From Curvularia clavata (Eukaryota): DNA of 64,000 bases. Below, one piece after another: positions 1 to 64,000 of this stretch. The notes below the pieces were generated by a model that did no database searches, was not told the DNA's origin, and saw nothing but the letters and a program-made list of their open reading frames with translations. Every line of letters starts with the position of its first letter. Position 1 is the first letter of the stretch. The stretch spans positions 186,001 to 250,000 of the forward strand of contig CP089279.1 of the NCBI GenBank assembly GCA_023920165.1, read 5' to 3'. The position numbers and the translations under genes are program-made.

Positions 1-556
1 AACTGTTTCGAGTTACCCCGCTATCTGGAAGACAAACGGCTTTGGAAAGACCACGACTATGTTCACTATGTATCGCCTACTTTGCTCATTCACTAGAGAT
101 ACATGCAAAGCTTGGACCGTGAAAGGCACTCGTCTCCCACGCGAAACCAGCAACAATAGCTCATCTTCATAGTATACAAATGTGCCAATCTCATCACCTT
201 GGTTAGTTTCTAATACTAATTGCGGAAGCTCTCCGAATACCCCAATTGGCTATCATCTGGGAGGTTCACAAAAGTGTCCCCTAGGGTGTGGTCAAATATT
301 TTTAGACGTATCTCGCACACAGTGCTGAGCATTGCCGTCGGTATACAGACTGCGTTTCACGTGCTGTTGATGCAATATCTCACGTTTGAATGCATAGAGA
401 CTACAGAAGCTCTAGTATCTTACTTCTAGCAACTCAATCATCGGTGGGTTTTCCCAATGGCCAGATTCTGAGTGTCTGGAATAGCTAAACTTTTAGCTGA
501 GTTAATGTATAGCTATCTTCTTTGTAGATACCACTGAAAATCGACTATATATCGTA

Positions 557-2987
557 TTAAATGCCTCTAATACCTGCTAGACAATTGACAACTCTTGAAG
601 AAAACATGCTATGAGCGCTGAAGTCATCTAAATTAGCAGTGATGTCTTCAAAGGTAAGACATGCAACAATGCTATCTACGAAGCTCTGTCCACAGACATG
701 TGGTCCCTCCACCCGCAGTCTCTCTAGAAGCTCATCTCTGATCTTTGTGGGAATCAAAGTTCTGCTAGGGCTGGACTTCAACTCAGGGAACCCTGTTATC
801 GGTTTCCAATATGCCAGCTCCAATAATATAATTCCCTTAGTGGAAGTGAGTCAGATTCCATATGCATCGAAGATAGTTTTATACTTACAAGCGAGTAAAT
901 ATCATGCGATTTCTTGAACTTGATAAGCGGTTTGCCCCATCGCTCAGGGTGCCTATATGCATTGTTGGTCAGAGAATGATCCTCTTGCAAAAGTGTACCA
1001 TCGATCTCGGGACGTGAGTATTCAAAGCCAAACAGCCACGGTTGACCCAACAAGATAGTCGCATTCGCGTCCGTATCGACCGGAAGAAAAACAATGTTGT
1101 CACTCTTCAATGATTTGTGCACCCATCCGACTTTGTGGAAACTCTCCAGCGCCTTTGCAAGGCTGGCCGCCAATTTGATACGCGCTCCCAGTGCAACTCT
1201 CTTCTGCTTAGACATGTATTTTGAAAGCATCAATGGCGCGCCGGGTTTTCGGTTTGGAGTTTGAGAACTGTTCATATGTGAGACTTGTGTGTCGAAAGAG
1301 TCCCAGGGCCCACCCGCAACCTCAAAGATGAGTGATAGTGTCTTGCCGGACAAATCATGTGTGTATCCTAAGCAGGGGAGAATGTGAAAAGTTTCTTGCT
1401 TGGGATGGCATAGCTGTGCTACCATCTTCCTGAATTGCATCATCATGGGAAGTGGGGCCTCGTTCGAGGTACCTTCGGTAAGGTGTTGATAGTTGAATAT
1501 CTCAGCAACTATCGGGCGTCCCTCGATGCTTCCTGTACGTAATCGAGACTGTCCATCACCTTTCCCGCGTTTATCCCAAGTCATAAGCCTACGCGGAATA
1601 TCGAGTCGATCAGGTATTGACGCCGAGCTTAGAAGCCGCTGGCGTAAACTGATGGCTTGATCAACTTCACAAGCTGCGACGACTGAGTCGTCTTGAGCTT
1701 TCGTGAGATCCATGTTGGAATGCAGTAAGATGCCCTTCTCGACACTTTCGGAAACATCGGCCACTTTGCTATTCAAACTCCGCAAGGTTGTGGCTTTGAG
1801 ATCCCCAGCTATATTCGCTCGCGCTACTTCTGTCTGCGTCAATATTTTGGTCGTTTTCATGGCGTCGGCCAACTTTGATACCCTATCGATAATCTCAGAC
1901 TGAGCAGAAAGGGAAAGCTCTCCTAGTATGGAGCCCTGCAATGGATTGTGTTTCTCATTCAGTCCTTCGAGAAATCGTGCTCGCAGTATTAGCGCCTCAA
2001 TGTTCACATCACTGACGGTGTTTGGTGGATAACTCTTAAGCCAATCTGCTAGTTGGTGTGCTGTTGGGTCTTCTGAAAATGACACGGAAAGGAGAGCAAA
2101 TGATGAGGCGGCTGGCCTTTTTTGTGCGAAGCCCGGAGCAACCTTCGCTGCTAAAGGTGCCAACCTGATTGTAGGTAGGTCTCGCTTCGCCAATGTAAAA
2201 TATTGCGGTGATTCTAACAAACCATTAGTAGTCAGAGATTTGGTGACAGGAAATGGGACTACTTACCAGTAAGTGCTGGCTGGGTTGAAACACTCCAGAG
2301 ATGCGTTTGTAGCCAGCGGATCGGTACGTCTTTACCCGCATCAATCTGCCTTTTTAACTCTCTAATGAGGATTGAAGTGAACGACCGTCGCCCTGGCTTT
2401 GGTACTCTCGATCCAGAGCTCGATGCAGCCAGGATCTCGAATTGCCCGTTCTCGAATTTTTGGTATATCTTGGTCGCAGCATAACAGCAGTCCAAGAGTA
2501 CAAGTACATCGCTGTGAGCGTTTCCAAGCTGCAATTGAAGAGGGAACCATTCCACAGTCGGGCCACCCTCTAGGTTTCTGTGTGACACGATTATGGATAT
2601 GAATGGATTAGGATATTGACGAACTCACGCTGTCCAAACTGGATACCCGGCCGCATCGATCACGGTGTTGTCTCCATGCCCTCCATAATACACAATAATC
2701 AAGTCACGTTCGCCTGAGGCAAATTCTTTAACGAAGGAAGTTAGCCTATCCGCTAACTCAGCCGCCGAATTAATGCTCGGTATGTGGTATCGCTGGGTGC
2801 TGTATCCCAGGTGCTGCTCAAGTAGCACGTTCAGCCGGTCAATCTCAGAGGCCACTCCCAATTCGTCATCAGCCCACGAGATCAGAATTGCAGTAACCCT
2901 TTCGTATTGACGTTTTTGAGTGGACCAGAATCCGCGTGTCCGTTGCTGAAAGTCATTGATGATTTGCTCGTCCGAGACGTCGCCCAT
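557..2987 (-). CDS. Caspase-like (peptidase C14/CHAT-fold) domain fused to a C-terminal kinase-like (pseudokinase) domain; 4 exons, ~760 aa
   Basis: ATG at 2987. ORF-track pieces 2625-3002, 2259-2588, 796-2220 and 557-823 join in frame through three GT..AG introns. N-terminal motifs LIIVYYGGHG and VLVLLDCCYA give the caspase His-Gly/Cys dyad. C-terminal WVHKSLKSDNIVF, LFGFEYSR, AYRHPER and DIYSL|GIILLE are typical of the fungal kinase-like domain. Confidence 0.85.
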
Positions 2988-3728
2988 GGCGGCGTCGTTC
3001 AATAGCCCTCACAATTTGTTGACGCTGATGTCTCTCGAGGCGGTATGTTATGGTAAGTGGAGCTGTTTGTTCTGAGCTGGCATGCGTTGTTGAGTGACAC
3101 AAAGTGCGGGGGAGTGCATGTAACACGACAATGAGGCAATCACATTCTACAAGCCACCCACGTGATCTCAGCGGTCATTGATAAGGCACGCAGCCCTATC
3201 TTCGGACCTTTTGATTTATTGAGACGCTCTCAAGTACGAATATTGATATCAGAGGTGAAGCCAAATGGCGTCCAAGAAAGAAAAGCCCGGGCGTACAAAT
3301 CCGCCTGGGAATGATGAGAGTAGCGACGAAGAGGATACCACGGTTTGAGAATCACACGGTAATCGCTTTTTCTAAAACACACTAAGACGCCTAGTTTCAC
3401 CCATCTGCTCCCGGGGACTTCCGTGGAAAGGTTACAAAGTATCCTACCGCTGCACTCGTAAGCTGAATCGGTTATTTGACTCTTGCTGCATGAGATTCCT
3501 GACGCGTCTAGGAGTACCCCGCCCCTCCAGCATACAACGTGGGCGAAGAAGTCTTCCTCCTCATCCCCGGGCAGGCACAACCAGCAGGCCCCTACGAAGT
3601 TATGCAATCTCTGGAGGGAAAGCGATACCGCATCAAGGCTAAAGGAACTGGTCAGGAACACCATTCGCTCGTGAGAGAAAGTGACCTAGTGTACAAGGTT
3701 CAGACTTGATTCCGAGGATCTTCTGAAT

Positions 3729-6700
3729 TCACGTCGAGTAGCCATCGAACAGTAACGTCATCATTTCCTGGACGTAGTCGTAAACGTCAGAAGAAACAAT
3801 CAAATAGTCTTGTCTCGTCCTCCGGTAGAACTCTGTCAAGCAATCAAAGGCCGTGCGCCCCTCATTGTCTTTGACGTTGCGATCTGCACCAAGCTCAAGT
3901 AGAGCTTCAACCGCCTTTGGTGCCCCGCAAATGGTGGCCACATGGAGGGCAGTGCCTAGTTGTGGGCTCACTGCATTGAGGAGTGAGGTCTGGTGCTCAA
4001 ATGCGCGGTACCAGGTGTCAGATTGAGGGCCCTCTAGCAAGGACACCAGAAAGGACTCTTCCTGAGGTAGCAACACGAGAGCTTCCATGTGTTCGAGTAT
4101 CGGTTTCTGGGTCCGAAATGTCATCTCTATAGCCCGCGCACTAACAGCGAGATGCAATAAAGTCGGTGCCGGGGCGTCACTGCTACTTCCAAGCCATGGG
4201 TCTCCTCCATGGTCGAGCATCTGTAACCAGTCAATCATCGGATTTCAGAAAGTAGAATGCTAATATCCTACCCAGGCGAGAAGGTCCCCTCGTTTAGCTT
4301 TTACAAGTAAACCCAGCGGGTTATAATAGAGGCATTCGGTGTCCAAGACCGCCTCAGAAGGTGGCATGTTCACGTCAGCGCCCTTCTGCACTAGAAGTTG
4401 AACGCATTCATCAGAGGCCCATTCGCATGCGATATGCAATGCGGTTTTGCCCATTCCATTACTAACGTCAATGCTGATGTCCGGATGCGCGAGGATAGTC
4501 TCGACGATTGCTAATGCGTCCTTCTTTGCACTTTCGTGAAGAATGGTCTGCCCGTTTGTTTGCACAATTTTGTGGCCCGGTATGTCTGCCCACGGAAGTT
4601 TTGGATGTTGGTAGAGCATCTTGAAGGCCGTGTGATTGAGGTGATCATTCATAGATGAATGTATCGCACTGAACAGAACGTCAACGGTGATCGGTTTTTC
4701 CATAGAAATGGTCTTTTCTAGCAGACATGCGAGCAAATCTGCATCAGTCCTGGGGTTTGCTGCGGCGAGACCTAGAGGTGTATAGCTGATTCTGTAGGCC
4801 TGTAGGTTTTTGTAAGCGTTCTCATCTTCTTCGTCAATCAAGGCACCATGTGATAGCAGCAGATCAATTGTAGAATTGATGGCACCAATGTATCCCGAAC
4901 CATGTATCATCCACTACGCATGTTCGATTAGTCTGTGGTTCTCGAGAAGCTTGGTAGGGGAGGAATCAGCATACCTTAGTGTGAATGGAAGCACAGAAGG
5001 CTAGACCGAGTTGATGCAGCGGAGACGACCTGCTGAACCAGTGCTTCTCAGCACTGGCACCGTACCTGATAAGAAGCTCACATATCTCAGGGAGACAGAG
5101 TGACGCCGCCAGATCCAAACTGCTAATCCAAGGACAGCGGCAATTTGGATCTGCGCCCAGCTCTAAGAGAGTCTCAACAGCAGTGAAGTTACGTATTCCT
5201 ACTGCAAAGTGAAGTGGAGTTCCAGAAAGCGAGACACCATACCAAGAGGTCCACCAGTGGAAATTCGATCTCGTCCGTGCCATTATGGAACCTCCGGCTT
5301 CCAGAAGCCGACTCGCTATCCTCGGTATTTCTTCACGTGGGAAAATAGCAAGCAGATGCAAAGGGGATGTTCCTGAATCATCAGTGAGTGATGCCTTCGC
5401 CCCGTTATCCAGCAGGAGTAATGTCATTTCCACACTTCCTATAGAGCATGCTTCGAATAAAGCAGTGCGGTCCTCATCATCTGTCGAGTTCACATCGTAA
5501 CCTTGATTTAGAAGAGCTTCCGCAAGTCGTATATTGTTCGTCGATGCAGCGAAGTGAAGTGGGCCTTGTAGATATGTGCCTCTTGTTGCAAGAACCTGGA
5601 GATTATCTGGCACAGATGCGCAATTATCTTCAACAGCTTCATGGACGTCCATATAGGAGAAATCCCGAGTATTGGACGAAACTTTTAGACTTTGAATCGA
5701 TTGAATACGCTTTGCTACAGCGGCGAGCTGGTATTCGCGAATCGCCTCTGAGAATGAATATGCGCCAATTTTGGGTTCGGAATCGTGAGCCGTTGCAGAT
5801 CGCAGTCGACTGACAATCATTTCCTTTGGCGCAGAGTTACGCAACTGAAGGAAGGGCTCATAGGCTGATTCGGGCGCAAACTTGACCCCATATCCATATG
5901 CGTAGCAGCTGGAAAGATCGAATAAGCGGGGCGATCCGTCGCTTTCTGGTGCGGAGTGGCAATATTCTACAACTGATTTCCCGAAAATAAGTGGATAAGA
6001 GATCTCGACATCATCAACTGGTTGCAGGATCGAGCGCAGCCCATCAAAGACAGCTCTTTTTGTCGACCACGGACAGATTACTGATATGACCTGGATTTGA
6101 TCAAACCAGACTCATTGGTGGATCAATATTACTTACACTTTCGATATTCCAGGCCAAGTATTGATCTTTCGCACTTCTGGAAAAAGTTGGTTCGAAGTTG
6201 GCTATCGGATGGTCGTAGTACCTGGATCGGTTACCTACATGTAATATCATGAAGAAGGTTCAATATACTCCCTAATGTCCAGCAGCTTTGATGCTGTTCG
6301 CATAGAATATCGCCTATGTGTGTCACTGTCTAGACAACCTTTGACAAGCTCTAAGAAGACAGTGCGCAACTCTTCAGGGATCCTTGGAGTCGTCTCTTGA
6401 ACCATGACATTTTCAATTAACTCACACAATTTCTCCGTGAGATAGTTCGGCGATTGCGAGACCAGAAAGGGTATTCGTCGGGGAGGGTCCGAAAATTCGG
6501 CAGATAGCCATTCATCTTGGAAGTAGTTGACCTTCGAGCTAATGATGCAACAAGCTGTTAGGCCGAAGCTCCACACGTCGCACTTTGGCCAATCTTCACG
6601 TTTCAGGGTCTTAGACGCACTATCACCGTACAGGGTCGCGAGCACTTCTGGTGCGCTGAACAGCGGTGTTCCAACGTACGATTCGTAGCCATTGTTCTCT

Positions 6701-7356
6701 AAGCGGAAGCTGGAGTGACCGAAATCTGTCAGGCGCGCAGTGATGACAGATTCTGGGTCGTTTTGCACACTTGAAGAATTGATAACCAAAATATTCTGCG
6801 GTTTCACATCACCATGAACGATTCCTTCGCTGTGAAGAGCTTCAAGGCCTCGTGCGATTTCTTGGCAAAGACGATGTCGGAGCGTCCAGCCGTCAGTTTG
6901 ATGCGAGATGAATACCAATATGAAGTTGTCCAGTGTTCCATAAAAGGCGTTCTGAACAAGTAGGGATGGTACTTGGTCGAACGGGAACCAAATGTATGCC
7001 TCAATCCCCACAATAGGGGCACTCTCTCGAAGGGGCTCATAAGCCATTATTTGTATCTCGCGGAGTGTCGTTGTTGCGACGCCCTTTTGATTCTGATGTC
7101 CTCGATACTTTGGCATCTTGATCGCTAAAGAACGGCCATGGCGACCTATACTCTCGCAGTTGTAGACGGAAAAAGACGTCCCTTCCCCAAGAAAATCACA
7201 AACAGCTAGCTCCTGAACGTATGGGAGCCCCGCCTGGGACAGCCCAGTCAGCATTCCGACGCTGGTTTCCCACTCTATGTCCCTGTCGCCGTCCGTTTCG
7301 ATTCCGTCGTTTTCGCTGCTACAAAAGAAGCTCCAAAGCGCGGTTCTTGAATCCAT
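3729..7356 (-). CDS. Protein kinase + SEL1-like repeat + ankyrin repeat protein (multi-exon, ~1100 aa)
   Basis: First ATG at 7356. Kinase motifs GEGTSFSVY, LAIK, HGDVKPQN, DFG, APE, DVWSFG. After introns near 6.1-6.27 kb the frame reads LFDLSSCYAYGYGVKF (SEL1-like), then many ankyrin motifs (GPLHFAA, RTALFEAC, SPLHLLA, GTPLHFAV, GKTALHIAC, GTALHVA). Introns at ~4914-4974 and 4221-4271 keep the frame. Confidence 0.85.
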
Positions 7357-7629
7357 ACTGATGTGTATGCAGAATTTTAACGGTGACGTGCAGTTGTAGT
7401 TTGATGATGCGTTCAGCCTCGTGGCTGCAGAAACTATGATTTCTTTCGTTTCCCATGCGCTGTCAGCAGCTGCTCGGTCCAATCCCGATTGGGTGGTGGT
7501 TCACTCTGATAGGCTGTGATTCCGGTGAGCATTGATTTTGTGCCCCACCTCGCAGCTGAGGTTTCAAAATACCATCGACCCCAGAAAATCACGGTTTCAT
7601 TCTCCGTCTACACTCTAAGGTAACCAAAT

Positions 7630-8768
7630 ATGGCACGATTACCCCATCCATCTGGATTCACGGCTCGAACTACATCGAATCTCTCACATGCCTACCCACA
7701 GAACTTTACGAACAACCCTGAAAAAGGTGAGCAGGCTGAAGGCTTCCAGGCAGATGAAAAGTTCACAATGCAAAGTGGAAGACAGGCGAAACGGCTATCC
7801 CCGACTTGCAGCTTTCATCAACAGCGACCTCGACTTTGTAGTTTTCCGTCGTTTTGGACATTTGCACGTGCGCTATCTCCTATTTCTACAGGATGAGATT
7901 GCGGAGATGGAGCAAAAACTTCATACCCTCGATATGATAGAACCCTGCTCATTCAATCTCAATACTCGACGCCATGATGGGAATCAGGAACGTTGTAGGA
8001 TACTGAAAACCTTGGGTGAAAAGCTATTCGACTACGGTACGTTTGCTCGCCAATGTATGGGCGTATTGGAAAACTCGTGCATTTTCCATGTCACTCCCAC
8101 TTAATATCTGATAGAAAAACTCAATTCATTTCGAATTTAGATAAGCTCTTGGAAATGTACTACAAGCATGTCGAGCGCGGTCCCTCAGACCCAAAAAATG
8201 TCCAAAGCGTGGCAAACTGGATGCAAGGCAACAAACCTCTGACAGCCGAGGAATCTACATTTCTCAACTCATGGGACGATCTCGTATCTCCGTCGGAGCA
8301 CGCCGATCACGGCGGCTTGAATGTGCTGCTCAAGCGGCTCTCACACAAGGTCTACGGATGGGCTTCTACCAAAGTAAGCTAAACCCATTTCATTGACAAG
8401 ATTTGAAAAAAAAAATCGCTTAGCCCATTCAAGAAGCAAACGTCCATATCTCGCGATCCTCATGTCATTGCGGTTGACGTGTCTCTCATACTGTCCACTG
8501 CACGGGCCCTGACTACCATCCTGGCTGTCGTGATCTTGACTATTCCGATAGCAGTTTTGTACAATGTGAAGAGCATGAGTTCTAGACTTTGGATCATTGG
8601 AATCTCAACCTGCGCTTTCTCTTCATGCCTTTGTATTTTCACCCACTCTCGAAACGCCGAGATATTCTCGGCGACGGCCGCGTAAGTCGGTACCCACTCA
8701 TTGTGGACCGTGCTGATAAGGATTCAAGATACTGTGCAGTGCTAGTCGTTTTTGTTGGCAATATCTAA
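7630..8768 (+). CDS. DUF6594-type membrane protein (C-terminal ~3 hydrophobic helices)
   Basis: GYPRLAAFINSDLDFVVFRRFGHLHVRYLLFLQDEIAEMEQKL, then hydrophobic helices ending EIFSATAA|YCAVLVVFVGNI* (TAA 8766-8768). These match the N- and C-terminal signatures I recall for fungal DUF6594. The start (7630 vs 7688) and some acceptor sites are uncertain. Confidence 0.8.
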
Positions 8769-8930
8769 CAGGATAAGATCACCTGTTGTTTGCCTCCAGC
8801 TCTAATACTCCCATAGTAGATGTCCTCATACACATTTGCCGGTCTGGCAGAAACTACCTGGCATTGAGCTATTCGATAGTACAAAACATTACATAATTTC
8901 GTTATTCATCTTCAGTCGTAGCAGAGGATT

Positions 8931-10397
8931 TTATACCTCGATTCGCAGGTGTCGAAACCCTCGAGTCATGGTTTCGTCCTCCCACTCACTATCGTACATG
9001 TATAAAGATATCAAGCCCTGACTTCCTCTATGTACCTCGGGAGGCTGGCTTGGATAAGGTATAGCATTGTTGAGTATTCCCAACTCAACATCATCAGTCG
9101 TATCGCGTCCATGACTCCAGTTTGTATCCCCAGAGGTCTTTGGATTATCCAGCGTATCTTTATCCATTTCTTCGCGAACTTGTACACCGCCCATGTTATC
9201 GACGGAGAATTGGGTTGCTTGTGAGTAGTATCCGTGGTTCGCGAAGGAATTCTTCCACAAGGCCAACTTTGATTTAGATTTTCCTGAGGGGGTGCTATTC
9301 GTTTGGCTGGCCGTCTGCGATGACTTTGCTTGCGACGACTTTGCTTGCGACGATTTGGCTCGGGAAGAATCTTGGCCCTTGGACAATATGGATTTGACAT
9401 CGAAATAGCGCTTCGCAAAGGCCTTGAAAGCTGGCGCATTTGCACATATGACGCCGATATGGAACTCGAGGAGGGTCCAGTTCCAAATCTCCCAGAGTTG
9501 CCACGAAACATCGTACGTCTCAAAGAAAAGAACGTAAGTGGCATAGGTTCGCAAAGCCCCAAATGCAGCTGCTACATAAGCAGTGGCAAATATTGCCATG
9601 AGGGCTACTTTTTGTCGAAGTGGGATTTGAGCTTTCCAATAGATGAAATTTGGTAGTAGAGCGCAGATTACGTCTTGAAGCGTAGAGATGACGCCGGCAG
9701 CTGCCATGGCAGCGCCCTCGTTATTGCAGTTGAATTTTTTCCCCAGCGCTATGTTTATGACACTGGACTGCTCCCAGTAAGCAGAGATAGGTCTGCATCC
9801 AACAAGCGGACTTATAAAGAAAGCGACGGTGGACGCAATCTGGAACCCAATTGCAGTCCAGGTGACGATTCTGAAAGTTTTTGACGTGCCGCGCGATCCC
9901 AGGCGACGGAAGAAGAGCAGAATGGAAACTTTGACAAGGCCTGTGCCGACGACGAATAGCATCTCTATGGTCAGGATGAGCTTTCTTTGAACCACAAACA
10001 AGGTGACATCAACGTCCCATATATGGACGCCGCTGTGATATCTGTCTGCAGCTACGAGAAGTCAGCTGTGAAGTGGAATGGAAATGTCGCATCATCTTAC
10101 TCCATGGGACAAGAATAGCCAAAGTCATGATGATTGGCTGCAGACAGTAAGTGGATGAAGCATTCCAAGTGGTAATAGGTAACTTACAAGAGCAATTACC
10201 ATGAGCCAGTCATCCCAACCAGCATTGCGCTGCATTCTGAACCGAGCCCACAGCCTTGCGAAGATGACAAAAAAGGTAATGGGGGTTAGAACGAAAGCGA
10301 GGTTAGACGTCACTCTTCCTCTTCCCTCTGGATTAACATAGTTTGGAGCCGGCCATGAAGCGATGACGCTCAGTGGGGGGCTGGGGCCACCAGGCAT
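8931..10397 (-). CDS. PTH11-like (fungal rhodopsin-domain) 7TM integral membrane protein, no CFEM domain seen
   Basis: MPGG..SWPAPNYVNPEGRG, GWDDWLM, KVSILLFFRR, CRPISAYW, D..CALLP, W...E..IGVICANAP: typical of the PTH11-like family. Confidence 0.85.
9316..9360. repeat. 3 x 15-bp tandem repeat in the receptor tail (encodes AKSSQ x3)
   Basis: tgcgatgactttgct / tgcgacgactttgct / tgcgacgatttggct. Confidence 0.9.
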
Positions 10398-11190
10398 ATT
10401 GATGAACTGTCAAGCAAGCAAACAAATTGAGAGTGTAGGCTACATTTGGATTGTGTGCCGCGGAGCACCGAGTTATTATGTATTGTGTTTTTTGTATGCT
10501 TCAGCTGCTTATTTCCGTTCTTCTCAGCAAAACTAGCGTGTGATGGGAGTTGCAAGGCCGCCACTAGAGACACTGGGTTAGCGGGTGCATGCAAGCATAC
10601 TTTCAACGGCTCTCGCGCTTGGCTGGCGCCAGTACGTGTATGGCAGCCTCGGCTATGCCGTGCTTCATTTCGTTTTCACAAACATTAACGGGGAGGAGGA
10701 GCAGACTTTTGTCGATCATGGTTCAATTCAGTGGGGAGATTTGACGGAACGTGTGCATGAATCGACAGCCGAGTTGATACCAAACCAACATAGGCACGCC
10801 ATAGTTGCCGTACACGGTGCTTTTACCGCTTTTGCAATGGGAGTCCGAGCGCCATGTCTGTGACGGGCGTGCCTCGAGACCGCAGGCATGCTCTGTGATT
10901 ACTAGCAGACGGTTTGAACACGCAATCACGAGGTTGGTCCAAGTGGAACCCAGGAACCAGGGACAGCTCACGCGGCAACGATCGAGGTCTGGCTCGGGCC
11001 AACGTTCGGCCACTGGCGTCATCTTAGTGCCCGCTACCACGTGCAAGGCCCGTGCCCACCGTTCTCTGCCTTGCACCACCAGCCTGCATAACTCCTTGTA
11101 TGGAAATGTGCTGTGCCTGGCTACTTGTGTACCTGGCAGCCCCCTTGGTCGGTCGCGGTTGCAATGGGATGCGCCTCGTGCTGGCGATAC

Positions 11191-11210
11191 GTAGGTAGGT
11201 AGGTAGGTAG
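11191..11210. repeat. (GTAG)5 microsatellite
   Basis: gtaggtaggtaggtaggtag read directly. Confidence 0.9.
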
Positions 11211-13983
11211 GCGACTCTGGCCAGGCTGGAACATGGCTGTCACACGCCGTGCGTTCGGAAGATAGATTTTGGCGTTCGGCAGTTTCAGGCTGCCGCGGCC
11301 CCAGAGCCACTTACATAAAGGCAAGTGGTTTTTACTTGTCACGCTATCACACTGACAGGGCGGGACGAGGAACATAATGACAGGACATGTGGGGGCAGCA
11401 CTAGCCACAAACGTCGATGCGGTAGGCTAGCGCGCAAGCGACCGTTGCTAACACGACGTCTCCCACCTTACCGCTTCAGCTCGCCACACCTGTCGCCACA
11501 CTTACCGAGGTCTTTATGGCAACTCCCTCGACAATCCCTCACACTGACTCGTGGGTGGGCCCTTCTGGCCGTCGCGCCGTCGCAAAACCAGGAAATCAAT
11601 CATCAATCAGCGCCAATCAGGGTCTAAATGAATCAGGAAGCCAATGGACGCCTGACAAAAACACGCCCAACCCTTCGTAATGCTAGCCAGACATGCCCTT
11701 ATCAAAAAGTCGCGCCTCAGGCTACCACAGCCATCGTCATCCACCGCCGTCAAGCAAGGAAAGCTGAACGTGGAGACCCACTGGTTACGAACAACGGCGC
11801 TTGGCCGACTTGAGACAGTGTTTGCAGAACAGGGTCTGTTCACACGCACGTCCTTTTTCAACAGTCGATCCTGAGCCTCTTCCGCCACTAGACCTGTCAT
11901 CTTGTGCCCTGCTTTGAAATTTGCTGCCGTTCCCCTACTGGATGCCTGTCGCGATCCTCAACATCTGTGACGCCGAGCGCACCGTGCCACCTTGCCCCCG
12001 CTGCGAAGTTGCCGCTCAAATACGTCCTGTATGTAGCATTCTCCGCGTTTGATTAGCGGGCCATCGGACCTGGCTCCGCTTCTCCCCCAGCTGCCCATAT
12101 TAGAAACTCCTCCCAGACTCTTACGGCCGCTTCTTCGTGTCGTCGTGCTGTACATCCTGGCAGCCATGTGACAGCATGCTATCGCGCCTCTCTACATGTG
12201 TCATGGTACCGAGCCAAGGTCACATGGGTCGGCTTCGACGGAGAATGGTACCCTGAGCCCTTCGGAGAGTCTCACCAGCCTCATACAGCACCCGTAACCC
12301 AGCAACTGTTTTCCGTCATTTGTCCGCTCTTACTCATCCAACTTCTTTCCGACAAGTCCCTGGCCGCCGACAGCGGTATCGTTTAAGGCGATATAAATCG
12401 CCGTGGATGATCTGCCTTTCTACTTGTGGTGCCTTGCAGGCCGAAAGTCGGGATTCTCTCGTATTCTAGGTCTGCCTTGTTCGCATACACACGGCAGCTC
12501 TTTCCGTCTTTCAAGATAACAAGAAGCTGCTGGGTCTTTTCCGAGGGAAGTTACGAGGTGGGCTAGACTACGGACGACGCACAAGCACACTCACCACTCT
12601 AAAGTGCAACGCAGTCCTGAGACCCGACACGTCTCCTTACCAAAGGACTCGCGATAACGCATTCACATTCTCAACCCTAATCCATTCTTTGCTTCGCGTT
12701 TGTGATTTATCTCGAAATTTCCATGCCTTTTTTTAACCATCATAGCATTACCCATTCCTGGTCATCCAGCTAGTAACGTTTCTAACGCCGAAACTATTTA
12801 CCCGCAATATGTTATAGAGCTGTTATGCGCGCGCACGACTACAGCACTGCATGTAAAAATAGAGTGATAAAATAGGTTTTGTGTCAAGATTCATGTCGTG
12901 ATTCTATTGTATCTGATCCATGAGGTTGTGAAGGATTCGCCGTGCAGCTATGTAGCGAGCATATAGCATGAGACCCTAGCTATATCACCCAGAATCATGG
13001 ATGCGCACTAGCATATATTGGGATAAGACAAGGATCATGATCGTACCTGAAGATGGGGCCAAAAGAAATTATTTAGCGAATTGTCTGCCCTGTAACACTG
13101 ATCTAAACTGAACGCAGCATGATGTGCTTCATCTCGTTGAGAAGGGGTCTTCCAACAAAGAAGCAGTGAGCGCAGACACTGAAGAATTGCGTACTACTAG
13201 GCGCTTCGCTGGAGTAATCGCGAAAGAAGATTTTGACCATTTCGCTTATGGCCATCTATGAATACAAACGGAATTAGCTTCCTGGCATATTGCTACCTTG
13301 CACCATATTGTAGCCTGAGCTGCACAACTACCTCCAAGATATCTAAGCCAGGTCACTTTGCAAGCTGAGAACGCACAATATCGAGAACAAGGAGAGCTCA
13401 AATACTAAGCGAAGAAGGTGTAGGAAATGCAAAAGACACAACAACAGTGAGAATTTTTTTAGGATCGACATAGTTCAACGCACATAGAACTTCGCCCAAG
13501 ACGCCTAACGGTTAACCGGCACTCAGAAGCAGCGATCACTGTTTTTGAGGCACAATAGCGATTCCGTGGTCTCATGAGGCAACTTAGCCGAACCCACTAC
13601 ACGAGCATGCCACAAACCTCAGTGCATTCGCTTACGGCAGACTGCATATTGTGAGGAGCAATAGGAGCCAACTTGTTCTAGATGCGTTTACAGTATTAAG
13701 CTTGAATATTACGTGACTGCTAATGTAACCACTAGCTCCCGTAAATCGCGACTTTCTAAGAGTGGTTGCTCTAATGACTTTATGAATATAGTTACATGTT
13801 TAGACGATATTACAATAGCTGACGAGAACTGAAAGGCGATAATATCAGTAAGAGTGAAACGAAGAACAACATTCCATTTGGAAATGGCTGAACAATCGTA
13901 GCGATATGGTAGGAGACATCATTGCCGCACGAATAAAGAAAAGTCAAAGAAAAATCTTCCAACATGGCTGTATGACGTCCTTT

Positions 13984-15039
13984 TCATTTCTTCTGCTTGG
14001 CACTTGCCTCCCAAAATCTGAAATGATCGATTATTGTCTCTTGAAGAGGCCGGTATCTGATTCCCAGCTCTGTGATACTCCTCTTATTATCAACCGCAAA
14101 CTTGACTCCAAGGTTCAAAGACATCCACTTCTGGGTCAGTCCAAACAACGGCCCTACAATTCTGGTGACTATCCTTGGAATCTCATGTCGCGGTATACAA
14201 AGAGAACTTGAACAATTTTTGCGGATGATAAGAGATATCTCTTTGAAACTCGTCATTTCCTCGCGTGCGAGAATGTATCGGCCGTTTGCAGTTGCACTTT
14301 GTGTCGCTCTTATGTGTGCCTGGGCCACTTCACGTACGTCGACCGTAGTGAACCAGAGCTTCGGGACACCGAACCACAATTTTCCGCTCATCAGCTCGTC
14401 CAAGAGAAACAGACTCCCAGAGTCGGAGTTCGGAGATAGCGACGGTCCAAGTACCAAGCCTGGGTTGATTGTGATTAATCTCCATCTCTTTGCTTCCTGC
14501 GCTTCGTACAATCTCCATGCTTCTTTTTCGGCTATGACCTTTGAATAATGGTAGGCGTTGTGTGTAGGTGAACTAGTGGTGTTGTAATATTGCTCGGCCA
14601 GTGTTTTGTTGTCCATTTGAAGAACATCGGCGTAATCCCCAAAGATTGCTCCAACAGTCGAAGTCATAACAACCAACTCTACACTCTTGCTCCGTTCCAC
14701 TGCAGCTAGAACGTTGCGAGTACCCTCAAGAGCCGGTTCAATCACTTCCTTTTGGGCATCCTTGATCTGCTCTTCCATCAAGAAAGGTGATGCGACATGA
14801 TAGACTACTGTGCAATCTTCTGCTGCTGTGTCAAATGAACCTGCAACGCTGAGGTCGGCTTCGAATAAATTCAATTGTCCAGGCCAAGTCTTCTGCATCT
14901 CTAGCAAATGGCTAATCTTTTTCTCGTTTTTCAAACTGCGTACGGTTGCGTTTACACTGTCACCAAGCTCAAGGAGTTGTTTTACCAAGTGACTGCCAAC
15001 ATAACCACTGCCTCCCGTGACTAGCGACTTGTTGGGCAT
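13984..15039 (-). CDS. NAD(P)-dependent epimerase/dehydratase, extended SDR (dihydroflavonol/cinnamoyl-CoA reductase-like); intronless
   Basis: ATG at 15039. LVTGGSGYVG Rossmann motif, VYHVASP, MTSTVGA and catalytic YHYSK (YxxxK). Confidence 0.9.
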   Translation of the reverse strand: MPNKSLVTGGSGYVGSHLVKQLLELGDSVNATVRSLKNEKKISHLLEMQKTWPGQLNLFEADLSVAGSFDTAAEDCTVVYHVASPFLMEEQIKDAQKEVIEPALEGTRNVLAAVERSKSVELVVMTSTVGAIFGDYADVLQMDNKTLAEQYYNTTSSPTHNAYHYSKVIAEKEAWRLYEAQEAKRWRLITINPGLVLGPSLSPNSDSGSLFLLDELMSGKLWFGVPKLWFTTVDVREVAQAHIRATQSATANGRYILAREEMTSFKEISLIIRKNCSSSLCIPRHEIPRIVTRIVGPLFGLTQKWMSLNLGVKFAVDNKRSITELGIRYRPLQETIIDHFRFWEASAKQKK

Positions 15040-15290
15040 TTTGACTCCGATTTCTGCATGAGTAATTGTCATCAGCACTAGATCAGGTGCTTGGAATGGA
15101 AATTCCGACTTGAGTACCTTCAACAAATGCGGTCGTTAAAAGTTACTTCAAAGTCCTCAAGGAATTGGTCAATGATCCTAGAATCTTTCTAGAGTAAATA
15201 GAGTGTAAGAGGAATCTAAAATGGTGTAATTTGTAAACTGGCGCGTCGCGAAAACGGGCAAACCTTATGAATATATAGTTCACCCCGGCT

Positions 15291-15540
15291 CGGATGTCGC
15301 TTCGCCAAGAATCCCGAAAATGCGAAACGCGGTAGCCAAAATATGACTCCTGCTTACGACTCGTTTATCGTGACTCGAGATGATAGACGTATCTAGATAA
15401 GCCCCTGTATTTAATTACCTAGAGGAGCTAGACCTCTATTTAACTTCTCTAGGGTGTACGCCATACATAGTAGTGGATCGCTGCGGGCGGGGTTTATTAT
15501 GTCACGTGATTACTTACTTTGTCTCATCCTAGCTGCTCTC
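15291..15540. repeat. Diverged direct repeat, copy A (upstream of the reductase)
   Basis: Colinear similarity to 17949-18199. Includes the identical 20-mer tgtcacgtgattacttactt (15500-15519) and 42/58 ungapped matches at 15324-15381. Confidence 0.85.
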
Positions 15541-15855
15541 GGTAGTTAACGTGTGCAATAATCGACTTAATATAACGCCTTCTATGGATAGGTCTTCATC
15601 TTTAAAACTTCAGATCTTTTCAACTATTAGATTATCAGCTGGACTAGAGTACAGCGCGAAATAGATCAGAGGAAGGATGAGCAAACAATCGTATATTCAC
15701 GAGACAAACCACTGGTGGGCTACTCTGGTGATACTAGACTATTTATGGGCGTTCCTGACGCCTAGGCGACTAAGCTGGCTAGAACGGATATCGCCTGGGC
15801 TGGATCGGCCGGATCCTGACAGTTATCCTAATATATTCGGGAAATGAGTGGACTC

Positions 15856-17627
15856 TTAGCCTATACTCATACTGGTCTCTGTCAGTAGGTATTCTAATCG
15901 TCTTTGCAAAGATGAACATACTTAATAGAGACAGTCTTAGTCTCAACGAAATGCATTAGGCCTTGGCGCCCACCCTCTCGCCCAACACCGCTCTGTTTGA
16001 AACCACCGAAAGGAGCTACTATGTCGAAGGTCTGGGAGGAGTTGATGTTGACATTGCCAGCGTCGATTTTCTTGGCAACAGGCAGGGCACGGGGCAGTGA
16101 AGACGTGTAAATACATGCTGTCTCGTATTAGTTACGCCCGCCTAATGCTTTGTAAATATATACTTACCAGAGAGACCGAAAGACGTATCATTGGCCAGCT
16201 TGATGGCTTCTTCCTCGTTCTTAAAAGTTCTGACAACGAGGACTGGACCAAAAATTTCCTCACGGTAGATGCGGGCATCGTCCTTGGGGTTGAGAAAGAT
16301 GGTTGGTTCCATGTAGTACCCATCCTTGGAGAAGCTGTGTTTCTTTCCACCAGTGATGAGCTCTGCTTCTTGTTTGCCGATATCAACGTAGTCCATGACA
16401 CGTTCAAATTGTCCTTTGTCAGCTAGCGGACCGAAGAGTGAGTTCGTGTCAAGAGGCGACCCAGCGGCCTGAGAGAACTGTTCAAACCGAGCCTTGAGTT
16501 GCTCGATGAAATTTGGTGCAATATTTTCTTGAACGAAGAGCCTGGAAGCTGCGATACAGGCTTGTCCACTGTTGAAGAGAAAGTTTTGGCTTGAATGTTG
16601 GAGAGCGTTATCAATGTCCGCGTCATCAAACACGAGACTAGGAGACTTTCCTCCAAGCTCAAGAACAACTCGCTTAAAATTGCTACATCTTGTGAGTACG
16701 CTGTAGGCTTATACTAAGTTCGCATCCAGACTCACCTTCTTGTAGCGAGCTCTTGGACCTTCTTGCCAGTAGGAACTGATCCTGTGAACGATATCTTATT
16801 GACATCCATATGGCTTGCGAGCATTCCTCCTGTCGCTCCACCACCAGTGATAATGTTGATTACACCTGGGGGGAAACCAGCCTGCTTGACCAAATCACCG
16901 AGTTGCAGTAAGCCAACTGGGGTCTTCTCTGATCCTTTGTAGACGACGGTGCAACCAACAGCGATAGCTGGAGCAACTTTAGCAGCGAAAAAGCCTGGGG
17001 CCCCGTTCCAGGCACCAATTCCAGCACAAACTCCGATGGGTTCGTAGTGGACAATCTTTCATCTCGTTAGCGTCTTATTTTAAGAGTCTTCAACTACCAC
17101 TTGCCCTGTAGTATCCGTCGTTCGCTGGATACTGTTCTCCAGCAAGCTTGTCAGTCCAGCCAGCATAGTCTGGTGTGATCAGCAAAATCCTCCAAGCTAG
17201 AACAGCAATGCCGCACTTACACCTGAAGATGCTGCTGAGCAATCTGTAAAGGAAGCGTGTGCTGGTAATTACCTGACCCATGCATTTTGATTCCCATGGA
17301 GCCAGCTCATCAACATGGTGGTCGACTAAATCCGCAAACTTCAACATGACAGTCGTTCTCTGCGCTGGAGTCCATGTAGACCATTCTCCCTCAAAGGCTG
17401 CTCGTGCCGCTGCAACAGCCTTGTCTACATCTACTTGGCCAGCAACTTGAAGATTGTCTGCCACAAGCGATCCGTCATGGGGGCTATAGACAGCCAAGGT
17501 TTCTGCACACTCAGCGTTTACGTACTTTAGATGGTAAGTCAGCAAGGCCTGCATCGCCATTTCGGGAGTGGATTCATGCGAACCCGCAACTTCGTACCTC
17601 GTTGTTGATGAAAAGTTGATTATACAT
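15856..17627 (-). CDS. Aldehyde dehydrogenase (multi-exon)
   Basis: MYNQLFINNE|YVNA start, GIGAWN, ISFTGS..TG, LELGGKSP (catalytic Glu), FNSGQACIA (catalytic Cys), EEIFGPV, PFGGFKQSGVGRE. Stop at 15856-15858. Confidence 0.92.
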
Positions 17628-17948
17628 CTTGTTGACTTGCTGCTGGCGTTAAGATATTCAAGTTCTATAACTTTCTCCAAAGGTTAAGGTTTCCAAAGGA
17701 AGTCGAGGTTTTTCACAGTATCCGAATTTTGTAAGCTTCTTGAGTTAATTCATGATTATTTGACGAAGTCGAGGCTGTTTATACGATATCCTCGTCCGTA
17801 GGAGCACAGCGCGTCCGAAATAATTCGTCCTTAATGCTTTCCTTGTACTGCGTGATTCCTACTGCCCTAGGTCAAGAGTTTCCTACAACTACTGAGTGCG
17901 TCCGAACTTGTTCGGACGAAAGCCCACTTATTTAATTGGGGCGAATTG

Positions 17949-18199
17949 CGGACGCCCCTTTCTCGAGACTTCCGAAACCGCGCACCAAACGAAGTAGTCA
18001 AACTATAACCCCTGCTTGCAACTCTTTCATCATGGCATGGGATAGTGGGCAGACGATACCTCATATCGGGCTATCTAGAGCAAGTGGGCCTCTACTTGAC
18101 TTCTCCAGAGTGTCTTCCGCATATAGCAGTCAATTGTGCTGCGAGGGGTTCGTTGTGTCACGTGATTACTTACTTGTTTTTATTCTAGCTAATCACGGG
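17949..18199. repeat. Diverged direct repeat, copy B (in the ALDH/TF divergent promoter)
   Basis: Matches copy A; the identical 20-mer at 18156-18175 contains the E-box CACGTG. Confidence 0.85.
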
Positions 18200-18289
18200 A
18201 TGCCGCTGCCACCTGAAGCTTGTCTTGCAGGCTCATAACTACACGCCGCAGACGAGTAACCTCTCATCCTTCTTCCAATAGCAGATACT

Positions 18290-20372
18290 ATGCGAAAATA
18301 TATGAGCAAGTCGCAGCGAGCATGTGATAACTGCAGAGCGCGCAAAAGTGCATGTCGCATTGAATCGACACCGCCATGCCGGCTATGTTATCTCTCAAAG
18401 CGCGAGTGCACGTTCGAGTCCGCACTCAAGAATCCACGCGTCTCTGCAGCACCTGCAACACATGTATCGCCAACCAACTCTTTACAGGAGTCAGCTGGCT
18501 TGGATATCACAATTGAGCCAAGCAACGCTCTCAACTCTAGCGATGGCTTCTTCGACCAACAGGGTTACCTTTTGCCAAGCGAGTTGCCAGATCCATCGGC
18601 CAATCTCTGGTTTGACCACGCCATGATCGACATGAATATGCAGAGCTTCAATCAGATTGACATGTCGCGTAATGAAGCGGTCGTGGATCATCTTGCGCTT
18701 CCTTCATCGACGGTACAAGGACTCACGACGACCAGCATAGTCTGTGGCCTTACAGGGGACATGGACCCCTACCTTATGCAAAGATACAATTTTGACTCTG
18801 ACAATAAATTTGTCTTCAAGCGACTGGCGGTTCGCTCAGTTATCCAGGATGTCCACCCCGTCCAGCTCCTAGTGTCAAATATCCCAGCTGCAATCGAGGA
18901 GAGTGGTCAGGAGTGTCACTCTTTTCGCGAACAGCTAGAGAAGCTGGTGAGTCCCGATGTGGGTGTCAGGTTGATCTCTTTGTACGAAGCACCAATATCA
19001 ATGATACTTCAGCTCCATTTGAACTGATAAGCCTAGATTTTCTCGATTCGTTCACCCGCATTTCCCAATACTTCCTCCGGTAGAATCAGCAGATCCTGAG
19101 CGATCAAATCCTTCTACTCTTGCCGCAATATATCTCGCCACTCTGCCATTCGCCGGCTTCGATGACTATCTCTCCATTCAGATAGCATACGATCTTCCCG
19201 ACGCAGGAAAATTATGGGACCTTGCGTTAAATGTGCTGCATCAGGAGCTGCATAAACCAGACTTTTCTACAATACAAACGTTGATCCTGTTGCTAGTTTC
19301 ACCACCGCACAAGCCACTCATGCCAGATTATGCAACAAAGTGGTCACTCGTCGGCACAATGGTAGCTGTCTCACAAACACTGGGCTTACACTTCGACCCT
19401 TCCTGTTGGAGCATCTCGCCTACAGAGAAAGAGCTTAGAAAGCGGTTATCATGGGCTGTAAAGATGGTTGAGGTCTGGCACGCTGCTGTCTTGGGACGGA
19501 GTTGTCTCATACACGATGATGATTGGCTTGTTCCGCCACCATCTGTAAATGACTTCTCGCAAGAGGAAAGTAAAACGCCATTCCCTGCGCACTTCATTCA
19601 CATGTATCAACTTACAACTATTCTGCGCACGACTTTGACAACACTTTTGTAATTCTTCCCAGCTGTCTTGAAATTTTCAAAACGAAACTGACATCTGCAG
19701 CTCTCTGAAAGCGGTTCAATCCCTTGCAAAAGACTACGAAGGCACTTTGCGGAAGACACAAGCCCTGATGGAGGAATTCAATCGCTGGTTCAGCACTGCT
19801 ACTGACATCCAATCTCAGTCGCAGGACGAGGACATTGATTCATCAGGTTCAATGCTTCTGGGCGGTCATGTCGTCAAGGTACTCCTCTTTCGAGCCATAC
19901 TCAGGCCCTTCAACACTTTCCAAAATAGCACTGAACTCACCAATCCTGACAATGACCGTCGTGAGCTTGAAGCGCGCCGACTATCACGAGCTGGAGCGAA
20001 AGCGTGTGTCACCAGCTTTGTGGCGTTCACGTCCAATCTGAAGAGCAGCTGGATTCACGGATTTTGGCCCTTTTGTATGTAAAGAATGGCTATCTAGAAG
20101 TCTTCATTTGCTAACTATATATTTCAGGGTGCACGCTGGGCTGGTCGACCTTGTGCAATCTTGCACTGTTACTTCACGTGACAGCCGACAGTTCCGAAGA
20201 GGCGCAAGAATGCAAGGCTCTTCTCGACCATGCTCGACGAGCTATCCGATTACAATCAAAATCACTCGAAATCCTAAGATTCTCATTATTACGCATTGAT
20301 TCGATCTTCTGGAAAGGTTTGGATCACGTCTTTGCAACGAAAGACATTGCAATGAACAATGGTTTCGGATAG
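18290..20372 (+). CDS. Zn(II)2Cys6 fungal transcription factor with fungal-specific middle domain
   Basis: ACDNCRARKSACRIESTPPCRLCYLSKREC binuclear cluster, then TLGLHFDP..W.I...EKELRKRLSW and LGRSCLI motifs; three introns. Confidence 0.92.
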
Positions 20373-20464
20373 GAATGACATTGAGTTCAACTGACGATAG
20401 CTTGAAGCAAGATGGATGGCATTCGAAATTCTAAGAATTAAACCGGACCCGAACATACAATCAA

Positions 20465-22446
20465 CTACTTTACAAACTTGTTTTCTTCCTCAACTGCCAG
20501 CTTCCCCGTATGCGTGGTAACCTTGCTTATATCAACCTCATCCCCCGCTTCACTGCCTACAATGACCGGCACCTCTTCGAACGAGTTCCGGAAGCAAATG
20601 TATAGGGCACATCCCGCAACGAATCCGACGATACCAAGAGATCCGTACATCCATACTAAATACGGATCCTGTGACACAGGTGCAAGGGCAATGCAGATCG
20701 CAGCAGCGATGCCAATGGTCAGCCAGAACAAGGAGGAAACAAGAGAACGAAGACTGTGATCGATTAGCTTTAGGTGTCGGTTTCTTCTCTAAATTTCCAC
20801 AACATACCTAGTGGGCGCCTTTGTATACGCCAACTCTAAACCAGTGATGATAACAAAGGCTTCGGAAAAGGCGACAAGAATGTAAGCCGGAGCTTGGATC
20901 CAAACGTGGATGCTGTTTGGTGGTGACTTGTAGATGTAATGCTGGAGCACACTTGCGTACGCCATAGATACTGATGCCAAGATGAAGCCAGCTGTCATTC
21001 TCAGAACTGGGCTGAAGTTGATCTTGTATTTGCGGAGCAAGGGGTAAATTACGACTTCGGTTCTGGTCAGCGCATGTCCTTTCGGATGTGACGTTGTTGC
21101 TGTTTCAGGTACTTACAGTCTAGTAGTGGAATAAAGATGATCAAAGCAATGGGGTCAAGATTTTGCAAAAGGTCATTTGGTGTACCATGCAGTGCCATGT
21201 CTCCAGCTTGTGAGATGAGGTTATTCCAAATCTGGATCCAGCAGACGAAGTACAGCGGAAGGAAAAGGAAGAACTGCAAATTCGTTAACTAGCTGCGGTC
21301 CTGGCCTGAATGATGACATACCTTGCATGCAGTGATACCCATTTGTACTTCCTTTACAGACCTGTCGGTGTAGTTGGGGGACTGCGCAAAGGGATGGCGC
21401 GAAATAGTTCCTCGAGCCTCCAAAGCGCTTGGCTTGGCCTTTTCAAAACCGCCCTCCTTGACTGCGATTGCTACGATACGAGCGGCATCAATGACGGCTG
21501 AACCATGAGGCGGTGTTCGAACAAAGAGTCGACTGCTAAGGATGAATACCATTGCCGCAATGACAATGACCCTGTAGTTGTCAGCAAGTCAACTACAAAG
21601 TGGATGAGGAAGCACATCAACTCACACTAGAGGGATCAGATACGCAACCCAAAACCCCACATGAGCCTCGACATTAACGGTGATCAACGGCGAGAGTGCA
21701 CCCACGTTGACTGCCCAGTAAAACCAATTGAACATGCGTTCAACCGTCAACTCAGGGTCTACTATCACCCACTCACCAGTAGCCAACTGCTTTGTATACG
21801 CTGCATCAGGCTTGTACTGCTCGGCGCACATGGGTGTAACATTCGCCTTGATGCTGCCTGTGCCCAATCCAATCACTACCATGGCTGCAACCAGTCCACC
21901 AAAACCGGCGCCAGACTGGATACCCATTGGCGTGGATGTAGCAACAAGAATCACGAGACCAACAATATAAACACCGCATCCGAGGGTGATGGTCTTGAAG
22001 CGACCAAGATACTGGTCTGCGATGATTGCGCCGATGACAGTGGAGGCATACGCCCAGAATTTGAAAAAGTTGCCCAGGGCTGTGGCGACTGCCTGACCGC
22101 GACCAAGGGCGCCAGGGAGATCAGAGTGCGGGTCGTGTGGGTTTCTTGAGGGAAGTAATTAGTATCATCTTTGCCGTCATGTTGTACATATGCGCGGAAT
22201 GCAGGGATGCCAGTGATGGTTGTGGACTTACTTGATGTAATTCTGGATTGGTGCACTCAAACCAAAATATGTGAATCGTTCTCCCAGCTCAACGATCAAG
22301 ATGAGCAACACGACCCATGGGATGCGATCGGGTACGCGGCGTAACGTGCCACACTCGACACCTGGAGCAAGCCCGTTGACATTGACATCGTTGCCATGCT
22401 TCAAGTCGCCCTCATGTACCTTTACAGGAGAGGTATGATTTGTCAT
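20465..22446 (-). CDS. ptr2: POT/PTR2-family proton-dependent oligopeptide transporter
   Basis: ELGERFTYFG (ExxERFxY motif), GTGSIKANV, FYWAVNVGAL, NDLLQNLDP, FSEAF...GLELAYTKAP; multi-exon. The symbol denotes the family, not proven orthology. Confidence 0.9.
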
Positions 22447-22781
22447 CGTGTTTTCAATGCATATATACGCATATGTATTTAAGAGAGATGTATGAAGTTG
22501 GTTGATATGAACACACGTAGGTAGTGTGATGATATTCTCAGATTACATATGCCCCTGCGTCCATCTCTTTTTGTAGATAAATCCTTCTATCTTCCATAGT
22601 GACGATAGCTAGAGTTGCCGCTATCGCTAACCCCGCAATATCCCTCAACTCTGGCTCAAACCATTTGGGCTATGCGTAGTGGGTCCGATCGGAGCCGATA
22701 GCGCTAGGCGTGGATGCCGCCAATCGGAGCTTCGCGCTGGGATTCAGTCCGCCCACTCTTCTTCCGAGACACATGGAAACC

Positions 22782-24043
22782 CTACAGTTTCGCTTTACTC
22801 ATACTGTTCACACTACCTATCGAATCTTTCAGGAATGGAAGCGCAAGTTCCACAGCCTCCATCGCCATACCAAGCCCGGCCTGGTAGCCTGTTCCACCCG
22901 CTCCGTAATTATGAATAATGATACGGCCATCAGAATGCGCTTCTTTTTCGATGCGTGCGCCTCCCAGCCTTCCAGGTCTGAGACCCGCGAAGCTTGCCAA
23001 AATCTCGGTCTCAGGCACATCCAATGATGGCTCCAGTGTCACCGTACGTTTCCAGATGGAATCGGCCTCATGAGAAAAAGTATCGCCGGTACTATGGGTA
23101 ATTGAGTAACGCTACTTGAAACAAAGTGGTGGTGCACTTACCTGTTGCCCTTTTGCATAAATCCCCCAAGAATCACGTTGCCATTCGAGAAAGGCCTTGG
23201 GATGATATATGTCTCATAATCTTTACCATGGCGCATGGCGTTTTTCTTGATCTGTGGTGCTCGCGCGAGCAGGATTTGACCTCTGACAGGGAAGCATTTC
23301 TCGTCCTGGACACCAGGCAGATGCCGCGCGCCGTTTCCGGTGCAGTTGAACACGACCTTGGTATGCTCGCTAAGAAAAGCCGAATGCAGATGCTCCAGCT
23401 TCCGCCGGAGGAACTTGACGCCACGCTCTTCGAGCTGGCGTTTGAGATACTGGATATGTTGGGGAGCATTGATAGTTACTGTGGTAAAAGAGATGCCATA
23501 CTCGACGCCCGGTAAAAGCTCGTGTGAGGGTAGCACTGTGAACTTTCTCGCATGTTAACAGCAATGCAGTGATAGTTGGAGATACACTGACATCTTCTAG
23601 GTAGCTTGCGAGAGACCTCAGCTTCTGCTCAGGTGGCTTTTCATCCCAGAACTCAAATGATTGGGTCTTGCTGATAGCAGCGATGGGTCCATGAGTGTCT
23701 GCAAGCTTCATGAGACGTTTGTATCCAGCCTTATCCCAAATAAGCGCATTTTTGTCACTCCCAGATATCGCGGAAAAGTTCGCGCCGGCCCTGCGTGTGT
23801 AAGATTGTTGTCGTGGGTGGAGCTGTTCCTCAATGAGTATCCGTACCATGGCGAGGTATAATTAATGGAAGTGTCTCCGGGCAGATGTTCCGCTACGATT
23901 GTAGTCTGATCTCCATATCCGTTTTCTGCGAGGATGAGAGCAACATCCAGTCCTATCACCCCGGACCTACACCTAGTTTAGCATGTAGCTGGTACAAGCG
24001 TCGCGAAGACAACGTACCCAACAACCACTATCGAGTCTTGCAT
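22782..24043 (-). CDS. dao: D-amino acid oxidase, peroxisomal
   Basis: ATG at 24043, MQDSIVVVG|..GVIGL FAD-binding motif, YTSPW|AGAN, PVRGQ, YIIPRP, GLRPGR, DAO signature HNYGAGGTGYQ and C-terminal PTS1 -AKL. Confidence 0.9.
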
Positions 24044-24596
24044 GATTTCTCTTTGCTCTAGTGAAGGGTGCTTCGCAGTATTGACTTATAGATATGCGAG
24101 CATCAACCTGTTCGGCGGTTTTTATACCCACATACCCACTGGTGTCTATCCTCCAAAAGAGCAGAAAGAAGATTCACGATGGCTGGGTTGTGCACGATGG
24201 TCACCCCACAAAACACTAATCAAGCATAGGGCTGCTTCATTTTTCCGTTGAGTTTCCCGTCCATTTTCCCGCACTGACATAAGCTTGGCACCCAGACTTT
24301 CGTATCTTCTGATGTTCACTGTGTGTGGCTTCGGCTTACGAACCCCTTTCGTCGGTCCGACGAGCTGATAGGAGCGCACGGTCTACCGGCTTGGCATTCC
24401 TATCAGATCCGCGCGAGTAATGATCCGATCTAGGGTGCTGGGGTGACAAGCATGTTCAACCCGTCAAAATGGCACGGCAAAAAGAGCTGGCGATGTTTCC
24501 AAATCAGTGTTTTTTGACATTCATGTTTTACAAGAAGTGGTCTCCCTTCGACCTACCCTATCAATTCGCCTACCGAGGAATACGATTACAAGAAGT

Positions 24597-25822
24597 ATGA
24601 CCGTTAAGATACCATCAGTAGGAGTCGAGGAGTCAAGCAAAGCATATCAGGCTCCGGAAGAGTGGCTTGCGAGACTCGATCCGGAATGGGTTAACATCTG
24701 GAACGCACATGGGGGACGCCACCGTCAAGCCGAAGAAGTATCAATCGAAAAGGTCCGTCGAAAGCCTCTGGCATACAGCTTCACATATCCAACATGGACA
24801 GGTAATCATGATACCATACCCTGGGCGATGCGTTAGCTAACAATGACAAGGCCCTTGTGTATTCAGTGAGAAAGAGATTGAAATTCCCGTCACCCGACCC
24901 GCTGGTCGTATCAAAGTGCGAGTGTATACGCCAGAGGGAGAGGGCCCTTTTCCTGTGCATTTGAACTTTCACGGAGGTAAGAGATTTCATCGCACAACAT
25001 CCGCCTTCCTAACACCTCCAGGTGGATGGGTTCTGGGTAGTCTTAATAGCGAAGCAGCCTGGTGTAGAAGTGTCTGTAACAACGCTAGCATTGCGGTTGT
25101 CGATGTGGATTACCGACTTGCTCCAGAATTTGTTTTTCCCACAGCCATATATGACTCTTGGAATGCACTCCAGTGGGTACTATCCCATACTGCGGATCTG
25201 AACGTCGACGCCACTAGTGTTTCGATTGGCGGTCTCTCTGCAGGTGGTCAGATGTCGGCGGTTCTTTCACATATGGCGCGCGATGCAGGAATAGAACTCA
25301 AATTAGCGCTATTAGTTGTGCCTTCAACGGACTTCAGATGGCTCATTGCCGAAGAACCCTTACGATCAACAATTGCTAAGCGTTATCCTAGTGTAGCGCA
25401 ATACAAGGATGCACCTTGGGGAGGCCTAAAAAGAGAGCAGTGGTTCTTGGATTACTGGATCCCGACTAGTACGTCTCTAGTGCGACTTCACAGCCAGGAC
25501 AGCTCGCTAATTCAAAACAGGTATCAGAAAAGCCGCATGTGATGATTGGGTAGCTTCACCGATACTGGCCAAGTCGTTTGACAGACTGCCGCCAACCCAT
25601 ATCATAACAGCTGAATTTGATATATGTCGAGATGAAGCGCATCAATATGGCAAGTTGCTAGCAAAAGCTGGGAATCATGTGACCCAGAAGTGTTACCTAG
25701 GGGTGCCGCACGCGTTCGGGCACTATGTTCATCCAGAAAAAGGACTGAGCAAAGGACATGAGTACATTCATGACACTTCCAGGCTATTGCGACAGGTGCA
25801 TGGGCATCATCATGGGGATTAA
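24597..25822 (+). CDS. Alpha/beta hydrolase fold-3 (HSL-family esterase/lipase/amidase)
   Basis: HLNFHG|GGWVLG oxyanion motif, VDYRLAPE, GGLSAGG nucleophile elbow, TAEFDICRDE (Asp) and GVPHAF (His). Stop at 25820-25822. Confidence 0.9.
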
Positions 25823-26616
25823 ACCAACAACTAAACTATTTGCCTCGGTTCAGTGGCTTAAATTAGGTGTATTCTATGTTGGGCTGATGCATTTACTCTT
25901 ATCAAGCGTAGCACGTAATGTTAGAGTCCCTAGTGAGTGGTGAATTTATAACGTTTAAAACTTCCTCTAGCCTAGACATTTAATTCATCTGGAATCGCAA
26001 CTAACAATGTAGTTGACAACTTGCAATCACGGAAGGACACTACTATTCTTCTGTCAGCTTCAACGCCCCGTCGCCACGTGGAAAAAGCAAGAGCCTAGTC
26101 AATTGAATGGTTTTGGATTAATTCACCAGAATCTGGAAAGTCTTATTCAATACAGTCGCCAAAGTTGCCGTGGCTTGACTATTTCTATCAGGCAGATCTA
26201 GCGCATTGCCATCAGTGTGCTTTTAATCTTGCTAATTAGATATTAATGTTGCATGGTTGTCTGCAAAATTATTTGTAGCAAGTTGGGTGACCTTTGTACT
26301 CTATGGAGACATTGCCTTGTTGTGATGCTGCCACAATTCCATTCACGTAAGCACGGAGCGGAACGGCACGAAACTTATAGCCGTTCCGTCCCTAACCTTC
26401 CCCATGATTGGCCACTACACTTCACATACAGATCGAGCATTGCGAAGTGCTCGAGATGGATTTAGGCAACAACATTTTGTACCGTTTTCTGTTGTACATA
26501 AATTGGACATGGCCGCATTTGCAAAATCATATCATCAAGCTAATAAGCATCTTGGGCACACCTTTCCATAATCTCCAACCTAGAGTGATTCAATAACTCG
26601 ATCATCGTCTCTCAAG

Positions 26617-27335
26617 ATGACTCTCAATCTTTCGAACCCCGGCCGCCCAATCGAAGCTGGTGTGATTCTCATCGGCGAAACTGAAATTCTCGACGTCGCA
26701 CCTATTGACCTTCTCCATGGTATTAGCAAAAGCTTTGTCGACATTCTTCCTCTTCCAGATGAGCTCAAAGCAAAAGCCCCCGAAATAAACTTTCACTGGG
26801 TTACCGAGACTGGCCAGCCGGCCAAGCTGTCTTCAAACATTACTATGCAGGCTACGGTATGCTCCTCCCCCACGAAACGTAACTGTGCAGAAGTTTGATA
26901 TGTAGTCATAAGGATTCGTTTCAATCTTGCCCCCCACTCGACATTGTACTCCTCGGCGCCTACCGCCTGGGCTACGTTCCCTCTTCCACAGAGCTCGCTT
27001 TCATCACCACCTCCTATTCCACCTCCTCTGCTTTCCTCACTATTTGTGGCGGGATGCTTGCCGCACAGCTTGCTGGAGTGCTCGCTGGCAAAACAGTCAC
27101 CGCACCGCGCTTCATGGTCCCTGAGCTTCAAAAGCAGGATCCGAGAACGAATTGGGTAGAGAAAAGGTGGGTACGGGATGAGAAATTATGGACTAGCGGA
27201 GCGTTATTGAATGGCTTGGATCTGATGAGAGAGTTTATGCGCACGTATTGGCCGGAGTTAGCAGATGTGGCGGTGAGAATCGGGGGGTTGCCGGTTAGGG
27301 AGGGGCATTATGTTGGTGGCGATGGGTTGCCATGA
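26617..27335 (+). CDS. DJ-1/PfpI (class I glutamine amidotransferase-like) family protein; 2 exons
   Basis: TEILDVAPID, CPPLDIVLLG, FLTICGG (nucleophile Cys), RWVRDEKLWTSGALLNGLD; intron ~26857-26912. Confidence 0.85.
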
Positions 27336-27739
27336 GAAAAATAATTCAAATGGCTTTAGTGGCTGATTTCATGTTGTGGTGTAGTAGCACGTGATTAGAC
27401 TGCCAGGATATCGTGGGATTTCTTTTCGGTGTAGATAGGCACCTGCTTCACTCAATTCACTATTGGCGGTTGCTATTCGACTACCTGGTTGCGTGTCGCC
27501 CTTCGGTGACTCGAGCTCGATCTTTATTATACCATGATGTATTATAGAAGTCGTTTTTCAAGAGATTTCTCTGCTTGGTTCAGCCTTGAATCTAAGTTTT
27601 GTTTGGTGAGCTCTAAGCGTAACGAGCTGTTCACAGTCTCGTTGAAAATGATGAAGTGGCATGAGTGCTATATGAAACAACACTATATCATGATTGTGCG
27701 ACAAGAAGTCTCGCTCAAACCTATTGGATCCACAATTCC

Positions 27740-27800
27740 AAATCCGATTCGAATCCTAGTCCTAAATCCGATCCGAAATCAGGTCTTAAATCCGATCCTA
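27740..27800. repeat. Imperfect 24-bp tandem repeat (~2.5-3 copies)
   Basis: aaatccgat recurs at 27740, 27764 and 27788. Confidence 0.75.
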
Positions 27801-28716
27801 CATCCCCGAACCTATGAATTCAGCCAAGAGACTAGAAAAAGCTAAATCATTCATACTCAGGTGCATGGTTTGCACTGGATTAGGAGTGATTTGGTCAGAA
27901 GCCCCTGACTACCCGGATATCTCCGAGCTCAGCATTCTCCTTAGATCAGCTGCCTGACAATAAAATTCGAAAACCGCCAAAATATCCTCACGTGACGATT
28001 GAAGAAAGTTGAAACTAGTCCGTGTAAATTGTACATAGACGTAAACTATATTGCTGCGAAATGGTATATGTAGCAGGCGTTTATGGAATAGCGCCGAGAT
28101 ATCTTGCCAAAGAGTAACCGTCCTGATTCTAGTGAAACGTTCAGCGAACATCGCAGTATAATCAAATCGTAGCCTGGCAATTAGCTATCCATTGATTCAA
28201 AACCTCTCATCCTATGCTTTTCGAGCATTAAGCTCCTAAGAAGCTAACATCCCAATAAGATAGTAACTAAACTCTGCGCTAGATTGTATACGTAATTTGA
28301 TAATCAAAAGATCTCGTTGCTTTGCGAAGGTGCATAGCGCAAGGAAAAAACTTTCCTACGGAGTTAATCGTCGAGCCCCTGGACTTTGAAATCATCTCCG
28401 TAGATGCTCCAGGGTCTGGTGGTTTAGAAGCTCCGAGAAGTGGAGTCCTCACCTGATGTCCTCCCTCCACGCCCGATATTACCTATGACTTTACGAAATG
28501 AATTCGGAACCCCTAGACTTATGAGTTATCGGACCAAAAATTCGCCGTGTAGTGACTGTTTTCTTTTCTACTCTGACTCCAAGTCTGTCGCAATCAGCGA
28601 TTGATATTTAAGCAAGGCCGCCCAAAGCCCTGGGAAGGAATTACTCGAATTCACACAATATTCACATTCTTCACTATTCCAGCTCTTCAGAAAGCCTATT
28701 CAATCTAGTCGAAGCA

Positions 28717-29988
28717 ATGCCCCAACTGAAAATCATCGTCTGCGGCGGAGGCATTGCCGGTAACGCGCTCGCTTTCTGGCTCGCACAACAACAGCACGAT
28801 GTTACAGTCATCGAACACCATCCTACTCTAAGGTCTAACGGCTTACAAGTTGATCTTCGTGGACATGGAATTGAAGTCTTGAAGCGGATGGGGCTCGAGA
28901 CTGCTTTCCGCAACAAGTCAGTGAAGGAGCAAGGCTTGGAGTTTGTAAACAGCGCCGGCAATGTCGTTGGATATTTTCCTGCAAATACTACGGGTAAAGG
29001 GCTTCAGAGCTTCACGTCGGACTATGAGATCATGCGAGGGGATCTTATCCAGCTACTGTACGATAACACTAAAGATCGCGTACGATACGTGTTTGGAACG
29101 ACGATTGAGAGGTTTGAGCAACTGGACGGTTCGGTTGAAGTTTGGCTCTCAAATGGGGAAAATGGCCACTACGACCTTCTGATCGGCGCTGACGGACAGT
29201 GGTCTCGAACGCGGAGGCAGATGCTGGGACTTCGAGCCGATGATGCTATTCACTTTCTTGGGGTTTACGCTGGTTACTTCACTGCTCACCGCCCGATCAA
29301 GAAAGGAGAGACATATAATGGGACTGCCTATATTGCTCCAGGTAAAAGGATCTTGTTTGAAAGAAGACACAAGCCAGACCGTGTCCAAGTATACCTGGTG
29401 GGCCAGACTGATTCCGAGAGAGTGATGGCTGCACGGAAAGCCGGGGTAGAGGAGGAAAAGGCTATCCTCTCAGAGCTGTTCCGCTCCGCTGGTTGGCGTT
29501 CAGAGAAACTAGTCAAGGAACTAAATGAATCAAACGACTTCTATTGCGAAAGCATGGGCGTTGTTAAAGTCGATTCATGGTCTGAGGGGCGAGTCGTACT
29601 CCTGGGAGATGCAGCCTATTGCCCTACTGCAACCACGGGGATGGGGACAACCTCTAGTCTAGTCGGCGCCTACGTTCTGGCTGGTGAGATCCGAGAGCAC
29701 TGCAGTCGCTTCGGTGCTTCCAAAGAAGAACTTCCAAGAGCCCTGCACGCTTATGAGGAGCGATTCCGTTCATTCATGAGCACCGTTCAGCAAGGCATCG
29801 AGAAAGACAAAACTTACTGGCACAAGATGCCATCGGGTCTGTTTTTGCTTTGGGTGCTGAACGTGGTAATTTCTCTCGCTTCATTCTTCAGGCTAGATGT
29901 ACTTGCTGCATATATCATGAGGGAAGATACTGGTAGTTGGGCACTCCCGGATTACGAGAGCATGAATCTCAGTCAGGACAAGATGTAA
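28717..29988 (+). CDS. FAD-dependent monooxygenase (aromatic hydroxylase class); intronless
   Basis: IIVCGGGIAG, DLLIGADG..S.TR, GRVVLLGDAAYCP..TGMG. Confidence 0.9.
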   Translation: MPQLKIIVCGGGIAGNALAFWLAQQQHDVTVIEHHPTLRSNGLQVDLRGHGIEVLKRMGLETAFRNKSVKEQGLEFVNSAGNVVGYFPANTTGKGLQSFTSDYEIMRGDLIQLLYDNTKDRVRYVFGTTIERFEQLDGSVEVWLSNGENGHYDLLIGADGQWSRTRRQMLGLRADDAIHFLGVYAGYFTAHRPIKKGETYNGTAYIAPGKRILFERRHKPDRVQVYLVGQTDSERVMAARKAGVEEEKAILSELFRSAGWRSEKLVKELNESNDFYCESMGVVKVDSWSEGRVVLLGDAAYCPTATTGMGTTSSLVGAYVLAGEIREHCSRFGASKEELPRALHAYEERFRSFMSTVQQGIEKDKTYWHKMPSGLFLLWVLNVVISLASFFRLDVLAAYIMREDTGSWALPDYESMNLSQDKM

Positions 29989-30846
29989 ACTATAGTCTTT
30001 TACGCTATCTCTGCGAGAATCACTCTGTAGCAAACTTGATCGCTTCAATGCATATTTGAATTGGCCATGTTTCCCAAGCGAGCACCCCACTTCTTGCCGT
30101 GTATCGGTAGGAACGCCTGCGTAACGACAACATGCAATATCTCAATAATTCTTGAAACCCCTATACACACTGATGCTGACGTACAGCTTGTCATCTCTGC
30201 TATCGGAGTAAGTTGCTATATTACACCTAGGTGTAGGTGTAAAAGCCTGAGACATGCTTAAATAATTCTGCGCTGTGCCTGGAAAAACAACATACGAATG
30301 ACGCGCCCCCTGGCTCACACTGGTGCAGATCATCAAAACAAACTTTCTGTTAGATCGTCAGAGTTCCGCCACTCGCTTGCATATTTTGACCGTATAAAGG
30401 TTCTTCCCCACTTCTCCGCGGCACCCCACGTTGCCATCAACGAATGGAGCATTTCAGCCTCACACAAACACATACCCTACTGTCGTTCACAAAAGCGTTC
30501 GCGAATGCCATTCAGGTATGTCCATTACCAATAATGATGGAATCTCTTGTCATGAGCTGCGCAGCAAGTATAAACTTAACGTCCGATTGCGCAAGCCAAT
30601 GTCAACAAGGCGTTCCCAATGACAAGTCGGTGGCTGAAAGATCTGCCCATGTGGCTGCAGCCTAGACCTTGTTGAGTGTTAACTGGACAGCATGTAGACC
30701 CAAGCTCAGACCAGGGGTGCGCTAACAGGAAAACTATATGTAGTGCCGCTCTCGTAGAGGTTGCGAACGTTGGTTCGTGAACGTCTACGCCTAATGTGAT
30801 GAGCCGGAGAAAATATTGGCAACCGTAGTCGATTCCCAGAGCACAG

Positions 30847-32095
30847 ATGGAGCCAGATGAACACGACGACTACTCCTGGAGGATAGTAGTTGTGACAACA
30901 TTGTGTCTGGTAGTATCCACGGTTGCTGTTGGTCTACGATTTTACGTTCGATATGTGATCATCAGAAAGCTGGGGTATGACGATTGGTTCTTGGCTGGGG
31001 CTCTGGTGCGGATATCTATGCCTTCTCTAATACTGTGTACTAATGTCCCCAGGTCTCTTACATTGGAGTAGCCATTATGACCGCCGCCTGTAAGCATGAA
31101 ATAGGCTCCCCACAATTGATCTTGGGTCTAATCAGTAATGAAGGTATAAATTTTGGACTCGGTCGCCATATAGACACCATCTCTTTCCAAAAGAGATCCG
31201 TTTTCCTCAAGGTTTGTCAACTCCGTACGCAAGCGCTCCTCAACTAACATGCAAGCGCCATGTAGCTCATCTGGTTTGCGTCTATTGGGTATGGAGCGGT
31301 CATCGTGCTGATAAAAATGGCCTTTCTGTTTCAATACCGCCGTGTGTTCCCACTCCGCAACTTCCAGCGTGCATGCGATTTGTTCCTCGTGTTCGTGGTC
31401 CTATGGGCTGTGGGTGGGACAATCGGGGCTATACTCAACTGCCGGCCTCTCAAAAGGAACTGGGATCCTTTATTACCTAGAGATTGTGCGGGCCGCATGA
31501 GCTTCTGGTTCGCCATGGGCGTTTTGCACGTCCTCACTGATGTGATCATCTTTATTTTACCTCTGCCACTTTTGGGAACATTGCCTCTACCAAGATCCCA
31601 GAAGGTAATTCTCATGGCGATCTTCTCTCTTGGCTTCTTGTAAGTTTCCCCTTCTTTGCATGATGTTGAATTGCAAGCTCATAGAATGTCTTCAGTACAT
31701 GCGCAATCTCTATTATCCGCCTCACCACACTCCGAGCTTCAACCTTGAGCGCAGACCCGACATGGACAATGGCAAGCACGGTTACATGGTCCGTGTCTGA
31801 AGCTGCGTGCGCGATCCTCTGCGTGTGTATTCCGACGCTGCGGCCACTTCTGCGACGTTTTCATGGCTGGCGGCTGCATTCTGGCAACGCGAATGAGTTG
31901 GTAATATTACAAAGATCAGAAGAAGCAAACAGCAGGACGCCTGGGTCGTGCGATATGGACAGCGCTGGCACTCAAAACAAGTCGTCCTCGCAGACAAGAA
32001 CTGATGTCGAAGACGGCTTCAACCAGGCCGTAAATGCTGATGATTTAAGCAGGCCACGACCGTGTCATTTGTCTAAACCAGGGGCAGCCGGCTGA
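30847..32095 (+). CDS. Second PTH11-like 7TM integral membrane protein
   Basis: LRFYVR..IIRKLGYDDW, IKMAFLFQYRRVF, CRPLKRNWD, TDVIIFILPLP, DPTW...WSVSE..CAILCVCIPTLRPL; multi-exon. Confidence 0.87.
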
Positions 32096-34130
32096 ATAGA
32101 CTGAATGTAATCGGGATCCTATCTCGGCGAACGCCTATGGGCTGACGTGACTAGTTGGCCGCTTCGTGACCAGCCTAATGTCCAGCCTAGAACCCTTTCG
32201 ACCGAACATAGCCCTTGTAAAATCGCAACTATTACGACAAATTCCTGAATGCAGAATAGTTCTGCTACACGGCAAAAACCGACCCCGTTCGCCCAGTTGC
32301 CCTACTACGGTGTGTTCTTTGGAGCTTCCTGCTCTGGCCCATGGGCTGACACCATGAGTGAGAGTAGCAACTAATGCACTCCTGTGTGCGCCTGCTTCAT
32401 ATGAACAGTTTATGCCAAGTACAAGGCTGTTTGCACAGGAAGCATGCGCACTAGAGTTTACCAACGGCAGTGCCTTTTGCCTTGTAAATCATCACATTTG
32501 TACAAGCAAACGAATCGGACGGCATCCCTACCCCATTTACCAAGTACTGGGACTATGTCCTGAGCAAAAACTTTGGCTGCTACGACCTCCAAGGGCGTGA
32601 GAATGGCGGGGAAAGAAATACCCGGCGGCTGCATCATGCTATGATAGTCATATCCTAATGCGAGATTGCCGCCGTGCATTTTGAGGCATTTCAAAGAGAA
32701 CACCGAAACAGTTCCTCCTTCAAGACTCCAGCTGCTTGTCCATGAAAAACCTGGGCCACGAACAAGACACCGAAATGCTTACGATATAAGGAGGCCGGGT
32801 GTGCACACGGGATTTTCCTCGGAAAGTTTCGACGAAACATCAAAAAAAGAAAAGCCGTTTGATCTGCAATACCAGAAAGAGAGGGGGAAAGGGAGGAAGG
32901 GGGGAGGGGCAAGGACCCGCTGTTCACAAAAAGTTGTGTGTTTGAGAATTTCTAGAAACAGGGCACGTTGACGCGCATCCTGCTGGATATTCTTAGAGGC
33001 GGCGGGTCTTATGCGAATACGCGCGGCACGTATTTGTGGAGAGGGGCGCTTGATTCACGATAGCGCATGGGGATCGATACGCAATTGGATCTAGGTTCGC
33101 TACCAGGACTCCTTTTGAGGATGCGCTTGTGAGCAGGACAGATAAGTGGCGGAGCTGTAGTTGCTTGGAGGTGGCGATACGCTCGAGCCGGTTGGCAGTT
33201 GTAGCCGTCGGTAGATGTCGTGGTGGCTTTTTTTCTTTTTTTTTTGCGCGCGTGCTGTCTAACGTCCTCTTTCGAGAGCTAGAATCTCCTGTGCGGTGTG
33301 ACACTCTATTATACAGCGAGACAGGGCCGATTGCCAAAAAATCTGATTCGGGGCCCAGACCCTGAGACGGCGGCCACATCTGTGCTTTGTTGCGGGGTGA
33401 CGTGACGCTCCCGTCTCAGGGTCCAAAAGAGCGGGTCGCAATCGCTGAGGCTACGCTGCATGCGGCTCATCCGCGCTTGGCAGTGAATTCACTCGATTCA
33501 ACTGGACCGGCTCCTTTATGTCTCGAGGCGTCCAAGTGCTTGGCACACACTGTTCTACCTCCGACCTGCCTAGAAGGGGCCCGTTCGCTGCCCGAGTAAA
33601 AGGAGCAGACATCCACATCGTTTTCTGGTTGTGCACATGGGTGGCTCGCTACACCTTGTGCTGCAAGATTGGTATCCGCTTCTGCAAGATTGCCCTCCGC
33701 CCCTTCAGGGCTTGGGGAGTCCTACCAGACTCAAACGCAGCCATTGAGTCAACCAGTCCTCGCATGCGTGCGATAATGCGTCGGTCGTACGCCTACGCGG
33801 CCCTAGTCCGGGCCGTGTACGAAATGGCGAGTGTCTTCTCCTTTGTTGGCGTTTCAAGCCGCTCTGGTCTCTTGCGTGCGCATCCACGTCGCCAAGTTAC
33901 GTACCGCGACTCAGCCCCCTATGAGCGTCTGAAGGCTCCAGAAGCTCCAAAGGCCGCGAACCGTGCACACGGCGCGGCGGGATCTCTCCCCAGAGGTATC
34001 CATCTTCTCCTGTTTGTTGTACGGGGGGGTAAAGCCGGCCTGCCGTGTTGGTATATATCCTGCTGTCCCATTAAGTAACACGGTACGCCAACTCTTGTCG
34101 TTCGCAACCAGCACCATCAACCAAAAAAAA

Positions 34131-36124
34131 ATGTCTCGACACAGGACTATCGCTCCTGCGGAAATCGAGCGCCTGATTACACAAGGCGAGCCAGTCGTAA
34201 TTCACGAGGGCTATGCCCTCAATCTCGGAGAATGGATTGACCAACATCCGGGTGGTCGGCTTGCGATTTTGCACATGGTGGGGAGAGATGCGACTGATGA
34301 AATCAACATGTACGTGGTGTCGAAGACGTCTATATAACCGTCGTGGTGCTGCCGGTTAGCGGCAATTCCGAGACTCCGGTCGCACTATTCCCCCGGAAGG
34401 CTTCGGAAACAGTCATATGTAATCAGGGATCGACCTGGAGCTGACCCTACGCCAGTTATCACTCGAATAGAGCCCTGCTCATGATGACAAAGCATCGCAT
34501 TGGCCGCGTACAGTTGCCATGGGCCAATCTTGAGCCCCCAATCCGATCGCCAAACTATTACAAGAATCTTGAAGAGAAGAAGCGATTGAGTGCAGTGGCT
34601 GAGGCAGAGAGACCACGGCGTGGCAAGAGTGTCGACTTGGGATGTGTGGGTCTACTTTCCAAACCATTGCATGACTGCCGTAACCGGCACGTGCAGCTGT
34701 ATCGTGTCTGGCTGACATAGAACCAAGGCCGCAGCCATCATCAGCAAGAAACTGATAGGAAAGTCAGACACTTGTGTGTATCGATCCACCTGCAGACCTG
34801 CAAGCGACCCTGAAAAGATCCCATTGATCGAAAATGATACCGAGACATGTACCACCACTGCCGCCGAGGACGAGAAAAGAAGGCACCGCGAGCAATACGC
34901 TATTGAGCAAGAAGCGCTAGAAAGGGAACAAGGTATCCGCGAAAACCCCTCACTCGACGTCGAGACCCAAAAGGCCATTATCGAGGATTACCGCGCTTTG
35001 CACCAGCAGATTAAGGACGAGGGCCTGTACCAATGTCGTTACTCAGAGTATGCCAAAGAATCGATACGATATGGCATTCTCTTCGCTGCCTTCGCTGGGC
35101 TATTGTATATCAAGTGGTACCTCACATCTGCCATCTTCCTGGGCCTCTTTTGGGTACGCATGTCCCACACTCGCTTCCTTCTCTTTACTCGAGTACTGAC
35201 TCTGCCTCATAGCAACAAATCATGTTCACAGCTCATGACGCTGGCCACCGCGGAATAACCGGAAACTTTGTTATTGATACGCTCATCGGTGCCTTCATCG
35301 CCGATTTCTGCTGCGGCCTGAGCATTGGGTGGTGGAAATCCAGTCACAACGTCCACCACCTGATAACCAACATGCCAGAGCACGACCCCGACATCCAAAA
35401 CATTCCCTTGTTTTCCACCTCTCCAACGTACATGAAATCCATCCTCTCGTCTTTCTACAACTTCCAGTTTGTGTGGGATGCCGCGTGCGACTTCCTCGTC
35501 CCCTACCAGACCTACCTCTACTACCCTATCATGGGCCTCGCGCGGTTCAACCTCTATTTCCTCGGCTGGCTACATCTCTGTTCTCCGCGCGCCGCTCAGC
35601 TCGGCGCTGCATGGTGGACGCGCCATGTGGAGCTTGTCTTCATGACATGTTACTGGTACCTCTTCGGCTACCGCCTGGTATGGCTGACCCTCCCCACCTG
35701 GCCCATCCGCATCGCCTTTGTTCTTATCTCTCACCTCGTCACCATGCTCCTGCACGTCCAAATCACCCTGTCTCACTGGGGCATGCCAACAGCCGACCTC
35801 GGACCTACAGAATCTTTCCCCCAGCGCCAGATGCGAACGACAATGGACGTCGAGTGTCCGCCTTGGCTCGACTGGTTTCATGGTGGTCTCCAGTTTCAAG
35901 CTGTGCATCACCTGTTTCCACGTGTGCCACGGCATAATCTGCGTAGGGGACAGGAGCTGGTTCGCGAGTTTTCAGCTAAAACAGGGATCAAGTACCATTG
36001 CTATGGGTTTGTGGAGGGAAATAAGGTGGTCGTGGGAAGGCTGGAACAGATCTCTCAGATGGTGAGGGTCATGGTGGACTGTCAGAAGCATATGGCCGAG
36101 ACGGGAGAGAGCGGGTTGCATTGA
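34131..36124 (+). CDS. sld1: Delta-8 sphingolipid desaturase (cytochrome b5 fusion)
   Basis: HPGG b5 heme motif; histidine boxes HDAGH, HNVHH and QAVHH; HDPDIQ; WFHGGLQFQ. Confidence 0.9.
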
Positions 36125-36439
36125 ATGTACGCGCGGGCGCGGAAAAAAACAACAACCTGCTTTTTGAACATATTTCTTCGTTTGGGTCTGGGTATATAGA
36201 GTTTTGACAAAGTACCATGTTTTTTAATTGTACGGGAGGGTAAAAGCCTAGAGGTGTTAGACAATTGATACGAAGATTATGCATCCCATTTGAAAACCTT
36301 GCATTTTGCTTCATTTCACTTACATGAGAGAGAGTAAACATGATGCTCAGGGACTGGTTACTCCCCATACTCCAAATGACATCCCCTGACTTGCTTCGAG
36401 TGAGAACCCTCCAAACTCCGAAAGAGAAAGAAAAAAGCT

Positions 36440-38602
36440 TTAAACAACCAGCTCTTCGGGATTAGGCGACTGGCTCTCCCTGGGCTTCGACAACTCAAAG
36501 CTCAGAATGGTATGGTTCATATAGTACATCAAAACACGCCATCTTCTCGGCTGATCCACACCTTGCTCAGGATCGATGATTCCTGCTGTCTCTTCTGGCT
36601 TATCGAACATGCCCTGGATCGGAGACACCGCCACACCAACCAGCCGTTCAGTCGGAACATCTGCAATTTCGTTTTCCTTTTCTGCTTTGAATGGTAGTAG
36701 ATACTCGAGTTTAAAGCTATATCGTCGACGTGGATTGCCTTGATCTTTGGTCCAGTAGAGTGAAAACACGGCCGCGCGGCCAATTGGCGAACCGATGATG
36801 AAAACACCCAATTCAGGAATTTGCGAAAAGAAACAATGCCGGTCTTGGGGTGCGAGCGATGGCACCCATTCACCAAGGTGCAGTGGACGCCGCATTGAGA
36901 CAGTATGCTTACTTGCTCTGAAGGGACTTTGTACCAGAAAGATGTCTTCCTTTGTGAGAATTACGAATGGATCTTCCAATTCCTTATCTCCAGGCTGCAG
37001 CGAATCAGCTTTCAACTTGTAATGTTAGACATAGAAATGCTGACGTACGTCGCGACTAGACCGTTCAATTGCGCAATAAGGCTTCCCAGCCGATGCGACA
37101 GTTCCCAGTACTTTGTTAGCACGCCACAGACTATCCTGGTAAGGTTGCTGTGATGCATCATCTTTGTTAGCACTTATAGGTCGTGGAACAAGAGGTTGGC
37201 GCAAGTACTGGTCATCTCCAAAAGAAAATCAGTGATCACTTACGTATTGAGCAGAACCTTCCTGTGTGTAGTCAGATGGCTGTTCTGCTTGCGTTTGCTC
37301 CTCTAGAGATTCGGCTCCATCATCGTCCACATCGCTCAATTCGTCATCGCTTTCACCAAGCACAAAATTCGACATGGACGGGTTGTGCGTTTCAGCTGTG
37401 AACCACTTCTTTTGAGCGGTGACATCCAGAAAGCAGTCTGGCACATCCTCGGGTTCCAACGCCTTTTCTTCTGCGGATGACAAATAGTGTGCTGATCTTG
37501 CATCCAATGGTATTGTACCCCAGGCTCCATGGAGCACGCTTGAGGCAGACAGACAAGTGCATGTAAACCCATTTATCCCATACCAAGGTGTGATGGAGAT
37601 GTCCTTAGCACTCGTACACCATCCGAATTGGTAAGTGACTGCCTTTTGCTTTAGATGGAGATCCCACAGTATCGTCTGGCCGTCGATGCAGCTACTCAAG
37701 AGCCAGCGGCCAGAAGAGTGATAGAATGACAATGAAGGCAGGTTGTTGGTTGTGTAGAGTTGGAAAATATTTTCGTTCCGTCTACAGAAAGGAGACTGCG
37801 GAGTAGACTTGAACGACTCATGAGTGTTGTTCGTTGACATATCTGCTGCTTGGGTGTGCTCTGCGAGTGCATACGCGATGATGGTGATTTTGTGCGTGTT
37901 AGCACTAATCGCGATAATCCGAGCATCTCGATGTACGGCTAGGCCCCATGCGCTTGCACCGACGTTGCGATGGAGGAAGACATGGACATCGTCCTCACTG
38001 GCGGGCTCATTTGGGTTGTTTCGTCGTTGAAGCGCCCGATGGATCGTCACCGTGCGGTAACCAATGACATCGCCGTCATCGCAAGCGACAAGAAGCACTT
38101 CTTCGTTACCAAGGTATTCAACGAGAATGCGATTGACGGAGTGAGGCTCCAGAGGATCGATACCGAACCCACGGACACCTGTGTCGGGTGGATGTAAGGT
38201 CAGGACAGGGTCAGCGGTCAGCGTTTGGCCCGGAAACTCTGGTTCGTAAACATGTATGCTTGTTGTGGAAGCAAGAAAATATAGGTTGTATCGCCGCGAG
38301 AGTGCAGTCAAGTCGCAACGCCATGAAGACAACCTCGGGGGTTGGGTATGATAGGAAAACTGATTCAAGTCAGCATGCTGCCGATTCCGCTTAGTGGATG
38401 ATCAAAGTCGGTGTGATCATGAGCTGGCTCAAATTTGTCCCGCAATATCTTTCTGAAGACTATTGTCTTTTACCAAGCTTAAACATTGCTGTTTGTTGCT
38501 TAGGCAGGTGACAGCTGCATGCCGATGGCGAGCAAAGTTCAAACTCACGCGCTGTTCTGCATTCTGTTTGCTGGTCGGGATGCAAGCGATATGTTTCTTC
38601 AT
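36440..38602 (-). CDS. crt10: CRT10-like WD40 protein
   Basis: WRCDLTALSRRYNLYFLA, VLLVACDDGDV, SAWGLAVH, ISANTHKIT, QIPELGVFIIGSPIGR and C-terminal RRWRVLMYY. Start inferred at ATG 38602 with an intron to ~38363 (uncertain). Confidence 0.75.
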
Positions 38603-39070
38603 GGTATATGCTGCATGCTGACTCGGACCGGCAATTCCAGGGTGAAGAGTGTGTCGCCAGGCTGGTGTTGAACAAGCTGGGTGGATTGCTTCTGTGACGT
38701 GAGCTAGTGCCGAGCGCCGCTTCCTGATTGGACGACCCTTGTGTTGGTACGCCAAAAGCTACTTCCCCGCGCAGGCGTAGTGCAGCATGCGCAATCCGCC
38801 CGACTGGCATTTTTAGTAGCTGGGACTGCACTGCATCTAGTGTACACAGTCACGCAACGCACGTCAACCACAGGCATTCGAAAAGAGGCAAAGTATTCTC
38901 CATTTCGGACATTAGTTTTCTATTGTACCAACAACGTCATACCAAAACAGTATAGAGTGATGATGGTGGTGCTCTACCGTGACACCAAAAAGTCTAGGGC
39001 CATCTTCGGGACATTTGCTTAGATCGTAGATTAAACATGACACCCCATAGAGCAATTGTCCGAACGCCGT

Positions 39071-40323
39071 CTAATGCTTGGCAGTGACCTTGTCACCAGT
39101 GAGCTTCTCAACAGCCTCCTTGGCACTGCAAGTCTGTTAGTAAATTGGGGCGCAATGTGGATAGGGAATAGGACGTACACATCGCCCAAAGCAACCATGC
39201 AAACCGTCTGCCAAACGCCAAGACCAATTCTAGGAGTAACGCCGCGGTAAAGACCCTTGATGCCGTTGTTCGAGTAAATGTACTTGAAGGCCGAGGCAAC
39301 ATTCAGATTCTTGGGGCGGTTGGGGTCAACAGTCTTGGACTGCAGCTCCACGCGGATGACCTCAATGGGCTGGTTCCACGCGCTCAAACCACCACCCAAG
39401 GCCGAAGCAGTGATCTTCTCAATCACGCTCAGCTTTTCGCCGTGCTCCTTGTTGGTAACCTTTCGGATACCAGTCTCGGCGACACGAGACAGACCGAAGC
39501 GGGAACCCCAGTTGGTCACCTGGCGCACAGCGACGGCATTCACACCGCGGTTGATACCGCGGAGACCCTCGGTGCGCCAGATCTGCATAAAGGTCTCGAG
39601 AGTACCTGGGGGCTTGGCTCCAGTGGCAGCGACCTTGTGCTTTGTAATCTCGACCGTCTTCATGCAAGTGCAGAAGCCCATGGTGGCATAGGCCTGCGCA
39701 AGACCTCCCGTCATTCCGCCAGAGATACCGGCGACAAAGTCAGGAGCGCCAAACGACTTTGCGTAGAATTCGGCCTCGGAGGCGACGAAGAGGAGGACGG
39801 CTCCTTTGGTGGAGGCTTCAATCCAGGCCCACGGAATGAGACCCTGGTAGACTAGAGATGGCGCTTGTCAGATGGTGGGCGGAGCATTGGGGGCGGATCG
39901 AGCACTCACAGCCAAGAACACCTCCACGGGCCCAAATGCGGCCTATGGCTCCCGCGAAGCCCTCAGACCTGTTGGCAGCCATGGTAGTCTTGATGACCTC
40001 CAACGGCTATTCTCAATTGTCAGCGTAATTCGGTTTCGAGAGGCGGCTGTGGAGCCGGCATACCTGTCCCAGAGATGTCACTCTGATGTGTCGTCAGCAT
40101 AGTCCGGTGAAACGTGGTAATCAGGGAGGGCTGTGTACTCACTCAAACAGATTGAGACCAGCACCGACTGTCGGGTTACAAATCAGCATGGGTTTGGCAG
40201 AGCATGTTGTCTGTGTGTCCTGGACAACTCACGCAGCAAATTGCTAAACTTGACCGGCTTCTTCTCGAGCTTGGGCGCAGCGTTGCCCATGACAGGGACG
40301 CCGGTTACGGGTGTGGAACTCAT
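39071..40323 (-). CDS. yhm2: Mitochondrial citrate/oxoglutarate carrier Yhm2
   Basis: LEKKPVKFSNLL|LGAGLNLFE|VTSLGQ|PLEVIKT, GLIPWAWIEASTKGAVLL, RQVTNWGSRFG, WNQPIEVIRVELQS, GLYRGVTPRIGLG. Confidence 0.93.
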
Positions 40324-41111
40324 TCTCTGGGGATTTCTTGTCGAAGATACGGGGCCTGACCAAGGCAAAAGGGTGCTCCGTCGCAAGTAAAAGTAGTGTC
40401 AAGTGTGTGGAAAAGGAGACGAGGGCGCAGCATGGAAAAAGACTATATGGAGTTGCAAGGTGGTCTGTGTTGCTGTTGACCGCCGACCGGCGCTATAACG
40501 GGAGTCGTTCCTGAGGCTGTCGGGTCCTTGGCGCACTCCCGCCCGTACTCGTGCTCTAGCTGACCCTTGCGCCCGCTGGCGTCCCGGGAATGCCCTACAC
40601 CAAGCTTTGCTTTTTTGCGTGCAGATCGCACAGACTGCACAAATTGCCGTGTCCTTTTGGCGCGCTTGTATTGATCAAAATTCAAGGGGACAGGATCCAT
40701 GGACAATGTTTGCAACCCGTCGTCTTCTTTATCGGATGCCAGATGCCGCCGGTGCCCCTCCCCCAGTCAGCCCAACAACAATCCGCGTCGGTTCCCCATC
40801 GCTCAACGAAACTCCACGCACGCGGGCGCACCCCGGTGTTCCGGTTCGTTTTCTTCTTAGGTTGCTTTTTGCTTTGCTCCCATTGGACACGCCACATGCA
40901 TTCGGTGCATTTTGGCTACGGCCGCGGTCTGTTCACCGTCACTTTCAACATACTACTAGTACTCGAGACAAAAAGAGCGTGGTGCAATGGCGCCGTAGCG
41001 CCTTCATTTCCTATCTTTACATTTCATAATTTACAAGGGACTAGGTATCTCTGAATCTCAAGTAAACTCCTCCACATTCTCAAAAAGGTGAGACACGCAG
41101 TCACAACGTGC

Positions 41112-42696
41112 TTACAACTGAGCACCAACGAGCTTGGCGTAGGCCTCGGTGCTGAAAGACTTGGGCCTCTCAATGGGGGCGCCGACGGCACGGTCAATGA
41201 TGAGCTGGGGAAGCACACCGAGCGCACGCGACACACCAAAGAGAACAGTGTAGTAGTTCTGCTCAGTGAGGCCGTAGTACTGGAGGAGGACACCAGAGTG
41301 GGCATCGACGTTGGGGTAGGGGTTCTTGGTCTTGCCGTGCTCAGTGAGGACACCGGGGGCAATCTTGTACACCTGGCTGACGAGCTTGAACATGGGGTCG
41401 TCGGGCAGGTGCTTCTGGGCAAACTCGCGCTGAGAGACGTAGCGGGGGTCAGTCTTGCGGAGGACAGCGTGGCCGTATCCGGGAACAACCTGGCCGGCCT
41501 TGAGGGTAGACCAGAGGTAGTCCTTGATGGCCTGGTCGCTGAGGTCGTTGCCAATGGCCTTCTTCATCTTCTGGAGCCAGACGAGAACCTCCTGGTTAGC
41601 CAGTCCGTGGAGAGGACCAGCAAGACCGTTGAGACCAGCAGCCAGGGACAGGTAGGGCGAGCTGAGGGCGGATCCGACCAAGTGGGTGGTGTGGGCGCTG
41701 ACGTTGCCACCCTCGTGGTCGGTGTGGATGGTAAGGTACAGACGCATCAGCTCAACAAAGTCCTTGTTCTCGGAGAAACCGAGCTGGTGGGCCAGGTTGA
41801 ACGAGTAGTCCTTGTCCTTCTGGATGGGAGCGACCTTGCCGTCCTTGTAGACGTTGCGGTAGATCTTCGCGGCGAGGGTGGGGAGCTTGGCAATGAGGTC
41901 CATGGCATCCTCGAAGGTGTGCTCCCAGTATTGCGACTTGTGCATGCCCTTGGCGTAGGCCTTTGCGAAGTTGGACTCGTGCTCGAGAGCGGTAACGGCG
42001 AGGGAGAATTGAGCCATGGGGTGGAGGTCGCTGGGGCAGCGGTCAATGAGCTCCTCGACAAACTTGGGCACATCGGAGCGGGCAGCCCACTCGGCAGAGA
42101 GGTCGCGGACCTGCTGCTCGGAGGGGACCTCGCCGGTCAGAAGGAGCCAGAAAAGACCTTCGGGCAGAGGCTCCTGGCCACCAGGGGCCTTGGGAAGGAG
42201 CTGCTGGCATTCGGGGATCTGATGCGTGTTAGCGCTGCATCTGTGTGCGCCGGGGTGAAAATGAAATGCCATGACGTACAGTCTTGCCGCGGAAACGGAT
42301 ACCCTCCTCAGAGTCGAGGACGGAGCCCTCCCAGACGAGTGACTTGATGCCACGGGCACCACCGTAGACCTGGTCGAGGGTGACCTCGCCGATGACCTTG
42401 TTGCCGTGCTCCCTGGGTTATGATGTCAGCCTCGCAACGCATTGGAGCACATGGAGCAATGGGTACAACATACTTGCGGAGCTTCTTGATCTTCTCAATC
42501 TCGCCAGGCAGCTTGTTGGCGAAGGTCTCCTTCAGCGACTGCAATTGATTCTGTCAGCGGATGCAATGGCTTGGGGACGGTACTCGGCGGGTCGTACAGT
42601 AGTCTTGCTGGAGTAGCAGCGGAGGCCATTGAAGGCCGTGGTCCGCAGGGGAGTGGCGGCGCGGAGGGCGCTCGACAGGCGTAGAGCAGAGGCCAT
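41112..42696 (-). CDS. cit1: Citrate synthase, mitochondrial
   Basis: Presequence [12 protein letters not shown].., [50 protein letters not shown]; strong C/G-ending codon bias. Confidence 0.97.
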
Positions 42697-42826
42697 TGTG
42701 ATGAAGTGTGAAGAGATGATAAGAAGTCGGATGGGGTGGGAAGGAGTTAAAAAGGTTGCGTCGGATCGATGCAAGAAAATACTGGTGGAGCTCAGCACGG
42801 TCTTCGTCATGGCCGCCCGCACCGCA

Positions 42827-42839
42827 CCCCCCCCCCCCC
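42827..42839. repeat. Poly(C)13 tract upstream of cit1
   Basis: Read directly. CCAAT/ATTGG boxes lie nearby at 42945, 42993 and 43126. Confidence 0.85.
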
Positions 42840-43776
42840 ATGGCATGCAGCGCAGCCACAGAGGGCGGCGGCCATGGTTCGGAGATCCCTCACTTTCCGG
42901 CGTTCAACAATTACTTAATGCCAGGAACAAGACGCGGCGACGCCCCAATTGCCTGTGGGCTTTGTGCAGGCGGTGAGCGTCCCATGCGAGCCATTGGCTT
43001 CTCATTGTGCGTGGGCAATGCCATGGCTGATACAAATTCCACGAGGGCCGATGTGCCTATGTACTGTATACATTGCTAGTTTGGAACAAGCAAGGCCGCC
43101 GGCAGAGCCATCCAAGCCATCCATGATTGGGACCGGCCATGTGGCCGGGGCTCGAGACTGCGTGCTGTCGAGTAACACGGGAGATAATCTTTTTTTTTCA
43201 CAGGCGGTTCCAAGACCCGAGGCATGTTGTCATGCTGCGTGCATCATCCGGCTTGCATCCTGGACGCAGGGCTGCTCGAGACATGCATGTACTAGTACAC
43301 GCACTGGGGCTAGGGCCGAGGTCACGTCACGTGCGACGCTAGCGCACTTGTCAAACCTGCGCTTGTGCAAGTTACACGCCCGCCCATCTTACTTGCAACT
43401 GCGCCCTGGACGTAGAAGACCACTACCACCACCACCATCACTTGCGGCCTGTATCCGCTGCTTCACTTGACTCCCTGGCTCGCTGCGACTCTTGCGCTTT
43501 GTGGTGAAATCGCTTGCGCTGTCGCTTCTCGCCGCGCGCTCGTGTCCTAGCTTGACTTGCACAACAAGAGACAGCTCAGCACTCCTTTCATCTACAGTCT
43601 GCCTGCTACCTACCTAGATCCTCTCACTTTCGTCACCGTCTTGTGGGTTTCACTAAAGTCTGCTGCGTGTTTGCCATCACGCCTCTCTCACCACACCCTT
43701 CACCCCCTTGGCGCATTGCCCAGGGCTCTCTTTTCCTTTCGCATCAAGTCTCTGATCTGGCACATTGAACGTAGTC

Positions 43777-46021
43777 ATGGCAGCCATGGACGAATTAGGC
43801 ACACAATTGCAATCACTACAGGCCCTCAAGCCCCCAGGCGTCACGCCCACCAAGATCAAAACCATCACGCAACTATGCGTTGAGAACATCCAGGTATGCC
43901 AGTCGCCACGACCTCGTCCACCACCTCCGCGCGCTTCGGTCATCATACTAAGGACTTGAACCCGCTTGTAGTCCCACCCCGTTATCGTCCAGAAAATCGC
44001 CCAGCAGCTTCAGAACAGCGCCGCTACACATAAGCTAGGAGTGCTATACGTCGTAGATGCAGTCGCCCGTCAGTGGGTCGAGAAGGCCAAACAAGCCGGT
44101 CAGATCGTGTCTAAGAACGCTGTACCAGGCACATTTGCTTCCGGCTTACAGATGATGCGAGATGTGCTACCGGCCATGATGATGAATCTCATCCAGTCTG
44201 CCCCAGCAACTCAGAAGGAGAAGATTCACAAGCTTATAGACATCTGGGAGCGCGGACAGACTTTTCCACATGACATGCTGGCGCACTTTAAACAGCAGCT
44301 GAACGGTGGTCAAAGTAGTAGGTAAAGACATACTCGTGCTCTTGCTTCCAGCTAACGCACGGTAATCCAGGCGTACAGGTGCCCTCAGAACTGCCCAAGA
44401 GCAATGGGACAGCCCCAGCCTTCAACGCACACACTGCTAACCCACAGCTACCTGCCCCGCCGGCTCAAGCACAATCGTCACAGGATACTAATGCTCTCAT
44501 TGCTGCCCTCGCTGGCATGACCCAGCAAAATGCACCTACTAACGCTCCACCTGCAGCACCTCCCGCTTTTCCTTTTCAACAGAACATGGTACCACCTCCA
44601 CCCCCTGGTTTTGTGCCACCTCCGCCACCTGGCGTGACAGGACAGCCTAGTTTGCCTATACCCCCTCCTGGAATGAATGAACTTGCAAGCCAGATTTTGC
44701 AGGCCATGAGCACTGGCTCTATCCAGCCTGATCAGGCGATACAGGTACTAAATGCATTGGCCACAGCTCAGAATGGCGGATTGTCTGTGCCATCTTTACA
44801 ACCTCCAGTGGCTACGCATACACCTCCACAGATGCATTCAATTATAAACAACGGTACTCAAGCAGACCGATATGACCAACCCGACAGTAGAATGCGAGAC
44901 CGGAGCCGATCGCCTGACTATCAACGTCGACGATCGCCTGCGCCTAGGTCTCCACCAAACCCCAATCGCCGCGAGAGTCCAACTTATGGTGTTTACGACC
45001 CAAATGCAGGCCCTGAAGGCAACACGCCACGCTTTGACCGAGGTGAGCGCGGCCGTGGCCGTAGTAAGCAAAAGGGAGGCCGTAATGATCGTAATGAATA
45101 CCGGCAACGCTCGCCACTACGACGACAGCCCAGCCCCCCTAAAGCTGCCTATGGTCAGTCAAAGTATATTGAATGGGATGATACCCTTCCGCGCGATCAC
45201 ATCAGAGTGCTTAGTCGTACATTGTTTGTAGGCGGTGCTGGCGGAACAGAAGGTGAGATCCGGAGCATCTTTTCTCGCTTTGGTAGAGTCCAAACGTGCA
45301 TTGTCAACCAAGATAAGCGACATGCTTTTGTCAAAATGTTGACTCGTCCTGATGCTGTTGCCGCTAAGCAAGGCATGGATAGTCTCAATGACCCTGCCGC
45401 ACAGTCCAAGGCGCGCCAGGTAAGGATGCAATTCTTTTAGTAAGACAAGTCACTAACCATTGTAGACCCGATGGGGTGTTGGTTTTGGTCCTCGTGATTG
45501 CAGTGACTACCAAACGGGTATCAGCGTGATTCCCATTTCTCGTCTCACCGAGGCTGATCGTAAATGGGCATTGACTGCCGAGTATGGCGGAACCGGCGGT
45601 ATGGCTCTGGAAGGGGGTATGGTGATTGAGGAGCCGGATATCGAGATTGGTGCTGGCGTTTCCTCCAAGGGTATGCTCGATTCTTCATTTCGAGAGACGG
45701 TGCTAACAAGCTGCAGCTATTAGCCGACGTGTACCCACTGATGCCCCTCGTGGCGGGCGCGGCGGATATGGAGGACGTGGAGACCATGCTGGACGTGGTA
45801 ATGCCAATGGACGTGACAACATGAACGAGCGCGCAGATTTCGGAGCCAATAACTTTGGCGGCGGACGCGGAGGGCCTGAGAACGCCGGCCAGCAAAAGTT
45901 CCGCAAGCACGACCGAGGAAACCACCACGACCCCCGTCATGTCTCTCCTCGAGCGGACCAAGGTGTTGCAGTTCCACCTGCCGTGCCTGGTTTCGGCTTC
46001 CAGCTTCCAGGCTTCTCATAA
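43777..46021 (+). CDS. nrd1: Nrd1/Seb1-type CID + RRM RNA-binding protein
   Basis: CID (LKPPGV...KI, HKLGVLYVVDAV, KLIDIWERGQTF), RS-rich linker, RRM HIRVLSRTLFVGG..KRHAFVKM, RWGVGFGPRDCSDY, EEPDIEIGAGVSSK. Confidence 0.93.
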
Positions 46022-46562
46022 CATTCACCACATTAATCGATACTTATTCTGGTAACTATACCACTGGGGCTATGCGAAGTGAGGATTGAGACAGTGTCTC
46101 CCTTTTCTACGCACAACATCTCAAGCCCGGGATTCCTTATATGGATTCATTCGGCCAGTTTCCGACTTACATATACCCTTTTCCCTGCGTCCTACCAAGT
46201 AACATTCTATCCTAAGGCTTGCGTCCTCCAGTGGTTCAAAAAGAATATAATGCTTCAGATGTATCTTCAGAGCATTGCAAGGCGTTGTGGCGGCTAGTGC
46301 AGATTCTCTTCGTTGGTCACTATGCATGACTGTGGCTTTTGTGTCGATTTATCTCCATAATGAATAGGTTGGCCTCTTTTCTGTATTGGAAGCTTCAAGC
46401 GTGTAGAATGTATGTAAGCGATTATGAATAATGGTTATTGATGACTTGCGTCTACTCTCAAGGAATATTATTCAGCTACATGGTGATGGTGATGTTCTCT
46501 TCTCTTCGGAGCAGAAGAGATTCAACACTCTCACATACTAGAAAAACAACTATTCTTTTTGC

Positions 46563-48626
46563 CTACTTCCTCTTCGTCGCCGCACCCTTCTTCTCACTTC
46601 CCGTTGCCTGCGCCTGCTCCTTCTCCTTCTGCACCTTCTCCACCTTCTCCTTATCCGGCACCTTCAAGCTCTTGTCGCCATCCGGATGCGCCGCAAGCGG
46701 CTTATTCGCATCCTTCTCCTCGACCTCCTCGTCGTCACCGCCCTGCCCAAACTCATTGACACGGTTATAATCGACCTTGTACTTCCAAGTCTGGAAGAGA
46801 TAGACGAAGAAAATGACATCGTCGCGCAGTGTAGCGAGGCGGTGCAGGGTGGGCATTTTGATGGTGAAGGCGAAGAGATCGTCAATGAAGGTGTTGAGGA
46901 ACTTGTACGTCATTGCGCGGCCGGGCATGTGGGCGACGGACTGCAGGCGGTAATTGATGTAGAGGGCGGGAACCATCATGAGGAAGCCGTAGGCGTAGAC
47001 GGAACCGACAAGCGTCGTGATGATGAACGAGTACCATGACTTGTGGGTTTCGTACATGAGCGAATAGATGGCGTAGGCGACGAGTAGCGGGACGGCGACC
47101 ATGTAGAGGTACTTGAAAGCGATAGCGTCGTATTCTTCCGTCTTCTTCTCTGTTTCAGAGAGGACGTGCTTGTCTTCGAAGACGATGGTGTAAGGAAGCA
47201 GAGAGCCAGGCGCAGTTTGCCGCACACGCACATTGACGGACTTGGTGATCTTCCATGCCTCGATGGCTATGCCCATACCTTGACCGAACAGAATCATGTA
47301 TGAGGTGTTTTCGTTGTTGTCAATGAGGTAGAGCAAGATGACGCCCTGCATGAAGACGTTTGCGAGGATGGTACGGACAGAGGTACCGACGTTGTCCTTC
47401 TTCTTGCGCCAATGCTGTACGTCGTTCTTGAATGCGAGCATCTCGAAGATCATGTGCAGAACGGATACGACACCAGTGAGGGCCAGGAGGTATGAGTTGC
47501 TGTCAATAATGATCTCCTTGAACATTTCCATCTCGGAGCCATCGCCACCTCCAGGGGTGGACTGGCCAGCGGCCGCGGCTCGAGCATTAGCATTGAGGTT
47601 CTCATCGACAGCGGCGAAAAGGTTGAACTTCCAGTTCGCATAGTTGTTGAGCTTGACATGGAGCGGGATGGTGGTGACGGTTTCGTTCAGCTCAATCATG
47701 TCCTTCTTGAGCTGCCAAAAGGTGTTGGTAAAGACAATAGGATAGTACCAGCCGTGTTGACCCGTCTCATCTCGTGCGCCGGTAGCTTCCAGGGTGATGT
47801 ACTTTCGAGGGCCAGGATGTATGGTGGCGTACTGTATAGTGCCGGCGTCTGGAATCAGGGACACGGTGAAGTTGGGATGGTAGTAATTGGCCACAATTTT
47901 GGGCGCCTTCTTCTCCTCTTCCGTCTCCTCCTCGCTTCGTTCAGGCATGTCGCTCAACAAGTTCCTTGTCTTTGCAATCTTCTTCTTCGGCTGGTATTGA
48001 GACAATGGCCGGATGAAATGATAGGCCTTGGCGGGGTCGTAGCCTGGTTGCGTAGGATCAAGCACGCTGCCAGTCTGTGCCACATAGAAGTGAGCAAGTA
48101 GCGTCGCGTTGCGTTGTACCTCCTTGGGCACCTTGAACTCGGTATGGATCTCTCTGTTGTCATTAAAATCCCCGAACTTGAAGTTCTTCTCCTCAATCAA
48201 TAGCGATTCCCTCGGCATCGACGTGAGGGGAGGCATAGCGACGGATGCCGAGATGTACATGGCAATGTCCATTTCGGTACCGGCAGGCCACATGGGTGCG
48301 ACGGCATAGGGTATATGGCTCCATTGTACGCCTGGTGCGAGGGATTGCGGGCGCTGCTCCCAGGCAGGTATCACGATATTACCAGCGGGTTGGGCGACGG
48401 ATCCGGCTTGCCCAGGATTCGCGACAGGCGCAGTCTTGGGGGCTTGTGGCATGACATACTTCATGCCGGCCTGGACGAGCATAAAGATGCCTACGCTCTG
48501 GGCAATGGACGTAAGTACCTAGAGGCCGTGTTAGAAGACGATACATTGCAGCGTAGAGGGGAGTTTGGGGCGACTTGCGCTCTTGCCCTGCTCGGCCGGC
48601 GGAGCGGCTGCTTGTGCCTCTGGCAT
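46563..48626 (-). CDS. CLPTM1-family membrane protein (putative lipid scramblase)
   Basis: FEMLAFKND..HW, IEAWKITK, TEEYDAIAFKY, MMVPALYINYRLQSVAHMP, YKFLNTFIDDLFAF, RDDVIFF..Y..W.YKVD..RVNEFG. ATG at 48626 plus one intron. Confidence 0.92.
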
Positions 48627-49078
48627 GATGGCAAGGTGCGGAAGCGGAGTTCCGGCTTGAGCGGCTTGCTGCAAGAAACACCAGGAATAAATTGATCGAA
48701 GTCGCGATGTCTGGACAGATGGCCTCGGACGGCTGTTGAGAGGAATTGGAGTTCGCCAAGGCCGCGGGTTAGCGCCAGGGTCTAGCTACATGGGCCCAAG
48801 TGACGCCATGCGGCTACATGCATGCCTTTGGACATGGAGAAGCTCCACCGGGGCCAGGCATCAATGAGTCGAAGTATGGTCCTTTACCATGCTTTTTTTT
48901 CTTCTTCCGCAGCCTAGTTCTGACGACATAAGAACAGACGTCTTGTTCCCTTGACTTGCGACTTTAGAACCATTTGCAGCGCCTTGTGTTGCTACCCCTC
49001 CTCCGTGACATAGTCATTCATCAAAGCGTCATTCCGATCCCGGCTCTTCGTTCCGAACACCTACAACATTTCCACAAT

Positions 49079-49817
49079 ATGGCCAGCGTCGAGACACCGG
49101 CCAGCAATGGCACAGCCAAGCAGCCTGTTGTCTGCGTCTTGTACGTACAAGGTTCCCTTTTCATTCTTCTTTTCTTCCTGTGCTGACAACTATAGCTGCG
49201 GTGCGTCGAGCGGCACATCGCCTGTGCATATGGAGGCTGCCCGCTCGCTTGCACACGCCCTCCACAAGGCCAACATCAAGCTCGTGTACGGTGGTGGCAC
49301 TGTAGGACTCATGGGAGAAGTCGCCCGCACCCTCGTCTCGCTCTCAGGCCCCGACAGCGTCCATGGTATCATTCCCGCTGCCCTGACTCGGCTGGAGCAG
49401 AACCACGACCCTGAAGACCCCAACAACCACACCATCGACGAAACCATATATGGGCGCACTACAGTCGTCAAGGACATGCACACGCGAAAGCAGATGATGG
49501 CTCAGGAGGTCATCAAGGGCGGCCCTGGCGGCGGCTTTGTGGCTCTGTCGGGCGGCTACGGAACATTTGAAGAGCTCATGGAAGTTACTACATGGAACCA
49601 GCTGGGTATTCACAGCATGCCTGTTATCGTCTACAATGTAGACGGTTACTGGAGTGGTCTGATTGAATGGGTCAAGAATGCCGTCAGCAGTGGTTTTATT
49701 GCACCTACCAACGCCGGGATACTCTCGGAGGCCCTTACTTCTGACGAAGTCATCAAATGCCTGAACGAGTACGAAAATGCTCCCGGACGCTTCAATCTTA
49801 CTTGGGAAGAACAATAG
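49079..49817 (+). CDS. log1: LOG-family nucleotide phosphoribohydrolase (cytokinin-activating type)
   Basis: VCVF|CGASSG, LVYGGGTVGLMG, DMHTRK, LSGGYGTFEE..E..TWNQLGIH. Confidence 0.9.
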
Positions 49818-50719
49818 CTTTCTCTTTTTTTCTGTTTGTTTCGAAGTCATGGAAACAGGTGGTTAGAGAAAACATCTGGGATGAATACTTTAGACATGGC
49901 GGGTTCACAAAAGTGACTACACAGCTAGTCACGCTGGGTCCAATAAGAAGCCGAAACTATATTTTACAAACAGTACTTCGCTCGTCCTCGATACCACCAA
50001 CTTGACACACCGTGCTACGAACCCTTGTTTGCTTCTTTTTAACAGACGATCCGCTGCTCCATCAAATCGCAAGGCCAGCAAGCGAGCTTGGAGCCGGAAA
50101 GCCCCGTTTCCGCGGCAGCGCTGAAGCGGCCTACCAACAAGCGCACATATGCACAGTTTGACATTCAAAACACCTCGACAAGGCCATCATCAAATGACAA
50201 GTCCCCATATGCAGCCAACCGAGTACGGAGAAGGCACATGAACTAGTGCTTCCAAATCCTCCAGCTTCCTCAAGTGTGTGATCCAACCCCGCAGATTAGC
50301 CATCGGGTTCCAGGCCCTAGTCCCAAGTCACGAATCCAAAGCTATGTCAGTGACTCGTCGCACCGGCCAATAAGCCTGCTAAGGATAATGTTCCGGCGCT
50401 TGACACACACACCACCACACCCGCTGGCCCTGCATGTGAGTGGAGGAGAGACGGAATGTGAATGGGGCTGCCAACGTCATCGATAGGTGTGCAAGTGTGA
50501 TTGAAGAGTAGGGCCGTTATTCGTGCGCGTGTATATATAATAGCTTATGTCCAAAACCTTAGTCCTAGAAAGTGAAGTAACCACAATACCCTTCCTTCAC
50601 TTTGGAGTTTTACACATCACGGTCTTTTGAGTTGCTCACACTCTCGCTCCTGACATACGCGCGCAATAAACCTATGTCTAAATCTGGATCCGGCACCACA
50701 CGAATACACGAGTAGCAAC

Positions 50720-51728
50720 ATGGCCGACGAGAAGAAAGAGCAGGCGAAGCGGGCTGCTGCTGATGACGGGATGTGGGTATCTTCATGGCCTTACGTTTCT
50801 CATCGTTGCGGTTTACTCGACAAGACGTTAGAAACAGCAAGAATGGATATATGAACATAGGTAATAGGAGCGTGTGCTAACAAGTCCCTATCTAGTGTCA
50901 ATCCCTCCGGAGCAATGGTCATGGCCGCAGCGCCCATGTACATCGCCCTCGTGCCCGTCACGTACGTCCCCATATCTGTCCCTATGTTATAAATCAATTC
51001 TAATAAATCAAAACAGTTCCTACCTCACTGCCCCGGAAAGCATATGCCAATCCCTCGTCCACGCCCTGATAAAGCTGCTTCCAGGTATATCCGTATGTCC
51101 CTCCTTCTCCCTTCTGCTAAGCTCGCCTACTCACTTACTGGGCTTCAGGCTACATCCATAACCTCTGGGCGCGCTATCCCTGCTCTCTCAGCCCTCTACC
51201 TTTTCTGGACCTTTGGCGCGTCGGGCGCAATCTCCGCCGCAGGACAAGCCATGGGCCGTCGCGAAGGCCTCGATAACGAGCACCCGAGAAGATACGTGCA
51301 TGAACTGCAGGGACTGCCGCTGCGACTGCGCAGCGCACATTATGCTTTGATGGAGAATTTTCCAGGTAAGTGGGTTGAATCTCGATCTTTGCTACCTATT
51401 CAATTTCCTTGCTTCGTTTCGTTCTGCCTCGCTGCTTCATTTATGACTTTTTCCGCCCCTCATATTTTCTCTGTCCAGAATCTAGTATTGTAAATTCACT
51501 GGCTAATGACGAGATTGAATAGCTTTCGCACTGGCTGCTGCGCTGGCACAGATCATGGCGCCAAATGATGCGCAGATAGTGAATCTGTTGGGTTTCCATG
51601 TCATGGCCAAGCTCATGGTGCATTATCCGTCGTATGTGAGCAACTTAGCGTTGCCGAGGACATTTGCGCATTTGAGTGCTACCGCAGCGCTGGTGAATGT
51701 TTGTTGGAGACTGGCGGGGGCGAGTTAA
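50720..51728 (+). CDS. MAPEG-like membrane protein; multi-exon
   Basis: Spliced frame MADEKK..|VNPSGAMVMAAAP..|..GLDNEHPR....GLPLRLRSAHYALMENFP|AFALAAALAQ..HYPSY..RTFAH resembles the MAPEG RxxxAHxNxxENxP motif. Stop at 51726-51728. Confidence 0.7.
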
Positions 51729-52077
51729 GCGTGGAATTGGAGGCGAGGGGACGATGGCGACTCAAGACTTCTTGTCACCTGGCAGGGAATTTGATTTGGG
51801 CGAATGCTGAGAGTCGGAGCAAGAGGGGGATGAATTAGGGTGATGCTCACTAGCACTTATGTGCCAGATCGTGCATTCAACTGTAGAATATGAAGTTGAT
51901 ACCCATGCACTGGCAGACTATATCATATTCTTTCCCAGAAGACTTTATAAAGCCGAATAAATCTCTACAAATTTCTCCATATCATCAGGAAACTCTGCTA
52001 ATATCTCATTATGGGCTCATTGAAAACCCTGACGCCTAAACTCCATGCTCGCAATAATCATCTTTCTTTCTCTCCAC

Positions 52078-53658
52078 TTATGATTGAAACACATTCTCCA
52101 ACCTCTCGAGCAACAAATCAGCGTGGTGCTTCTGGAAAATAAGCATGGGTCGTAACCTGACGGCCCTCTCGCCCGAACCACCAATGTTCACACCTTGACC
52201 CTTAGCCTTCTTCAAGACCTCATCCCTACGCACACTGTCGAATGCAATAAACGTGCCCTGGCCCTTACCTCTGAGATTTTGAATCTCCTGGGGATATCGC
52301 TCGCTCAGTCGCTCGAGGCCGCTAAACAGATAGTCACCGGTAGCAGCTGTGTTGTTGACCAAGTCCAAGCGCTGAATTTCCTGGATGATGGATCGGAAGA
52401 GGATCGCGCGGGCTGGGTCACCCATCCAGGTGTTGAACTGGCGGTAAGGCTTGTTCGGGCGGAGATCATTGTTGCCAAAGTAGTAACCTGCTGTTTGTGC
52501 CTTCTTGGAGAAAGTGACCATGTCTGGCGGTGTCGATAGTCCCCAGTGCTCGTGGGCCCAGAACTTTCCAGTTGCGCCGACACCGGTCTGTACCTCGTCA
52601 ACGATGAGCAGGACGTTGTGCTTTTTGGTGATTTCGCGGAGGCCACGGAAGAAGAAAGGGGTGGCGTGGTTGTCACCTCCCTCGGATTGGACGGGTTCAA
52701 CGACTACCGCGACGGGTTTGTTGTGGTATTCCTTGAGAAGGCGCTCAGTTTCGTCGAGGCAGCGTTGTTCTTCTTGGGCGTTCTCGGCCTCGTGCTCGGA
52801 GAGGGGATACTTCAGAACGGGGAATGGAGCTTGCGGCCAGTCGAAGGCGGGAATGTCAACCTTGTGGATGGGCTTAGAGCGTGTGGTGGAAAGACTGCCA
52901 AAGAGGCGGCCGTGAAAGCCAGTCTTGAAAGATAGGATAGACATGTCAGGAGCACCGGGAGATTTGTTGTTCATGGAGGACGCAATGTCTTCGGCGGAAA
53001 ATTCAGCATCAGCACCTCCACGCTGCTGCTGTCGCTTCCACATGAAGGCTGCCTTGTAAGCGAGTTCGTTGGCGTCCGAGCCAGCCTGAGCAGTGAAGAC
53101 TTGATTTAAACCTTTTGGCGCTACGGAGAGTATTCCGCTTTCGAGAATATCAGCCCAGTCATGTTGAGGGAAGTTTCCGAGGGCCGGGCGGTTGATGATG
53201 GCTGAGGCCATTTCCGGGGAAGTAGCAGCAAGAAGAAGTGAGGGGTTATTGTAGCCAACTGGGATGGAAGCAATCTGAGCATATACATCAAGAAGTACGT
53301 TGCCATCGAGATCCGCAATGCTACCAAAAGTTAGTTTGTACTCTTATCCAGGAGCAGAGAGAGCATACTAGTTGCCGTAGCTTCGTGAGTAGTCAGCCAT
53401 CATGTTCAAGCTTCGAGTGTCAAACACCTTGCTGAGCTTCTCAATGGCCTTTTGGCTCTTAGGCCCAGGAATCTGTGTTTTCACAATTGGGAGTTTGGGC
53501 TCATCAGGGAAGAAGGATTGCTCTCCGCTGTCTGTGGCAACTGCAGCAGCAGCGGTAGCATATTGCCTCTTGGGCGCGATCCCTCTGGAGACAGTGGGAA
53601 CGTTCGTGCGGGGAATGATTGCTCGAGAGCGAGCAGCAGTACGGAGAAGGGAGGCCAT
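52078..53658 (-). CDS. gatA: 4-aminobutyrate (GABA) aminotransferase
   Basis: Mitochondrial-type presequence, DVYAQIASIPVGYN, FHGRLFGSLSTTRSK, EPVQSEGGD, DEVQTG, VTFSKKAQ (PLP Lys), FNTWMGDP. Confidence 0.96.
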
Positions 53659-55030
53659 TGTGTATAGAGCTATCGGCGTATGCGGTGCGCGATACACAGC
53701 ATACGATTTGCAATATGCGATCGCGCTTTAGAGGAGACGATGGGACACGCAATGCAGATGCGGGGGAACAATGCTGGCGGGATGTCAATAGACGCACAAT
53801 CCGAATTGCGTTCAATTTTGGAAAGAGGTTGAGAGTACTTGACCCAGAACCTCCCTTGAGGAGATGGTCACCGCCTTTTATACTCTGATTTGTTTGCTCC
53901 GCCGATAAAGCCACTGGCCAACCGACACTGACCCGTTGCTATCCCCGCATGCGCTTGTCCAAGGGAAACCCTAAATTTTAGTGTACATTTGGACCCTCGA
54001 CTAAACCCATTCCAGTCGATGAAAATGGCAATGCGATCCGATACACGCCGCAGACGCCTCGTACGCCATAATAGTGTCACGCAGAGTGAGGCGCTGGCGC
54101 GGGGTAGCTGTGTTATTGGCAGCAAAGAACGTCCATGGCTCTGCATGTCGTGTCCTCCAGCTCTCCACTTTTGTGACTAGGTTTGTGTAGCAACGCACCT
54201 GGGCATATATAGCTAGATGACTATATGCTCAATATCAGTCTCGATGTAAGAAAATGCCGATACTAAGAACCGAGAAAAACATCCGTCGGTCTCCAAAAGC
54301 CCCCAGAGCGACCATAGCTGTGGTATCAATGTTTGGTTCTCCACAGCTGCAACGTTGACAGGTCGATTTTGGCGCAGCAGCACTACGCACTATAGCGAGA
54401 CAAGGCCGAAAAGAAGAAAATGAACATGTTGCAATACTGCAATGCCCCAAAGACGATGACAGTCAAACTTACTTCGCAGTATTGGTTTTAGCACGGCACT
54501 GCCGCCAGAAACCAATCCCTACTGGTTAAGAGAGTTGTTTCCCATAGCAGCCATGAGGCAAGGATATGTATACCAAGTGGCAATTCTCTCAATTACTCCT
54601 AGTTGTTGTTCATTGTAGTATCTTTCTTGAATATAACTAGGTGAGGGCCCTGTGACTATTGCATTGGTTTGAAGAACTACCCCTAGTTACCAAGGCACAG
54701 GCCATTCCGTCAGAGAAGAGATGTTTGGGGCTGCACAGCGCCAATGTCGACCCCGATTAGATGCCATAAGATAGGAACACCAATCCGAAATAATGCTTTT
54801 AACAGTGTCCATCACAAAAGACTCCGTGTCCCTCTCGTCATCCATGCAGCCGCTAGCCAGTCAGAAATCGGGCGGACTCCACAAAGCTCTTATGTGATTT
54901 TTCAATCGCCTAACGCCTTTTGATATGCCTATGCAATTGAAGCCTGGCTCGGTCCATTGTATTTGATCTTGAATTAATTAAAAAAAATAGAGAATTGAAG
55001 TAACACACGATTCGAAACAAAAGGGCTGTA

Positions 55031-57969
55031 TTATATTTGTTGCTGAGAGGGGGAGGCGGTGCTTCCGTTTACAAGAGCCTGGTTTCGGTCGCCGGAGCCG
55101 TTTGTGGGGGGTGTTGCGAGCTGCATTGGGCTACCATGACTGTCAATCTGGAAAGCAGTCTTGTCCCCAATAGGCCCTCGATCAACAACTTCAGTAGAAG
55201 ACGGCGCCAAAGCATTGTCCATGGGTGTAAGGCCGGGATTTTCGTTTTCGGTTGATGCAGGTGGAGGTGGGGGTGGGGGAGGAGGCGTAGGTTGCAGCAC
55301 TTCAGAGCCCGTCCGTGTTCTCTTTGGCGAGCCAAATCGACCTTCTTCTTCCCTCTTGCGCTTCAGTTCAGACGCTGAGTCGGAAAGAGCAGGATCATCA
55401 GCCATGGTTGCCACAATGTCAGAAGTGCTTTCACTCCCCTCTTCTTTGACTGCATCTTGTGGAGTGGCCGGTGTCCCATTCTTGGTGTCCGACGCTGTAC
55501 CACTTTGTGAAGCCTTCATCTTCTGCCGCTCGTCTCTCTTTCTGACAGCTTTGTCCATGAATTCTTTTACATATTTCCGCACGGTTTTCTCGTGGTTTGA
55601 GCTGATCTTAGCTGTGGGGTCCTTGACGCGCCCGGATTTATAGTCTCCGCGCACAAGCTTCTTTGCGACCTGTACCTACTGTGAGCAGATTGCTATGGAC
55701 CTGGAGTCAAACGCCTTACCTCCTTGCTTAGTCTCTTGACGTCTTCCTTATCCAGCTTCTTCCGGTAAGACGATGTTACAGCCATAACGTGTGGGGACAA
55801 CTACGAAGGTCAATTACGTCTGTTGTGTTGATTCGAAACACTTACTGTTGCCTCATAGATTTTCTCCTGTTTTTCTATCGGTAAGCTGCGCCACTTTTCA
55901 TCGCGCAATGCTGGCTCCTTGTGTTCGTCAGGAACCGGCTGTGGAGTGGTAGAGGCAGAATGTCTGGTGGGTGTTTCCGTGGAGGTAATACGTGATATGA
56001 TGTCTTGCAGCATTTGCGTATCGCTCTTCGCTTTGTTCTGTTGAGTCGGCGTGTTGACAGCTTGGGTTGGACGTTGCCACTGGGTGACGCCGGATGAGTT
56101 GTAAAAATACGTCGAGCCATTCTCTGCAGTGGCTTGGAACCAGCCTGGCGGGAGGTTGTTGGGCTGACGAGGTCGATTAGCTGGCCGGCCAGCAGCAAAA
56201 AAGTTGGCTGGACCACGGGGCGCATTCAAAGCACGAGGGCCTGAGGGTATATTGGTGGCAGATGGACCTTTTGGCGCAATTGCAGAAGGTGATTTGGATC
56301 TAGACCTTGATCGCTCCCGGCCTCGTTCACGTCGCTCGAAATGGTTTTCTGTGCGGACCGGTGTGCCAGCGTTTGGGTCTCTCTTGATACGAGGTATCCT
56401 GTACGCAACTTCCAGTTTACTCCAGGCACTGAGAAGTTCTGCAGCCAAGGTTTCGACACGCTCGTCTCCATAGTCTTTTAGTTCTGCGACGGCCTCTTCG
56501 ATACCCGATTCCTGGATTTTATTCCGAGTGATTCGCGGAAGTCTTTGGAGGATGTCAAGTACTTGCAAAACGACGTTAGCATCTTCCTGCCATATTTTCA
56601 GTGTCTTTTTCAGAGTCTGGTAGCCGTGGAACTGAACAATGCGGTGGCCAACCCTCTCATTGCTGTTCTGCATGCGGCTGAGTAGCTTGACTGCTATCCA
56701 TTTTTCGGTACATTGACGCAGAGCAGGCACAATCTTCTTCACTCCATCCTCGTCGAGTTCCCTCGGCTGCAAATCGTTGACGTATTCCTCGTCATCTTCA
56801 CTGGCCTTCTTCCTGCGGGGCTTCTTGGCAACAATCGCTTCATCCCAGGCAGCACCATCATCAATGCCAAGCGCCTGAATCATATCGGTGGATAACTTTG
56901 TTGCGTTATCAGATTGTGTCTTCCCACCAATGAAGCCGCTGCAATTGGGTTCGCCGCAGTAACAAGGTTGCGGATCCGCGCCGTACCGGTCCACATTGTA
57001 GTTGAAGACCAATTCCTCGCCTGCTCTGACCTGCCGCTCGACAAAGATGCCCATGCGCAATTTGTCGCCGACAACCCATTTGTCGACGAAGCAGTTGGGG
57101 TTGCATGAGTGATTGCAGAACCGGCCGAGATTGCCTTTCTTCGTGGCATCCACGAATTCGCCCTTGGTCAAAGACATGAAGTAGAAATGCTTGATTCCTT
57201 CTTCGTCGTACTGGCCCATGCGCCGACGAAAGGTGCGTTCATCGATAACCTCCCCAATGTACTCGAAAACAAATTCGCCTGGTGCCATGTCCTTGTTGGC
57301 GCGAAGACCAAACCCTTTCTTTTCCGTCTTGATGACAGAAACATCGGCATACTGTTTTCGCTGGAAGCGTTGATTCTGACACCGCCTGCCGCAGCCGCAG
57401 TCTCCCACACACTCCATTTTTGTGGCGCGGTTGATGCAGTCGGAATCTTCGCCACAAGCATGGTTCTTCCTGGTCGTGGAGTCATATTCCTCCTGGCAGT
57501 CACATTCTAGCGCAGGGTCTGTTGTGCCGATAGTCTTGTTCGCGTACGTGCATTCGGGAAGGACGATGAAGGTCTCTTTGGCGGCGGAGGTCGAGTCTGG
57601 GAGGTCGAGGTACAGCGGAGGCGGTCGTGTGACGACTTTTTGAGCCGCTGTGCGCGATAGCTTGGGTGCTTTGCCTGGTTCCATCTTCAACGTGACGTCT
57701 CCACCTAAGGTTTCTTCGTGGGCACTGCCGGGCGAGGGTGCGTCCAACTCTTGCTTGACCATAGGCGACCGAGATTTGGATCGCGACTTGAGTCTAGGTG
57801 GTATGCTGAGCGGTGTGGGTGCGCGGTCGAGGGAGTCGGCCTCGTCCACCTTTACCACACTTGAGCCGTGGCCCTCACTTGCCCCTTCCGAGGTCGCGCC
57901 TTCCAGCTTCATCTCGCGTAGCTCAGGCTCTAACTGAGCGTGGCTCTTTTCCGAATCGCTATTTGCCAT
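55031..57969 (-). CDS. set2: Histone H3K36 methyltransferase Set2 (AWS-SET-postSET, WW, SRI)
   Basis: [55 protein letters not shown] (LPPGW..YFYN..TQWQRP), C-terminal SRI-like [10 protein letters not shown]. Confidence 0.96.
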
Positions 57970-60900
57970 GTTGGCGACCGTCGTGGGGGTGGAGGAAGAT
58001 GCTGGGGGCGGAAGGTGGAGGATCGCGAGGTTCTGAATGGAAGGGACGCTAACGTTTGATGCCTTTGATCACGCATGCACAGAGGACGACTACCTATTCA
58101 CCTCATGTTCCAAGCGACGCGCACGTAATGGGCAGTATCAGATCCTCCTCTCACAGACTTGAGCAAGAAGCGAATTACTAGGGCGGACACGGTCGCTTGA
58201 GACAGCTGGGCACCGGCTGGGGGGCAAATCTTTGCTGTCCCCCCTGGACGCCAGGTGGTATGCGAGGGCCCGGATTCTGTTCTATACGCATAAAACGGCT
58301 TGGAAGCGCAGAGCGACACGGCTCGACAACAACATATATTGTTTTGACGCGGTTGGTATACAAGTACGCGGGTTCGGGGTGGGCGCACGCAGATATTGTC
58401 GTGGGTTCGAGCGCGCTTGGCTCACAGGCACGGCTGGCAATTCCCTGTGTTTCTCTCCTGTATATTGTCGCACTCGTCGTGTAAGCAGATGTAGGCGACA
58501 AGACCCGGGCAGAAGACGATGTGTTGAGTGGCGCCGTAGACGACGTGGGGGTGTTGATACTTTGGAGATGTGAACAAAAACTAGATTTGTCCCACTTGGT
58601 CCATCCTCAGCCTCGGCCTCACCTTTGCGGAGATGCAGGGCGACTCCGCCAGCGAAAGCCGCTCGAGCTGCGAGCGTCCGCAAACCATGTCACCGATATA
58701 AGAAAATGCGTTAAATAGAAAAGAAAAAAAATGAGGTACAAGAAATCATCGGGCAAAAGTCCACAGGGATGGCAGAGGTAAGGAGAGGCAGACTACTGGC
58801 AAGTCGGGGAGACTCTAGAAGGTTTGTCAGAACATGGTCAGTGTTGGGCGAGATGAGGCCATTGCCAGGCTTCTGTTGCAAAGGCTGCCACTTACACCGG
58901 CCCCATTGGTGCTTTGAAAAGTGTATGTACGCGGTGCCGTCAAGTGCTACATAGTGAAGCATGGCTGGGCACCACACATGTCTGGACGTTGTACAGAGCG
59001 TCGCTAAAGGACGACGCTGGCTTATGGAAAACATGCTCCGGCAATGGTAGAGGCCGGTCACATCAGCGGCTTTGCTATTGGCGCTATGCATGCAGGCATG
59101 GTGTCATGGAAGCCCATGGGGTGGTTTTTGCGGGCGTGGGGACGACTCATGTACATGTAGGATACATTGGATAAGAAAGCCCTAGCGTGACTCAAATAGC
59201 ATCAGTGCCCACACGAGTGTCGGGCGCCGTGAACGAGAACGGGGGATGTCTCAGAGGACTGAGAAAGTGGTGCAAGCCGTTGAAAAAACCAGCCACTTGC
59301 TTCTCAGAAAGCCATTCCGACTCAAACTAGCGCAAACCCAATCTGTAGATCCACGGGCAGAAGAAACCCGTTTTTTTGTGTCTGGGTACGTACGTATGTA
59401 TGTATGCGCGCAGTAAACCTGGAGTCCATGCTTGGGCTGCGATCAACGATCAGCGGCTCATGACGTCTCGAGGAAATGGCAAGCATATGTAGTGGGAGTG
59501 TATCAAGATTTGGCTGTCTCTGCATGTAGCGTCGTGCATGTCGTCTGTCTCAACGATCCGGGACAACGTCATCCAAGTCGCTTGCCCTCAACATATGTAG
59601 AGTATCTCGTGCATGAGCAATGGGTGGCGTGGGTGACGTTTCGGAACCTCAGATGGGTATGTGAGCGGCAGCGAGGGCAAAGTGGAGAGAGTTCATTACG
59701 GAACTTTGAGGCTTGGCAGGGTGCCGTGATTGGCTGACCTAAGCGAGCCCATCCCAAGCTAGCGCAAACTGTGATCCAACGGCTACTCACTCCGAAAACA
59801 CGCCTCCCTGCACCCAGCCTGGACATTCTGAGACGCGAGGCCCGCGCCCCATCGAAAAGGACACCTGTGACCTGTGTTATTGGAGGCTATGCCGAGTCGC
59901 GGGCCGCTCCCGATCGTCGAATGGCTTCGCGCAGGATACCTTCAGCAGCTGGGCGGTGCTGCCTGTCGATGCAAGTGCCTTTTTTTTTATTCCGGTGGCC
60001 GACCAAATCGAGGGAAACAAGACAAAAGCAGACGACGTCGAGCCATGCGGCCGCGACGAGCGTGTATGTGTGTCTGTTCTATACATAACTCGCTAGTACC
60101 GGTCCTGGAGGATATTACAGATCGCACCGTTGGAGACAGGGATCCCAGCGCCCTCTTCCGTCCTATTAGGCGCGACGCTCTCTGAACGATCCGCGCTGGA
60201 CCGCGCTTGACAGATTGCGCGCGCCCCACGAACCACTGTTGCTGTGTACCGCGACATGTGCGCCTCATGGCGGCATCACCTTGACCGCCGTCGCGCAAAA
60301 ACACGGTACTGCGAACTACTCATGTACACACCTCTCAGTCAGCCAGCCAGCCAGCACAACCGAGGCAGAAGTAAGCATGGAGAAAACACGACGGCAGGGG
60401 ACGTGGGTGCAAGGGAAGAAAGGCCCTTTGGTCTCAGCCTAAACCCTCCCCGGCTGGTGAGACACGGCTCAGGCCAGAGCCCTTGCCATTGGCTCATCCG
60501 TTTGCGCAATCGTTTCTGAACATCCACTGACGGCTTTCGAGATGGGTTAAAGCGCCGCCAGATCTTTGCTGCATACCTGGGCTTTGTTATCGATTTGCGA
60601 CGAGCACTGATTTGGACCGTCCCCGTGCGGGAAGCCTTGGGAGCTACAGTCTGCAAGTGGGGACTAGCCGCCTCCCATTCGTTTTCGACCAAATCCGCTA
60701 ATGTATAACATACCGGGTGGCTCTTCCCAGTAATCTCTGACAAGCAAGCAGCAGTCTCTCCTAATTATCTTCTCGACCCAGCCTCATGAGGTGGTCCCTT
60801 TGACGCCCTTTTCCTGCCTGCTGGCATGAAACCCACCACCAGAGCCCGCCGCAGGTTTCTTTGATTTTTACGGCTCTTCTTCATCCCGCTCGTTACTCTT

Positions 60901-61108
60901 TCGTTTCAGCACTCTCGTTTGTTCTGTTGGTAGTAGACGCAGCTATACAACCGCGCGCGAGGGCGCGTTGCTCTTCGCGCCGGTCCACTTACTTCAAGGC
61001 CTTGTGATCGATGCTCGATTTGTCTGGTTGCATACAGCGAGATTTTGCCGTAGCTGCTTTTTAGTCTTCTACCCTCACCTATTTCCATTTTGTCCCGACG
61101 ATCACGAC

Positions 61109-62241
61109 ATGGAGCCCTCCCTCTCACGCGACCCACCATGGGCAGAGCACGAAAAGGTACGTACCCCTCCAAAAACAACCCGTCTGGCTATCGTTGCCAT
61201 TGTGAACCTGATTAACCCAGCCCCTCCTTCATAGGTATACTTACTTGCCGAAGTGCTAAAGGCAGCTCCAGTGCCCTCTCATGTTCTCTTTACATTCATA
61301 CGCGACCACAATATCCAGCCACGATGGAACGACATGGCGTTGCCTCCTGGTGCGTTCACCTTGCCTTCTCAGTTACCCCCATTCTGTACTTCATTCAACA
61401 GCTTAACCCCACGTAACTTCATGTGAATATAGAGAACTCCATGCTAATATGTCACTTGCACTTAGGTCGGTCGGTCCGCTCTAGCCAAATGGCATTCGAG
61501 AACCTTGCCGCAACATATCCTGTTCCAGGACAAGACTATCGACGACCTCACTTACCAGCCCCAATGATGTACTCAGGCCCCGACATCTCTAAAAAGCGAC
61601 CACACCAACCAGAGACCTCTGCTCCGGTTGGGCGACTGCTGCAACCTCGTCCTCCACATTCGTACCCAGGAGAATTCATGCCCGCCGGCCCTGCGTATTC
61701 ATCGGTACATCCAGCGGGGGAACCGACACATAAGAAGAAACGCGGCAGACCGACAAAGGCCGAGGCACAACAGCGAGCACAAGAGGCTGCAGCGCGAGGT
61801 GAAGTATATCCGCCCCCAAGAAGAGGAAGACAGTCTCTTACAGGGCCACCGGAACCATCACCACTTGGCCCAGATCCACGGCCACTCGATCGCACAACTC
61901 CTCCAACGACCACGCAGTCGCAAGCTGCTCCTGTACGGACACCGCAGCAACAAGTCGGAACCGAACAAGGTTCAGAGTCATCATCTGGGAAGAGAAGGCG
62001 CACAAGACCACAGCCGCTAGAGCTGGAGAAACACCACACACCAGCCGGATTGGAATCCCCTCTCGCATATGGATCGGCCGACCCTAATCGCAGCCAGGCT
62101 TACGCATCATTCACGCCCAAATCCGCGCCTTTGCCATCTTCGACTGAATCCAGGGACAGGGATGTCCGCATGGAAGGAGTCGAAGAGACCCAGGCACGAA
62201 CTACGACACCTCACTCGTTCAAAGACACAGTTGGCATATAA
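61109..62241 (+). CDS. Uncharacterised Pro/Ser-rich nuclear protein with an AT-hook motif
   Basis: MEPSLSRDPPWAEHEK|VYLLAEVLK..IQPRWNDMALPP|GRSVRSSQMAF joined over two introns; KKKRGRPTK AT-hook. Confidence 0.75.
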
Positions 62242-64000
62242 CAGCGTTTCCTTCGTCACAAAAGCAACACACGGCGGTAATCTTGTTTTGAAAGCGTTCC
62301 GTCTACGACTTTAGTTATGCACTCACGATGATCTTTACGAGCATGCTATCATAGAAGTATGCTCTGCCAGTTTCGCGCACGCATCGTTCATCCTGCTCAT
62401 ACTGTTATTTTTGCTTTGGGGTTGTTTGTTACCCAAGCACACCATCATTATCTTCTCCTTCAGGCTCATTTCCTTGTCAAGACCTGTTAGTTCATTTCTC
62501 GCTTGACTGCATGTTGACACTCTACGAAGGTTAGGATATGACATGGCACCTTTACTTAATGTCTTACAGTTGCCGTCTTAACGAGTCAAGAGTTTTGTAT
62601 CTTTCCTTCTTTCGGCATTGGAACGCTCTCCCCGGCCGGTTTCTTTATCGCGACGTGTACGATAGATGGTTTCTCAATCAGTTTTGCATCACGGCCTTTG
62701 TATCCAAAAAGAAAAACATCTACGAGCAATAGCATCAATCTTAAACCCGACCGTGGCCAATCAGCATGCAATTCTTCCGTCATTTGGACAGAACAGGTCT
62801 TGTACCACGTAGTACTACGCTTCTATACATCGATCTGGGTGTATCCTGTCCATATAAGTGTCATAGATGAGGCTCTCACAACGTAGACTCACTGCAGGCT
62901 GACGGAGAAGGTAGCATAAGAAGTGGTTGGGAAGACAACTCGGGCGGGGCATCACGGACGCCCGCGGGCGATACAAGGGACGGGTTTCGTTTCACCAGAA
63001 ATATCCCGCGAACTCTGGTACCACTATCGCCCACTTTTCCATTCGACATGCATGACCAAAAATACAGGAGTTTTTTTTTTATCGCGACTCCGCGCAAGAA
63101 AATTCGGCGAACTGCATCTAAGCGCCCTCTAGAATACAACCCCAACCCGGCAATCAATGACATCTAAGAGTCCCAACCGCGATCAGCCATTTCACTAGAA
63201 AAAGGAGGTGGTTGGGAAGACTGGAACAAAAGGGCAATAGGTATTGGTTGGGCGGCTGGCGAGCGAATGACTAGGTGCAGGTTTATGGCCACAAATTGAG
63301 GCTTGCCGACGACAGCTGCAGCGAAAAGGGAGTGTACATGCCGCCAATGCATGCACGCATCGACCACATCCCAACGCCGAAAACCAAAACAGACGCTTGT
63401 TGTCCAACCAACTTAGCCTGTACAAAATGATTACAGTTGAAACCTGCGGATCCGGCCCATTGCCATTATCGTGGGAGTAAATCGTCCTCGCAAACGCTAC
63501 CTCCCTGGCACGATGATAGAACACGGCAAACACTTGCTTATCATGATTCATTTACTTCCTGGGACCCACTGAACCGTTCCTCATCTGGTCTCCAAAAAGT
63601 GAACAGTCCGCCCGGATCGGCAATTGAATGGCCCCAAGTTTAGAAAGAAAAGAAACACCAGTTTGCTAACCAAACAAATGAGGTCTCGGCGCGCAAAAAC
63701 ATGCGTGCGATCGGGCCGTGAGAAACGGCCGGTCGAAATATTAAAAGGAAAACTACTAGTTCGGGCGAAATGAGCGCAAGATTTTTATTTTTTTGTTTCT
63801 TTATTTTTCGAATTTCCTGACGTATACAACGGAGTTTCTGTTAGGCTCAGTCCTAACACACCGGGCTTGCAGAAATCAACAAGAACACTTCATGCTTGCC
63901 CTTCTGAATAGCCCAGTCTTTCTGAAAAGCTAACAATCTTATTTCAATTACGCATGTTGGGTATTCCGTTTCCGCGTCACGACCGGACTTTCATCCAGAA

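What the first reader, a model, noticed from the sequence alone, without database searches (positions are those of the whole stretch)
557..8768. Candidate three-gene fungal regulated-cell-death/immunity module: caspase-pseudokinase + kinase-SEL1-ankyrin + DUF6594 membrane protein
Seen in the sequence: three tightly packed, apparently intact genes encoding (i) a caspase-like protease fused to a catalytically degenerate kinase, (ii) a kinase with full catalytic motifs carrying SEL1/ankyrin repeats, and (iii) a small multi-helix membrane protein transcribed head-to-head with (ii). Established: fungal death and non-self systems are often encoded as small clusters of sensor, protease or kinase, and membrane effector (NWD2/het-s; gasdermin-protease het-Q), and in animals the kinase RIPK3 activates the pseudokinase MLKL. 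Inference: the repeat kinase senses a cue and phosphorylates the pseudokinase, which releases the protease to process or activate the DUF6594 membrane effector. I know of no description of this combination, but I cannot search to confirm novelty.
Basis: partly seen in the sequence, partly recalled or inferred. Interest (0 to 1): 0.85.

Follow-up and report, generated by a model that had tools for sequence, protein, structure and literature searches.

The report
Conserved fungal kinase, pseudokinase-protease gene cluster
Four tightly packed fungal genes (a sensor-like kinase, a protease fused to a dead kinase resembling the animal cell-death protein MLKL, a membrane protein and a small protein) stay together across distant fungi, which points to an undescribed signalling module that may control cell death.

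Summary
The genes are real, intact, spliced and transcribed. There are four genes, not three.

- **G1:** a metacaspase-fold protease with a conserved His/Cys pair, fused to an MLKL-like pseudokinase (Pfam DUF7580).
- **G2:** a kinase with all catalytic motifs plus ankyrin repeats. No SEL1 repeat was found.
- **G3:** a DUF6594 protein with three membrane helices.
- **G4 (new):** a 112-aa protein, head-to-head with G1.

Among 10 diverged metagenomic lineages of G1 with usable flanks, G3 is adjacent in 10, G4 in 9 and G2 in 7. Gene order is rearranged and the outer neighbours differ. The gene trees agree at supported nodes.

Relatives of G1 that carry a HeLo domain instead of the protease also sit next to a G2-like kinase, in 10 of 19 lineages. 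None of them has G3 or G4. Elsewhere, DUF6594 occurs fused to C14 or CHAT proteases.

Best reading: a RIPK3/MLKL-like pair of sensor kinase and pseudokinase whose output here is a protease acting with G3 and G4. Linkage is shown; the mechanism and any death or immune role are inferred. My literature searches found no description of it.

The parts
557..2987 (-). G1: gene for a metacaspase-like protease fused to an MLKL-like pseudokinase (757 aa). Exons 2987-2629, 2577-2267, 2213-889 and 835-557.
   Evidence: Splice model. All three introns appear in spliced contigs of runs X1, X3 and X5. The Exserohilum turcicum orthologue P0002 (752 aa) is 84% identical over the large exon.
2267..2987 (-). G1 protease domain (exons 1-2). 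The catalytic His lies in YYGGHGD and the Cys in LLDCCYA.
   Evidence: Pfam Peptidase_C14 E=3.1e-4 on the window exon. 11 of 33 A2 members match it. The AF2 model of P0002, residues 27-245, matches Arabidopsis metacaspase 4 (6w8r_A): Z 18.4, rmsd 3.2, 206 residues aligned. His is present in 21 of 21 and the second Cys in 19 of 19 sequences that cover the column.
557..2213 (-). G1 helical linker plus pseudokinase domain (DUF7580). It has HKS for HRD, GFE for DFG and Glu for the beta3 Lys.
   Evidence: Pfam DUF7580 is weak on the window exon (E=0.0045) but E=2.4e-6 on P0002. The best PDB profile matches are MLKL (6vbz 5.9e-5, 4m68/4m69, 4btf). By VIA-align, BRAF scores Z 20.8 and rat MLKL Z 18.3 (21% identity).
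3265..3712 (+). G4: newly recognised small gene (112 aa). Exons 3265-3342, 3395-3457 and 3512-3712. The N-terminus is acidic and low in complexity; the C-terminal ~62 aa are conserved. It lies head-to-head with G1 and tail-to-tail with G2.
   Evidence: GT..AG joints appear in all four laid runs. Model. The last exon is 100% identical to P0118, which is also 112 aa (Curvularia clavata yc1106_07707). It is conserved next to G1 in the related loci.
3729..7356 (-). G2: kinase with C-terminal ankyrin repeats (1140 aa). Exons 7356-6269 (kinase), 6221-6137, 6090-4975, 4913-4272 and 4220-3729.
   Evidence: Pkinase E=9.7e-29 and Ank repeats. Catalytic motifs are intact. All four introns, including those flanking the 85-nt exon, are confirmed by spliced contigs. 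No Sel1 at E<=1.
7630..8768 (+). G3: DUF6594 membrane protein (292 aa). Exons 7630-7726, 7776-8036, 8141-8373, 8434-8681 and 8729-8768. The three predicted membrane helices are encoded in 8434-8768.
   Evidence: Pfam DUF6594. Four introns are seen in spliced contigs. Corrected start. The AF2 model of the Lophiotrema orthologue P0116 has pLDDT 89.9 and helices at 214-242, 246-267 and 272-292.
2988..3264 (.). 277-bp divergent intergenic region between the G1 and G4 start codons.
   Evidence: Coordinates of the two start codons. The same head-to-head layout recurs in the related loci.
7357..7629 (.). 273-bp divergent intergenic region between the G2 and G3 start codons.
   Evidence: Coordinates.

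Best explanation
This is a conserved four-gene module of filamentous ascomycetes, built around a kinase/pseudokinase pair.

G2 is an active-type kinase of the non-RD kind (HGD instead of HRD). Its ankyrin repeats are the likely input domain.

G1 carries an MLKL-like pseudokinase as its receiver. Where MLKL has a membrane-attacking helical bundle, G1 has a metacaspase-fold protease with an intact His/Cys pair.

I propose the following sequence, which is inferred and not shown:
1. G2 is triggered and phosphorylates the activation loop after the GFE motif of G1, or binds G1 there.
2. This switches or oligomerises G1 and turns on its protease.
3. The protease acts on or with the two genes that accompany only the protease-type relatives: G3 (DUF6594, a helical cytosolic domain plus three membrane helices) and G4 (a small SH3-like protein).
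4. The output is a membrane or cell-death response.

In paralogous two-gene systems the protease, G3 and G4 are replaced by a HeLo domain fused directly to the pseudokinase.
For: **Genes real and expressed**
- Spliced contigs from organism A (studies P1 and P2) and pieces from a root metatranscriptome cover the genes.

**Linkage**
- Of 80 related loci (56 lineages at >=90% identity), 10 protease-type lineages have >=5 kb of upstream flank.
- G3 is adjacent in 10 of 10, G4 in 9 of 10 and G2 in 7 of 10.
- L025, with only 880 bp of upstream flank, also has G4.
- All hits lie in the 231.8 kb of upstream flank. There are none in the 231.7 kb of downstream flank, and no G3 or G4 hits in 378 kb flanking non-protease relatives.
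- Gene order differs between lineages: G3(-) G2(+) G4(-) G1(+) in the window and L001/L002, G2(+) G3(-) G4(-) G1(+) in most others, and another order in L031/L034.
- Outer neighbours also differ (Cid1-type polymerase and Rtf2; GDPD; CorA, PAP1 and PfkB; a fungal rhodopsin in the window).
- Trees of G1, G2 and G3 share their supported clades.

**Named genomes**
- G1 and G4 have consecutive tags and accessions in E. turcicum.
- In Lophiotrema, G1 and G3 are KAF2112294 and KAF2112297.

**Kinase/pseudokinase logic**
- The top PDB sequence matches of the G1 profile are MLKL, aligned at GFE and the activation loop.
- 10 of 19 non-protease lineages with >=4 kb of flank have a G2-like kinase, 9 of them with ankyrin repeats. 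In 13 of the 14 lineages with a kinase hit, the kinase lies upstream on the opposite strand.
- Their N-termini are HeLo or weakly HeLo-like.
- G2-type kinases keep the Lys, the Glu, HGD and DF(G/S).

**Protease-DUF6594 link**
- Of 18 long DUF6594 proteins scanned, 2 carry Peptidase_C14 and 1 carries TPR plus CHAT.
- An earlier scan note reports a Ddi1-like protease paired with a DUF6594 gene.
Against: - No experiment, interaction or phosphorylation data exist.
- Three of 10 lineages lack an intact G2. L006-8 has none. L030 and L032/33 have only short ankyrin remnants, and their G1 reading frames are fragmented.
- L031/34 lacks a clear G4. L041 lacks both G3 and G4.
- 9 of 19 non-protease lineages show no G2-like kinase by tblastn. 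One of these has a kinase-TPR gene by Pfam.
- Many loci come from a few assembly series. Several lineages share one assembly and may be paralogues, so the 10 lineages are not 10 independent species.
- In one E. turcicum annotation the G3 tag (05800) is 167 away from G1 (05967), although accessions in another annotation are 2-3 apart.
- Some DUF6594-protease fusions could be merged gene models.
- G2's closest solved kinase by sequence is ULK1, not RIPK3.
- The ankyrin repeats are not homogenised like NLR sensor repeats: no tandem DNA repeats were found.
- The PDB sequence matches to MLKL are weak (E 6e-5 to 3e-3).
Confidence: 0.5

Rival explanations
1. The cluster is a non-lethal signalling pathway. 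The kinase-controlled protease releases the cytosolic helical domain of the membrane-tethered DUF6594 protein, or processes G4, as a regulator or signal. This would resemble regulated release of membrane-bound factors, with no role in cell death or immunity.
For: DUF6594 is an integral membrane protein with a large, confidently modelled cytosolic helical domain. Its juxtamembrane linker carries a basic patch before D-x-H-[VL]-I in most G1-associated copies. The structural match of the protease is to a plant metacaspase; that this enzyme processes a small peptide precursor is recalled, not taken from a call. An earlier scan note likens a DUF6594 pairing to DDI2 and NRF1.
Against: In paralogous pairs the same pseudokinase and kinase partner with HeLo, a domain known from membrane-attacking death proteins (passages of PMC12881547). 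That argues for an equivalent, destructive output. No DNA-binding or other regulator domain is seen in G3 or G4.
Confidence: 0.2
2. The locus is specifically an allorecognition (heterokaryon-incompatibility-type) locus, in which divergent alleles of G1 interact with its partners when strains fuse.
For: Transcript contigs of organism A differ from the window by 49 of 1327 bases (3.7%) in the large G1 exon. They differ by only 1 of 1139 bases in the G2 kinase exon and by 0 in the laid G3 pieces. A metatranscriptome carries pieces that match the window almost exactly (0-2 differing bases per piece). One lineage has a variant lacking G3 and G4 (L041).
Against: Of the 38 listed coding differences in G1, 21 are synonymous and 17 are not. 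That looks like purifying rather than diversifying selection. No genome-wide background divergence is available because no genome is held. The cluster is conserved over large distances, unlike many fast-turnover het genes.
Confidence: 0.12
3. The pseudokinase is a decoy or scaffold rather than a substrate. G1 monitors the state of the G2 kinase, or of something that attacks kinases, and fires its protease when that is disturbed. Phosphorylation by G2 is not the trigger.
For: The pseudokinase consistently lacks catalytic residues yet is highly conserved. Kinase and pseudokinase are inherited together. Pseudokinase decoys are known in plant immunity (recalled, not from a call).
Against: The G2-type kinases retain every catalytic motif across lineages, which suggests that their activity matters. 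The similarity to MLKL centres on the activation loop, which passages of PMC12881547 describe as the RIPK3 target.
Confidence: 0.1
4. The genes are neighbours by descent only and do not work together.
For: All evidence is comparative. The lineages come from a limited set of assemblies.
Against: The linkage persists at 26-54% identity of G1 to the window, through at least three different gene orders and with unrelated outer neighbours. Independent fusions join DUF6594 to C14 and CHAT proteases. The kinase-pseudokinase pairing recurs with a different effector domain.
Confidence: 0.05

Closest known systems
Animal necroptosis pair RIPK3 and MLKL
   Same: An active kinase is paired with a pseudokinase that has GFE in place of DFG and carries an N-terminal executioner domain. 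MLKL pseudokinases are the best PDB sequence matches of the G1 profile and match structurally at Z 18.3. HeLo-bearing paralogues reproduce the full MLKL-like architecture.
   Different: The genes are physically clustered. The kinase carries ankyrin repeats (TPR in L080) and is not RIPK-like by sequence; its best match is ULK1. In G1 the executioner is a metacaspase-fold protease accompanied by two extra genes. G1 also lacks the beta3 Lys. Phosphorylation is untested.
Fungal HeLo/HELL death proteins (HET-S, HELLP) and the HELL-kinase architecture noted in reviews
   Same: The same DUF7580 pseudokinase is fused to HeLo in paralogues. The review PMC12881547 (passages read) notes that some HELL domains sit in proteins with a kinase or pseudokinase domain.
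   Different: Known HeLo and HELL proteins are activated by amyloid templating from NLRs. Here the conserved neighbour is a kinase with repeats. G1 itself has no HeLo domain. I found no statement of the kinase adjacency in the passages read.
Fungal gasdermin-protease two-gene clusters (het-Q type)
   Same: A protease gene sits next to a gene for a membrane-acting protein. The reviews say such proteases (S8 or CHAT) can be fused to repeats or to predicted kinase-like domains (passages of PMC12881547 and PMC10197012).
   Different: The membrane partner is DUF6594, an all-helical protein with three membrane helices and no solved-structure match. No gasdermin hit appeared in the Pfam scans of the loci. 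The protease is C14/metacaspase-like rather than CHAT or S8. The cluster also has a separate kinase gene and G4.
Plant type II metacaspase AtMC4
   Same: It is the only non-kinase entry among the 50 VIA matches listed and covers the G1 protease domain: Z 18.4, 206 aligned residues. The His/Cys pair is conserved.
   Different: Sequence identity is only 12%. G1 is fused to a pseudokinase. Calcium dependence, Arg/Lys specificity and a peptide-precursor substrate are recalled properties of AtMC4 and were not tested here.

Membership tests
Peptidase C14 (caspase/metacaspase fold), for the G1 N-terminus | Caspase-hemoglobinase fold | tested here: met
   The AF2 model of orthologue P0002 (pLDDT 81.3), residues 27-245, matches metacaspase 4 (6w8r_A): Z 18.4, rmsd 3.2, 206 aligned. 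The model is of the orthologue, not of the window protein.
Peptidase C14 (caspase/metacaspase fold), for the G1 N-terminus | Catalytic His and Cys | tested here: met
   His is present in 21 of 21 and the second Cys of DCC in 19 of 19 A2 sequences that cover the column. Both are present in the window.
Peptidase C14 (caspase/metacaspase fold), for the G1 N-terminus | Pfam PF00656 score above its curated cut-off | tested here: inconclusive
   The window exon scores 20.9 bits against a cut-off of 21.4, and P0002 scores 17.7. L023 scores 28.0. 11 of 33 A2 members match at E<=0.01, best 8.3e-7; 19 of the 33 are full length.
MLKL-type pseudokinase, for the G1 C-terminus | Protein-kinase fold without catalytic residues | tested here: met
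   Kinase fold at Z 20.8 (BRAF) and 18.3 (rat MLKL). The catalytic Asp position holds D in only 3 of 33 sequences. The DFG Asp position is G in 32 of 33. The beta3 Lys position is E in 31 of 33.
MLKL-type pseudokinase, for the G1 C-terminus | Specific sequence kinship with MLKL (GFE motif, activation loop) | tested here: met
   The three best of 5 PDB profile matches are MLKL (E 5.9e-5, 9.8e-4, 2.7e-3), aligned from GFE through the PERW segment. The E-values are weak.
MLKL-type pseudokinase, for the G1 C-terminus | N-terminal four-helix-bundle or HeLo executioner domain | tested here: not met
   G1 has a metacaspase-fold domain instead. HeLo is found only in paralogues. G1 is therefore not an MLKL orthologue, though it may work like one.
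RIPK3-MLKL type signalling | The kinase phosphorylates the pseudokinase activation loop | not testable with these tools
   Only gene adjacency and co-inheritance are shown.
Eukaryotic protein kinase (active), for G2 | Pkinase profile plus the catalytic Lys, Glu, HxD, DFG and APE motifs | tested here: met
   Pkinase scores 101 bits against a cut-off of 31.7. The LAIK, E, HGD, DFG and APE motifs are present, and HGD is shared by 13 of 15 aligned G2-type kinases.
Sel1 repeat, for G2 | Match to PF08238 | tested here: not met
   There is no Sel1 hit at E<=1 on the exon between the kinase and the ankyrin repeats. Only one weak hit (E=5e-4, below the cut-off) was seen, in a paralogue, L038.
DUF6594 (PF20237), for G3 | Pfam profile above its cut-off, with C-terminal membrane helices | tested here: met
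   The exons score 76.8 and 59.6 bits against a cut-off of 30. The orthologue P0116 scores 203 bits over the full profile. Three long C-terminal helices are modelled.
Fungal gasdermin-protease cluster | The partner protein is a gasdermin | tested here: inconclusive
   No gasdermin family appeared in the Pfam scans of the window or loci. G3 is all-helical with membrane helices and no significant PDB match. A missing match does not exclude remote kinship.
NLR (NOD-like receptor) sensor | A NACHT or NB-ARC nucleotide-binding domain | tested here: not met
   No such domain was found in G1-G4 or in the neighbours scanned. The repeats are attached to a kinase instead.

The most novel reading that the evidence does not exclude
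Filamentous fungi have a widespread family of clustered necroptosis-like systems. In these, a repeat-bearing sensor kinase (ankyrin or TPR) controls an MLKL-like DUF7580 pseudokinase whose executioner is interchangeable. It is either a HeLo membrane-attacking domain or a metacaspase that works with a dedicated membrane protein (DUF6594) and a small SH3-like protein. DUF6594, with at least 2941 cluster representatives, would then be a new class of protease-coupled membrane effector, comparable in role to gasdermin. The kinase-to-pseudokinase death switch would be shared, or reinvented, between fungi and animals.
Probability: 0.35. Interest if true: 0.9.

Novelty: new variant of a known kind. 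Interest (0 to 1): 0.85.

Why it matters
- It would give fungi a counterpart of the kinase-to-pseudokinase switch that runs animal necroptosis, encoded as a compact gene cluster that can be tested directly.
- It shows one receiver domain being swapped between a pore-type effector and a protease-type effector.
- It gives a first functional context to two large families of unknown function (DUF7580 and DUF6594) and to a new small protein family.
- It links metacaspases, whose roles in fungi are debated, to a defined partner set.
- The cluster is present but unannotated as such in public genomes of plant-associated fungi.

Tried and rejected
- **Whole genome of the window:** none is held. No within-genome paralogue survey or background divergence was possible.
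- **SEL1 repeats in G2:** none at E<=1.
- **Predicted complex of G1 with G4:** the job was not folded by the tool's pairing rule, so there is no result either way.
- **Solved-structure matches for DUF6594:** the best Foldseek E-value is 0.35. VIA-align found only generic helical hairpins (Z about 9, residues 58-136). No fold assignment follows.
- **PDB sequence search with the first G1 protease exon:** no match at E<=10.
- **Foldseek on the full G1 model:** the list was filled by kinases. The protease domain surfaced only in the VIA wide search.
- **Tandem DNA repeats in the ankyrin region:** 0 rows.
- **G4 family assignment:** only a sub-threshold Integrase_p58_C hit (E=0.019) and Atlas structure rows with TM 0.47-0.49 to SH3-like integrase tails. 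This is a lead, not an assignment.
- **G4 homologue search:** only 2 proteins in the 35-114 aa length band.
- **G3 homologue search for longer proteins:** only 3.
- **Earlier-findings look-ups:** by combined words and by G1 sequence, nothing was found.
- **Contig depth in the laid runs:** it cannot rank expression of the genes.
- **Diversifying selection on G1:** not supported by the 38 listed differences. Only 40 of 124 difference rows were shown.

Full report
**1. What is in the window**

Stop-to-stop reading frames and Pfam scans of 1-11000 gave these pieces:
- On the minus strand, a caspase-like piece (Peptidase_C14 E=3.1e-4, 20.9 bits against a cut-off of 21.4).
- A long frame with a weak DUF7580 hit (E=0.0045).
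- A protein kinase (E=9.7e-29), followed by ankyrin repeats.
- On the plus strand, three DUF6594 pieces.

I called introns by eye from GT..AG sites and frame continuity. Spliced contigs from public runs then confirmed every one of them. That includes the two short introns flanking an 85-nt exon in G2.

- G3 has an extra intron (7727-7775), which moves its start codon to 7630. The new N-terminus matches the Lophiotrema orthologue P0116.
- A fourth spliced gene, G4, lies on the plus strand between G1 and G2 (3265-3712, 112 aa). Its last exon is 100% identical to P0118, a 112-aa protein annotated in Curvularia clavata. The window therefore probably comes from that species or a very close relative.

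The four genes form two head-to-head pairs, G1/G4 (277 bp apart) and G2/G3 (273 bp apart). The pairs are joined tail-to-tail, with 16 bp between the G4 and G2 stop codons.

The rest of the window holds ordinary metabolic and housekeeping genes. No Sel1 repeat is detectable in G2 at E<=1.

**2. The proteins**

*G1.* 114 database proteins matched its large exon at E<=0.001.
- Full-length relatives of about 750 aa occur in Dothideomycetes, Sordariomycetes, Leotiomycetes, Pezizomycetes and lichen fungi.
- More distant hits combine DUF7580 with HeLo (PF14479).
- An AF2 model of the E. turcicum orthologue P0002 (84% identical, mean pLDDT 81.3) was searched against about 48,000 solved chains.
- Residues 27-245 match Arabidopsis metacaspase 4: Z 18.4, rmsd 3.2, 206 residues aligned.
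- Residues about 424-752 match kinases: BRAF Z 20.8, IRAK1 19.3, rat MLKL 18.3 (the highest identity in the list, 21%) and mouse RIP3 18.2.
- The catalytic His and Cys are kept in every sequence covering those columns (21 of 21 and 19 of 19).
- The kinase catalytic positions are consistently lost: HK[ESGAD], GFE, and Glu for the beta3 Lys.
- A profile of the family found only five PDB sequences at E<=0.01. The best three are MLKL pseudokinases, aligned from the GFE motif through the activation loop.

*G2.* G2-type kinases keep the Lys, the alphaC Glu, HGD, DFG (or DFS) and APE. Their closest solved relative by sequence is ULK1.

*G3.* The Lophiotrema orthologue was modelled at pLDDT 89.9.
- It has a helical N-terminal domain with a long hairpin, followed by three long C-terminal helices that are presumably membrane-spanning.
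- It has no meaningful solved-structure match.

*G4.* It has a conserved C-terminal domain of about 62 aa. The only leads are to SH3-like integrase tails.

**3. Is the linkage more than chance or recent ancestry?**

A metagenome scan with a G1 alignment returned 80 loci with up to 10 kb of flank. They fall into 56 lineages at >=90% identity.

Twelve lineages have the protease domain. Ten of these have at least 5 kb of upstream flank. Within them:
- DUF6594 is adjacent in 10 of 10.
- G4 is adjacent in 9 of 10. It is also present in L025, which has only 880 bp of upstream flank.
- A kinase-ankyrin gene is adjacent in 7 of 10.

All hits are upstream of G1. There are none in 231.7 kb of downstream flank. 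There are no G3 or G4 hits in 378 kb around non-protease relatives.

The G1 large-exon region in these loci is 26-54% identical to the window's. Gene order differs between lineages, and the genes outside the cluster are unrelated. Maximum-likelihood trees of G1, G2 and G3 share their supported clades:
- window + L002: support 99, 99 and 98.
- L004 + L016, with L008: 97, 96 and 88.
- L023/76 with L010/12: 96, 65 and 19.

In named genomes:
- G1 and G4 have consecutive tags and accessions in E. turcicum.
- G3 is 2-3 accessions away in one annotation, but 167 tags away in another.
- G1 and G3 fragments share contig lengths of 26,818 and 14,441 bp.
- In Lophiotrema, G1 and G3 are three accessions apart.

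Exceptions and caveats:
- L006-8 has no G2.
- L030 and L032/33 have only ankyrin remnants and fragmented G1 frames.
- L031/34 lacks a clear G4.
- L041 lacks both G3 and G4.
- Many loci come from a few assembly series, and some lineages share an assembly, so the lineages are not fully independent.

**4. A wider pattern**

Of the 44 lineages without the protease, 19 have at least 4 kb of flank on one side.
- Ten of the 19 have a G2-like kinase within about 7 kb, nine of them with ankyrin repeats.
- In 13 of the 14 lineages with a kinase hit, the kinase lies upstream on the opposite strand. In 12 of those 13 it sits 1.1-2.3 kb from the pseudokinase domain; L061 is the exception at 6.9 kb.
- Pfam adds one kinase-TPR neighbour (L080).
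- The N-termini of these pseudokinase proteins are HeLo (L065, L070, L073, L074, and weaker in L044 and L061) or sub-threshold HeLo-like (L037, L038, L040, L050, L053, L079).

So the conserved core is a kinase-with-repeats gene next to a DUF7580 pseudokinase gene. DUF6594 and G4 travel only with the protease version.

Independently, I scanned 18 long DUF6594 proteins. Two begin with a Peptidase_C14 domain of the same GHG...DCC type. One carries TPR plus CHAT directly before DUF6594. These may be true fusions or merged neighbouring genes. Either way they link caspase-family proteases to DUF6594. I did not test that pairing.

**5. How it most likely works**

What is shown:
- The gene content, transcription and splicing.
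- Intact catalytic motifs in G2 and in the G1 protease.
- Dead catalytic motifs in the G1 kinase-like domain.
- The sequence and fold similarity of that domain to MLKL.
- The conserved linkage.

What is inferred:
- By analogy with RIPK3 acting on the regulatory loop of MLKL (passages of PMC12881547), G2 senses something through its repeats and phosphorylates or binds the G1 pseudokinase.
- This activates the protease, perhaps by oligomerisation.
- The protease acts on G3 and/or G4. G1-associated G3 proteins have a basic patch just before the first membrane helix. That would suit an Arg/Lys-specific metacaspase; the specificity is recalled, not tested.
- HeLo replaces the protease, G3 and G4 in paralogues. 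This suggests that the two outputs are equivalent and membrane-directed, and so possibly lethal.

Section 8 gives my odds for each of these steps.

**6. Literature**
- No paper in the library holds 'DUF6594' or 'DUF7580'.
- Searches combining HeLo, pseudokinase, MLKL, ankyrin, metacaspase, fungal gasdermin, CHAT and kinase gave reviews and NLR surveys.
- In passages of PMC12881547 and PMC10197012 I saw two relevant points. Some HELL domains occur with kinase or pseudokinase domains. Gasdermin-associated proteases can be fused to repeats or to predicted kinase-like domains.
- I saw no mention of an adjacent kinase gene, of DUF6594, or of a G4-like protein.
- In PMC9815663 and PMC13304501 the term searches found nothing relevant.
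- All other papers were seen as search listings only. Subscription journals and supplements were not searched.

**7. Polymorphism (seen in passing)**
- Organism-A transcript contigs differ from the window by 3.7% in the large G1 exon. They differ by 0.09% in the G2 kinase exon and not at all in the laid G3 pieces.
- The metatranscriptome pieces match the window almost exactly (0-2 differing bases per piece).
- Of the 38 listed coding differences in G1, 21 are synonymous.
- Without a genome-wide background this cannot be interpreted.

**8. Verdict**

The mechanism remains inference. My odds:
- A functionally linked cluster: about 0.9.
- The kinase acts on the pseudokinase: about 0.55.
- The output is protease action on G3 or G4: about 0.4.
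- The biological role is cell death or immunity: about 0.5.

I rate it a new variant of a known kind (clustered fungal death or immune modules; kinase-pseudokinase switches). Interest is high.

Noticed in passing
It lies head-to-head with G1 and is conserved in that position in most related loci. It is now treated as part of the cluster.
   Followed up: yes
window 476-7404 compared with contigs of runs X1, X3 and X5: There is a gradient of divergence between the window and organism-A transcripts. It runs from 3.7% in the large G1 exon, through 2-3% across G4 and the 3' part of G2, to 0.09% in the G2 kinase exon and 0 in the G3 pieces. A root metatranscriptome carries pieces that match the window almost exactly (0-2 differing bases per piece). 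This may be a divergent G1 haplotype.
   Followed up: partly
L041:1-9514: A variant within the lineage of L005, L023 and L076 keeps the kinase-ankyrin gene and G1. It lacks DUF6594 and has only a 21-residue trace of G4. The gap between G2 and G1 is about 1.5 kb shorter. This may be a presence/absence polymorphism.
   Followed up: partly
L030:2700-11000 and L032:4000-11000: In these two lineages the kinase-ankyrin gene is reduced to short ankyrin remnants and the G1 frame is broken into several frames. The clusters may be decaying, or the genes may be intron-rich.
   Followed up: no
L080:544-5083: A DUF7580 protein with an unassigned 400-aa N-terminus lies head-to-head with a kinase that carries TPR repeats instead of ankyrin repeats and has HRD instead of HGD.
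   Followed up: no
L049:6552-10941: Next to a DUF7580 gene lie an ankyrin-repeat gene and a separate SH3-domain gene, with no kinase detected.
   Followed up: no
L045:5681-6028 and L020:4322-4756: A HET-domain frame lies near one DUF7580 gene (L045). A Tc3-type transposase fragment lies near another that has no kinase neighbour (L020).
   Followed up: no
proteins P0232 and P0243: DUF6594 also occurs behind a methyltransferase domain (P0232, 554 aa) and behind a 515-aa N-terminal region without any Pfam family (P0243, 780 aa).
   Followed up: no
window 8931-10409 (-) and 31142-32092 (+): There are two genes with the fungal rhodopsin domain (PF20684), one directly downstream of G3. A fragment of the same family lies near the L050 pair (L050:11571-12146).
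   Followed up: no
orthologue accessions listed: In E. turcicum the DUF6594 orthologue is 2-3 accessions from G4 and G1 in one annotation. In another isolate's annotation its tag is 167 away from G1. The two annotations disagree, or their numbering is not positional.
   Followed up: no
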